The notes beneath the pieces are model-generated. The model saw only the letters and a list, made by a program, of their open reading frames with translations. It made no database searches and was not told where the DNA came from. The translations under genes and the position numbers were made by a program. Shown here one piece after another: positions 1 through 48,227 of a DNA stretch of 48,227 bases (position 1 is the stretch's first letter; each line of letters begins with the position of its first letter). Source of the stretch: a candidate division WOR-3 bacterium (GTDB lineage Bacteria > SDB-A); contig JAFGSQ010000049.1 in the NCBI GenBank assembly GCA_016934535.1, positions 1 through 48,227 of the forward strand, given 5' to 3'.

Positions 1-18
1 ATCGAGCTCTTATTTAAT

Positions 19-1962
19 TTATCTATTCCTGTCCGAATTCCTGTCTGTGCTCTGCCTCCTGTTGTTTTCCTCGCGGTCGTTCTGCGGAGGGCGCTGGTTT
101 TGCGGAGGATTGTTGTTCCTAGTGTCGTTGTTTGTTTCAGGCCTGGTGTTGTTGTTTGTCGGCGGTGTGTAGTTTCTCTGATTGTCGTTGGACTCGTTTC
201 TCTGGTTGTTGTTGGTCGGAGGATTGTTGTTCCTGGTGTCGTTGTTTGTTTCAGGCCTGGTGTTGTTGTTTGTCGGCGGTGTGTAGTTTCTCTGATCGTC
301 GTTGGACTCGTTACTCTGGTTGTTGTTCGTCGGAGGATTGTTGTTCCTTGTGTTGTTGGTTTCAGGTCTCGTGTTATTATTTGTCGGAGGGTTGTTGTTC
401 CTTGTGTCGCTGTTGGTTTCAGGTCTGGTGTTGCTGTTTGTCGGAGGATTTGTTCTCGTCGTCGGCTGTGTCGCAGTGACGCGCGAGTTGTTTTCCTGTG
501 GAGGAGTTCTCGTCGTTATGTCTCCCTGTCTGGGTGGTCTCATATCGGAGTTTACCGTTGGTGTTCTTTCGTTGACGGGACGGGAAGAAGTCAGAGATCC
601 GTTGTTTCTTGCAGTGAGATCGTTGCCTGATCTCGTATTTAGAGTCGGACTGCGGTCGTTCGGATTGGCAGGTGACCTGTTTTCTATATTCTCTCTGACC
701 GGTTCCAACTGTCTGCTGGAAATCTCGGGAATTTCTCTGACTGGAGTATTTGGGTTTACACTCGTCAAACGATCGTCCAGGGATGGATTTCTGCTTGAAA
801 TATCGGGACCTTCAGGCGATCTGACCATGCTTCCGCTGCTTATATCGGGGAAGTCAACAGGATCGTATGTTCGCGTCGGCTTGTCGCCGACAAAACCGTA
901 CAGAGGATCGTGGTATCTGTATCTCGGCCTGTAGAATGATTCATGAGAGACGCAAATCCACCAGTGGTCGTAATACCAAGGGTACCAATAATAATAAGGA
1001 TAAGGATACCATGCTATCCAGCCGGGTCCCCACCACCAGACCACTCTCGCAGGATACCATCTTGCGCCGGGAACCCAAATCCATCCCCAGCTGTTGGAAT
1101 AAACCCAATAGCCGTAATGATAGGTCCACCAGCCCCAGGGTTCATAGGAAACCCAGGTCCAACCCCAGGCTGACGTCCAGACCCATTCACCGTCGTAATA
1201 AGGCTTCCAGTTCACATGAGCAGGTTTGGGTTTCCAGCAATAACCGTGAGAAGAAACGTATATCCAGGTGCCGTTTTCATCCAGTGTCTGAGAACTGTTC
1301 TCTATGTTTTTGGGGACGTAAGCCCTACTGGGAGAACTCGCTGTTTCGTAAGTAGAGGATTTGTAAGGCAGAGAAGTTATTGATGAATTCTGAGGGACCG
1401 GTTTGGTCACGATTGAACCGATTCCAGTGGAATTTATGGTGACGCAATCACCGGCTTCGAGGAGTTTTTCCTCTCTTTTCGTCTTGTAAGCGCCCGAACC
1501 TTTGATCACTTCGGCTTCAATTTCACCTGCACTGTTGACATTGGCGCGAATCACACCGGAAGGAAACGAAGTTATTATTCCAACATCGGTTTCAAGATCG
1601 AGGTAACTTTTTGAGCTTTCGTCGGATGAAGAGAACATCTCAAATTCACCGAAATTTGCGTAAACTCTCGTCGAAAGAGAATTGTCGTCTTCGCTTTGAC
1701 CTGTGTGAATTATCAAACAGGAAGAATTTTCACCAATTCGTATAGTCGAACCGTCTTCGATGTCTATTTCGAGGTATCCGCTTTTCACATAAATTGAATC
1801 GCCGGATTCGACCGGAAGATTGACTATGCCGTATTCGGGATTGTCCGAATACGACTTCAATATTATCACTTCACCTGAAACCACGCTCATTCTCGCCGGT
1901 AATTGTCCGGAAATAAGTAAGGTTGGTAACAGGCATAAAATAATCGCAGAGAATATCTTCAT
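19..1962 (-). CDS. Secreted FecR-like / DUF6600-type Trp-rich protein with a long Asn/Pro/Thr-rich repetitive C-terminal tail
   Basis: ATG at 1962 follows AAAGGAGG, so the start is trimmed from 1980. Signal peptide MKIFSAIILCLLPTLLISG. FecR-like N-terminal region (NLPVESGDSIY..GYLEIDIEDGSTIRIGENS). DUF6600-like Trp-rich block (WKPYYDGEWVWTSAWGWTWVSYEPWGWWTYHYGYW..WIWVPG..WYPARVVW). Confidence 0.8.
   Translation of the reverse strand: MKIFSAIILCLLPTLLISGQLPARMSVVSGEVIILKSYSDNPEYGIVNLPVESGDSIYVKSGYLEIDIEDGSTIRIGENSSCLIIHTGQSEDDNSLSTRVYANFGEFEMFSSSDESSKSYLDLETDVGIITSFPSGVIRANVNSAGEIEAEVIKGSGAYKTKREEKLLEAGDCVTINSTGIGSIVTKPVPQNSSITSLPYKSSTYETASSPSRAYVPKNIENSSQTLDENGTWIYVSSHGYCWKPKPAHVNWKPYYDGEWVWTSAWGWTWVSYEPWGWWTYHYGYWVYSNSWGWIWVPGARWYPARVVWWWGPGWIAWYPYPYYYWYPWYYDHWWICVSHESFYRPRYRYHDPLYGFVGDKPTRTYDPVDFPDISSGSMVRSPEGPDISSRNPSLDDRLTSVNPNTPVREIPEISSRQLEPVRENIENRSPANPNDRSPTLNTRSGNDLTARNNGSLTSSRPVNERTPTVNSDMRPPRQGDITTRTPPQENNSRVTATQPTTRTNPPTNSNTRPETNSDTRNNNPPTNNNTRPETNNTRNNNPPTNNNQSNESNDDQRNYTPPTNNNTRPETNNDTRNNNPPTNNNQRNESNDNQRNYTPPTNNNTRPETNNDTRNNNPPQNQRPPQNDREENNRRQSTDRNSDRNR
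103..460 (-). repeat. Coding tandem repeat: ~57-bp units with a 114-bp higher-order period
   Basis: The cgg(a/c)gg anchor (Pro-Pro codons on the minus strand) recurs at 103, 160, 217, 274, 331, 385 and 442. Blocks 103-216 and 217-330 are near identical and encode RNNNPPTNNN / RNYTPPTNNNTRPETNNDT units. Confidence 0.9.
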
Positions 1963-1988
1963 TTGTCCTCCTTTTATCATCTGTCAAA

Positions 1989-2017
1989 ATTATATGCAAT
2001 AAATATGCCTTAATGAA
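1989..2017 (-). promoter_or_regulatory. Putative sigma70 promoter of the DUF6600-type gene
   Basis: Minus strand TTCATT-17 nt-TATAAT in the AT-rich divergent intergenic region. Confidence 0.45.
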
Positions 2018-2151
2018 ATAAATGATATAAGCCACGATATAAAGAATGAAATATATGTAATTCCATTTTTTGTTGAATTTTGAGTAATGATAGAAGCACA
2101 AAATATGTGCGACACCTTGACAATGGACATCATATCTTGAGAAGATAAAGC

Positions 2152-3039
2152 ATGGATGAAAAATTCAAAAGCGGATACGTGGGTATTTTCGGTCTTCCAA
2201 ACGCGGGTAAATCAACTCTGCTCAATAATCTTATAGATTTTGAGCTTTCTCCTGTGTCGAAAAAACCTCAGATGACCAGAAACCGGATACTCGGTATTTT
2301 AAACGGAAATTCCTATCAGATCATTTTTGTTGATACACCGGGTTTTCTGGAGCCCAGATATAAACTGCAAGAACGCATGTCTGAAGAGATAAACAAAACG
2401 GTAAAAGATTGCGATGCGGCTCTTTATATCACGGATCCCGTAATGCCTGCCGAAAAAGATGTTGACCTGGCATTGTCCCTCAAAGTTCCAGTGATTTTGT
2501 GCGTCAATAAAACTGACAAAGTGAAAGACAAAAGAGAGCTTCTCCCTGTCATTGACGAGTGGAGGAAAAAAAGAGATTTCAGCGACATAATTCTAATATC
2601 GGCTTTGAAGGGTGAAAATACAGGAAAAATACATGAGTCTGTTTTAAAACTTTTGCCCCCGGGACCGAAGTATTTTGACGATGATGCAATAACGGACAAA
2701 CCCGAAAGATTTTACACGGCGGAGATTATTAGAGAAACTTGCTTTGGTCTGTACGAAAAAGAAATACCTTATTCAATATCAGTAGTCGTCGAAGATTTCA
2801 AAGAAAGAACAGGCGGCAAGAAACATTACGTAAAAGCATCTCTTTATGTTGAGAGAAAATCTCAAAAAGGTATTGTGATAGGACAAGACGGCAAAATGAT
2901 AAAAAAACTCGGAACACTGTCGAGAGAAAAAATTAAATCATTTCTCGGTCAGGATGTTTTTCTCGATTTAAGCGTAAAATTGATGAAGAACTGGAAAGAC
3001 GATTCTGATAAAATTTCCAAGCTCGGATACAATAATTAG
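2152..3039 (+). CDS. era: GTPase Era
   Basis: FKSGYVGIFGLPNAGKST (G1), DTPG (G3), NKTD (G4), ISA (G5), and a KH domain with EIPYS and SQKGIVIG. Confidence 0.97.
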   Translation: MDEKFKSGYVGIFGLPNAGKSTLLNNLIDFELSPVSKKPQMTRNRILGILNGNSYQIIFVDTPGFLEPRYKLQERMSEEINKTVKDCDAALYITDPVMPAEKDVDLALSLKVPVILCVNKTDKVKDKRELLPVIDEWRKKRDFSDIILISALKGENTGKIHESVLKLLPPGPKYFDDDAITDKPERFYTAEIIRETCFGLYEKEIPYSISVVVEDFKERTGGKKHYVKASLYVERKSQKGIVIGQDGKMIKKLGTLSREKIKSFLGQDVFLDLSVKLMKNWKDDSDKISKLGYNN

Positions 3040-3048
3040 GAGGCTCCG

Positions 3049-3258
3049 TTGGATAAAATCCTGATCGGCGAGATATTGATCGATCAAGGTCACATAGACA
3101 GTGAAACTCTGAAAGAGGCGCTTCAAATCCAAAAAGATAAAAAGAAGAACGGAGAAGAAAAGAAGTTGGGAGAAATACTTATAGACCAGGGCTGGATAGA
3201 AGAAGGCATTCTGTTCGACGCTCTGTTCACTCAGAGTAAAAAGAAAAATGAAAATTGA
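3049..3258 (+). CDS. Small stand-alone MshEN/GspE-N-like protein
   Basis: TTG start after AGGAGG. Two copies of the (L/I)GEILIDQGxIxxxxLxxALxxQ motif. Confidence 0.75.
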   Translation: MDKILIGEILIDQGHIDSETLKEALQIQKDKKKNGEEKKLGEILIDQGWIEEGILFDALFTQSKKKNEN

Positions 3259-3730
3259 AATTGTGCCGGTTTTTTCGGCAATGTTGATCCTGTGTATCGG
3301 CTGCAGTGAAAACGATCGGACTTTATCTTCCGAGAGCGATTACTCGCCTGAATATTACGGATACTCGCCTGATTTCGATGATGCGGTCGCCGTCATAAAC
3401 GGAGAAACCCTTTTCATAGAAATCGCGGACGACGACAATGAGAGATCTTTGGGTCTTATGTTCAGGGATTCCCTCGAGGGTGATGCAGGTATGCTCTTTG
3501 TATTCGAAGAACCTCAAAAATTGAATTTTTGGATGAAGAACACTTCTCTGGAACTCGATATAGCCTTTGCCGATTCTCAATTCATAATAAGGGAAATAAA
3601 GCCTCTGGAGCCCTATTCTGTAGAAAACATTTTTTCCGGTTTCGACGCCCAATATGCTCTCGAAGTCAACAGAGGCTGGTTTTCGTCAAAAAATGTTTCT
3701 TTGGGTGATAAGATTCAAATAATCAAATAG
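3248..3730 (+). CDS. DUF192 family protein, probable lipoprotein
   Basis: IEIAD..ERSLGLMFR..GMLFVF..FWMKNT..LDIAF..YALEVNRG motifs. Hydrophobic N-terminus ending in CIGC. Confidence 0.92.
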   Translation: MKIEIVPVFSAMLILCIGCSENDRTLSSESDYSPEYYGYSPDFDDAVAVINGETLFIEIADDDNERSLGLMFRDSLEGDAGMLFVFEEPQKLNFWMKNTSLELDIAFADSQFIIREIKPLEPYSVENIFSGFDAQYALEVNRGWFSSKNVSLGDKIQIIK

Positions 3731-3739
3731 GAGGTTTTT

Positions 3740-4594
3740 ATGCGCCGAGTAATCATACTGATTCTGGTTTTTGGATTTGCCGTTTCTTTTTTTTCATGTT
3801 CGAAAAAAACGACATCTCCCGTGGAGGAACCTAAAAGATGGGAGCCGACGGATCCCGCACAGGGAGGATCAGGTCTGCAGATATATTACCTGATGGGTTT
3901 TTTCCCGGATGATTATCCCGGCCTTCCGTTTCAACTGCCGTTAGACGGTTTTTTGAGAACCGCTTTTGCCAAAGTCATGAGAGGAAATTCCGACGTCACC
4001 GGGCTTCATATATATTTCAAGGAGCAGGGCGGAGATTCGGCTTTTCTTAAGTGCTTCACAGATCTCGACAGTTTTTATTTTCCTACTATGGCATTGCCGT
4101 ATTATCCTTTTGAAATTCTTTATCCTTTCCAGATAGGCAAGACTTATTCAATTAAATTCAAAACAAACGAGGGAGAGGCAAACGGAAGTGTTGTTATGCC
4201 TTACATTGACATGACCTATCCTTCAGCTTCAGACACTGTCATTTCTTTATCCAGTATAAACAGCGCAGGCTACCTCAGGCTCAGATGGTCAACGAATTAC
4301 GGATCCGTTTCAACAAATCCGGCACTAGCGCTCATTCAGATAACCGGATCTTCAATCTTCGGACCTGTACCTGTACCGCTGCCGCATGCAGTGAATCAAA
4401 TTGATATACCCGCAACATTCTTCAACGCGGGCAACATGACTGTCTATATTCAGGCGTTGAACCTGGACACTGTCAGCGGCAATATCCTTCTCTATGACAC
4501 CATAATTTTACCTGGTAACATAGACACGATTATAGGCAATTACTGTTTCCCGGCGGCAACTTATGTCAGTTACAGAAAAATAAGAATAAACTGA
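3740..4594 (+). CDS. Hypothetical lipoprotein
   Basis: AGGAGG RBS. MRR + hydrophobic stretch + FFSC lipobox. No recognised domain. Confidence 0.75.
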   Translation: MRRVIILILVFGFAVSFFSCSKKTTSPVEEPKRWEPTDPAQGGSGLQIYYLMGFFPDDYPGLPFQLPLDGFLRTAFAKVMRGNSDVTGLHIYFKEQGGDSAFLKCFTDLDSFYFPTMALPYYPFEILYPFQIGKTYSIKFKTNEGEANGSVVMPYIDMTYPSASDTVISLSSINSAGYLRLRWSTNYGSVSTNPALALIQITGSSIFGPVPVPLPHAVNQIDIPATFFNAGNMTVYIQALNLDTVSGNILLYDTIILPGNIDTIIGNYCFPAATYVSYRKIRIN

Positions 4595-4607
4595 ACGGAG
4601 TACATCT

Positions 4608-4955
4608 ATGATAAAAATAATAGCCGAAAACGAAGCGATAAAATCCGTCATGAACGAAGGGGAGATAAAAGGATTGACAAAGAATCTTTTAATTGGCTCC
4701 AGGGAGGGAAACCCGTCGATGGCTCTCAGAGTCATGGAACTCGAAGAAGGGGGATACACTCCATTCCACGAACATCAGTGGGAGCACATCAACTACGTAC
4801 TCGACGGTGAAGGGATCATTAAGACTGAACAGGGCGATAAAAAGCTCCAGAAGGGTTCAGCTGTGCTTGTTCCTGCAGGAGAAAAACATCAGTATCTCAA
4901 TGGAGGAAAAGAAAAATTTCGATTTATATGCCTGGTGCCGGTGGAAAGGGAATGA
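4608..4955 (+). CDS. Cupin domain protein
   Basis: GGYTPFHEHQWEHINYVLDGEG and VPAGEKHQY cupin motifs. Confidence 0.93.
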   Translation: MIKIIAENEAIKSVMNEGEIKGLTKNLLIGSREGNPSMALRVMELEEGGYTPFHEHQWEHINYVLDGEGIIKTEQGDKKLQKGSAVLVPAGEKHQYLNGGKEKFRFICLVPVERE

Positions 4956-5497
4956 AGAAAGGCTTATTTCCGCTTGTTTCAGCGCTGATCCTCTCATCAT
5001 GTTCGTCCCCGAGCGAATTCAGGAGTTTGAAAACAATCAAGCTTATGCCGGAAATAATAAGAGTTTCGTCTCCGGATACTTTTTTGATGCAGGCGGAAGC
5101 CGTTTCGAGAGGAGAGCTCGCATACATTCTTGAGACGAGAATTTCCTCTCGCGGTCTGCTTGAGCTTTTTGCCGTAAAAAGTTACACCCCCTCCGTGGAC
5201 ATCTCGGCGCATTGGGCAGGTGAATTCATTGAAAAAGTCACAGAAAGAAACATAATGTCCGCTTTTCCGGACGGAGGATTTTATCCGGATGATCCGGTAA
5301 AGGAATTTCAGCTCGCGATTATTCTCTACAGAATGTTTATAGGGGTCGCCTCACCCGGTTACAAGAGTGACGTTTACAACGAAAGCTGGGATTGGGCTAA
5401 GGAGAACGGCTTTGTTACGGGAGACAGGAATGATTATGTCTCCGGCTCCCAGGCCATGGAAAGCGTAAAAAGATTCTGCGACTATCTCGCCAATTGA
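4952..5497 (+). CDS. Lipoprotein with an S-layer homology (SLH)-like domain
   Basis: Start moved to ATG 4952 (ATGA overlap with the cupin stop). LSSC lipobox. VDISAHWAGEFIEKVTERNIMSAFPDGGFYPDDPVKEFQLAIILYRM matches the SLH pattern. Confidence 0.72.
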   Translation: MKKGLFPLVSALILSSCSSPSEFRSLKTIKLMPEIIRVSSPDTFLMQAEAVSRGELAYILETRISSRGLLELFAVKSYTPSVDISAHWAGEFIEKVTERNIMSAFPDGGFYPDDPVKEFQLAIILYRMFIGVASPGYKSDVYNESWDWAKENGFVTGDRNDYVSGSQAMESVKRFCDYLAN

Positions 5498-6804
5498 ATG
5501 ATAAAATGCCTGTAAAAGTCGTAAAAATCCACAAGAAAGGACTTTTCCGGGATTTGGGAATCCGGACCGGGGACGAAATAATTTCAGTGAACGGCAACGA
5601 AATCAGTGATTACTTTGATCTGTCTTTCTGGTCGTCGTCATATAAAGGTAAAATAATCTGGAAGAACGAAGGCGTTCGTAGAATCGCTGATCTTAGTGAA
5701 TTCAAGCAAACTCACCTCGGTGTCGACATTGAACCTTTTAAATACAAAATGTGCGCAAACAGATGCGCATTTTGTTTTGTAGACCAAAACCCGAAAAATT
5801 CGAGGGTAACTCTGAATTTCAAAGACGACGACTACAGGCTTTCTTTTCTCGGCGGAGCATACATAACAGGGACCAATCTCACTGAAAGCGAAATTATAAA
5901 GATTACAAAAATGAGGCTTTCTCCCATATACATCAGCGTCCACGCGAGCGATGCTGAAATCAGAGGAAAAATGTTCGGCAGAGACCGCCCCGCGCCTGTT
6001 ATGCCGTTGCTGAAAAGACTTGTAAACTCAGGAATCGCCGTACATACACAGGTTGTCGTCGTGCCTGGTATAAACGACGGAAAAATTCTGGAAAAAACGC
6101 TCTCTGATCTCACCGGTTTGAAAGTCAGGTCGGTCGCTCTTGTTCCCGTTGGTTTGACAAAACACAGAAAGAACCTTGCGCCCCTGAAAGAAGTTTCAGC
6201 TGAAGCGGCGCGTGGGATAATAAATCTCGCATCTTCAAGCACGGTGCAAAAATTAAAATTTTCGACTCCGGTGTACTGCACGGATCAGATGTTTTTGACT
6301 GCAAAACTTGACGTTCCGGAAAGATGTTATTACGGGGATTACCCGCAGCTCGAGAACGGTGTCGGCGGTATCAGGCTTTTCCTGGAAAGCATTAAAAAGA
6401 TAGGAAAAATCAAAATAAATTTTCCGCTTTTCATAATGACCGGAGAGGCTATGCACCCTTTCGTTCAAAGACTGGCTGATAAGATATCGACGGGCAGATT
6501 AAAAGCGATGGCTGTTCCTGTCGCAAACGCGTATTTCGGAAAGAAAGTGAATACCGCCGGGCTTATCTCGGGAAATGATTTTTTAAAAGCCGCCGCCAAA
6601 TTGGATGACGGCCTGATCACTCTGCCTTGCAGATCTATAAATCACGACGGTTATTTTATAGACGACCTGAAACCCGTTGACATAACATCCGCAACGGGAA
6701 GAAATGTTTTAATTTGCCCGGAGAAACCGGGTATTTTTTTCAACAAACTTGATAAATTGACCAAAGCGAGTATAAAATCAAAGCATGCCAAAACCTTTAA
6801 TTAG
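5494..6804 (+). CDS. PDZ / radical-SAM-like DUF512 family protein
   Basis: N-terminal PDZ-like GIRTGDEIISVNG, CANRCAFCFVDQNP (CxxxCxxC), KDDDYRLSFL, PIYISVHA and YPQLENGVG. This family typically lies upstream of der. Confidence 0.92.
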   Translation: MNDKMPVKVVKIHKKGLFRDLGIRTGDEIISVNGNEISDYFDLSFWSSSYKGKIIWKNEGVRRIADLSEFKQTHLGVDIEPFKYKMCANRCAFCFVDQNPKNSRVTLNFKDDDYRLSFLGGAYITGTNLTESEIIKITKMRLSPIYISVHASDAEIRGKMFGRDRPAPVMPLLKRLVNSGIAVHTQVVVVPGINDGKILEKTLSDLTGLKVRSVALVPVGLTKHRKNLAPLKEVSAEAARGIINLASSSTVQKLKFSTPVYCTDQMFLTAKLDVPERCYYGDYPQLENGVGGIRLFLESIKKIGKIKINFPLFIMTGEAMHPFVQRLADKISTGRLKAMAVPVANAYFGKKVNTAGLISGNDFLKAAAKLDDGLITLPCRSINHDGYFIDDLKPVDITSATGRNVLICPEKPGIFFNKLDKLTKASIKSKHAKTFN

Positions 6805-8098
6805 CATAATAGGAAGACAGAACGTCGGAAAATCCACATTGTTCAACAGACTGTTGGGCAAGAGAAAAGCGATCGTCGACGATAAGCCTGGTGTGACCAG
6901 GGATTTCAATTACGGAGACGTCGATTGGTGCGGTGAGATGTACAGTTTCGTAGACACCGGAGGATTGTTCGGCTTCGATGCTAAAGCCGGAATAATGGAA
7001 GAAATTTCAGGCATATTGTTGAATCTTCTCGCAAGATCAGCCGCCGCGTTGTTTCTCGTTGACGGAAAAGCGGGATTGAACCCCGGAGACAGTGTGATAG
7101 CAGACATTCTCCGGAAATCAGGAGTAAAGGTAATTCTTGTCGTGAACAAAGCCGACAATCCGTCTTATATTGGCATGGATTTCCCTTTCTTTGAACTCGG
7201 ATTAGGTGAACCTTTGACTATTTCGGCGGGACAGGGAATCGGTATAGGTGAACTTCTCGACGCCGTAAAAGATGCGGTTGCAGGAACAAAGATTGATGAA
7301 AATAATAAATCACTGAAAATAATAATTGCAGGCAGACCGAACGTAGGCAAATCGTCCATTATGAACGCGATTCTGAATAAGAAAAGATCAATAGTGCATA
7401 ACGAACCGGGAACGACAAGAGATCCCGTCAGTGAAGACATAAAATACCACGGACTCGATTTCCAGATTGTCGACACGGCCGGATTCAGAAGAATGGCGAG
7501 AATAGAAAGTTCGATAGAGTATTACAGCATAAAAAGAGCTTGGGACGAATATAAAGAAAGCAGTATAACGCTTGTAGTTGCAGACGCAAGCCAGGGTTTT
7601 GTCAGAGGAGACTGGAGAGTGTTAAAGGAGGTCGAACACTCTGCGGGCGGTTTGATAGTCTGCCTGAACAAAATAGATTTAGTTGATCCTGAACTGCGTG
7701 ATTCTCTGCTGAAAAACGTCAGAACCGCTTTAAAAGCGAGATCTTATATTCCGGTTCTCCTTGTGTCTGCTCTCAGGAAAACGGGGATATCGAGGCTGGT
7801 AAAGAAGATATACGATGTTTACCTCACCGGCACTGCCGAAGTGGACAAATTGAAATTGGAAGAAACTCTTCAGAATTCAGTTCTCCTTCACCATCCTCCT
7901 CTCATAGGGACGAAGAGGGTGAATATAAATTCTTTCGAATTGGTTCACAAACTGCCGCACATAATAGTTGCTCACACTAATCTTCCGGAAGGCCTGACTG
8001 AACCTTATCTTAAATATTTGGAAAAATCGGCGCGATCCGCTTTCGATTTCGAGGGCGTCATGCTAAGGATTAAACCCGTTAAAAAAGCGAAAAAATGA
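6785..8098 (+). CDS. der: Ribosome biogenesis GTPase Der (EngA)
   Basis: Two tandem G domains (GRQNVGKST..GVTRD..DTGG..NKAD; GRPNVGKSS..GTTRD..DTAG..NKID) and a KH-like C-terminus. Confidence 0.96.
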   Translation: MPKPLISIIGRQNVGKSTLFNRLLGKRKAIVDDKPGVTRDFNYGDVDWCGEMYSFVDTGGLFGFDAKAGIMEEISGILLNLLARSAAALFLVDGKAGLNPGDSVIADILRKSGVKVILVVNKADNPSYIGMDFPFFELGLGEPLTISAGQGIGIGELLDAVKDAVAGTKIDENNKSLKIIIAGRPNVGKSSIMNAILNKKRSIVHNEPGTTRDPVSEDIKYHGLDFQIVDTAGFRRMARIESSIEYYSIKRAWDEYKESSITLVVADASQGFVRGDWRVLKEVEHSAGGLIVCLNKIDLVDPELRDSLLKNVRTALKARSYIPVLLVSALRKTGISRLVKKIYDVYLTGTAEVDKLKLEETLQNSVLLHHPPLIGTKRVNINSFELVHKLPHIIVAHTNLPEGLTEPYLKYLEKSARSAFDFEGVMLRIKPVKKAKK

Positions 8099-8739
8099 TC
8101 TTTTTGATTTTATTCGCCACAGTATCTTTTTTTATTGGCGGAGTTCCGACGGGGCTTTTAATATCCAGGCTTTACGGCAAAGATCCTCGCAAAGAGGGCA
8201 GTAAAAACATCGGAGCGACAAACGTACTCAGGACAGTTGGTCCTGTGCCTGGTCTTATTACTTTTGTTCTCGATATCCTTAAAGGTTTTTTACCCGTTCT
8301 CGCGGCGAAAATCGTCTCAGGGATGATTTTTCCCCGGGGATCGTTCCTTGCTGAGTTCACTCCGGCGATAACAGCTCTGACGGCTGTTTTGGGTCATATA
8401 TTTTCTCCGTATTTAAAATTCAGAGGAGGAAAAGGCGTGGCTACAGGGTTAGGTACGATCATAGTTTTAACCCCGCTTCTTTCCGTCGTGTGTTTTTGTA
8501 TTTTTGCTCTGCTCATGGCTGTATTCAGAATTGTTTCGGTGGGTTCGATTATTTCAGCCCTGTCTTACGCCGTTCTTCTCACGGCAATTAAATATTTTGC
8601 CCTACCGTACGATTTGTCGGAGGGAGAACTTTATTACGGATTGGCAGTCGCTTTTTTCGTAGTAATAACTCACAGAAAAAACATATCGAGGCTTTTTAAG
8701 GGTCAGGAGAAAAAAATAAATTGGAAAAAGAACCGGTAA
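8095..8739 (+). CDS. plsY: Glycerol-3-phosphate acyltransferase PlsY
   Basis: GSKNIGATNVLR, DILKG, GHIFSPYLKFRGGKGVAT and HRKNISRL motifs. Confidence 0.97.
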   Translation: MIFLILFATVSFFIGGVPTGLLISRLYGKDPRKEGSKNIGATNVLRTVGPVPGLITFVLDILKGFLPVLAAKIVSGMIFPRGSFLAEFTPAITALTAVLGHIFSPYLKFRGGKGVATGLGTIIVLTPLLSVVCFCIFALLMAVFRIVSVGSIISALSYAVLLTAIKYFALPYDLSEGELYYGLAVAFFVVITHRKNISRLFKGQEKKINWKKNR

Positions 8740-9725
8740 AAATAATCGGTGCGGGGAACTGGGGGACAACTCTGGCAATTTATCTTTCAAAACTCGGTGT
8801 AAAATCATATCTTTTTGAACCGGTAAAAGAGCGAAGAATTGAGCTGAGAGAGAAAAGAGAAAACGTCCTGTTCCTGCCAGGTTTCAAGTTCGACGAATCA
8901 GTCAAGATAATAGATTCTCCGGTTGATGAAGGCGAAGACGCAAAATTCGTTTTTTTGACTGTCCCTTCGAAATTTTTTAAAGAGACCGTCGAATCCGTTT
9001 CACCCCTCAAAAGCTCCGGTGCTTGTGTAATCAATTTCACTAAAGGTTTGGGAGAGGACGGTATAACGCTTCTCAGCGATGTAATGAAATCATTTTTTCC
9101 TGAAAACAATATCGCCGTAGTCTCGGGTCCGACAATAGCGAGCGAAATCGCTGCAGGATTGCCTGCTTCGTGTGTCGCCGCTTCGACTAATCCATCTCTC
9201 GCCACCGAAATACAGAAAGTACTTTCTTCGAAGAGATTTAGAATATATACATCAGACGACGTAAAGGGAGTTGAACTCGGAGGAGCCCTGAAAAACATAA
9301 TAGCTCTTGCGGCGGGTATTCTCGACGGGATGGAACTTGGCACAAACGCAAAAGCTGCTCTGATGACGAGAGGCCAATACGAAATTGAAAAACTTGGAAC
9401 AGCGCTGGGAGCACGAAAAGAGACTTTTTCGGGACTTTCCGGATTCGGGGATCTGATTACCACGTGTTTTTCAGGACACAGCAGAAACAGACTTTTGGGA
9501 GAGAGGTTGGGGAGAGGAGAAAGTCTCTCTGACATTCAAAAAGACATGATTATGGTCGCCGAAGGAGAGAGAACCGCGAGAATAGCCAAAATGATTTCGT
9601 TGAAACTCGGAATAGAAATGCCGATTACGTCAATAGTCGTTGCAATTCTCGATGGGAAAATAAGACCCTTGGAAGCGATTGACAGACTTATGGAGAGAGA
9701 CTTGAAACCGGAGATAATTGTTTGA
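8721..9725 (+). CDS. gpsA: NAD(P)H-dependent glycerol-3-phosphate dehydrogenase
   Basis: IIGAGNWGTTLA, SGPT, GVELGGALKNIIA, GFGDLITTC and SRNR motifs, in the conserved der-plsY-gpsA order. Confidence 0.97.
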   Translation: MEKEPVKIIGAGNWGTTLAIYLSKLGVKSYLFEPVKERRIELREKRENVLFLPGFKFDESVKIIDSPVDEGEDAKFVFLTVPSKFFKETVESVSPLKSSGACVINFTKGLGEDGITLLSDVMKSFFPENNIAVVSGPTIASEIAAGLPASCVAASTNPSLATEIQKVLSSKRFRIYTSDDVKGVELGGALKNIIALAAGILDGMELGTNAKAALMTRGQYEIEKLGTALGARKETFSGLSGFGDLITTCFSGHSRNRLLGERLGRGESLSDIQKDMIMVAEGERTARIAKMISLKLGIEMPITSIVVAILDGKIRPLEAIDRLMERDLKPEIIV

Positions 9726-10183
9726 AAAAATTTTTCTCTCAAAAAAGAGTTTATTATTCTATAGGCGAAGTGTCGGAAAAAGCCGCGGTCAATCCTTATG
9801 TTCTGAGGTTCTGGGAAGAGAAATTTTCTTTTTTCCTTCGTCCTAAAAAAGATAAATCGGGCAGAAGAAGATACACGCCGGACGATCTGGATGTTGTCCT
9901 GGTAATAGTTGATCTTCTCTACAGCAGAAAGTACACTATTGAAGGAGCGATTCAGGAACTCGAAACCAGATTTTCAACCAAAGCCAGGGTGGCGAAGCTG
10001 TCTTCCGCCCAGAAGACAAAACTTGTTATAAAAGAAGTGCGAAAATCACTCAGGGAATTGAGGGCTGAACTCAAAAAATCCGGCTTTTACTCTGTTTCAG
10101 AAACACGCGAGGACGGAAAAATAGTAAAAATAAGAGAACTCGATTCCGTTCAGCTCAATTTATTTTCCGACGACATTCCTTGA
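9722..10183 (+). CDS. MerR-family HTH protein
   Basis: YYSIGEVSE..VNPYVLRFWE..PKK..GRRRY..YTIEGA. This subfamily commonly lies just before tRNA-Pro. Confidence 0.9.
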   Translation: MKKFFSQKRVYYSIGEVSEKAAVNPYVLRFWEEKFSFFLRPKKDKSGRRRYTPDDLDVVLVIVDLLYSRKYTIEGAIQELETRFSTKARVAKLSSAQKTKLVIKEVRKSLRELRAELKKSGFYSVSETREDGKIVKIRELDSVQLNLFSDDIP

Positions 10184-10208
10184 CAAGAAAACTGTTATTA
10201 TCTATATT
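10180..10208 (+). promoter_or_regulatory. Putative sigma70 promoter of tRNA-Pro
   Basis: TTGACA (10180-10185), 17 nt, TATATT (10203-10208), ending 9 nt before the tRNA. Confidence 0.7.
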
Positions 10209-10217
10209 GATAGGAAT

Positions 10218-10293
<76 letters not shown>

Positions 10294-10333
10294 TTTTAAC
10301 TAGCTTTATGAATATTCCGGGTGAAAATGTATG

Positions 10334-12688
10334 TCAAAGCATCCTTAACGGATCGATGTCTAAATAAATTCTGGCTTTCGTTTTCAGTCTCCAAATACCG
10401 GAATTCATTATCCTTTCTCCCAGCAATATATTTTTTGGAGCTTTTACAAGAAGATGCCATCTGTAGTTACTGCGGATTTTTTCAAGAGGACAAGGCGCCG
10501 GTCCAAGAATCTCAATGTTTTTAATGGATTTTTCAAGTGTTGTTTTGACGATTTTTACCGCTTTCTCGGTATCTGAGCTATTTGTTGAAGACGTCACAAT
10601 CCTCGCCAGTCTGGAAAAAGGAGGATAGCGTACTTCTTCCCGAAGTTTCAGTTCTTTTGCCATGAAGCCGTCGTAATCGTGATTTTTGGCATAAACGAGA
10701 ACCGGATCTGAAGGATTGCTGGTCTGTATCAGCACTTTACTTTCCTGGCCGACCCTTCCAGCTCTTCCGGCTGTCTGGACAATGAGCTGAAACGCGTTCT
10801 CGGAAGCTCTGAAGTCCGGAAAAGAAAGGGCGCTGTCTGCGTCTATTATACCGACAAGAGACACTCCGGGAAAATCGAGACCTTTGGATATCATCTGTGT
10901 GCCGACCAAAACAGGATATTTACCAGAGTGAAAATCTTTGAAAAAAGTATCGTGACCGTGTTTGGTTTTTTTCAAAACGTCTGTGTCGAGTCTCAGAATC
11001 TCTCTGCCGGGGATCGCTCTTTTAAGCTCTTTTTCGATTTTTTCCGTGCCGGCTCCATGCAGATGGAGTTTTCCGTACGAGCATGATGGGCAACTTTCAG
11101 GTAATTTTTTTTCTTTGCCGCAGTAATGGCAGATGAGCTTACCCGCATTTTCATGAAAAGTCATGGATACGTTGCAACACTGACAGTTTATGACAGCTGA
11201 GCAGGCAGGGCAAATGACGTAATTAGAGTGACCTCTCCTGTTGATGAATAAAATTGCCTGCTGATTGTTTGCGTAATTTGATGCCAGTTCTTTTTTTAAT
11301 TCTTCGGATATCACATTGTTTCGAGATTTGGAAACAGGGACAAGTGTGCAGACAGGCATTTTTGTGTCAGAAATTCGTTTAGTTAAACTAAGCAATCTGT
11401 ATTTTCCTCTTTTCGCGTTGAAAATAGTTTCCGCCGAAGGTGTAGCACTTCCGAGAATCACAGGTATTTTCCGTTTTTTACCTTTCCAGACTGCGATGTC
11501 TCTGGCAGAATAAAAAGGACCGGAATCCTCCTCTTTGTAATGCGGCGAATGTTCTTCGTCCACCACAATAATTCCGGTGTTTTTCAAAGGCAGAAATATG
11601 GCGGATCTGGTTCCCACGAGGACCGAACAATTGCCGTCTCTTGCTTTTCGGAAGGCGTCAAATCTCTTTTTCGGAGTCATCATGCTGTGATAGGACAGGA
11701 TTTTTTCAGACGGGAAAATTTTTGAAAAAAAACGCAGAGTTTGCGGAATCAGCGCGATCTCAGGAACGAGATAAAGAGCCGAACTTCCTTTCTCGACTGC
11801 TTTTTCAATGCAGCGGGAGTACACGAATGTTTTACCGCTTCCTGTGACGCCGTGAAGCAGGAATGTTTCGTCACAGCCGTTTGTAATTGAATCAGCGCAT
11901 GATTTCTGATCCGGTGTCAATTCAATGCTTTCCCGGATGAGAGTTTGATTTACTCTTGAGGTTCGAAGGACTTTTTTTCTGACAAGACGTGATAGAGCCG
12001 GAACTGTTCTCTCTCCGAAGTTTCCTTCGAGTTTGGACAGTTCGCAGTTGTCTCCGCACGAAAGTATGAAATCAAAGACAGTTTTATCGAAAGCGTCTTC
12101 GAATTTTGAGGGGGGTGTCAAAACAAAGACAGTTTTTTCAGGCAGATCGGAATCAGGCGAGGCGGGAATGTCGAGAGATGTTTCCAAAAAACCTCCGGAG
12201 ATTGATTTTTTATACAATTCCGTGTTGTTCTCGGATTTTATTTTTTTCAAAAAATTGTCAAAATTCATTTTTTCTCTTTTTTTCAACTGAGCAAATGTTT
12301 TTGAGGCGTTTGAAAATAAAGCGGGTGCATCGGTTTTTAAGGACACGGTTTTTATTACGCAAGAGAAAAGTCCGGGAGGGAAAATTTTGAGAAGACAAGA
12401 TTCAAGAGGGTATCCGTAATAAGATCTCATAAAATCAGCCAAGTACAAATTTTCTTCGTCTATAAAGCGTTCTTTTCCTATAAATCTCCCGATTCCGAGG
12501 ATTTTTATGTCATCAGGCTTTTTAACTTCTCCGATGATACATCCTAAAGCTGTCCCGCTCCTGAGCGGTATTTCCACCAGTCTCCCGGAAATATCTTCTG
12601 TAAAGCAGTCGTTTTCAACTGAGTATGTCAGGACTAATTTTCTTTTTAAAACGAAAACGTCGACGTATTTAAGGGAACGCGAGGTCAA
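10334..12688 (-). CDS. priA: Primosomal protein N' (PriA helicase)
   Basis: LLHGVTGSGKT, VPEIAL, VGTRSA, VDEEH, GSATPS, four CxxC zinc pairs, GTQMISKGLDFP and QTAGRAGR. Start placed at TTG 12688 (GGAG 6 nt upstream) rather than 12769, to reduce the overlap with the upstream gene. Confidence 0.95.
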   Translation of the reverse strand: MTSRSLKYVDVFVLKRKLVLTYSVENDCFTEDISGRLVEIPLRSGTALGCIIGEVKKPDDIKILGIGRFIGKERFIDEENLYLADFMRSYYGYPLESCLLKIFPPGLFSCVIKTVSLKTDAPALFSNASKTFAQLKKREKMNFDNFLKKIKSENNTELYKKSISGGFLETSLDIPASPDSDLPEKTVFVLTPPSKFEDAFDKTVFDFILSCGDNCELSKLEGNFGERTVPALSRLVRKKVLRTSRVNQTLIRESIELTPDQKSCADSITNGCDETFLLHGVTGSGKTFVYSRCIEKAVEKGSSALYLVPEIALIPQTLRFFSKIFPSEKILSYHSMMTPKKRFDAFRKARDGNCSVLVGTRSAIFLPLKNTGIIVVDEEHSPHYKEEDSGPFYSARDIAVWKGKKRKIPVILGSATPSAETIFNAKRGKYRLLSLTKRISDTKMPVCTLVPVSKSRNNVISEELKKELASNYANNQQAILFINRRGHSNYVICPACSAVINCQCCNVSMTFHENAGKLICHYCGKEKKLPESCPSCSYGKLHLHGAGTEKIEKELKRAIPGREILRLDTDVLKKTKHGHDTFFKDFHSGKYPVLVGTQMISKGLDFPGVSLVGIIDADSALSFPDFRASENAFQLIVQTAGRAGRVGQESKVLIQTSNPSDPVLVYAKNHDYDGFMAKELKLREEVRYPPFSRLARIVTSSTNSSDTEKAVKIVKTTLEKSIKNIEILGPAPCPLEKIRSNYRWHLLVKAPKNILLGERIMNSGIWRLKTKARIYLDIDPLRML

Positions 12689-14432
12689 AATAGACTCCGA
12701 TGGCTTTATTGTTTCCTGCAATATCGGCGAAAATTGAAAAATCAATGTTTCCGGTTTTTTTTCTCGCAATAATTCTCAGGGCTTCTCCTTTTCCGTTTGC
12801 GTTCAAAAACCCGTAGGAACCGGGATTCTGAGGCTGGTAAATGTATATCACCGAAGCGAAAGACGGAGTGGAATATGATGAGGCAGACAGGATAAAATTC
12901 CACCCGAAAGCCGGAAAATTGTGCTTAACAGAAATAGCTTCTCCCGTTTCACTGAAAGCGCTGTCCGATGCCGAGGTCAGATAATACGCAAGGGATGATT
13001 CTTTGAAATCGAGAGAAACCGAATAAGTTTCTTTTTTCGGACGAATCCCCGGAAATCCGCTGTATTTTCCGTTAAGAAATCTATGATCCGCCGAAACAGT
13101 AAGAAACAGTTCTCCGGTGATTTTCTTTTCAATATCGACGTCAAAATCACCTCTGTATTTTTTTTCTACACTGTCGGCTCGGATTTCCTGAAAATAACTG
13201 AAAGAAAATGTCGTTTTAACTATGGGAGATGGTAAAACGAGAGATGAAATTATTCCCTGTTCGTTGTTTGCTCCCAATTCTGAAGGTGGGTCAGAAAAAA
13301 AGCAGATGAAATTTTCGGCGTACCTTAAAAGTGATAATTGGACTCTGGCTTTTCCTATGTAGCTTGAAAAAGCGAAATAAGCGCCGAAATCTCCCGGTTG
13401 GGAAAATGATAATTCGGCAAAAAACCTCGACTTTTCGAAGGTTTTATTGAGAATACACTCGATCGCCCAATATTCCTTTTGGTCTGAAAAGTTTTCGAAT
13501 CTGACGGGGGATTTAAAGCGAGTAAAAGTTCCCGCTACAGTTGCCGTGTTTTCATAGGAGACCGCGAAGTCGGCTTCTGAAGTCCAGAAATTCCGTTTTC
13601 TGTTTTTCTGAGTCCGGGTGACGTGATATCCTTCATCGTGCAGACTCAAAACCGTGCCATTGGAATCCAGAGTCGCGTCGTAAAATCTTAATGCAGTCAA
13701 ACAGGCGAACGAAAATTTTCCGGTTTCGTATTGTACTGAAAATCCGTGTGGTATGCCGCTTTCAATGTTGCCTGAGTAAGGTGAAATTCTGTAAGGATTC
13801 GAAGGCATAATTACAGTGCCGAAGCCTGATCCGCCGAAAACAAGTCCTGTTCCAACCCAAATTTTCTGAGTTCCGGCAACGGCGACAATATTTTTACCTG
13901 TATAAAGAATGTTTACGTTCAAAAAGTCAGGATAACCGGTTTCGCCGGCGTCGAGACCGGCCGAAGCTGAAAAAACCTGTTTTCCACGCGAGACTTTGAA
14001 ATAGTTTGAAATTCCAAAGGGCTGAGCCCTGTAGAGACTGTCGTCGTAGTCTTTGTAAACAATCGAATTTCCGATACTTATCTCAACAGGCGTGACCGCT
14101 TTTGGTAAATGTTCAACGATCATAAATTCTCTGAGAAAAGTCATTTGTTCGGGAGAAAAACCCCCTGTAAGCAAAGCCTGATCGACGGAAGAATACGGTC
14201 TGTTGTCAATTATAAGCTTGGCTTTTTCTCTGTCCATGTAAGGAAGATAAAGCAGACTTTCTTCCGGCGAGGAATTTACATTGATTTTGTTTGTTCCCAG
14301 TTCTTCGAGAACGTTCTGAAAGAAGTTTTCTTCGTGGCTAAAAGTTATGTCGTCAGCAAAAACCGAAACTGCTGAAAATAAAGACAACAGAAAAATGATT
14401 TCGGGTATTTCAGCCAATTTTTTCAAGAGCAA
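12669..14432 (-). CDS. Exported ComEA-like helix-hairpin-helix protein with a probable beta-rich C-terminal region
   Basis: Signal-like N-terminus. KINVNSSPEESLLYLPYMDREKAKLIIDNRPYSSVDQ is an HhH_3-like motif. Alternating hydrophobic strands run towards the C-terminus (GVYFDLAFP). Confidence 0.7.
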   Translation of the reverse strand: MLLKKLAEIPEIIFLLSLFSAVSVFADDITFSHEENFFQNVLEELGTNKINVNSSPEESLLYLPYMDREKAKLIIDNRPYSSVDQALLTGGFSPEQMTFLREFMIVEHLPKAVTPVEISIGNSIVYKDYDDSLYRAQPFGISNYFKVSRGKQVFSASAGLDAGETGYPDFLNVNILYTGKNIVAVAGTQKIWVGTGLVFGGSGFGTVIMPSNPYRISPYSGNIESGIPHGFSVQYETGKFSFACLTALRFYDATLDSNGTVLSLHDEGYHVTRTQKNRKRNFWTSEADFAVSYENTATVAGTFTRFKSPVRFENFSDQKEYWAIECILNKTFEKSRFFAELSFSQPGDFGAYFAFSSYIGKARVQLSLLRYAENFICFFSDPPSELGANNEQGIISSLVLPSPIVKTTFSFSYFQEIRADSVEKKYRGDFDVDIEKKITGELFLTVSADHRFLNGKYSGFPGIRPKKETYSVSLDFKESSLAYYLTSASDSAFSETGEAISVKHNFPAFGWNFILSASSYSTPSFASVIYIYQPQNPGSYGFLNANGKGEALRIIARKKTGNIDFSIFADIAGNNKAIGVYFDLAFP

Positions 14433-14940
14433 TGATGAGTCCTATGATTGTCTTGGAGTCTTTAATGAGCCCTTCTTTGAGACACGAGGCGATATCGGAG
14501 AACGTGAAAATCTTTTTTTCTATGTTTTCATCGGGATCGGGATCGAGTGACGAATCGGGTGAAAGTTCGCGGGACATGAAGACAAAAACCTCTTCGTTTG
14601 AAAATCCCGGAGTAGTGAAAAAACGGCAAAGCAGTTCCAGTTTTTCCGGTCTGTATCCTGTTTCTTCGATGAGCTCTCTCTCGGCGGTTTCTTCGGGTTT
14701 TTCATCTTCTTCCATTATCCCTGCCGGTATTTCCCATAAAAATTCGCCGGTAGCGTATCTGAATTGCTTTACTAGAAGAACGCCATCATCGAAAACCGGC
14801 ACAACGGCGACAGCCGGCATGTGGAGCGCTATTTCTCTTGAAGCTGTCATGGATTCTGAAATTTCAACCAAGTCTTTTTTTACCGTGATTATTTTGCCTT
14901 CGAATATAGTTTCAGATTTTATCAACTTTTCAATTTTCAT
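14410..14940 (-). CDS. NUDIX hydrolase, ADP-ribose pyrophosphatase-like
   Basis: LLVKQFRY, WEIPAG..E.PEETAERELIEETGY Nudix box, TTPGFSNE and IKDSKT. GGAGG RBS. Confidence 0.93.
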   Translation of the reverse strand: MKIEKLIKSETIFEGKIITVKKDLVEISESMTASREIALHMPAVAVVPVFDDGVLLVKQFRYATGEFLWEIPAGIMEEDEKPEETAERELIEETGYRPEKLELLCRFFTTPGFSNEEVFVFMSRELSPDSSLDPDPDENIEKKIFTFSDIASCLKEGLIKDSKTIIGLIIALEKIG

Positions 14941-15052
14941 CGGTGCCTCCGTCGGTTTTCAGGAAATTATATACCAACGGCAAAATTCTTGCCGGAAAAA
15001 ATTTAAAAAATTTCCGTTTACTGTTTTAACTTTATTTGGTAGAAAAACCATT

Positions 15053-15457
15053 ATGATTGCCCATGTTGCGGTTACGGTATCCTCTGCGGATAAAGCCAAT
15101 GAGTTTTTCAAAGAAGTCCTTAATTGTAAATTCATGTACAGCTACGGTCTCGACGCGACTGCTTCCAACGCTCTTTTCGGCATCAATTTGCCTACACAGG
15201 TTTACATTTACATGTCCGAAGAAGACTGGATAGAAGTATTCGTCCAAACTGCCTACAAAAGAGCAAACGGGAATTTCGATCATGTTTGTTTTCGAACAGA
15301 GGACATACCTGGAGTGGTCGCGAGGGGTCAGAAACTCGGATATTCCTTCATAAGACACAGGACAACCAACAAAACAGTTTTGTTTGTAAAAGATAAAGAC
15401 GGAAACCTCTACGAACTGAAAAAAACCGCATCTGACGAAAAAAGCCCGTTAAGTTAA
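15053..15457 (+). CDS. VOC / glyoxalase family protein
   Basis: The real gene is the 3' part of ORF 14432..15457, starting at ATG 15053: MIAHVAVTV..DHVCF..FVKDKDGNLYEL. Confidence 0.85.
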   Translation: MIAHVAVTVSSADKANEFFKEVLNCKFMYSYGLDATASNALFGINLPTQVYIYMSEEDWIEVFVQTAYKRANGNFDHVCFRTEDIPGVVARGQKLGYSFIRHRTTNKTVLFVKDKDGNLYELKKTASDEKSPLS

Positions 15458-15521
15458 TTTATTTTTAACAATTTTATTATTCAATTTTTATAGTTCAATC
15501 GGACTTTCAAAAGGAGGCTGT

Positions 15522-17459
15522 ATGAAAATTCTGTCGTTTTTGATCTTCTTCATGACAGCGTTGTGTTTGAATTCGCAGGTTCCGGATGTATTAATAAATG
15601 AATTCGCTCCAAAAGGCACTGAATGGGTCGAACTCTACAACACTACATCAGACCCGATAGATTTGACAGGTTGGAAATTGACTTCTGCAGTTGACGGGGA
15701 TTCTTTCATGATAACCGGCACAATTGGCGCCAATTCTCTGTTTTTATGCAGTATATCGACAGCCATAATGGACAATGACGGGGATTCGGTCTTTCTTTAT
15801 AAACCCGGAGATACTCTGGTGGATCATGTCGCTTTCGGAGACGTTGGACCGGCGCCTGTTTCAATAACAACATGGTCAACGGCAAGAATAACTGACGGTT
15901 ATTGGTCGGGAAGCATGGCGCGGGATTTCAACATCGACGCCACGCCGACTCCTAACGCGCCGAATGACGCGAAACCAGCCCCGCTCGACGGCTATCTTAT
16001 TATTAATGAAATAGATCCCTTTCCAACTGCGGGCAACGATTCAATCGAGCTCCTCAACCTTTCTTTCACCGATACAATAAATACCTCGGGCTGGGTGATA
16101 TCTGACGGTGATGAAGTCGACACGCTCTTCGAGCACATAATTCCTCCGAGGTCGTTTCTCGTAATTGATGAAGCCGAATTCGGATTCGATTTCGCCGCTC
16201 AAGATGTTTGCTATCTTTTTTCGCCCGACACTTCGAGGCGGGATCAACTCGGTTGGGCAGGTGAGTATAACGATTTTTCAATCCAGAGAATACCGAACGG
16301 CGGCGGACCAAATGACGGTTACAACTGGGCATCATCTGGAGGCGGCACTTTCATTTTCGACACGACGGCCACTTGGGGTGCTCCGAACGGTTTCACAACC
16401 ATCACTTTGGATTTCCCCGCTGGAGGCGAAACTCTGTATTCAGGCGACACAGTTTCAATTTCGTGGACGGGTAATGCAATGGCTTACGATCTGTTTATAA
16501 GTTACGACGGCGGATTTAACTGGGAAATGGCAGGAGATTCGGTACTTTCATCTCCGCTTTTGTTTGAAATACCAAGAATCCCTTCGAATCAATGTCTTGT
16601 TTCCATTTTCAGCAATATAGACTATTTTTTTTCCGACACTACGGGCAGTTTTTTTTCGATTATAGACTCCCTCCCTTTCGGAGACACAATAGAGGTCTAT
16701 TACGATTCATCGGCGGCGACAGACTACTATCACTGGACTACAGCTGACTGCGGATCAGGCATGAGACTGACTGCGCCCCTTCAAAGGGGGCCGTTCAGAC
16801 TCATAGGTGCGAAATACATGCTTTCCGACGCTTCTGTCGGAAATAACATTTTCGACTGCAAAGTATTCCGGTGGGCAGGAACCGAACCGGGAACCGAAGA
16901 ATTTACTCAGAAAGACACTTTTCCTGTTCTCGGAACACCCCAATGGTATACAGTCGATGTAACTCATCAGGGAGTTACCCTGGAAACCGGTGAAGATTTC
17001 GTAGTCTGCATATTCTACGACGGAGTAAACCAGCCGGGTTGGGGATTTTACACCCAGACCAATGACAGAGCATGGGATTACGACGCTGGATGGTCTTTGT
17101 GGCCTTCTGAAATGTACTGCATTAGGGCTCTTCTCGCGGATATGAATGGCGTCGTTGAGGAGATAGGGGAGGGAATTGAAATCGATTTACCAAAATTATT
17201 CTTTTCTGAAGCACTTTTCGGCAACGGAACTTATATTTCGTACGCTTTGCCTGTTTCAGGCAGGGTCGTCATAAAAATTTTCGACGTCACGGGCAGAGAA
17301 GTGAGAACACTTCTGGACAGGTTCGAAGAGCCTGGATTGAGGCACATTCCCTTCGACGGCAGGGACGAAGAAGGATATCTTTTGTCGAAAGGTGTGTATT
17401 TCTGCAGAATGGAAAGCCCATCGGGGAACATGTCCTGTAAAATATCAATTGTCGAATAA
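15522..17459 (+). CDS. Secreted protein with two lamin-tail domains and a T9SS-A/FlgD-Ig-like C-terminal domain
   Basis: AAGGAGG RBS and signal peptide. VLINEF..EWVELYN..IDLTGWKL and LIINEI..DSIELLN..SGWVISD. C-terminal IKIFDVTGREVRTL..FDGRDEEG..GVYF. Confidence 0.88.
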   Translation: MKILSFLIFFMTALCLNSQVPDVLINEFAPKGTEWVELYNTTSDPIDLTGWKLTSAVDGDSFMITGTIGANSLFLCSISTAIMDNDGDSVFLYKPGDTLVDHVAFGDVGPAPVSITTWSTARITDGYWSGSMARDFNIDATPTPNAPNDAKPAPLDGYLIINEIDPFPTAGNDSIELLNLSFTDTINTSGWVISDGDEVDTLFEHIIPPRSFLVIDEAEFGFDFAAQDVCYLFSPDTSRRDQLGWAGEYNDFSIQRIPNGGGPNDGYNWASSGGGTFIFDTTATWGAPNGFTTITLDFPAGGETLYSGDTVSISWTGNAMAYDLFISYDGGFNWEMAGDSVLSSPLLFEIPRIPSNQCLVSIFSNIDYFFSDTTGSFFSIIDSLPFGDTIEVYYDSSAATDYYHWTTADCGSGMRLTAPLQRGPFRLIGAKYMLSDASVGNNIFDCKVFRWAGTEPGTEEFTQKDTFPVLGTPQWYTVDVTHQGVTLETGEDFVVCIFYDGVNQPGWGFYTQTNDRAWDYDAGWSLWPSEMYCIRALLADMNGVVEEIGEGIEIDLPKLFFSEALFGNGTYISYALPVSGRVVIKIFDVTGREVRTLLDRFEEPGLRHIPFDGRDEEGYLLSKGVYFCRMESPSGNMSCKISIVE

Positions 17460-17473
17460 ACACGGAGGAATAT

Positions 17474-18676
17474 ATGAAAATCATTAATTTCGCTTTTCTT
17501 ATCCTTTTTGCGACTGTTATTTCGGCTCAGATTCCTCAGGTTGTAATAAACGAGTTCGCTGCCAAAGCCAATCCGGAATGGATTGAAATTTACAATACAA
17601 CCTCTTCGCCCATAGATCTTTCCGGTTGGTGTTTGATAAACACTCCGAACGACACTACTTTTCTTTCAGGAACGCTGGCCGGAAATGCTTATATGCTCGT
17701 TACACTTTCTTCATCTCAACTAAGTAACGACGGAGATATTATATCGCTTGCAAATTCTGCAGGAGACACTGTTGACTACGCAGGATACGGGACGAGAGGT
17801 CCTGCTCCTGTCGGTATATACAATTCAAACAATCCCGCCTTCAGCACTGCAAGAATAACTGACGGCTGTTACACTTCTCCAAACAACGGCCGAGATTTCA
17901 ACATAGACGGAACTCCGACACCGGGAACGGCGAACGATGCTCATCCGGCGCCTCTGAATGCTCAGGTTTCAATAAACGAACTGGACCCTTATGGGGGGAC
18001 TACTGTTTACGATTCTGTTGAATTGTTCAACTCTACCTCTTCCGACATAGATGTTGGCGGCTGGTTTATCTCCGACGGAGACGACTTTAAAGTTATTACA
18101 GGAACTCAGATAGTTCCCGCGAACGGATTTCTTGTTATAGACTCAAGCGATTTCAGCGGCGTCAATTTTACGAACGTCGATGTATGTTATCTCTTTATGG
18201 CCGACACGCAGAGAGTTGATCAACTTGGATGGTACAGCGATTCAAGCGAATATACATATCAACGTGTACCTGACGGCGGAGGTCCTCACGACGGATATAA
18301 CTGGGTAACCTCGGGAGGCGGAACCACGCTTTTCGACAAGATAGAAACCTGGGGCGAAACGAACGGAACTGTTCACGTCGTCGAAGAAACACCTGATGCA
18401 GTATTTCCCGAAGGATACTTCCTTGCCTGCCCATCTCTTTCAGGAAGAGGCGGAATTGAAGTGTCTTTTATGGCTCCCGGAGATTTTACCCTCGGAGTGT
18501 ATTCTCTGGACGGAAGACTTGTGAAAGAAATGTTTACCGGCAGAACCGAAAACCGATCATATTTAACATGGGATTTAAGCGACAGTGAAGGCAGACCGGT
18601 ATCACAGGGTCATTACATTTTGATGTTGTCCGACGACGATCAAAGAATATCTATTAAACTCGAAGTTATATACTGA
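17474..18676 (+). CDS. Secreted protein with two lamin-tail domains and a FlgD-Ig-like C-terminal domain (paralog of the upstream gene)
   Basis: GGAGG RBS and signal peptide. VVINEF..EWIEIYN..IDLSGW and VSINEL..DSVELFN..DVGGWFISD. C-terminal VYSLDGRLVK..WDLSDSEGRPVSQGHY. Confidence 0.88.
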   Translation: MKIINFAFLILFATVISAQIPQVVINEFAAKANPEWIEIYNTTSSPIDLSGWCLINTPNDTTFLSGTLAGNAYMLVTLSSSQLSNDGDIISLANSAGDTVDYAGYGTRGPAPVGIYNSNNPAFSTARITDGCYTSPNNGRDFNIDGTPTPGTANDAHPAPLNAQVSINELDPYGGTTVYDSVELFNSTSSDIDVGGWFISDGDDFKVITGTQIVPANGFLVIDSSDFSGVNFTNVDVCYLFMADTQRVDQLGWYSDSSEYTYQRVPDGGGPHDGYNWVTSGGGTTLFDKIETWGETNGTVHVVEETPDAVFPEGYFLACPSLSGRGGIEVSFMAPGDFTLGVYSLDGRLVKEMFTGRTENRSYLTWDLSDSEGRPVSQGHYILMLSDDDQRISIKLEVIY

Positions 18677-18682
18677 TTAAAA

Positions 18683-20914
18683 TCAAGGGGCGTTATAAAA
18701 ACGCCCCTTGTAAAATTTCATAGAAAGTGAATTCATAACAACGCTGACAGACGAAAATGACATGGCCAGGGCTGCAAAAACAGGATTTAAAAGCCAGCCG
18801 GTCAGCCAGTAAAAAGCTCCCGCGGCAAGAGGAATACCGAGCAGATTGTAGAAAAAAGCCCAGAAAAGATTCTGTTTTATCTTTTTCATTGTAAATCTCG
18901 AAATATCCAGTGCCGTTATAACATCTCTCAGATCGTCTTTGACGAGAATTATATCGCCCGTTTCTATGGCTATATCTGTTCCGCCGCCGAGAGCGATACC
19001 TATATCGGCGGTAGCCAGCGCCGGGGCATCGTTAATTCCGTCTCCGACCATTGCGATTTTTTTTCCCGAACGTTTTATCTCTTCAATTTTTTTGGATTTT
19101 TCATTTGGCAGAACTTCGGCGAGAACATTTTCAATTCCGGTTTTTTCAGCGATTGAAGATGCCACCCTAAAACTGTCACCCGTTATCATGGACACCTTTA
19201 TTCCTCTGGTTTTTATTATTTTTACAACTTCAGCCGCTTCTTCTCGCACCGGATCGGAAAAAGTGAATATCGAAGCAGGTTTGCCGGACACCGACAACAG
19301 AACTACCGTCGCGTTTCCCGCTGAATCCAGCGTTTCTTTGATCCCTGTGACATCTGTTCCTGACAGCTCATGAAATTTCGGTGTGCCTATGAGTATGTCA
19401 GATCCGCCTATGACTCCTCCGATGCCTTTGCCGGGTGAAATGACAATTTTTTCGACTTCTTTAAACTCTGCATTTTTTTCAACAGCATAAACCGCCAAAG
19501 CTTTCGCAACGGGATGTTCTGATTTGGTTTCCAGTGAAAGCGCATACGAAAGTATTTCTTTCTCGTTAAAGTCACCCAACAAGGTGATGTCGCTCAAGGT
19601 AATTCTGCCTTCAGTAAGAGTTCCTGTTTTGTCGAACACGATTTCTTCGACCTTGAAAGCTTCTTCGAGAGCCTCGCTTTTTTTTATGAGAATGTTTCTT
19701 TTCGCGGCTAAACCCATCCCCATCATCACAGCAGTAGGAGTCGCAAGTCCCAGCGAACAGGGACAGGCGATAATCAGGATTGAAACGAACGAAGTCAGAG
19801 CGAATACAAACGGTTTTCCCAAAATCATCCAGACCGCAAATGAAACAACAGCAATAATAAGCACTGCCGGTACAAAGTAAAACGATATTCTGTCGGCGAG
19901 CAACTGAACGGGTGCTTTTGTGTTAAGGGCTTGATAAACGGTTTTAATTATCTGAGCGAGAACAGTTTCTGAACTCGATTTAGTGGCGGTGAATTTAATG
20001 AAACCGTTTAAGTTGACAGTGCCCCCGATAACTTTGTCTCCAACATTTTTTTCAATCGGAACACTCTCTCCTGTAATTGCCTTTTCGTCTACGTACGAGC
20101 TTCCAAACACTGTTTCGCCGTCAATAGGAATGGTTGTTCCTGGCCTTACCACGACGATGTCGCCCGGTTTTATCGAAAATGTATCAATCTCGATTTCGAC
20201 GCCGTCTTTTTCTATGAAAGCTTTTTTCGGCTGAAGATCTACTAGTTTTCTCACTGCGTCGTGTGTTTTTTTCTTCGCGAGGCTTTCGAGATATTTGCCG
20301 AGAGAAATGAAAACAAGAATAAAAGCGGCGCTTTCGAAATATAGATGATTCATGTGGTTTCCGGAATCTGTCAAAGAATGCAATGAAATGGCTACAGAAT
20401 AGAAATAGGCTGCCAAAGTACCGATTTCAACAAGAGAATCCATGTTCGGATTCCTCATCAAAAGCTTTTTTATTCCCGATGCGTATATATTCCAGTTTAC
20501 AGCCATTATCGCAGTTGTCACGGCGAATTGAAAAATAGCGTTGAACACAGTGTTTATTCTGGGAACATAAAGACCTGCCATAGGACCCATGGCAAGATAC
20601 AAAACAGGCAATGCGAGTATTAACGAAGCGATAAATCTTATAAAGAGTTTTTTTACATCGTCGCTATGCGACTGGTTTGAAAAGGGATAAGCGGATAAAC
20701 CGTTTGTTTTCAACGCCTTATACCCGAGCGAGTTTATTGACAGGATTATATCGTTCTCAGAAAGAAAGACGGGATCGAATTCAAAAAAACCTGTTTCGGT
20801 GGCAAGGTTAACGGCGACAGTGTTTATTCCTTTTTTGGAAGCAATGAATTTTTCAACGCCGGCGGCGCATGAAGCGCATGTCATTCCGGAAATTCTTAAA
20901 GTAGTACTTTGCAT
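18683..20914 (-). CDS. copA: Copper-translocating P1B-type ATPase
   Basis: GMTCASC metal-binding domain, TGES, CPC, DKTGT, EHP, GDGINDAP, YN and MxxSS motifs of P1B-1 ATPases. Confidence 0.93.
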   Translation of the reverse strand: MQSTTLRISGMTCASCAAGVEKFIASKKGINTVAVNLATETGFFEFDPVFLSENDIILSINSLGYKALKTNGLSAYPFSNQSHSDDVKKLFIRFIASLILALPVLYLAMGPMAGLYVPRINTVFNAIFQFAVTTAIMAVNWNIYASGIKKLLMRNPNMDSLVEIGTLAAYFYSVAISLHSLTDSGNHMNHLYFESAAFILVFISLGKYLESLAKKKTHDAVRKLVDLQPKKAFIEKDGVEIEIDTFSIKPGDIVVVRPGTTIPIDGETVFGSSYVDEKAITGESVPIEKNVGDKVIGGTVNLNGFIKFTATKSSSETVLAQIIKTVYQALNTKAPVQLLADRISFYFVPAVLIIAVVSFAVWMILGKPFVFALTSFVSILIIACPCSLGLATPTAVMMGMGLAAKRNILIKKSEALEEAFKVEEIVFDKTGTLTEGRITLSDITLLGDFNEKEILSYALSLETKSEHPVAKALAVYAVEKNAEFKEVEKIVISPGKGIGGVIGGSDILIGTPKFHELSGTDVTGIKETLDSAGNATVVLLSVSGKPASIFTFSDPVREEAAEVVKIIKTRGIKVSMITGDSFRVASSIAEKTGIENVLAEVLPNEKSKKIEEIKRSGKKIAMVGDGINDAPALATADIGIALGGGTDIAIETGDIILVKDDLRDVITALDISRFTMKKIKQNLFWAFFYNLLGIPLAAGAFYWLTGWLLNPVFAALAMSFSSVSVVMNSLSMKFYKGRFYNAP
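18684..18710. terminator. Hairpin at convergent gene ends, likely bidirectional terminator
   Basis: CAAGGGGCGTT-ATAAA-AACGCCCCTTG, an 11-bp perfect stem overlapping the last codons of copA. Confidence 0.6.
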
Positions 20915-20953
20915 TATATTTTCCTTTTAAAAGCAGATTTCCTGTTTAAAATT

Positions 20954-21226
20954 TCAACGGTTGAAAAGTTTTGAGACAGCGAGAACCTCTTCTATCATTT
21001 TATTTTTTGTTTTGGTGCTTCCTGAATCAAAAGCCCTGCCGAAGCATTTTTTAAGGTGACGACGAAGCATCATTTCGTGAGAAGATCTCAGCAGTCCTAT
21101 GACTGCCAGGTTCTGCTGCATAACTGAAATGCATTCTTTGTCGTTTTCGACCATTTCTATTATTTTTTCAACGTGACTGCGGGCTTTTTTCAAATTCAGC
21201 AGTATATTATTTTTATCTTCTTTCAT
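20954..21226 (-). CDS. CsoR/RcnR-family metal-sensing repressor
   Basis: NLKKARSHVEKIIEMVE..ECISVMQQ..RRHLKKC gives the C-H-C ligand set. ATG 21226 follows GGAGGTG. Directly upstream of copA. Confidence 0.88.
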   Translation of the reverse strand: MKEDKNNILLNLKKARSHVEKIIEMVENDKECISVMQQNLAVIGLLRSSHEMMLRRHLKKCFGRAFDSGSTKTKNKMIEEVLAVSKLFNR

Positions 21227-21237
21227 TAACACCTCCA

Positions 21238-21281
21238 CCTATGGTATAGGATAATATAATAATTATTGTGTCGCTCGTCAA
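21238..21281 (-). promoter_or_regulatory. Putative csoR-copA promoter with a downstream inverted repeat (candidate operator)
   Basis: Minus strand TTGACG (21281-21276), 17 nt, TATATT (21258-21253). CCTAT-ggt-ATAGG inverted repeat at 21238-21250 over the expected transcription start. Confidence 0.55.
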
Positions 21282-21375
21282 GATTAATCAGAACAGAAAA
21301 TGAAATTCATTTATTGTCTGATATGTCGATTCTTTGTATAATTCTGTGAAAAATTTCACTAAAAAGGCGATAATT

Positions 21376-21936
21376 CTGAATTTAATTACATTGCTGGCCC
21401 TGTCAGTAGCGCTCGCTTCCGACGCATTCGCGGTTTCTGTCGTTACCGGATTTTCTCATAAAAATTCCGGAAGAACTATGGCTCTTATATTGGCCTTTTA
21501 TTTCGGACTTTTTCAGACTCTGATGCCGGTGGCGGGGTGGATAACGGGCAAATACCTGTTGAATTTATTTTCAAATATTGATCACTGGATCGCTTTTGTA
21601 TTGCTTTTTGCAGTTGGAGTAAAAATGATCTGGGGTGCGTTCAAAAAAAATGAAAAAAATCCCGAAACTCTGAAAAAAGGATACATCATTTTACTCGCTT
21701 TAGCTACAAGCATAGATGCTTTCGCCGTAGGATTGACTTTCGAATTCCTCCTGAAAGGCATAATATTATCAATCACTGTGATCGGCGCAATTACAGCCCT
21801 TTTGACATATTGCGGTTTTTTTCTTGGAAAAAAATTCGGTGAATTCGTTGGAAGAAAAGCGGAAATATTCGGAGGTTTGATTTTAATTGCAATAGGTGTA
21901 AAAATAGTTGTTGAGCATCTTTTAAACGAAGGATGA
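21376..21936 (+). CDS. mntP: Manganese efflux pump MntP
   Basis: ALASDAFAVS, FGLFQTLMP, IDHWIAFVLL, ATSIDAFAVG and AEIFGGLILIAIG. The start is uncertain: CTG 21376 fits the family N-terminus and an AAGG RBS, while the ORF track uses TTG 21334. Confidence 0.9.
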   Translation: MNLITLLALSVALASDAFAVSVVTGFSHKNSGRTMALILAFYFGLFQTLMPVAGWITGKYLLNLFSNIDHWIAFVLLFAVGVKMIWGAFKKNEKNPETLKKGYIILLALATSIDAFAVGLTFEFLLKGIILSITVIGAITALLTYCGFFLGKKFGEFVGRKAEIFGGLILIAIGVKIVVEHLLNEG

Positions 21937-21943
21937 ATTGTTT

Positions 21944-22624
21944 ATGAAATCAGACAGAATATTAATGTCAGGCCTGTTTATTTTGGCAATGTTCCCCGCG
22001 ATCAGTTATTCTCTTCATCCGGAAGAAAAGGCGTTGCTTTCTTCATGGGAGGAATATCAGAAAAGCAATCCCAAAACAGTTGTGTTCGAAAAAGTTTCGG
22101 AAATGACCTATGAGTTCAAAACCGAATTGTTCCCTTTCGATGGAATCGTTAAAGTACTTAACGTTGTCATTGACGAAGATATGCCATCAAACGAAGGATA
22201 CAAGGTAGGATTCATCGAAACGGAGCTTGTCGGAGTCCCGGAAGATTTCTTTGAGAAGCATTATTACAGTTATTCAATATGGCAAAGAGACAACACCCTC
22301 TATTTCAGCGATGAAACAGACAGCTGGATCAGGTTAAGCGATCTGAGCGTTCAATGTAATTCGTGCGCTTATCCGGTTCAACCCCTGACGTCTTTTTTTT
22401 CTGTGCTTTCGGCCTTGTTTCCAGTGGTTGTAATGATCGGAATTCTATTGATTGTCTTTGTCTTATCCATGGTGATTCAAAAGAAAAACAGTAAATACAT
22501 GGAATACGCGAGAAAAGCGACTCAAAGATCTCTCGAAATCGCCGAAAAATCGATTGTGTTGAACGAAGAAAACAATGTCATTCTCAAAGAAATTCTCGAA
22601 GAAATAAAAAAACAGGCAAAATGA
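21944..22624 (+). CDS. Hypothetical exported, membrane-anchored protein
   Basis: Signal-like N-terminus, a CNSC motif, one C-proximal transmembrane helix and a coiled-coil tail. Lies in an operon-like run. Confidence 0.7.
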   Translation: MKSDRILMSGLFILAMFPAISYSLHPEEKALLSSWEEYQKSNPKTVVFEKVSEMTYEFKTELFPFDGIVKVLNVVIDEDMPSNEGYKVGFIETELVGVPEDFFEKHYYSYSIWQRDNTLYFSDETDSWIRLSDLSVQCNSCAYPVQPLTSFFSVLSALFPVVVMIGILLIVFVLSMVIQKKNSKYMEYARKATQRSLEIAEKSIVLNEENNVILKEILEEIKKQAK

Positions 22625-22633
22625 GGAGGAAAA

Positions 22634-23131
22634 ATGGGAGAGAAAGGAATTCAGATACTGAAGATCAACGTAGATCAGCTTTTGAAAATTCTTAACAAGG
22701 CATTTTCAGACGAATGGCTGGCGTATTATCAATACTGGATAGGTTCTAAAGTCGTGAAAGGTCCGATGAAAGAATCTGTCATAGCCGAACTCGTTCAGCA
22801 TTCTGCGGACGAACTGCGCCACGCCGATATGCTCACTCTGAGAATTGTTCAATTGGGAGGAACTCCTGTTCTCAGGCCGGAAGACTGGTATAAAATGACA
22901 AATTGCGGATACGACGCTCCCGAAGACCCTTACGTGAAAAATATCCTTGAACAGAACGTCAAGGGCGAGCGCTGCGCGATAGATACTTATTCGGACATAC
23001 TTGAGCTGACTAAAGACAAGGATCCGGTGACTTACAATATCATTCTGCAGATACTTCAGGATGAAATCGAACACGAAGAGGATCTTCAGGCTCTCTTGGA
23101 AGACTTTGAAATGATGATGAAGAAAAAGTAA
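22634..23131 (+). CDS. Ferritin-like DPS-like (DPSL) protein
   Basis: DEWLAYYQYW, DELRHA, GERCAI and DEIEHEEDL di-iron ligands, with two Cys (TNCGY, ERCAI). AGGAGG RBS. Confidence 0.88.
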   Translation: MGEKGIQILKINVDQLLKILNKAFSDEWLAYYQYWIGSKVVKGPMKESVIAELVQHSADELRHADMLTLRIVQLGGTPVLRPEDWYKMTNCGYDAPEDPYVKNILEQNVKGERCAIDTYSDILELTKDKDPVTYNIILQILQDEIEHEEDLQALLEDFEMMMKKK

Positions 23132-24214
23132 ATGCCTTTCGACATAGCCGTAATAGGAGGAGGTCCGGCGGGAGCGACCTTGGCGAGACTTGTTTCGAAA
23201 AAATTCAAAGTTCTCATCATGGACAAAAAAAATCTTGAATCCGGTTATCCGCAATGTTTATCCGAGGAAAAAAACTGCGGCGGCCTCCTGGCTCCTGACG
23301 CACAAAAAATGCTGGCTAAATTCGGATTGGGTCTTCCGAAAGATGTTCTCGTCGAACCCCAGCTTTTTTCAGTCAAAGCCATAGATATTAAAACCGGTTT
23401 GATGCGGCACTATCAAAGGCATTATATCAACATCGACAGATTAAAATTCGACAGATGGCTTTTATCGCTCGCTTCGGATTCGGTCGAATATGAAACAAGC
23501 GCTTTTTATCTCTCACACTCTGAAAATGACAGAGGTTGCGATATATTTTACAGAAAAAACGGAAATGTAAAGAAGGTCTTTGCGAAAATAGTCGTCGGTG
23601 CCGACGGGGCGTCCTCTTCAGTGAGAAGAAATACTTTTCCCGAAAAGAGGATTAGAAGATATTTATCGGTTCAGGAATGGCACGAAACCGGCGATACGAC
23701 TCCGTATTTTTCTTCAATCTTCGACGGGGAGACGACTGATTTTTATTCATGGACTATTCCGAAAAACGGATCGTTGATTCTCGGCTCTGCTTTCTATGAT
23801 CCCCGCGGAATATCGGAAAAATTTCTTTCTCTAAAGAAGAAACTTGTTGAATTCGGATTTACGTTCAAAAAAGATTTCAGAAATAAAGGGTGTTACCTTG
23901 AAAGGCCGGCAAGTATTTCAGAGCTCGCTTTTTCGAGAGGAAAAACGGCGATGATCGGTGAAGCTGGGGGCTTTATAAGTCCGAGCTCAGCCGAAGGATT
24001 GAGTTACGCGTTCTGGAGCGCCCTGAATTTGTCAAAGAGCCTGGAAGATGGAACAGAGAAGTTTTCCGCGAAGTACGCAAGGAATTCAAGAGGCATAGCC
24101 GCCAACATAGCCGGAAAAATACTTAAATCCCCTTTTATGTTCAATCCTTTCCTCAGGGAGACTATTATGAAATTAAAGTTGAACAGTGTTGAAGTTCTCG
24201 ATGAAAATGTATGA
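23132..24214 (+). CDS. FAD-dependent oxidoreductase, CbrA / geranylgeranyl-reductase-like
   Basis: IGGGPAGA, KNCGGLLAPDAQK, VGADGASS, DFYSW and IGEAGGFISPSSAEGLSYA. Confidence 0.88.
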   Translation: MPFDIAVIGGGPAGATLARLVSKKFKVLIMDKKNLESGYPQCLSEEKNCGGLLAPDAQKMLAKFGLGLPKDVLVEPQLFSVKAIDIKTGLMRHYQRHYINIDRLKFDRWLLSLASDSVEYETSAFYLSHSENDRGCDIFYRKNGNVKKVFAKIVVGADGASSSVRRNTFPEKRIRRYLSVQEWHETGDTTPYFSSIFDGETTDFYSWTIPKNGSLILGSAFYDPRGISEKFLSLKKKLVEFGFTFKKDFRNKGCYLERPASISELAFSRGKTAMIGEAGGFISPSSAEGLSYAFWSALNLSKSLEDGTEKFSAKYARNSRGIAANIAGKILKSPFMFNPFLRETIMKLKLNSVEVLDENV

Positions 24215-24254
24215 ATTTTGTTGGATATAAATCAAATTCAATGAAACAAAACTT

Positions 24255-25289
24255 ATGACTGCTCAAAAAGAAATCGAAAAAAGCGTTCTGATACCCAGCG
24301 CAGCCTACACTGTGAGCAAAAATACCATTAATTCTGTTTCCTGGACTTTAAAAAAACCGTCCGCCGGAGATCTCGTATACTGCATTGTGGATAAAATCGG
24401 TCAGCACACTCAGATAGAAAACAAATCCGGAAGGATACACAGACTCAGGGAGGGGATGGAGATAGTCTGTGTTTTCGGGAACAGATACGCGGCTGATTAT
24501 TACGAAGGGATAGTCCCTCTATCAATGCCTGAGAAAGCGAATGTTCTATCGAGATCGGGAATTATCGGATTAGTCAGAAAAAAGAGTTCCAAAGTGATTT
24601 TTCCCACGGATGTGAAATGTCTGGGTTATATCTCTGACAATTCGGGAAAAACTATAAATACAGCTGATTTCTCTCTAATAAATCCCAGATCCTGCGTCAA
24701 AAAATATCCGAGGGCTAAAATGATACTTGTATGCGGGTCTTCGATGAACTCGGGAAAAACTACGGCGGCGGCGGCGTGCTGTACGGCTCTTTCAAAATCC
24801 GGTAAAAACGTCAGGGCTTCAAAGATAACCGGAACTGCAGGGCTCAAAGATATTCTTCTTATGAACGATTCCGGAGCCAGGAGATTCGCGGATTTCAGTT
24901 TTCTCGGTTACCCATCCACTTATATGCTCGGCGAAGAAGAGCTTTTGAAAATTTTCAACTCCTTAGATTTGAAATACGCCAACAATAAGGAGAATTACTG
25001 GGTGGTTGAAACGGCAGACGGCATAATGCAGAGAGAGACCTCTATTCTTCTGCGTCATGAAACCGTCAGGGAAAGGATACACAGACTTATTTATTGCGCT
25101 CTCGATCCATTAGGCGTCCATGGAGGAATTGAAGTTATGGCTAAAGAATACGACCTAAAACCGGATTTAATATCGGGAGTGGTCTCCGGTTCTCCTGTTC
25201 ACCTCGAGGAATGCGCTGAAATGACCCAAATACCTTTGGTGAACTCAATGTTATTCGATAATGCGTATCTTTTTGAACTCTTGAAATAA
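24255..25289 (+). CDS. DUF1611-like P-loop NTPase
   Basis: FGNRYA..YEG, GSSMNSGKTT, KITGTAGLKD, DF..GYPSTY and ETADGIMQRET. Confidence 0.75.
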   Translation: MTAQKEIEKSVLIPSAAYTVSKNTINSVSWTLKKPSAGDLVYCIVDKIGQHTQIENKSGRIHRLREGMEIVCVFGNRYAADYYEGIVPLSMPEKANVLSRSGIIGLVRKKSSKVIFPTDVKCLGYISDNSGKTINTADFSLINPRSCVKKYPRAKMILVCGSSMNSGKTTAAAACCTALSKSGKNVRASKITGTAGLKDILLMNDSGARRFADFSFLGYPSTYMLGEEELLKIFNSLDLKYANNKENYWVVETADGIMQRETSILLRHETVRERIHRLIYCALDPLGVHGGIEVMAKEYDLKPDLISGVVSGSPVHLEECAEMTQIPLVNSMLFDNAYLFELLK

Positions 25290-25294
25290 AGGAG

Positions 25295-27259
25295 ATGAAA
25301 ATGCAATTCATTATTTTCGCTCTATTGATTTCTGCCGGATATAATGGCGCGTTTTTTCTGCATGATGTATTTTCAGAGGCTTTGGATAGATGCAGATTTC
25401 TGAAAACCGGAATATACGCTGACGAAGAATCCATAGGGATACCAATGATACCGAGCGGATTTCATGCATCATCTTGCGATCAGATCACATTGAGTGAAGA
25501 AACGTTTTCTATAAAAGCTCCCGAAACCTATTATCTCACCGACACTCTCGTAATAACGAGTGACACTTCAATAAACGAGGACATAATAATTTTTCAAAAC
25601 GGTCTGCTTGTTGTCAGTTCGTGTTCGCTCAGAATGAGAGGAGACATCGTACTATCTGACGAAGGCATGATGAAGCTCGATAATGCCGTGTTTTTTCTCG
25701 ACGAATCATACGTGTATCAGTATTCGATAAATTCATACGGGAATTCGTCTTTTGAGGCAGAACATTCAACTCTGAGGTCCAATTCGAAACCCTTTGGATT
25801 CTCACTTTATGACAGCTCATCCACCGTTTTCGACTCTGTACGCATGGACAAGTCATTCATCACTTTTTCATTGACCGGCAAATCTGCGATCGAAATAAAA
25901 GATTCTGACAAAGCCGGCGAATTCGTCCTGTTCACTGAGGATTCTGCTGAACTCAGGATCAAAAATTCCGATTCAGTCCTCGTATGGCTCGGATTTCCGA
26001 TAAATTCATCCGGAACCGTCAGGGGACCTCATTCCCCTTCGATGTTCATAGAGCATTTCAGATATCCGGATACTTCCTGTTCAGGGATAAATTATTCCGT
26101 AGAGATTGACAGTGTCTTTGCACTGTTTTTGGCGACAATGGCCTGCGACAGCACAAACGTTATAGTTTTCGACGTCGATCTCAGGGCGGTAGGGTCTCTT
26201 TTCACTGGGCAGGTCAGCGACACGTTGTCCGGTTTTGTAGACAACACCCATTACGTCGATTTCACGGCGCCTTTTCCAGGAAGGTCTTACAGGCTTGTAA
26301 ATACGAGTGTTCAGTCCTGGAATTTCTATTTCTGGGGGAGACACGACGTGACGCTCAAAAACTCGATTTTCGGAGAATTTCTCTGCGGAGACAGTTCAGT
26401 CGCTTTTTTGAGCAACGTAATCTGCGATGGTTCCGGGGGCCATATAGGAAACGCAGATTCTTCTTTTCTCATATGTGCCCTTTCAAGCTTCTACACAGAC
26501 GCGCTTCTCGAAGGGAAATCTTTATCTCTTTTCTACAATGCCAATTTCTTCTACGGCAGGGTGATAGCCGCAGACAGGTCGCTAGCCATAAGTTACAACA
26601 CAGCGCATTCGACTGCTCCTTTCGCGGAAGATTCCGGGGCGGTATTGATCGCCGGATTTTATCCTCCGGACCCGTGCTGTTCAAACGATTCTGTTCCTAT
26701 ACCCGGCAGTGCATACTGCGTCAGAGCGCCTTTTTCGCCATTCAATTTTGCGGGTTACCGCATTGAATATGCACCTCTGGCAGACACTTTCGAGTTTTTT
26801 GAAGTATCTCCATTCACGGCAAATCCGGTTGTCAACGGCGAGCTTTGTGTTTTCAATACATCCGGGCTCAGCGCCGGTTCATATCTTCTCAGAATGTGGT
26901 ATTTATTCACGGGATACTCCTACTCTGACAGTATGCCGTTCACGGAAGATATCGAAATCATTGAAGGGACAGGCACTGAAGAACTCAAAGATACTGAACC
27001 CCCGAAGATTTTTTCCGTGTCCTGTCTACGTGGCGCGATTCAAATCGATTTTCAGCTCTTGTATCCGGAAGAAGTAGGATTTATTATATTCGACGCCGCA
27101 GGCAGAAAGGTTCTGGAAAAGGAAAAAAGATACTTCTCTTTGGGTCGACACAGTGAAAGGTTGATGACGGAAAGATTTTCGAGCGGAATCTATTTTGTCT
27201 CGATCTCTTTTAGCGGGACGAAACTCTTGACTGAGAAAATACTTTTGTTTGATAATTGA
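25295..27259 (+). CDS. Secreted protein, probably beta-solenoid-rich, with a T9SS-A-like C-terminal domain
   Basis: AAGGAG RBS and signal peptide. Ser/Asp-rich beta-like repeats. C-terminal GTGTEE..IIFDAAGRKVL..SSGIYFVSI..TEKILL. Confidence 0.78.
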   Translation: MKMQFIIFALLISAGYNGAFFLHDVFSEALDRCRFLKTGIYADEESIGIPMIPSGFHASSCDQITLSEETFSIKAPETYYLTDTLVITSDTSINEDIIIFQNGLLVVSSCSLRMRGDIVLSDEGMMKLDNAVFFLDESYVYQYSINSYGNSSFEAEHSTLRSNSKPFGFSLYDSSSTVFDSVRMDKSFITFSLTGKSAIEIKDSDKAGEFVLFTEDSAELRIKNSDSVLVWLGFPINSSGTVRGPHSPSMFIEHFRYPDTSCSGINYSVEIDSVFALFLATMACDSTNVIVFDVDLRAVGSLFTGQVSDTLSGFVDNTHYVDFTAPFPGRSYRLVNTSVQSWNFYFWGRHDVTLKNSIFGEFLCGDSSVAFLSNVICDGSGGHIGNADSSFLICALSSFYTDALLEGKSLSLFYNANFFYGRVIAADRSLAISYNTAHSTAPFAEDSGAVLIAGFYPPDPCCSNDSVPIPGSAYCVRAPFSPFNFAGYRIEYAPLADTFEFFEVSPFTANPVVNGELCVFNTSGLSAGSYLLRMWYLFTGYSYSDSMPFTEDIEIIEGTGTEELKDTEPPKIFSVSCLRGAIQIDFQLLYPEEVGFIIFDAAGRKVLEKEKRYFSLGRHSERLMTERFSSGIYFVSISFSGTKLLTEKILLFDN

Positions 27260-27307
27260 TAAAAAGCACGCAAAATGTAACATCCCTGAGACAAAAGGAG
27301 AAAAGAA

Positions 27308-28342
27308 ATGAGGATTCTGGTTACCGGCGGGTCGGGTTTTTTAGGCATAAACATGATAAGAAAACTTATAGAAAAAAATTGCCGCGACATAGTTTCTTTT
27401 GACATAGAACCTTTCGACTATCCTGAAAAAAACTCTGTGAAAGCAATTCTCGGGGACATTAGAGATGCTGAAACCGTGACGAAAGCGTTCGATGGTGTGG
27501 ACCAGGTAATCCACTGCGCGGCGGCTCTGCCCCTTTATAAAAAGCAGGATATTTATTCAACCGATGTTGACGGGACCAGGATTTTGCTTGAAGAAGCGCA
27601 CAAAAGGAAAATCGACAGGTTCATTCACATATCGACGACTGCAGTATACGGAGTTCCGGATCATCATCCCATTATGGAAGACGACAGTCTTTCAGGCGTC
27701 GGCGACTATGGAAAAGCGAAAATTCTGGCTGAAAAAGTATGTTTTGAATTCAGGGAAAAAGGCATGTGTGTACCGGTTTTGAGACCAAAATCGTTTATAG
27801 GGCCGGAGCGTCTCGGAGTTTTTACTCTATTTTACGATTGGGCTCTCGACGGCAGGAACTTTCCTCTGATAGGAAAAGGAAAAAACAGATACCAGCTGCT
27901 CGATGTCGAAGATTTCTGTGACGCGATTCAAATATGCGTCGAAAAAGACAAAAACACGGTCAACGACACTTTCAACATCGGTGCGAAAGTGTTCGGTACA
28001 ATGAAGGAAGATTATCAGGAGGTTCTAGACGAGGCAGGATTCGGCAAAAAGATAATAACTCTGCCCGACAAACCGGTTGTTGCCGCTTTGAAAATGCTCG
28101 AATTTTTCAAAATTTCGCCTTTATACATGTGGGTTTACGAAACAGCGAGCAAAGATTCATTCGTCAGCATTGAAAAAGCGGAGAAAAAAATCGGCTACGC
28201 GCCCCGTTTTTCAAATAAAGACGCTCTTTTGAGAAATTTCAGATGGTACAAAGACAATCAGGTGTCTTTTGTAAAAACTGGAGTTTCGCACAGAGTCCCT
28301 TGGAGTCAGGGAGTGCTCAAACTCGCAAAACTCGCATTTTAA
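27308..28342 (+). CDS. NAD-dependent epimerase/dehydratase (extended SDR)
   Basis: ILVTGGSGFLG, HCAA, ISTTAVYG and YGKAK (YxxxK). Confidence 0.93.
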   Translation: MRILVTGGSGFLGINMIRKLIEKNCRDIVSFDIEPFDYPEKNSVKAILGDIRDAETVTKAFDGVDQVIHCAAALPLYKKQDIYSTDVDGTRILLEEAHKRKIDRFIHISTTAVYGVPDHHPIMEDDSLSGVGDYGKAKILAEKVCFEFREKGMCVPVLRPKSFIGPERLGVFTLFYDWALDGRNFPLIGKGKNRYQLLDVEDFCDAIQICVEKDKNTVNDTFNIGAKVFGTMKEDYQEVLDEAGFGKKIITLPDKPVVAALKMLEFFKISPLYMWVYETASKDSFVSIEKAEKKIGYAPRFSNKDALLRNFRWYKDNQVSFVKTGVSHRVPWSQGVLKLAKLAF

Positions 28343-28352
28343 ATACTACCGT

Positions 28353-28381
28353 TTTAAAAATCAGGAATATTCCTGTATAAT
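28353..28381 (+). promoter_or_regulatory. Putative promoter with a perfect 14-bp palindrome in the spacer
   Basis: TTTAAA-17 nt-TATAAT (28376-28381), with CAGGAATATTCCTG at 28362-28375. Confidence 0.5.
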
Positions 28382-28410
28382 AAACGAAATGTCACGGGCA
28401 AAGTGATTTT

Positions 28411-31122
28411 ATGACGCGTATAAACAACAAGATAACCCTACCGTCTGTATTGGTTGTCACCACAGTCCTCGGTGTTGTTTGTTATTTTAATTCCGTTGCG
28501 GCTGTTTATGTTTCCACAACATTGAGATTAACAGCTTTCATTATTGCGCTTGTGGTTTTGATTAAAAGATGGAACTGGACCCTTTTTATTTTGTCTTTGC
28601 TTCTGCCATTTTCTTCATTTTTCATTCTTTTTGATTTTATCAAAAAAGATAGCACGTACGAAATGTTTTATTTTCAAGAACACATTAGACAGGCAGTAAC
28701 TTATACTGTCAGCGTCTTTATTTTTTTCGGAACTATTTACGTCAGAAAATTCTACCAAAAAGCCTTGAAAATGAGATGTCTGGAAAAAGAACTTAACGGA
28801 AAAATAAAAACTTTCGAGACCATATTTAATATTATCCCGGAACTTATTTTCATAATTGATAAAGACGGATATTTCAGAGATGTCATCGCCAATAATGATG
28901 AAGAGCTTTACATTCCGAAAGATGAAATTATTGGTCGAAATTTAAAAGGGACGCTTCCGGATCATGTTGTATCTAAATCACTTCAAGCCATAAAAGAGAC
29001 TTTGAAAACAGGCGAGAAAACTGTATTTGAGTACGATCTTGAAATGAAAAGCGGAAAAAAATATTTTTCAGCAAATCACGCCCCTTTTTTAGAAGACAGG
29101 GTTCTTGTGACCGTAAAAAATATAACGGATTACGTTGATGTAAACAAATCACTCGCCGAAAGCGAAGAGAAATACAAGTATTTGATAAAAGAAAGCGCCG
29201 ACGGAATAATGCGGTTCGAAATTGAAAAGCCCATGTCAATTAAATGCCCGGTGGAAGAACAATTAAAAATTTTTTTCAATCAAGCGCGTCTCGCTGAATG
29301 CAATGACGCTTATGCGAAAATGTACGGTTACGACAAGGCTTCTGACGTGATAGGAAAAAAACTGGATAACTTTATGCGAATGAATGCCAGTGACAGCGAA
29401 AAATTCTTGATAGAATTCGTCACTTCAGGATACAAATTACGGGATGTTGTTACGATTGAAAATGATATACACGGGAAAAAAAGAATATTCAGCAACAATT
29501 TGTTCGGATATGTGGTTGACGGAATGATTTCCCATGCATGGGGAATACAGCGCGATATAACAATAGAAGCTACTCTCGAAGAAATTTCCAAAAAAGAAAA
29601 AGAACTCATGGGCAAGATACTTTCTTCTCTCGAGATCGGCTTGACAATTTATGACAGAAACATGGAAGTTCTGTGGGTAAATGAATTCATAAAAAAAATG
29701 TTCCCGTTCGGGGATCCTGTTGGGAAAAAATGCTACGTTCATTTCGTTAAAAAAGACACTGTTTGCGAAAAATGCTCTGTTGCGAAGACTTTTGAGACTC
29801 AAAAGAATCAGAATGAGATGCGTTTCAGCAAAGTCATCAACAAATGGTACAACAGCAGGACATTTATAATTTACGATGAGAATCAAAAGGATTTTCAGGT
29901 GCTCGAATCGATAGTAGACATAACTGATCAGATTAAAAGCGAAGAGAATAAAATCAGAATTGAACAACAGATGCTTCAGTCTCAAAAACTCGAAAGCCTC
30001 GGAGTCCTCGCCGGAGGAATCGCTCACGACTTTAACAACCTTCTGATGGGAATATTGGGCAACGCGGATCTGCTTTTATCAAAATTGAAAGGTTCTTCAA
30101 CAGAAAAATCCTATGTTTCAGAAATAATACAAGCGTCCAAAAACGCATCCCAACTCACTAAACAGTTGTTGTCTTATTCAGGAAAGGGTAAACTCGAGCT
30201 TGAGGAAGTAGATGTCAACGGGATGATAAGGGAAATGGCACCTATTTTGCTTTTATCAATATCGAAAAAGGCGACAATCAAATACGATCTGACCGAAGAC
30301 ATACCTTGTGTTTCCGGCGATCTTTCGCAGATCCGACAGATAATCATGAATCTTATAATAAATGCGTCTGAATCCCTAAACGGCAGACACGGTTTGATAT
30401 TGGTCAGAACCAACGTCAGCAGAGGAACCCACGCGTCAGACGAAGAGGGTATTCTCGGTAATTTGGATCAAGATGTAAATTATGTTTATATAGAAGTAAC
30501 AGACAGCGGAGCAGGAATGGATGAGGAAACCAAAGCAAAAATATTCGAACCTTTCTATTCAACAAAATTTATTGGAAGGGGACTAGGGCTGGCTGCAGTC
30601 CTTGGTATTGTGAAAGCTCACAAGGGAGCAATAAAAGTGGTTTCCGAACAGGGACAAGGTTCGACCTTCAGGATTTTTCTTCCCTCTGGAGGCAGAATTA
30701 AAGAAAAAAAACCCGATGATGTTGAAACGAAAACTCTCGAAAAAGGCAGAGGCACGATTTTACTCATAGACGACGAAAAACTCGTCAGGGACATTTGCGC
30801 TAAAATGCTTGATTCTTTGGGTTTCAAAGTTCTCACAGCCAGGGACGGAATCGAAGGGATCGATGTGTTTATTTCGGAAAAAGATGCTGTCGAATGTATT
30901 ATTTTGGACCTGACTATGCCGAGAATGGACGGAGAGGAGTGTCTTTCCAGGATCAGGGAGATAAAACCGGACGCTAAAGTAATAATGTCCAGCGGATATG
31001 ATGAACACGACATTTCAAAAAAATTCATGGGCAGGGAGATTAACGGATTCATACAAAAACCTTACAATTTAAAAACCCTTTCAAAGACGCTGTCTGACAT
31101 TTTTGAAGTGAGAAAATCGTGA
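28411..31122 (+). CDS. Membrane-bound multi-PAS hybrid sensor histidine kinase / response regulator
   Basis: N-terminal transmembrane helices, three PAS-like domains, H-box GGIAHDFNNLL, NLIINA, DSGAGM, FEPFYSTK..GRGLGL, and a receiver domain (LIDDE..DLTMP..SSG..KP). Confidence 0.95.
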   Translation: MTRINNKITLPSVLVVTTVLGVVCYFNSVAAVYVSTTLRLTAFIIALVVLIKRWNWTLFILSLLLPFSSFFILFDFIKKDSTYEMFYFQEHIRQAVTYTVSVFIFFGTIYVRKFYQKALKMRCLEKELNGKIKTFETIFNIIPELIFIIDKDGYFRDVIANNDEELYIPKDEIIGRNLKGTLPDHVVSKSLQAIKETLKTGEKTVFEYDLEMKSGKKYFSANHAPFLEDRVLVTVKNITDYVDVNKSLAESEEKYKYLIKESADGIMRFEIEKPMSIKCPVEEQLKIFFNQARLAECNDAYAKMYGYDKASDVIGKKLDNFMRMNASDSEKFLIEFVTSGYKLRDVVTIENDIHGKKRIFSNNLFGYVVDGMISHAWGIQRDITIEATLEEISKKEKELMGKILSSLEIGLTIYDRNMEVLWVNEFIKKMFPFGDPVGKKCYVHFVKKDTVCEKCSVAKTFETQKNQNEMRFSKVINKWYNSRTFIIYDENQKDFQVLESIVDITDQIKSEENKIRIEQQMLQSQKLESLGVLAGGIAHDFNNLLMGILGNADLLLSKLKGSSTEKSYVSEIIQASKNASQLTKQLLSYSGKGKLELEEVDVNGMIREMAPILLLSISKKATIKYDLTEDIPCVSGDLSQIRQIIMNLIINASESLNGRHGLILVRTNVSRGTHASDEEGILGNLDQDVNYVYIEVTDSGAGMDEETKAKIFEPFYSTKFIGRGLGLAAVLGIVKAHKGAIKVVSEQGQGSTFRIFLPSGGRIKEKKPDDVETKTLEKGRGTILLIDDEKLVRDICAKMLDSLGFKVLTARDGIEGIDVFISEKDAVECIILDLTMPRMDGEECLSRIREIKPDAKVIMSSGYDEHDISKKFMGREINGFIQKPYNLKTLSKTLSDIFEVRKS

Positions 31123-32246
31123 GATATGTCAAATTCGGAAAGACCGGTGAGGAGATTTCGGCACTGGGGATGGGTTGTATGAGACTGCCGGTGAAGAATT
31201 CTATCAATGAAATAGACCGGCAGAAAGCGATAAAGGTCCTTGAAAAAGCAATCGAATCCGGGATTAATTATTTCGACACAGCTTATCCGTATCACGGAGG
31301 TAACAGCGAATCGTTCCTCGGCGAGTTTTTGAAAAATGGTCTGAGAAAAAAAATTCACGTTGCGACGAAACTTCCAGTTTGGAAAGTCGGGAAAGATGAC
31401 GATTTTGAAATATATCTCGATGAGCAAATGAAAAAGCTCAGGACCGATTTTATTGATTATTATCTTCTGCATTCCCTTCATGATTCATCGTGGAAAAAAG
31501 TCAAGGAGCTGTCTGTCCTCGAAAAGGCGTTCAAGGCAAAACGACAGGGAAAAATAGGGCATGTTGGATTTTCTTTCCACGATGAGTTCAAGGTTTTTAA
31601 GGATATATTGGAATATTGCGGGGAATGGGATTTTTGCCAGATCCAGTACAATTTCATGAATGAAGAATTTCAGGCGGGCACCAAAGGCTTGGAACTGGCT
31701 TACTCGAAAGGCATCCCCGTTATAGTAATGGAACCGCTTTTGGGCGGAAATCTTGTCACTCCTCCGGAAAGTGTGCGGAAAATATGGGAACTGAGTTCTG
31801 TGCAAAAAACACCGGCGGAATGGGCTCTTTCATGGCTTTGGAACAAAAAGGAAGTGTCTTTGATCCTGAGCGGAATGAATGATGTCAGGCAGATCTCTGA
31901 GAATGTCCGCACCGCAGAGGATTCAAAGCCGGGTTTTCTTACCGAAGAGGATTTGCTTTTGTTTGAAAAAGTTAAAAACACTTACGACCAAATGAAGCAT
32001 TTTCAGTGCACAGGTTGTTCATACTGCATGCCATGCCCTTCCGAAGTTTTCATTCCCGGAGTATTGAGTCTTTATTCCGATCTTTTGATGTACAAAAACG
32101 TTAATAACGTCAAAAACAGATATCAATTCATACCCGAAAAGAACAGGGCGGATAAATGCGTTAAATGCGGTCTCTGCGAAACGAAATGCCCTCAGCGTTT
32201 GAATATCATGGCTTTGTTGGACGAGTTCAAAGAAGCGGTAAAGTGA
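31119..32246 (+). CDS. Aldo/keto reductase with a C-terminal ferredoxin-like domain
   Basis: LGMGCMRLP, INYFDTAYPYH, ATKLP, YLLH and GFSFH; CTGCSYCMPCP and CVKCGLCETKCP. Confidence 0.94.
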   Translation: MRYVKFGKTGEEISALGMGCMRLPVKNSINEIDRQKAIKVLEKAIESGINYFDTAYPYHGGNSESFLGEFLKNGLRKKIHVATKLPVWKVGKDDDFEIYLDEQMKKLRTDFIDYYLLHSLHDSSWKKVKELSVLEKAFKAKRQGKIGHVGFSFHDEFKVFKDILEYCGEWDFCQIQYNFMNEEFQAGTKGLELAYSKGIPVIVMEPLLGGNLVTPPESVRKIWELSSVQKTPAEWALSWLWNKKEVSLILSGMNDVRQISENVRTAEDSKPGFLTEEDLLLFEKVKNTYDQMKHFQCTGCSYCMPCPSEVFIPGVLSLYSDLLMYKNVNNVKNRYQFIPEKNRADKCVKCGLCETKCPQRLNIMALLDEFKEAVK

Positions 32247-32296
32247 TCGCGATATATTTTTAACATAACGCGCTGACAAGGCGGGGAAAGGCTCTG

Positions 32297-32740
32297 ATGA
32301 ATGAAGAAGAAATAAAAAAAATCATCAAGGAAAAATCGGCAGGAAGCACGAGGCGTTTTGAAAAACTTGTGTTTTCAGATCCATGCGGGATCCTTGGGCT
32401 CGAAAATATATTTTGGGATGCGTTTGAAAAATATATAAGTGAATCGAGAGTCAAAATTAGCCCGGCTGAAGAAGGCGAAACCGTTAAATACAGTTTGGCG
32501 GAAGACGGATCCTTTGCGGCAGTTTCGAATTACCGGTCAAAGAATCCGGCTTCCAGGATTATCATTCTGTTTTTTGTTCCGGATATTTTTATATCCGCCA
32601 ACCTGAACACGGATTATTTTGAGCCTTGCATTGAAGTCGAAATTAAATCTGAGGAACAAAAACGAATCGACAGGGTTTTTTACTTACTGACGGATTTTTT
32701 TGCAAAAAATTCATGCGAATTGCTTCAGATCTCGTCATGA
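32297..32740 (+). CDS. Hypothetical protein
   Basis: 147-aa ORF co-oriented with its neighbours and filling the gap, with a GGGGAAAGG purine tract upstream. No motif recognised. Confidence 0.6.
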   Translation: MNEEEIKKIIKEKSAGSTRRFEKLVFSDPCGILGLENIFWDAFEKYISESRVKISPAEEGETVKYSLAEDGSFAAVSNYRSKNPASRIIILFFVPDIFISANLNTDYFEPCIEVEIKSEEQKRIDRVFYLLTDFFAKNSCELLQISS

Positions 32741-32778
32741 AAACCGCTTCGATAAACCTCAAATATAAAGGAGATATC

Positions 32779-33252
32779 ATGAACTTCCTTAAAGTTGCCC
32801 TGACAATGTTCTTTTTATTCTCATTCCGGATAATTGAAGCTGAAACAATAGAATATAAAGAAGGCGGAATTTCATTCTATCTTCCTGAAACATGGGAGTC
32901 GGATTCTGACGAGTTCGGATTGCTCATTTTTCCTTCTGACGAAAGCCTGGTCATAGGATTTTTTCCGACGACGCCAGATGATATGTTTGAATACTTCGAT
33001 TGTTTGATTGAAGAGCTCAAGGAGCAGATTGGTGAAATTGAGTTCGATAAATCCGAAGAAGAATACTTCAACGGCATGAAAGCCCTTTACGGAGAAGGTT
33101 CGACCTTGGAAGGCGATATAATGGTCGCGTACTTCATATTCGAAACAGGAGAAGGGAATGCCCTCATCATGTTAGGTTTCGGAAGTGAAGAAGAAGCCGA
33201 AATACACGAGGATGAAGTGGAGCTTCTACTGGAGAGTATCAAAGCTCTTTGA
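32779..33252 (+). CDS. Hypothetical secreted acidic protein
   Basis: ATG 32779 after AAGGAG. Signal peptide MNFLKVALTMFFLFSF. GISFYLPETW and the end LLESIK are reminiscent of PsbP/DcrB-like folds. Confidence 0.7.
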   Translation: MNFLKVALTMFFLFSFRIIEAETIEYKEGGISFYLPETWESDSDEFGLLIFPSDESLVIGFFPTTPDDMFEYFDCLIEELKEQIGEIEFDKSEEEYFNGMKALYGEGSTLEGDIMVAYFIFETGEGNALIMLGFGSEEEAEIHEDEVELLLESIKAL

Positions 33253-33296
33253 TTTTTTCATTGTCAGTACATAAGACATCCTATCTTCAATGTTTA

Positions 33297-35123
33297 TCAA
33301 ACTCCGAGGTATTCCAGCTCTTTTTCATGTATGAACTGATTTTTATACAGCTTATAGTATCTGCCTCGTGATTTGATCAGATTGCCATGAGTTCCCTGTT
33401 CGAGTATTTTTCCGTTTTCAATGAGGACTATTCTGTCCACCGATGTTATTGTCGAAAGCCTGTGAGCTATTATTATGCTTGTCCTTCCGTGCATAAGTTT
33501 CTTAATGCCTGTCTGAATGAGTTTTTCTGTCTCCGTGTCGACAGAAGAAGTCGCTTCATCGAGAATAAGTATTTTGGGATCACTCAGAAGCGCTCTCGCC
33601 AGCGATATAAGCTGTTTTTGTCCTACTGACAGAAATCCACCGCCTTCTCCGACTTCGGTTCTGTATCCGTTGTCCAGTTTGTTTATAAATCTGTCGGCGA
33701 AGACCGCATGTGCCGCTTCTCTGATTTCATTTTCTGCCGCCTCAAGTTTTCCGTATCTTATGTTATCTGAAATAGTACCGCTGAAAAGGTGAGGTGTTTG
33801 AAGCATGACACCTATGTTGGATTGAAGCGTATGAAGACTCATTTCTTTGTAATCTTTCCCGTCGATGAGAATTTTTCCTGATACGGGTTCATAAAATCTG
33901 CAGACAAGACTGGCGATTGTTGTTTTTCCTGAACCGGTTTCACCTACCAGAGCTACGCTTTCTCCTTCATTTACCTTGAAGTTAAAGTTTTCGAGAATTG
34001 AATATCCTGTGCCGTATCTGAAGAAGACGTTTATAAATTCGACCTCCCCTTTTATCTTGTTTGAAGAGGATAGATTCATAGAATCTGTCTGAGTAGCGAG
34101 TACTTGGGGCGAATCTTTTATTTCGGGTTCAACGCCGAGAAGAGAAAAAACTCTTTCAGCCGACGCCTGGGCGTTTTGAAATTCGGCGAAAATCCTTGCG
34201 AGTTCCTGAACGGGTTCAAAAAACCTGATCGAATAGGATATGAAAGCCACCAGAGTTCCGTACGTGATAAAGCCGGCAGTTACTGATGTTCCGCCATAAA
34301 TAACTGCGATTGCGGTGCCGGCGCTCGATATGAACAGGACAACAGGCAAATACATGGAAGAACGCAGAGCGGCCGTGAATGACGCTTTGAACATCTTGCC
34401 GGTCAGTCCTTTAAATTCGGCGAGGTTTTCAGTTTCTCTGACCAGAGTCTTGGTCGTCTTCGCACCTGTTATCCCCTCGTTGTACGAACCGGTAATCTGC
34501 GAGTTTATTTTTCTGACAGACCTGTAGCTTTTGAGTATCAGTTTTTGGAATTTGAAGCTGATATATACAAGCACCGGCACAGTCACCAGAACTGATAAAG
34601 CGATTTTCCAGTTCAGATAAAACATTATAAAACTTATTGCTGTCATCATTGTCAGACCCCAGATGAGATCCACAAAACCCCACGCGAAAGTGTCGGCGAT
34701 TCTTTCGACGTCTGATGTCATTCTTGCCATTAACCATCCCACCGGCGTTTTGTCAAAATACGAAAAAGACAGCGATTGAAGCTTGTCGAAGGCTGATTTT
34801 CTTATGTCGTAACACATCCACATATCTATCCTGCCGGCCAGGGCGATAAGCAGAAAAACATTGACGCTTTGAAAAAGGACCAGAATAGTATAAAGGAGCA
34901 CGAATTTGACTACGAAAGTGAAATCTCTGGCTATGATAAGCCTGTCAATGGCGTATTTTGTCATGAGAGGGAACACGGCATCAATCAAAGCGACAAATAT
35001 CATGACGACAAATAGAAAGAATACGAGTTTTGAATAAGGCTTTGAAAAACCGAGAACTTTTTTCCAGAGCTCAGGCCTGAAAACCTTTGTGAATTCTTCT
35101 TCCCGGAATGAATATTCATTCAT
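33297..35123 (-). CDS. ABC exporter, fused permease/ATPase (subunit with consensus Walker B)
   Basis: ATG 35123 after AAGGAGG. Transmembrane domain plus GETGSGKT, LSVGQ, ILDEATSSVD and IAHRLS. Confidence 0.95.
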   Translation of the reverse strand: MNEYSFREEEFTKVFRPELWKKVLGFSKPYSKLVFFLFVVMIFVALIDAVFPLMTKYAIDRLIIARDFTFVVKFVLLYTILVLFQSVNVFLLIALAGRIDMWMCYDIRKSAFDKLQSLSFSYFDKTPVGWLMARMTSDVERIADTFAWGFVDLIWGLTMMTAISFIMFYLNWKIALSVLVTVPVLVYISFKFQKLILKSYRSVRKINSQITGSYNEGITGAKTTKTLVRETENLAEFKGLTGKMFKASFTAALRSSMYLPVVLFISSAGTAIAVIYGGTSVTAGFITYGTLVAFISYSIRFFEPVQELARIFAEFQNAQASAERVFSLLGVEPEIKDSPQVLATQTDSMNLSSSNKIKGEVEFINVFFRYGTGYSILENFNFKVNEGESVALVGETGSGKTTIASLVCRFYEPVSGKILIDGKDYKEMSLHTLQSNIGVMLQTPHLFSGTISDNIRYGKLEAAENEIREAAHAVFADRFINKLDNGYRTEVGEGGGFLSVGQKQLISLARALLSDPKILILDEATSSVDTETEKLIQTGIKKLMHGRTSIIIAHRLSTITSVDRIVLIENGKILEQGTHGNLIKSRGRYYKLYKNQFIHEKELEYLGV

Positions 35124-36978
35124 AAATTGCCTCCTTTGTTCTCGAAGGCGTTTCGCCAAAAACATCTTTTTCGAACTCGGATTGTATTTCCCATACTCTT
35201 TTGTAAAGACCTTGTTCTCTGATCAACTCTTTGTGAGTGCCCGACTGAACTATCGAGCCGTTTTCCATAACGAATATCCTGTCGGCGCTTGAAATAGAGG
35301 ATATCCTGTGGGATATTATCAGAGTCGTTCTTCTTCCTTTTCTACCAATGAGAGCGCTTCTGATTCTGACGTCTGTTTCGGAGTCGAGTGAACTGAAGGA
35401 ATCGTCGAAAATCAGCACAGGAGGGTCTTTCAGAAGAGTTCTCGCAATGGCTATCCTCTGCTTCTGACCGCCTGAAAGAGTCACTCCTCTTTCGCCGACG
35501 AGCGTGTCGTATCCTTTCTCGAAGGACAGTATGACGTCATGGATGGCCGATAATTCAGATGCTTTGTGCAGTTCGTCGTCGGATGTGACTTTTTTTCCCA
35601 TCAAGAGATTTTCTCTTATTGTCTTGGAGAACAAAAAAGGTTCCTGCAGGACTATGCCGATGTTTTTTCGTATATGATGAAGATCTGTGTCTTTTAACTC
35701 TCTGCCGTCAATCAGGATCGAACCCTTGGAGTAATCGTAAAGCCTGGGAATGAGACTTACCAAAGCTGTTTTCCCCGAGCCCGTCGGTCCTATAAGCGCG
35801 ACAGTCTGTCCCTTTTTGATCCTGAAAGAGACCCCTCTCAGAGCCGGTTCAGAAGATTTTGGAAAATAATACCAGACGTCTTTGAATTCAATGTCACCCA
35901 TGACATCAAAGTCTGAAATTCGGGTTTGATCAGGTAAGACGGTGTTGTTTTCGGCTATCAAGTACTCTGTTTTTTCGGCGAGAATTTCATTTACTCTTTC
36001 AACGGATACGAACGTCTTTCCCATGTCCGTGATTATCCTGCCCATCTGCCTTATTGGCCAAAGAAGAAGATTTTCGTAGGTCACGAAAACCACGAGAGTT
36101 CCAATAGACAAATTTCCGCCAAGAGCCATTTTTACACCGACAACCGTGACGAGTGCTATTTGTGCCATACAAAGCAGGTCCGACGATGACCAGTAGAGGG
36201 ATAATAATATTATAAGTTTGTAAGTCAGATCTCTGAAAGATGTATTCTTTTCATCGAATTTCTTGACCTCAAATTCCTGTCTCGCGAAAGCTCTGACAAT
36301 CCTAATGCCGGTCAGGTTTTCCTGAAGCATTGATGAAAGCACTCCTTCGGACTCGTCCGAAATTTTGAAAGCCTTTTTTACCTTGACGAAGAACAGAACC
36401 GAAAAACCGAAAATCACGGGGATGATGAGCATGGAGTACAAAGTCATTGTGGTGTTCAAATTTATCATAATCGGCAAAACGAGACCGAGCATTACCAGGG
36501 CTCTTCCAACTTCAATAAACTGAACTGAAAAAAACCTTCTTATGGTTTCGACGTCCGAAGAGCATCTTTGTATTAAATCACCCGTTTTGACTGCCGTGTG
36601 ATAAGAAAAAGGCAGGTACTGGATGTGGTTGTACAGTCTGTTTCTCAGGTCTCTTGTCGCTCCTTCAGATGATTTTGAAGAAAGAGTCCCCTTTAGTAAA
36701 GTAAAAATTCCCTGAAAAAGAGTCGCCGTTATGAGCAGAACTCCGGCGAAGTAAAGATTGCTGCTAAGAGGACTCTTTCCGTTAAAGAAGAATAGATTTC
36801 TGACAAAAAACGGAATTTGAGCCTCGTTCCTGCCTATTGTAAAGTCAATGACGTGTTTTATTATCAGAGGAGTCAAAAAACTGAAGACTGCGGCAAGGGA
36901 CATACATACTATGGATAAGAAGAACGGAATGCGATGCCCTCTCATAATATTATTCATTTGTTTTATTTTATCGAACAT
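35116..36978 (-). CDS. ABC exporter, fused permease/ATPase (subunit with degenerate Walker B)
   Basis: Transmembrane domain plus GPTGSGKT, LSGGQ, IFDDSFSSLD (D in place of the catalytic E) and ISHR. The pair resembles heterodimeric type IV exporters. Confidence 0.95.
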   Translation of the reverse strand: MFDKIKQMNNIMRGHRIPFFLSIVCMSLAAVFSFLTPLIIKHVIDFTIGRNEAQIPFFVRNLFFFNGKSPLSSNLYFAGVLLITATLFQGIFTLLKGTLSSKSSEGATRDLRNRLYNHIQYLPFSYHTAVKTGDLIQRCSSDVETIRRFFSVQFIEVGRALVMLGLVLPIMINLNTTMTLYSMLIIPVIFGFSVLFFVKVKKAFKISDESEGVLSSMLQENLTGIRIVRAFARQEFEVKKFDEKNTSFRDLTYKLIILLSLYWSSSDLLCMAQIALVTVVGVKMALGGNLSIGTLVVFVTYENLLLWPIRQMGRIITDMGKTFVSVERVNEILAEKTEYLIAENNTVLPDQTRISDFDVMGDIEFKDVWYYFPKSSEPALRGVSFRIKKGQTVALIGPTGSGKTALVSLIPRLYDYSKGSILIDGRELKDTDLHHIRKNIGIVLQEPFLFSKTIRENLLMGKKVTSDDELHKASELSAIHDVILSFEKGYDTLVGERGVTLSGGQKQRIAIARTLLKDPPVLIFDDSFSSLDSETDVRIRSALIGRKGRRTTLIISHRISSISSADRIFVMENGSIVQSGTHKELIREQGLYKRVWEIQSEFEKDVFGETPSRTKEAIYE

Positions 36979-37033
36979 ACAAAAATCCTCTGCAAATACG
37001 CATGGTTAATCGTTTTAATTTCTGTTGGAAATG

Positions 37034-37062
37034 ACGAAAATTTCTCTGTCAGAAATTTTCGT
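37034..37062 (-). promoter_or_regulatory. 12-bp perfect hairpin in the 5' leader of the ABC exporter operon
   Basis: ACGAAAATTTCT-5 nt-AGAAATTTTCGT, next to a second small hairpin GCCC-5 nt-GGGC at 37065-37077. Confidence 0.55.
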
Positions 37063-37095
37063 GTGCCCTATGCGGGCGGAAACGACTTTGAGTTT

Positions 37096-37122
37096 TTAAA
37101 TTATAACGTCGGTCTTAATCAT
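37096..37122 (-). CDS. Putative leader peptide MIKTDVII
   Basis: Minus strand GGTGAGGTG-cag-ATG ATT AAG ACC GAC GTT ATA ATT TAA: a strong SD in front of an 8-codon uORF, 117 nt upstream of the ABC start. Confidence 0.5.
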   Translation of the reverse strand: MIKTDVII

Positions 37123-37198
37123 CTGCACCTCACCGCTAAAAAGTGAATTATAGATGATTTAACAAAATAAATTTTTTGTCAAGCGTTTTTTGAAGGAG

Positions 37199-37224
37199 AA
37201 ATGGCACGGACCACCGTGCCATTT
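37199..37224. terminator. Intrinsic terminator-like hairpin after the Omp28-like gene
   Basis: AAATGGCACGG-ACCA-CCGTGCCATTT, an 11-bp stem immediately past the stop codon at 37227. Confidence 0.65.
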
Positions 37225-37226
37225 TT

Positions 37227-38276
37227 TTATATCATTTTAGCTACGATTTTCGAGATTCTCTTGCCTTCACATGCAAGTTCTATTCTGTACATTCCCGCAG
37301 AAAGTTCTTTTCCGGATTCGTCCCTTCCGTCCCAGCTAAGAATATGATTTTCAATGAAAAGATCGCCGGAAGAAAATCTCCTGACTGCTCTGCCGGTCAT
37401 GTCATAGACAGTCACCGTGACATTTGCAGAGTTTTCAGCGTAGACCGGAAGAAATAGAACTGATGCAAAAGGGTTAGGATAGGGATTGCCGAGGTTAAGG
37501 AGAATGGGACCGTTGTTGGGAGTTTCTTCAACTCCTACAAAACCGGATATGTCTATATTTTCGCTCTGATGAATTTGCTTGTCTGAAACAGTGAATGTCT
37601 GGAGGCATACTATAAAATAGACGTCGTCAGGTTCGAAATTCCACCAGGAGGAGGAAAATGTGAAAGGGATATCGATCAAAAGTGTTTCAGGATAAATACC
37701 GGAAAAAGTAATTGGAGTTCCGTTGAAATCCGGGAACATCTTTCTCGCCGGTCTGTGAAATTCTGAAAAAATCCCCCAACTGTGCGGAACCAGATGTGAA
37801 ACGGCTGCGATATAAAGATAGTAAGGGGGAGCGCCAAGATCCTGTTCTGCAATGATTGTCACGTTTAGAATTCCCGACATGAGATCTGGTTCAGCTGTTC
37901 CTTCAAGGAATAAAGTCACGTAACAGGACTCTGCCATGGCTCTCGAATAAGCCAGGTTCAGGGCTGAAAGAGAAGTCGGGGAAAACAGGGGGCATCCGTC
38001 CATACTTGCTACAGGTATGTAAGAGCCTCCGTAAAACTGGAATCTTCCCCAGGCGTCCGGGTTGAAAAGGGGTTCGCCGGATTCTACCTGGTACTTTAAA
38101 GCGCTCAGGCTTTCCTGATTGTCTTCAATGAACGTGTTCTGCAGTCCTGCAGAAGTTGCGCAGTCAATTCAAGTGGCTCCGCTGAATATTTCAAGCAGAG
38201 GTTTTCTTACGGCACTGAACAGCGAAACAGCCAAAAGCATATAAACGATGAAAAGAAAAAAACGCTTGGCAATCAC
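37227..38276 (-). CDS. Putative selenoprotein: secreted Omp28-like thioredoxin-fold protein (UxxC) with a T9SS-A/FlgD-Ig-like C-terminal domain, 349 aa
   Basis: AAGGAGG-4 nt-GTG at 38276, in frame with ORF 37227..38003. It translates MIAKRFFLFIVYMLLAVSLFSAVRKPLLEIFSGAT[TGA]IDCATSAGLQ..YIPVASMDG. The only interruption is TGA at codon 36 (38169-38171), followed by a SECIS-like hairpin. C-terminal GVEE..YPNPF..VYDMTGRAVR..WDGRDESG..SAGMY. Confidence 0.85.
38137..38154 (-). promoter_or_regulatory. Candidate bacterial SECIS element
   Basis: mRNA UUCUGCA-GGAC-UGCAGAA. The stem starts 14 nt after the UGA, and the apical loop begins with G 21 nt after it. Confidence 0.75.
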
Positions 38277-38372
38277 TTTTCCTCCTTATTATACCTTGTA
38301 TATTTATGAGAAACAGGAACTTATGTCAATGTCAAAATTATATAAGCATCCCTTTGCATGGGGTTACAAAAT

Positions 38373-39782
38373 TCACTTTCGTGACACAAATTCACGCAAC
38401 AGTAATGCCGTGTTTATAATTCGCATTTTAACTGATGACATCATGTACAACAGAGCAAAACCGAGGGGTTTTGCTCTGCTTTCATCGACCCAGGAGAGAG
38501 GTATTTCGGCAGTCAATCTAAGAAATCCTGTCAAGGCGAATAAAATCTGTTCAGGCTCGAGGTTCAACCGGGCATGTTTCAAAGCAGGCGGCATAAAAGC
38601 ACCGGATAAAAGAGCGCTGACGACTATGCCGAGTGCTGTAAAAGCGCCGAATATGCCCGAATAAACCTGGTTTTTCCCTTTGGGAGATATAGAAAGCACG
38701 AAGTTAGTGAAGATAATGTTCGTCGCAGACCACATAATCCCAGAAGTTACAGCTTCGATGTAAATCAGCCAAAAATTACTTTTGTTTAGAAAAATCCAGA
38801 CCAGGGGATTTAAACCGCCCAGTATAACTGTAATCCTCATCGTCGTCTTGTTGCCGAACCTGTCTATAAAACGACCCCAGTATCTCAATGATATGACGGA
38901 TGATATGACGCTGACAGTCCCGTATATCTGAATTAAAAAAAGATTCATCTTCAGTTTCTGGATCATGAAAGGAGTCCAGAAAGGTGACCCGACACCTATG
39001 GCCAGAGTAAACCACGTCGCAAATAGAAGGAGTTTTAAAAAATTTCTGTCGCGGAAAGGGGAAGAGAATGTCTCCGAAAGCTTCTCGGGGAAGTTTTTTT
39101 TCGTTTTTTCAATTTGCTTCGACAGTATCTTGGCGCTAATCAGGCCGGATACAGCCGCAATTGCGAAAATCGCGGCAAAGGCGTAAACTAGATTTTCGGT
39201 CTTGAAAAATGAGGAAAGGAATTCCGAATACCCCCTTATTCTTGCAAAAACCGAACCGTCGGATTCGAAAAGGTCGAAGGCGAGACTGAAAACAAATCCT
39301 GTCAATAGCGCAGTTACCATGAGAAACTGAGTTCTGTACGAGAAAAATCTCCCTCTTATTCTCTCAGGTATGAGGTCGGCGATCCAGGAGATCCATATAT
39401 TTCCAGCCGCGGCCTGAACTGCGGTGACTGAAAAAAAGAGCAAAGCGAACAGAAGGCGAGACATGGAATCGGACATTAAAAAAGGAATAACGCCGAATAA
39501 AAGTGTGGCTGATCTGCTGTAATAAAGCATTTTGACGAGAATAGATTTTCGGGTCGAAAGTTTCCTCGTTATGACGAAACCGAGAGGCTGAAAGAGCTGT
39601 GAAAGTTGACCTATGGCTGTCAACAGGCCAAAATAAAACGGTCCGGCTCCCAGAAAAATTGCGAACTTTGTCACAAAAATACTGCCGGGCGCCGACAGAG
39701 ATGAGTATATCTGTGCGAATACGCCTTCTGTGAACGAAATTTTCACGAGAGAGGCGCTTGATTTTATTTTTTCTTTTTCCAT
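38373..39782 (-). CDS. MFS transporter
   Basis: About 12 hydrophobic segments, WIADLIPERIRGRFFS, PFRDRNF and WGRFIDRFGNK (MFS motif A-like). Confidence 0.9.
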   Translation of the reverse strand: MEKEKIKSSASLVKISFTEGVFAQIYSSLSAPGSIFVTKFAIFLGAGPFYFGLLTAIGQLSQLFQPLGFVITRKLSTRKSILVKMLYYSRSATLLFGVIPFLMSDSMSRLLFALLFFSVTAVQAAAGNIWISWIADLIPERIRGRFFSYRTQFLMVTALLTGFVFSLAFDLFESDGSVFARIRGYSEFLSSFFKTENLVYAFAAIFAIAAVSGLISAKILSKQIEKTKKNFPEKLSETFSSPFRDRNFLKLLLFATWFTLAIGVGSPFWTPFMIQKLKMNLFLIQIYGTVSVISSVISLRYWGRFIDRFGNKTTMRITVILGGLNPLVWIFLNKSNFWLIYIEAVTSGIMWSATNIIFTNFVLSISPKGKNQVYSGIFGAFTALGIVVSALLSGAFMPPALKHARLNLEPEQILFALTGFLRLTAEIPLSWVDESRAKPLGFALLYMMSSVKMRIINTALLLREFVSRK

Positions 39783-39862
39783 ATACTTGAAGAAGTTTCA
39801 ATGATGTTATGTCATAATTTCATTGTGTCAATATCAATCTGATAAACAGAGGCGGATGTTAA

Positions 39863-40720
39863 ATGAGTATCATTTCGGCTTATTATTTGGCGGGAAAAAT
39901 ACTTGAAAACAAAAGTGAAAACGACGCACTGCGCCTTGCTGAAAAAACCGCTCGGGCAGCGCGTCTGCTGATGAATAAAAATTATTCAATACTGCTCGAA
40001 AATCTTTCTCTTGCCTTGAACAGAAATTTTAACGACAGTGATATAACCGACATTGCGGACAGAAATTTTTCAAATTTCGCTTTCAATCTTACCGAATTCC
40101 TCAGACGTAAAAGAGATGATAAAGAAACCTTTCAACCGTTGATAGAGGGTGACATCGAAGCCGTGAAAAAGCTTCTTGACAAAGGCGACAGAGTCATAGC
40201 CGTAAGCGGCCACTTGGGCAACTGGGAGCTTCTGGGCAGTTTCGGTGCATTCCTGGGATATCCCCTTTATGCCGTCGCCGCAAGACACAGGTTTAGAGGT
40301 GACACCAGATATTTCGAAAAAAAAAGAGAAGAGAGGTGTGTGAAGAGTATTTGTCCGGAAAATATATATTCTTTTCTAAAAAACAAAGCAGGAGAAGGCA
40401 GCTATATATTTGCAGTCATGGCCGACAGGCCGATTTTTGGCAGTGCTGTCCACGCGGACATGTTCGGCAGAAAAGCGATTCTGTCCGGATCATGCTTCAA
40501 ACTCGCTCAGCGATTCTTCAAACATGCGGTTTTTCCTTTTGCTTTAAAAGTAGGAAATGGTAAATATATAGTTAATATTAACGGACCCTATGAAATTAAC
40601 GACAAAAAGAACGCGAAAGAAGCTCAAAAAGAGCTGATAAAAAAATATGCGGAAATATATCAGAACTACGCCGGGAAATACCCGGAACAGTGGTATTGTT
40701 ACAAAAGATTTTTCGTGTAA
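39863..40720 (+). CDS. LpxL/HtrB-like (lipid A biosynthesis family) acyltransferase
   Basis: SGHLGNWEL (HxxxxE), MADR, MFGR and YPEQWY motifs. Confidence 0.88.
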   Translation: MSIISAYYLAGKILENKSENDALRLAEKTARAARLLMNKNYSILLENLSLALNRNFNDSDITDIADRNFSNFAFNLTEFLRRKRDDKETFQPLIEGDIEAVKKLLDKGDRVIAVSGHLGNWELLGSFGAFLGYPLYAVAARHRFRGDTRYFEKKREERCVKSICPENIYSFLKNKAGEGSYIFAVMADRPIFGSAVHADMFGRKAILSGSCFKLAQRFFKHAVFPFALKVGNGKYIVNINGPYEINDKKNAKEAQKELIKKYAEIYQNYAGKYPEQWYCYKRFFV

Positions 40721-41384
40721 TATAGCCGTAGTCATACCGGCTTTCAACGAAGAGAATTCTATCGGAGACATAATAGAAAAAATCCGAACGCTTTACGGCC
40801 TGAGCGTCTGTGTCGTAGATGACGCCTCTACCGATGAGACAACTACTATGGCTCAAGAGAAAGGTGCGCACGTCATCAGGTCTGATAAAAACATGGGAAA
40901 AGGAGCGGCAATAATAAGAGGAATGAGATGGGCTGCGGATAACAGCTTCAAAGGAGCCGTGCTGATGGACGGAGACGGACAGCATTTACCTGAAGATGTG
41001 GCAAGCTTTCTTGATGTTCTCGACAGGAGATTTGATTGCATCGTAGTCGGCGTCAGGAATTTTAGCCACAGAAACATGCCTCTTCCGAGGATATTTTCCA
41101 ACAAGACAACGTCATTGGTTTGTTCCATCTTGTCCAACAAGAGGATTAGAGATTCTCAATGCGGATTCAGGTATGTTTCCTGCGGAATTTTCAGGAGAAT
41201 ACGTCTTAAAACAAAAAGGTTTCAGACAGAGACCGAGATCCTCATAAGGTCGGCTAAATTGAATTCCGAAATCAGGGAAGTGGAAGTTACTACGGTTTAC
41301 GGAACCGAAAAAAGCCACATAAATCCTTTTCTGGACACTTTGAGATTTCTAAAAATGATATTCATGTTTATCGGTGAAACGTGA
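40647..41384 (+). CDS. Glycosyltransferase family 2 (DPM-synthase-like)
   Basis: VVIPAFNEE, VVDDASTDET, NMGKGAA, MDGDGQH, DSQCGFR and FQTETE. The start is uncertain (74-nt overlap with the upstream gene). Confidence 0.9.
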   Translation: MRKYIRTTPGNTRNSGIVTKDFSCNIAVVIPAFNEENSIGDIIEKIRTLYGLSVCVVDDASTDETTTMAQEKGAHVIRSDKNMGKGAAIIRGMRWAADNSFKGAVLMDGDGQHLPEDVASFLDVLDRRFDCIVVGVRNFSHRNMPLPRIFSNKTTSLVCSILSNKRIRDSQCGFRYVSCGIFRRIRLKTKRFQTETEILIRSAKLNSEIREVEVTTVYGTEKSHINPFLDTLRFLKMIFMFIGET

Positions 41385-41385
41385 A

Positions 41386-42126
41386 ATGAAAATCCTTTTG
41401 ACAAACGACGACGGAATAAATGCGGTCGGTTTGAAAGCATTGAGGCAAGCCCTGACCGGACTTGGAGAGATATGCGTGGTTGCTCCAGAGGAAGAACAGA
41501 GCGCTTCAAGCCATGGCATAACTCTGAGAAAACCGGTCGTGGTGAAAAATCCTGAACAAGGAATTTACACAGTGTCCGGAACTCCGACAGACTGCATAGT
41601 ACTCGCCCTGAGAGCCGGTTTGTGCCCCGATCCCGACATTGTGCTTTCCGGAATAAACTCTGGCTACAACATAGGAGAAGACATTCTTTATTCTGGCACT
41701 TTCGCGGCGGCGGCTGAAGCTTCTCTTTCCGACATTCCGTCGATGGCTGTTTCAAGCGAGTATTCGAAGGATATTTCCTCTTTCGAAAAATGCGGAAAGA
41801 TAGCCAGAAAACTGATCCCCGCAGTTCTCGAACTGGGTGGCCTTTGGAATTTGAATGTCCCGAGCAGACTTCTTTCAGAGAAAATCAAGGTCACGTTTAT
41901 GGGACACAGAAAATACGACAGAGCCATATCACCGAGATTCGATCCGATAGGCAGAGCTTATTACTGGCTCTCCGGCGACAAACCCCTCTGGGACGTTGAG
42001 GAAGGAAGCGACATAAGCGCTGTGGAATCAGGCGCAGCTTCCTTGACGCCTTACAAAATAAAAAATCTCCTGGATGTCGACCTCGCGGAAAAGATCAAAG
42101 TTCTTCTCGAAAAGGATACAAAATGA
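41386..42126 (+). CDS. surE: 5'/3'-nucleotidase SurE
   Basis: MKILLTNDDG, VAP..EQSASSH, GTPTDC, SGINSG, YSGT and NLNVP. Alternative start GTG 41374. Confidence 0.96.
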   Translation: MKILLTNDDGINAVGLKALRQALTGLGEICVVAPEEEQSASSHGITLRKPVVVKNPEQGIYTVSGTPTDCIVLALRAGLCPDPDIVLSGINSGYNIGEDILYSGTFAAAAEASLSDIPSMAVSSEYSKDISSFEKCGKIARKLIPAVLELGGLWNLNVPSRLLSEKIKVTFMGHRKYDRAISPRFDPIGRAYYWLSGDKPLWDVEEGSDISAVESGAASLTPYKIKNLLDVDLAEKIKVLLEKDTK

Positions 42127-42770
42127 GGATCTCAAGGGAAAAGATGGTCAGAATCCTGCAGAAAAAAGACGATCCTGTCAAAAATCCCGAAGTGTTAAAA
42201 GCGATGATGAATGTACCCAGGCATCTTTTTGTCGGCGAGGATTTCAGAGCGAGAGCTTACGACGATGGTCCTTTGCCTATAGGAAAAAACCAGACCATTT
42301 CTCAGCCATACATGGTCGCCAAGATGACCGAGCTTTTGAAACCAAAAAAAGGAGATGCTGTCCTGGAAATCGGAACTGGCAGTGGCTATCAGTCAGCAGT
42401 ACTCGCGGAAATTGTTGATAAGGTTTATACTATTGAAAGGATTCCTGAACTCGCGGAAGCGGCGAAGAAAAAATTTGATGAACTCGGTTACAGAAATATA
42501 AACGTCAGAATAGGAGACGGGTCGGTAGGATGGCCTGAAATGGGTCCGTTTGACGGAATAATTGTCACCGCAGGATGCCCCGAGATTCCCGAACCTCTGC
42601 TCGAACAGTTGAAAGAGGACGGACGCCTCGCGGTTCCTGTTGGATCGATGAGTTATCAGGAACTCATTGTTGTTACGAAGAGAAAAGACGGTTATTATGT
42701 ATCCAAAAAATTCGGATGTATTTTCGTCCCTCTTATAGGAATAAGAGGCTGGAAACAAGGAGGAAACTGA
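42123..42770 (+). CDS. pcm: Protein-L-isoaspartate O-methyltransferase
   Basis: VPRHLFV, QTISQPYMVA, LEIGTGSGYQ, GDGSVGW, PFDGIIVTAG and FVPL, in the conserved surE-pcm pair. Confidence 0.97.
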   Translation: MRISREKMVRILQKKDDPVKNPEVLKAMMNVPRHLFVGEDFRARAYDDGPLPIGKNQTISQPYMVAKMTELLKPKKGDAVLEIGTGSGYQSAVLAEIVDKVYTIERIPELAEAAKKKFDELGYRNINVRIGDGSVGWPEMGPFDGIIVTAGCPEIPEPLLEQLKEDGRLAVPVGSMSYQELIVVTKRKDGYYVSKKFGCIFVPLIGIRGWKQGGN

Positions 42771-43183
42771 TGTGGTGGTTAGGAAAAATTGTGACTTGGA
42801 GAGAAACAGTATATTTTTTAATATTACTCGCAGGAGCTGTTTGGGGAGCGGCAAGATGGCTGAAAATCAGAAACGTCAAAACTTCAGATTCAGATAAATA
42901 CAAAGCTTTGTCTGCCCTTTATATCTTTCTCGGTTTTTCTTCAGCTTTTTTAGTGTATATTTTTCATCTTGTCGCCGACGTTTCTGCCGCCAGGGCAGCC
43001 TCTTTCCAGGGTCTCGATAACGCACCTCCAATTCCAATCTGGGGTTCGCTCAGGGTTCTGGAATGGGCTCTTCTCATTGCCGGCGCTGTTGTAAGCGTAT
43101 TTTACGGCATGCAAGCTCAAAATCGTATTCAAAGGAGCCACTCTGATGAAGACGGAAAAAATGATAGTTTACTTCAAGGTTGA
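42770..43183 (+). CDS. Hypothetical membrane protein
   Basis: ATG 42770 (TGATG coupling to pcm, AGGAGG upstream). Three hydrophobic segments. Confidence 0.7.
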   Translation: MWWLGKIVTWRETVYFLILLAGAVWGAARWLKIRNVKTSDSDKYKALSALYIFLGFSSAFLVYIFHLVADVSAARAASFQGLDNAPPIPIWGSLRVLEWALLIAGAVVSVFYGMQAQNRIQRSHSDEDGKNDSLLQG

Positions 43184-43499
43184 CGAATACGAAAAATGCC
43201 TTGAATTCGCCGTAAATATCCTCGGATTCTCTTTGTTCAGGAAAGAAGAGAATTGTGAAATATATCTAAATGAAAGCGAAAACTTCGGCATAGGTTACTG
43301 CAGGGCGCAGGGAGAAGACACCTCATCTTCCGGATGCCTCGTGTCCTTCAATGTCGATAATGTCGACGAATGCCACAAAAAAATAAAAGAAGCCGGATAC
43401 GCTCTCACTGATCCGAAAGAGAGTTCCAGGCACGGAGTGTATCATTTTTATGCCGCGGACCCGGCAGGAAACACTTTAGAATTCATGAGATTCATCTGA
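43146..43499 (+). CDS. VOC / glyoxalase family protein
   Basis: EF..NILGF, VSFNVDNVDE and HFYAADPAGNTLEF. AAGGAG RBS. Confidence 0.88.
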   Translation: MKTEKMIVYFKVDEYEKCLEFAVNILGFSLFRKEENCEIYLNESENFGIGYCRAQGEDTSSSGCLVSFNVDNVDECHKKIKEAGYALTDPKESSRHGVYHFYAADPAGNTLEFMRFI

Positions 43500-45179
43500 T
43501 TTTTTGAAAACTCCCTGACGTGAAAAATCTTTTCTTCTGGCATTTCTTACACCCTGACTTTTTATTGTTTTCACAGGTTTTTTGGTCAGGGATTCCATTT
43601 CCGAGTAATGAGCGCATGTCGAATCTGTCATCGGAGTCGGCGTGAAGTCCTGAAAAGCCCTGTTGAAAATTTTTCTTTTTTTTGTGAATTCGAGCAATTC
43701 CGAGAATTCATTTTCTCCTTCTCCCGGATGTGACAAGATGAAATAAGGCACGAGTTCAACGTGCAGGCCGAATTGTTTTTTTATTCTCTCGAATCGGACG
43801 ATAAAATTCTCGAAAACTTCAGGTTTGTATTTCTTCATTATCTTCAGCACAGGCTGACTGACATGCTCGGGGGCGACTTTCAGAATTCCGCTCGTGTATT
43901 TTTCCGAGATCTCTTTCAGCAACTTGTCGTCGGCGAGTGAGATGTCCAGCCGCAATCCGGAACCGATGCTTATTTTTTTTACGTCTTTTCTGCCGGCGAT
44001 CTTATCGAGCAAAGCCAGGTATTTTTCCGGATCGGTTTTGAGATGCCGGCATTTTTCAGGATAGAGGCAATCTCTGTCGTTACATCCCGCTTCCGGGAAT
44101 TTCGTACAACAGCTGAAGTACATGTCAGCGCTTGGTCCGCCGACGTCCGATATCCGTCCTCTATAAAACGGATTTCTTGCTATGCGATCGATTTCATCCA
44201 TTATGGAATCCTGCGAGCGCGATACTATTGTCCTACCCTGATGAAGCCTTATGGAGCAAAAAGAACAGGATCCCAGGCAGCCCCTGTGTGAAGTTACAGA
44301 ATTGGCTATCATTTCGAGAGCGGGAACCCCCCTGTTTAGAGCGTGCGATTTTCTCGAATAAGGGAAAGCATAGAGGCTGTCGAAAAATTCAGATTTGACA
44401 GGCATCGCGGGAGGATTGCAGACGACTAAACGCGAATCCTGACGCTGGAAGATCGCTTTTCCGAAGACGGGATGGCAGTTCTCGTTCAATATTGCCTGTG
44501 CTTCAGCGAATGCCGCAGTATCTCTTGAGACATCGTCGAAGGAAGGCAGTTCCACTCCTGAAGGTTCTCCGGAAACATAACACGTTCCGGGTATTCCGGA
44601 CTTGTCGAAGTTATCAGGATTTTCGCTTATCCTTCGTGCAATTTCCATTATCTGAGATTCACCCATTCCGAAAACCAAAAAATCTGCTTTTGAATCCGTG
44701 AGCACCGATTTTCTCAATTGATCGCTGTAGTAGTCGTAATGAGCTATTCTTCTCAGAGAAGCTTCAATCCCTCCAAGCACAACAGGTAAGCCCTTGAAAG
44801 CTTCTTTGACCCAGTTAGTATAGACTATGACGGCTCTGTCGGGTCTTTTTTTTGAGCCGTCTTTTCTGAAAGGGTCTCCTCGTGATGAATACTTGTCGTC
44901 GGTTCTTATCTTTCTGTTGCCTGTATAATTTGATACTATCGAATCGAGATTTCCGGCTGTGACACCGACAAACAGACGTGGGGGAGGGAATTTTTTAAGA
45001 CTTTCCCTTGTCGGTTGAGAACATACTGCGGTTTTGTATCCTTTATGCTGAAGGAGTCTCGCTATAAGCGAGACTCCGAATGAAGGATGGTCTATATAAG
45101 CGTCTCCGGTCAAGAGAAGAATGTCGTAGCCGTTTTTGTAGACGGAAAGAATTTCGTCTCTCGACGCGGGTAAAGTCAT
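43476..45179 (-). CDS. YgiQ (UPF0313) family radical SAM protein
   Basis: TGDAYIDHPSFG, GVTAGNLDS, GGIEASLRRIAHYDY, HRGCLGSCSFC, DVGGPSA, LKVAPEH and QDFTPTP. Confidence 0.94.
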   Translation of the reverse strand: MTLPASRDEILSVYKNGYDILLLTGDAYIDHPSFGVSLIARLLQHKGYKTAVCSQPTRESLKKFPPPRLFVGVTAGNLDSIVSNYTGNRKIRTDDKYSSRGDPFRKDGSKKRPDRAVIVYTNWVKEAFKGLPVVLGGIEASLRRIAHYDYYSDQLRKSVLTDSKADFLVFGMGESQIMEIARRISENPDNFDKSGIPGTCYVSGEPSGVELPSFDDVSRDTAAFAEAQAILNENCHPVFGKAIFQRQDSRLVVCNPPAMPVKSEFFDSLYAFPYSRKSHALNRGVPALEMIANSVTSHRGCLGSCSFCSIRLHQGRTIVSRSQDSIMDEIDRIARNPFYRGRISDVGGPSADMYFSCCTKFPEAGCNDRDCLYPEKCRHLKTDPEKYLALLDKIAGRKDVKKISIGSGLRLDISLADDKLLKEISEKYTSGILKVAPEHVSQPVLKIMKKYKPEVFENFIVRFERIKKQFGLHVELVPYFILSHPGEGENEFSELLEFTKKRKIFNRAFQDFTPTPMTDSTCAHYSEMESLTKKPVKTIKSQGVRNARRKDFSRQGVFKKSDESHEF

Positions 45180-45865
45180 TTTTTAGGCAAGAAAGGTATT
45201 ATCAGACCTGCAAGACCTTCAATTTGCCTGGTTTGCAGATAAAGTTTTCCGGGACCTTTGTATCTGCACACAAAACCTTCACCTGATGTGACTGATGATA
45301 TGAATCCTTTGGCTGCTTTTTCGATTGTGTACTGGATGGAAGCGTCGAAGGCTACTATGTGGCCGTTATCGACAATGTATTCTTCTCCCTGAGCTATTTC
45401 GACCTGATGAATGGCTCCGAAACTCGACACAAGAAGGGTTCCTGTTCCCGTAATTTTCATCATGAAAAGGCCTTCCCTGGCGAAAAAGCTTTTGCCTCCC
45501 GTGAACTTCGTGTCTAACTCAAGTGTAGGGGACGAAGCGAGATATGAGCCGGATTGAACCATGAAAGACTGACCCTGGATTTCAATGCCTGTTATGTCGC
45601 CCACCCCGGTAGGAGCGAGAAGAATATGACCTGGTCCGTTCAAGGCCGTGTATTTTGTCTGGAAAAAACTCTCGCCGACAAAAGATCTCGCTGCGGCTTT
45701 CATTAAACCGCCGAATCCTTTCTTACCTCCGCCCATTTCCGACTTTATCTCTATGTTGGGCGTCATGCCTACCATAGCGCCTGATTCACCTGTAATGGAT
45801 TCGTCTTTTTCAAGAGATACTTTTACCACCGAATAACTCGGTTGATACATGATCTCATACTTCAT
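45176..45865 (-). CDS. TIGR00266 / AIM24 family protein
   Basis: ATG 45865 after AAGGAGG. ESGAMV, GESFF, GSYLAS, EGLF, SSFGAI, VDNGHIVAF, GEG..GPG..QTR. Confidence 0.93.
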   Translation of the reverse strand: MKYEIMYQPSYSVVKVSLEKDESITGESGAMVGMTPNIEIKSEMGGGKKGFGGLMKAAARSFVGESFFQTKYTALNGPGHILLAPTGVGDITGIEIQGQSFMVQSGSYLASSPTLELDTKFTGGKSFFAREGLFMMKITGTGTLLVSSFGAIHQVEIAQGEEYIVDNGHIVAFDASIQYTIEKAAKGFISSVTSGEGFVCRYKGPGKLYLQTRQIEGLAGLIIPFLPKK

Positions 45866-46316
45866 CGATGCCTCCTTTTTTAAATACTTTAAGCCAATAA
45901 TCGAGGTTGACGTTCGGATTGATTTTATCATCATTTATTTCTGCTTTCTTCTTTTTTTTCAATACATTTTCCAATTTTGAGACAACTGACGCTCCGAGAT
46001 ATTTACATCTTTTTGAAAGCAGTCTGTCAGCTGTGACTACAGTGTAAATGTTTTTTTTGCATCCGTTTTCAATAAGTTTTACTATAAGATCGTCAGCTTC
46101 GTCTTTTTCTCCCGAGAAAATGATCTCTGCGCCCGGACGTTTTTCCCTGCTCGAAGATTTACCTTTTCCGTCGAAAACCAAAACAGGATAGTATTTCCCG
46201 GAAGCAGTTACGGCTTTCACCTTTGACAGGAGCTTTTCTCTGCTTTGCTCGTCGAAAGATTTTTTAAAACTTCTTCCAAGCATATTATATCCATCGACTA
46301 TGAGGATTTTTTTCAA
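45855..46316 (-). CDS. NYN domain (YacP-like) putative ribonuclease
   Basis: ILIVDGYNM, LVFDG, EADDLI and VVTADR. TTG 46316 follows GGAGGAG. Confidence 0.88.
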   Translation of the reverse strand: MKKILIVDGYNMLGRSFKKSFDEQSREKLLSKVKAVTASGKYYPVLVFDGKGKSSSREKRPGAEIIFSGEKDEADDLIVKLIENGCKKNIYTVVTADRLLSKRCKYLGASVVSKLENVLKKKKKAEINDDKINPNVNLDYWLKVFKKGGIDEV

Positions 46317-46395
46317 TCGCGACTCCTCCAATAATGTTGATGCTATAAATTTTATTATACTTTATAATCAGTACCGGATATAAAGTATTTTAACT

Positions 46396-47844
46396 ATGGA
46401 CTTGGACAAACCGAACATGAAAAATTTGACTCCCAATAAAAATACTGCGAAATCTCCGCGAGTTATATTGGTACAGAACAAGCGGGTCAAAGAATCCGAA
46501 ATCAAACGCCTTCTCTCAGAGAGGGGATTCGAAGTTCTTCCGTGCGACAATATCTTTGATACTCTCGATAAACTCAAATCTCCTGGATATACCGCGGGGG
46601 CGGTTTTTGATGTTGATGAATTGAGCGGCGACGCTATGGAAATACTCGAGGCGATAAGAAGTGAAAAATCTAAAACAGAATTCCCTGTCGCTTTAATCAC
46701 GAACCGTAAAGACTTCGACATTGAGGATTTTTTCAGGTCAGGCGCCAACGAATACATTGAACGAAGCAAAGCCGCCAAAGAATTTGTTCCGAGATTTTTA
46801 AACCTGGTTTCGACCGCGGAATCTTTCAGGTCCCTTCTTAAAAACTCGGACAAAATTAAATTCCTTTTTGAAACATCAAACATTTTTAATTCGACTCTGG
46901 ACATAGACGTCATAATGGATCACATTCTCAAGCTTACGGTCGAGGCGACAAATTCTCATTCCGGAACAGTTTTTCTCACGGACGCAAAAGGGAACGTAAT
47001 AAAACAGATACTTTCTAACAATTACCCTTCTCCTCTTCAGCAATCCGTCATAGTGGACAAAATTATGCATAAAGGATTGGCGGGATGGGTTTTCGAAAAT
47101 AAAAAACCCGGAATAATAAGCAACACAGACACTGACGAGAGATGGTACAAAATGAAATGGAACGGCCCTGACCTGAAATCCGTTGTCTGCATGCCTATGA
47201 TAAGACGCGATCATATTCTCGGCGTCCTTACCCTTCATCATCCTGAAGAATCATATTACAATGAGAATCACATCGAGATTCTGAATCAGATAGCCAATCA
47301 GGCCGCGATTTCCATAGAGAACTCGCACATTTTCAATCAGCTTCACCATCTTTCCATAACCGATGAATTGACGGGGCTTTTCAACAGAAGGCTTTTCTTC
47401 ACTCTTGCCGATAAAGAATATTTTAAGGCTATTAAGTTCAACGAATTTCTCTCAATGATGATGATAGACATCGACGACTTCAAATCTATAAATGACGTTT
47501 ACGGTCATTTCGCCGGAGACATTGTTCTGGAAACAATTTCGAAGATTTTTCAGACAATAATCAGGAATTACGACATTCTCGCCAGATATGGAGGCGACGA
47601 ATTTGTCGTGCTAATGCCTAAAACGCACATTCAAGGAGCCATAGATCTTGCCAAAAAGATTCACAAGGAAGTTGAATGCTGCGAGATAAAAGTGGATGAA
47701 AAGAAAATAAGAGTCACTTTGAGCATCGGTGTCGCTGAAAAAGATGACAAGACGGACAGCTTTTCACATTTGCTGAAAAAAACAGATCAAGCCCTTTACA
47801 GGGCAAAGGCCAAAGGTAAAAACCGCATTGATATTACCTGTTGA
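46396..47844 (+). CDS. Diguanylate cyclase (degenerate receiver - GAF - GGDEF)
   Basis: GAF region (GLAGWV..SVVCMPM..LGVLTL..QAAISIEN), TDELTGLFNRR, DIDDFKSIND.YGH..GD, I-site RNYD, RYGGDEF and ALYRAK..GKN. Confidence 0.94.
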   Translation: MDLDKPNMKNLTPNKNTAKSPRVILVQNKRVKESEIKRLLSERGFEVLPCDNIFDTLDKLKSPGYTAGAVFDVDELSGDAMEILEAIRSEKSKTEFPVALITNRKDFDIEDFFRSGANEYIERSKAAKEFVPRFLNLVSTAESFRSLLKNSDKIKFLFETSNIFNSTLDIDVIMDHILKLTVEATNSHSGTVFLTDAKGNVIKQILSNNYPSPLQQSVIVDKIMHKGLAGWVFENKKPGIISNTDTDERWYKMKWNGPDLKSVVCMPMIRRDHILGVLTLHHPEESYYNENHIEILNQIANQAAISIENSHIFNQLHHLSITDELTGLFNRRLFFTLADKEYFKAIKFNEFLSMMMIDIDDFKSINDVYGHFAGDIVLETISKIFQTIIRNYDILARYGGDEFVVLMPKTHIQGAIDLAKKIHKEVECCEIKVDEKKIRVTLSIGVAEKDDKTDSFSHLLKKTDQALYRAKAKGKNRIDITC

Positions 47845-47860
47845 CCCGGCTCATTCAATC

Positions 47861-48226
47861 CTATTGTTTATATCTCCACCCGTATGTCAGATTGAGATGC
47901 GCCAGATGTCTATCGGGATTCAGCGCCTGATCAATCATGTAATTTGATCCGGTAAGAACGACGATACAGTCGTCTTTTTTCAAAGTCAAAGCCCTTTTTA
48001 GCGCTTCGGAAGGATTTTCGACTATTTCTGCGGTTTTACCTGTGATTTTATCCAATTCTCCGGCGATTGAGGCCGGTTCGACAGAATTATACGAAGCTTT
48101 GGTAACAATTATCTTTTCGGCTAATCCTGCCAGATTTTTGAAAACCCTTTCTGGTGAGCGAAAATTGGACAGCGCGATAACCAGTATTATTTTTTTTTCA
48201 TTATATTTTGTCTTTAAATGTTTGGA
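47861..48226 (-). CDS. C-terminal part of a FolC / Mur-ligase-family protein (runs off the window)
   Basis: The frame is open to the window edge: ..KKIILVIALSNFRSPERVFKNLAGLAEKIIVTK..PSEALKRAL..CIVVLTGSNYMI. This resembles the FolC C-terminal 'GSLY' region. Confidence 0.65.
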   Translation of the reverse strand, partial: SKHLKTKYNEKKIILVIALSNFRSPERVFKNLAGLAEKIIVTKASYNSVEPASIAGELDKITGKTAEIVENPSEALKRALTLKKDDCIVVLTGSNYMIDQALNPDRHLAHLNLTYGWRYKQ

Positions 48227-48227
48227 A

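What the first reader, a model, noticed from the sequence alone, without database searches (positions are those of the whole stretch)
37227..38276. Hidden secreted selenoprotein candidate: Omp28-like UxxC thioredoxin fold with a T9SS-like sorting domain
Seen: the ORF called from 38003 extends in frame 91 codons upstream to a GTG with AAGGAGG and a classic signal peptide. The only interruption is one TGA at codon 36, in LLEIFSGAT-U-ID-C. Known: thioredoxin/Omp28-like domains have E-x-F-(x4)-C-x-x-C after the first strand and a later Pro loop (here YIPVASMDG), and selenocysteine usually replaces the N-terminal Cys of CxxC. The TGA is at exactly that position. Inference: a 349-aa selenoprotein that is exported and carries a surface-sorting C-terminal domain, i.e. 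selenol-based redox chemistry outside the cell. Gene callers would truncate it or call it a pseudogene. selA/B/C/D are not in this window. I cannot tell from the sequence whether this family has already been catalogued.
Basis: partly seen in the sequence, partly recalled or inferred. Interest (0 to 1): 0.92.

Follow-up and report, generated by a model that had tools for sequence, protein, structure and literature searches.

The report
Surface-exported thioredoxin-like selenoprotein gene
The apparent stop codon inside this gene almost certainly encodes selenocysteine in the active site of an exported, thioredoxin-like surface protein that public annotation cuts short, but it is a divergent relative of a selenoprotein group predicted in 2008, so it is solid rather than surprising.

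Summary
GTG 38276 with AAGGAGG opens a 349-codon frame on the minus strand, interrupted only by TGA at codon 36 (38171-38169).

The TGA is almost certainly selenocysteine (Sec).
- In 14 TGA-bearing and 7 Cys-bearing homologues it falls on the first Cys of an invariant CxxC.
- All 6 genomes of the taxonomic family hold a TGA form, including syntenic orthologues.
- A hairpin follows the TGA in 11 of 14 Sec forms and in 0 of 7 Cys forms.
- The genome has selA, selB, selD and tRNA-Sec.

The predicted fold is a thioredoxin domain plus beta-sandwich, like Porphyromonas HBP35 (Z 25.5), followed by a type IX secretion (T9SS) tail. PorU and SprA are present.

It is not a new kind. NCBIfam NF045500 'Omp28-related selenoprotein' is 'hypothetical protein GOS_C' of Zhang & Gladyshev 2008 and has the same UxxC motif. 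This branch scores far below that model's cut-off. Public collections hold only the truncated 258-aa product. This scan met the same kind in at least 10 other genomes.

Interest is modest.

The parts
37227..38276 (-). Full selenoprotein gene: 349 codons plus the TAA stop. GTG start, one in-frame TGA.
   Evidence: Orthologues and paralogues share the same frame and the same TGA.
38281..38287 (-). Shine-Dalgarno sequence AAGGAGG, 4 nt upstream of the GTG
   Evidence: Read directly from the sequence.
38211..38276 (-). Signal peptide, residues 1-22. It has K4/R5, a hydrophobic core, and FSA before V23. There is no lipobox Cys.
   Evidence: Read from the translation. AlphaFold2 models a helix over residues 2-20. 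No signal-peptide predictor was run.
38169..38171 (-). TGA, codon 36: predicted selenocysteine, the N-terminal residue of the UxxC redox motif
   Evidence: It aligns with the first Cys of CxxC in 7 Cys forms and with TGA in 13 other Sec forms. The family profile's CxxC aligns with the thioredoxin CxxC.
38160..38162 (-). TGC, Cys39: the resolving Cys of UxxC
   Evidence: Invariant column in alignment A1.
38137..38154 (-). SECIS-like hairpin UUCUGCA-GGAC-UGCAGAA, starting 17 nt after the U of UGA. It has a 7-bp stem and a G-rich 4-nt loop.
   Evidence: It scores -7.4 kcal/mol. Hairpins of -6.2 kcal/mol or better occur in 11 of 14 Sec forms and 0 of 7 Cys forms.
37926..38207 (-). Thioredoxin-like domain, residues about 24-117. 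It includes invariant E29, U36, C39, P69, Y82, P88 (the cis-Pro position) and D93-G94.
37533..37925 (-). Beta-sandwich domain, residues about 118-248. Together with the thioredoxin domain it forms the HBP35/DUF1223-like module.
   Evidence: 5y1a gives Z 25.5 and rmsd 2.2 A over 223 residues (model residues 21-251); 2axo gives Z 19.3.
37230..37502 (-). T9SS type A C-terminal sorting domain (FlgD_ig / Por_Secre_tail), residues about 259-349
   Evidence: TIGR04183 scores 31.4 bits against a cut-off of 23. PF13860 scores 35.7 against 27, and PF18962 scores 26.9 against 27. The PorU C-terminal domain (6za2) matches at Z 11.3.
37195..37228 (.). Terminator-like GC-rich hairpin directly after the stop codon
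   Evidence: One search lists it for the + strand. On the gene's own strand the stem is followed by a weaker T tract.
38001..38003 (-). ATG (Met92), where gene callers start the truncated 258-aa product
   Evidence: That exact 258-aa sequence is in public collections (NCBI, NCBI nr, Logan).

Best explanation
This is one gene for a 349-residue selenoprotein.

Shown by comparison:
- UGA at codon 36 stands where Cys-form homologues have the nucleophilic first Cys of a thioredoxin CxxC motif.
- A stem-loop follows it at the spacing used by bacterial SECIS elements.
- The genome has selA, selB, selD and tRNA-Sec.

From this I infer that SelB and Sec-tRNA read the codon as selenocysteine (about 0.9).

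Inferred from domains and fold (about 0.65): the protein crosses the inner membrane by its signal peptide and the outer membrane by the type IX secretion system. PorU then removes its C-terminal domain, and the protein ends up attached to the cell surface, as HBP35 of Porphyromonas gingivalis does.

Inferred by analogy with HBP35, whose CxxC gives thioredoxin activity in vitro (about 0.5): the U36-x-x-C39 pair does thiol/disulfide exchange outside the cytoplasm. The selenolate attacks a substrate disulfide and C39 resolves the selenenylsulfide. The substrate and the source of reducing power are unknown.
For: 1. Sec/Cys column. 14 TGA forms and 7 Cys forms share E-x-[FHYM]-x4-[U/C]-x-x-C, and R24, E29, C36, C39, P69, Y82, P88, D93 and G94 are invariant in the 16-row alignment A1.
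2. Phyletic spread. All 6 genomes of the taxonomic family (G000-G005) have at least one TGA form. The unrelated G040 has four among the loci fetched, and one search lists a fifth at G040:C10 that I did not align. G007 has one. The same-genus genes in G002 and G003 sit between the same two neighbours as the window gene.
3. Coding constraint exists on both sides of the TGA.
4. Hairpin. 11 of 14 Sec forms have a hairpin of -6.2 kcal/mol or better starting +12 to +19 after the UGA. This counts C43b's hairpin at +18, seen in the fold; the best stem that one search lists for that gene starts at +4. The best among 7 Cys forms is -3.4. The window's stretch folds at -12.6 kcal/mol, z -1.82.
5. Sec machinery. 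selD scores 361 bits and itself holds a TGA. selA scores 505 bits and selB 309 bits. tRNA-Sec with a UCA anticodon lies next to selA-selB.
6. TGA is a normal stop elsewhere in the genome.
7. Fold. Mean pLDDT is 86. HBP35 (5y1a) matches at Foldseek E 9.4e-12 and at Z 25.5, and DUF1223 (2axo) at Z 19.3. The family profile's CxxC and Pro align with the CxxC and the cis-Pro position of solved thioredoxins 1fo5 and 1nw2.
8. T9SS. The C-terminal domain hits the sorting-domain models. The genome has PorU at 479 bits (cut-off 420), SprA at 428 bits (cut-off 200) and a PorV-like gene next to PorU.
9. HBP35 shows C48/C51-dependent insulin reduction, surface A-LPS attachment and dependence on its C-terminal domain (passages of PMC2907840).
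Against: - There is no direct evidence of selenium incorporation or of expression.
- The three members of one Sec sub-clade (G001:C93, G000:C51, G002:C63) have only a weak 4-5 bp hairpin, -1.8 to -2.1 kcal/mol.
- The window hairpin alone is not striking: 10 of 200 shuffles fold as well.
- The syntenic orthologue in G003 carries an extra TAG in place of a Trp codon. The gene may therefore be dispensable or decaying there, or that assembly has an error.
- The window copy sits on a longer branch (0.43) than its clade mates (0.16-0.23).
- Pfam's own T9SS tail model is 0.1 bit under its cut-off, and the PorV-like gene is under its cut-off.
- The redox function rests on analogy only. HBP35 also binds hemin through its non-thioredoxin part.
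Confidence: 0.82

Rival explanations
1. The gene is a pseudogene. The TGA is a simple nonsense mutation or a sequencing error, and only the 258-aa product starting at ATG 38003, or nothing at all, is made.
For: Gene callers and public collections list only the 258-aa product. The G003 orthologue has an additional TAG.
Against: The TGA is kept at the same column in 15 genes of 8 genomes, counting G003 and G007. That column is Cys in the Cys forms. The sequence upstream of the TGA is under purifying selection. A product starting at Met92 would lack both the signal peptide and the active site, although the secretion tail is kept.
Confidence: 0.03
2. The UGA is decoded, but not as selenocysteine. 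It might be Cys or Trp by near-cognate read-through, or it might be a regulated stop that releases a short leader peptide.
For: No direct chemistry is available. One sub-clade has only weak hairpins.
Against: The full Sec machinery is present. TGA is the commonest stop in the genome. The hairpin tracks the TGA forms and is missing from the Cys forms. The exchange of U for the nucleophilic Cys in a CxxC motif is the pattern listed for many UxxC selenoprotein families (Table 1 of PMC13188914).
Confidence: 0.04
3. The gene does encode a selenoprotein, but its main job is binding rather than catalysis. It would be a surface receptor for hemin or a metal or metalloid, with the Sec/Cys pair as a ligand or a redox switch.
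For: HBP35, the closest solved structure (Z 25.5), binds hemin and is needed for growth when hemin is scarce. Weak sequence matches include the copper-resistance proteins ScsC and CopC-like.
Against: HBP35's hemin binding maps to M135-P344 and survives the C48S/C51S mutations, so it does not involve the CxxC. The columns conserved here are the thioredoxin catalytic ones. Identity to HBP35 is only 14%.
Confidence: 0.15
4. The gene does encode a selenoprotein, but it works as an oxidant or isomerase (DsbA/DsbC-like). It would form or shuffle disulfides in other exported T9SS cargo, rather than reduce external substrates.
For: The hbp35 gene complemented an E. coli dsbA mutant, as cited in PMC2907840. 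The genome encodes some 40 proteins with the same kind of C-terminal domain. DsbA-like and DsbG-like selenoproteins are listed among predicted families.
Against: A protein carrying a T9SS tail is expected to leave the periplasm. The fold search gave no DsbA-type helical insertion: the best matches are HBP35, DUF1223 and plain thioredoxins.
Confidence: 0.15

Closest known systems
'Hypothetical protein GOS_C' (Zhang & Gladyshev 2008, PMC2398784), which is NCBIfam NF045500 'Omp28-related selenoprotein'
   Same: Both are predicted bacterial selenoproteins with a thioredoxin-like fold, a single Sec in a UxxC motif, many Cys homologues, and a SECIS-like hairpin after the UGA (passages). 11 of 16 members of the family studied here show homology to NF045500 over the thioredoxin and beta-sandwich part.
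   Different: Scores are 20-63 bits against a cut-off of 200. The window protein and its closest relatives give no hit at all. No locus in the own genome or in 61 genomes reaches the cut-off. In the passages I read, the 2008 paper does not mention a T9SS tail or Omp28.
HBP35 (35-kDa hemin-binding protein) of Porphyromonas gingivalis, PDB 5Y1A
   Same: The architecture is the same: signal peptide, thioredoxin domain with CxxC, beta-sandwich and T9SS C-terminal domain. The structural match is Z 25.5, rmsd 2.2 A over 223 residues. HBP35 is a surface, A-LPS-linked T9SS cargo with CxxC-dependent thioredoxin activity.
   Different: HBP35 has Cys, not Sec, and identity is 14%. Its hemin-binding role is unproven here. 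A residue-by-residue match of C48/C51 to U36/C39 was not printed by any search; only approximate ranges were.
Omp28 family (Pfam PF11551; NCBIfam NF033782 'Omp28 family outer membrane lipoprotein')
   Same: 6 of 16 family members hit each model, with best E 7.1e-15 and 1.1e-17.
   Different: The window protein does not hit either model at E up to 1. It has a signal-peptidase-I type leader without a lipobox Cys, read from the sequence.
DUF1223 (PF06764; Atu2684, PDB 2AXO)
   Same: It has the same two-domain module with CxxC: Z 19.3 over 201 residues. The sequence profile matches at E 1.3e-4, with the CxxC aligned.
   Different: It has no T9SS tail, its function is unknown, and the solved protein has no Sec.
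Sec-containing thioredoxins, glutaredoxins and DsbA/DsbG-like proteins
   Same: UxxC replaces CxxC in a thioredoxin fold (Table 1 of PMC13188914).
   Different: Those are small cytoplasmic or periplasmic single-domain proteins. This one has an added beta-sandwich and a surface-sorting tail.

Membership tests
Bacterial selenoprotein gene (SelB/SECIS-dependent UGA recoding) | In-frame UGA aligned with Cys in homologues, with conservation on both sides | tested here: met
Bacterial selenoprotein gene (SelB/SECIS-dependent UGA recoding) | Stem-loop shortly downstream of the UGA with G in the apical loop. The spacing rule of about 16-37 nt to the loop is recalled from the bSECISearch model and comes from no call. 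| tested here: met
   The hairpin starts at +17 and the GGAC loop at +24. Hairpins of this kind occur in 11 of 14 Sec forms and 0 of 7 Cys forms. Binding to SelB was not tested.
Bacterial selenoprotein gene (SelB/SECIS-dependent UGA recoding) | selA, selB, selC and selD in the genome | tested here: met
   Searches are all over their cut-offs. One search shows tRNA-Sec with a UCA anticodon, split over two contig ends.
Bacterial selenoprotein gene (SelB/SECIS-dependent UGA recoding) | Selenium found in the protein | not testable with these tools
   This needs 75Se labelling or mass spectrometry.
NCBIfam NF045500 Omp28-related selenoprotein (GOS_C) | Score of at least 200 bits against the model | tested here: not met
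   The window protein gives no hit at E up to 1. The best relative scores 63.3 bits. Nothing in the own genome is over the cut-off.
NCBIfam NF045500 Omp28-related selenoprotein (GOS_C) | One Sec in a UxxC motif of a thioredoxin-like fold | tested here: met
   The motif for NF045500 is taken from Table 1 of PMC13188914.
Pfam PF11551 Omp28 | Hit to the model | tested here: not met
   The window protein gives no hit at E up to 1, although 6 of 16 relatives hit. It belongs to the superfamily but is not a member by score.
Thioredoxin-fold oxidoreductases | CxxC at the start of helix 1 after strand 1 | tested here: met
   The model has strand 27-32, U36/C39 and helix 37-52. The profile's CxxC aligns with the CxxC of 1fo5 and 1nw2.
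Thioredoxin-fold oxidoreductases | Conserved Pro before strand 3 (the cis-Pro loop) | tested here: met
   P88 is invariant and aligns with the Pro of 1fo5. Cis geometry was not checked.
HBP35-like surface thioredoxins | Thioredoxin domain plus beta-sandwich module followed by a T9SS C-terminal domain | tested here: met
   Z 25.5 over model residues 21-251. The C-terminal domain matches PorU's at Z 11.3 and PorZ's at Z 9.0.
HBP35-like surface thioredoxins | Hemin binding and insulin-reductase activity | not testable with these tools
   These are known for HBP35 only.
T9SS cargo | Type A C-terminal sorting domain | tested here: met
   TIGR04183 scores 31.4 bits against a cut-off of 23. PF18962 scores 26.9 against 27, just under.
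T9SS cargo | T9SS machinery in the genome | tested here: met
   PorU scores 479 bits (cut-off 420) and SprA 427.8 bits (cut-off 200). The PorV-like gene scores 123 bits (cut-off 250) and lies next to PorU. The PorK/L/M/N genes were not searched.
T9SS cargo | N-terminal Sec-type signal peptide | tested here: inconclusive
   It was read by eye and is conserved in all full-length homologues. No predictor is available here.

The most novel reading that the evidence does not exclude
This is a distinct Sec-bearing branch of the Omp28/HBP35 superfamily, expanded to four Sec paralogues in one 2.2-Mb genome. The T9SS delivers these proteins to the cell surface and anchors them there, where the selenol does extracellular redox chemistry, for example on external disulfides, polysulfides or metalloids. 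My four literature searches found no paper describing a selenoprotein as T9SS cargo. On this reading, Sec has been gained or lost several times within the superfamily; the tree needs 2-3 changes.
Probability: 0.15. Interest if true: 0.55.

Novelty: new member of a known kind. Interest (0 to 1): 0.3.

Why it matters
It corrects an annotation. Public collections hold only the 258-aa stump, which lacks both the signal peptide and the active site. The same error affects the three other Sec paralogues in this genome and the relatives in the other genomes searched.

It also shows that NCBI's model for 'Omp28-related selenoprotein' misses a whole branch of T9SS-tailed relatives, so selenoproteome counts for these uncultured anaerobes come out too low.

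In biology, it points to selenol-based thiol/disulfide chemistry on the outside of the outer membrane. That could be tested with HBP35 as a guide. The kind of protein, the motif and the recoding mechanism are all already known.

Tried and rejected
- **Locus search with the wide alignment.** The search for related loci with A1 failed because no stretch was conserved enough. It was repeated with the closer alignment A2 and found 4 loci in two named MAG records.
- **tRNA-Sec by ARAGORN.** It found no tRNA in L001 or L002 because the gene is split over contig ends. Infernal showed it instead.
- **Rfam over 37900-38400 at E up to 10.** There was no SECIS family, only three chance-level matches.
- **NF045500 in 61 genomes.** No match was over the cut-off, so no true member was available to align.
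- **Sequencing runs.** No RNA holder was listed. Nothing was laid from X1 (the possible source) or from the RNA run X6. Contigs of X2 and X3, from a second study, cover the whole gene at under 90% likeness and show no insertion or deletion inside the coding region. The table of differences was cut before 38169-38171, so the state of the TGA there is unknown.
- **Paper searches.**
  - 'Omp28' with 'selenoprotein': 0 papers.
  - 'selenoprotein' with 'Por_Secre_tail': 0 papers.
  - 'selenoprotein' with 'type IX secretion': 1 unrelated paper.
  - 'selenoprotein' with 'HBP35': 0 papers.
  - Two broad searches gave nothing useful.
- **Neighbouring genes.** The two ABC exporter genes downstream are generic: best match MsbA-like at 380-427 bits against a cut-off of 602, and CydD at 253 against 435. 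They give no link to thiol export. The upstream membrane protein hits no NCBIfam model.
- **Global TGA reassignment (codes 4 or 25).** Rejected.
- **Supplement not seen.** The GOS_C sequences are in supplementary Dataset S2 of PMC2398784, which was closed. A direct alignment of this protein with GOS_C was therefore not possible.

Full report
**Observation.**
On the minus strand, AAGGAGG (38287-38281) is followed after 4 nt by GTG (38276-38274). A 349-codon frame then runs to TAA at 37229-37227. Its only interruption is TGA at 38171-38169, codon 36, in LLEIFSGAT-U-ID-C. A mechanical ORF list gives only the 258-aa frame from ATG 38003. That truncated product is exactly what public collections hold.

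**Is the TGA a selenocysteine codon?**
The read-through protein finds three more N-terminal-domain paralogues with one in-frame TGA in the same genome: C43:8369-9166, C51:9603-10610 and C43:3122-3358. One paralogue has none (C56:17539-18465). About 40 other matches cover the C-terminal tail only.

Among 61 genomes, every one of the six in the same taxonomic family (G000-G005) has a TGA form. An unrelated genome, G040, has several. G007 has one.

I extracted 21 genes, 14 with TGA and 7 without. All share E-x-[FHYM]-x4-[U/C]-x-x-C, with the TGA on the first Cys of CxxC. In the 16-row alignment A1 the invariant columns are R24, E29, C36 (U or C), C39, P69, Y82, P88, D93 and G94.

The 15 codons before the TGA show 167 synonymous against 143 non-synonymous codon differences, over 28 pairs of 8 sequences. 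They are therefore translated in this frame.

TGA closes 573 of 1066 long open frames in the genome, so the code is not reassigned.

The Sec machinery is complete:
- selD scores 361 bits and itself holds a TGA.
- selA scores 505 bits and selB 309 bits, and they lie side by side.
- A tRNA-Sec with a UCA anticodon lies just upstream of them, split across the ends of contigs C11 and C67.

I did not re-test it.

**SECIS.**
Seventeen nt after the U of the UGA lies UUCUGCA-GGAC-UGCAGAA (38154-38137), at -7.4 kcal/mol. A hairpin of -6.2 kcal/mol or better starts at +12 to +19 in 11 of the 14 Sec forms. For C43b this is the +18 hairpin seen in the fold, because the best stem one search lists for that gene starts at +4. 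The stems have different sequences in different clades. None of the 7 Cys forms has such a hairpin; their best is -3.4.

Three points count against this:
- The three members of one Sec sub-clade have only a 4-5 bp stem.
- The window's stretch alone is unremarkable (z -1.82; 10 of 200 shuffles fold as well).
- Rfam has no matching family.

**What the protein is.**
Pfam and NCBIfam see only the C-terminal T9SS type A sorting domain in the window protein. Relatives link the N-terminal part to three families:
- Omp28: 6 of 16 hit PF11551, and 6 of 16 hit NF033782.
- DUF1223: 6 of 16.
- NF045500 'Omp28-related selenoprotein': 11 of 16, at 20-63 bits against a cut-off of 200.

AlphaFold2 with the 16-row alignment gives mean pLDDT 86. 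The model has a thioredoxin-like domain (strand 27-32, helix 37-52 and onward), a beta-sandwich (120-242) and a C-terminal beta domain (260-347).

The best solved match is HBP35 of Porphyromonas gingivalis (5y1a): Foldseek E 9.4e-12, and Z 25.5 with rmsd 2.2 A over 223 residues. Next is the DUF1223 protein 2axo at Z 19.3. The tail matches the C-terminal domains of PorU (Z 11.3) and PorZ (Z 9.0).

A profile of the N-terminal module aligns its CxxC and its conserved Pro with the catalytic CxxC and the cis-Pro position of solved thioredoxins.

The genome encodes PorU and SprA over their cut-offs, and a PorV-like gene next to PorU.

**Mechanism.**
HBP35 is a T9SS cargo attached to surface A-LPS. 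Its C48/C51 pair reduces insulin faster than E. coli thioredoxin does. Its hemin binding maps elsewhere in the protein (passages of PMC2907840).

By analogy, I take the window protein to be exported by its signal peptide and then by the T9SS, and to carry out thiol/disulfide exchange outside the cytoplasm. U36 would be the attacking residue and C39 the resolving one. The Sec decoding rests on comparative evidence. The localisation rests on domains and machinery. The chemistry rests on analogy only, and the substrate and electron source are unknown.

**Evolution and context.**
- In a tree of 19 rows, the seven Sec genes of this taxonomic family form one clade (support 91/95) beside Cys clades. 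Two fragments and the TAG-broken G003 gene were left out. Overall the tree needs 2-3 Sec/Cys changes.
- The window copy has the longest branch in its clade (0.43 against 0.16-0.23).
- The same-genus genes in G002 and G003 lie between the same membrane-protein gene (76-77% identity) and ABC exporter gene (70%). They are therefore positional orthologues, although only 58-60% identical.
- The G003 orthologue has TAG where the others have a Trp codon. That is either decay or an assembly error.
- The neighbouring ABC exporters are generic and give no functional link.

**Comparison with what is known.**
A 2026 review lists 'Hypothetical protein GOS_C' with domain NF045500, motif UxxC and one Sec (Table 1 of PMC13188914). 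Zhang & Gladyshev 2008 found GOS_C as 74 TGA-containing sequences with 312 Cys homologues, a thioredoxin-like fold, a UxxC motif and a SECIS-like hairpin. They inferred a thiol-based redox function (passages of PMC2398784).

The kind is therefore known. The window protein is a divergent relative that fails the NF045500 cut-off, so I do not file it as a member.

The superfamily is very large: 13,051 representatives at E up to 0.001. Among the 150 best hits, 15 begin just after the CxxC position, as truncated calls of Sec forms would. I did not check their DNA.

I found no paper that links selenoproteins with T9SS, Omp28 or HBP35.

This scan has already reported the same kind in at least 10 other genomes, with the same conclusions. 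I reached mine before reading those notes.

**Verdict.**
This is a real selenoprotein gene that is mis-annotated, and it is a new member of a known kind. Interest is modest.

Noticed in passing
G000:C43:3107-4138, G000:C43:8333-9169 (runs to the contig end), G000:C51:9603-10610; Cys form at G000:C56:17539-18465: The same 2.2-Mb genome holds three more TGA-xx-Cys paralogues of this family and one Cys paralogue. The Cys paralogue lies about 5.5 kb from selD (C56:23941-24861).
   Followed up: partly
L040:1657-1659 (G003:C10): The syntenic same-genus orthologue keeps the TGA and the hairpin, but has TAG where relatives have TGG (Trp). This is either a nonsense mutation or an assembly error.
   Followed up: partly
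G000:C11:3-82 and G000:C67:1-84: The tRNA-Sec gene (anticodon UCA) is split over two contig ends that overlap, directly upstream of selA-selB. ARAGORN misses it for that reason.
   Followed up: yes
L069 (G040:C14:76986-81737): Four tandem paralogues of the family lie in an unrelated genome: three with TGA and one with Cys at the same column.
   Followed up: partly
window 33297-36978 (-) and 38373-39782 (-): Downstream lies a pair of ABC exporter genes that overlap by 50 nt. They are MsbA-like and below all curated cut-offs. Upstream lies a 469-aa multi-pass membrane protein with no NCBIfam hit. The membrane protein and the first ABC gene flank the orthologue in G002 and G003 too.
   Followed up: partly
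window 17250-17414 and 18482-18652 (+): Two more genes in the window end in the same kind of T9SS C-terminal domain (weak hits).
   Followed up: no
G002:C63:24-311 and G002:C30:6664-7446: One clade-B Sec gene is split over two contigs. Its C-terminal part is in NCBI as a partial 'T9SS type A sorting domain-containing protein' labelled candidate division WOR-3.
   Followed up: partly
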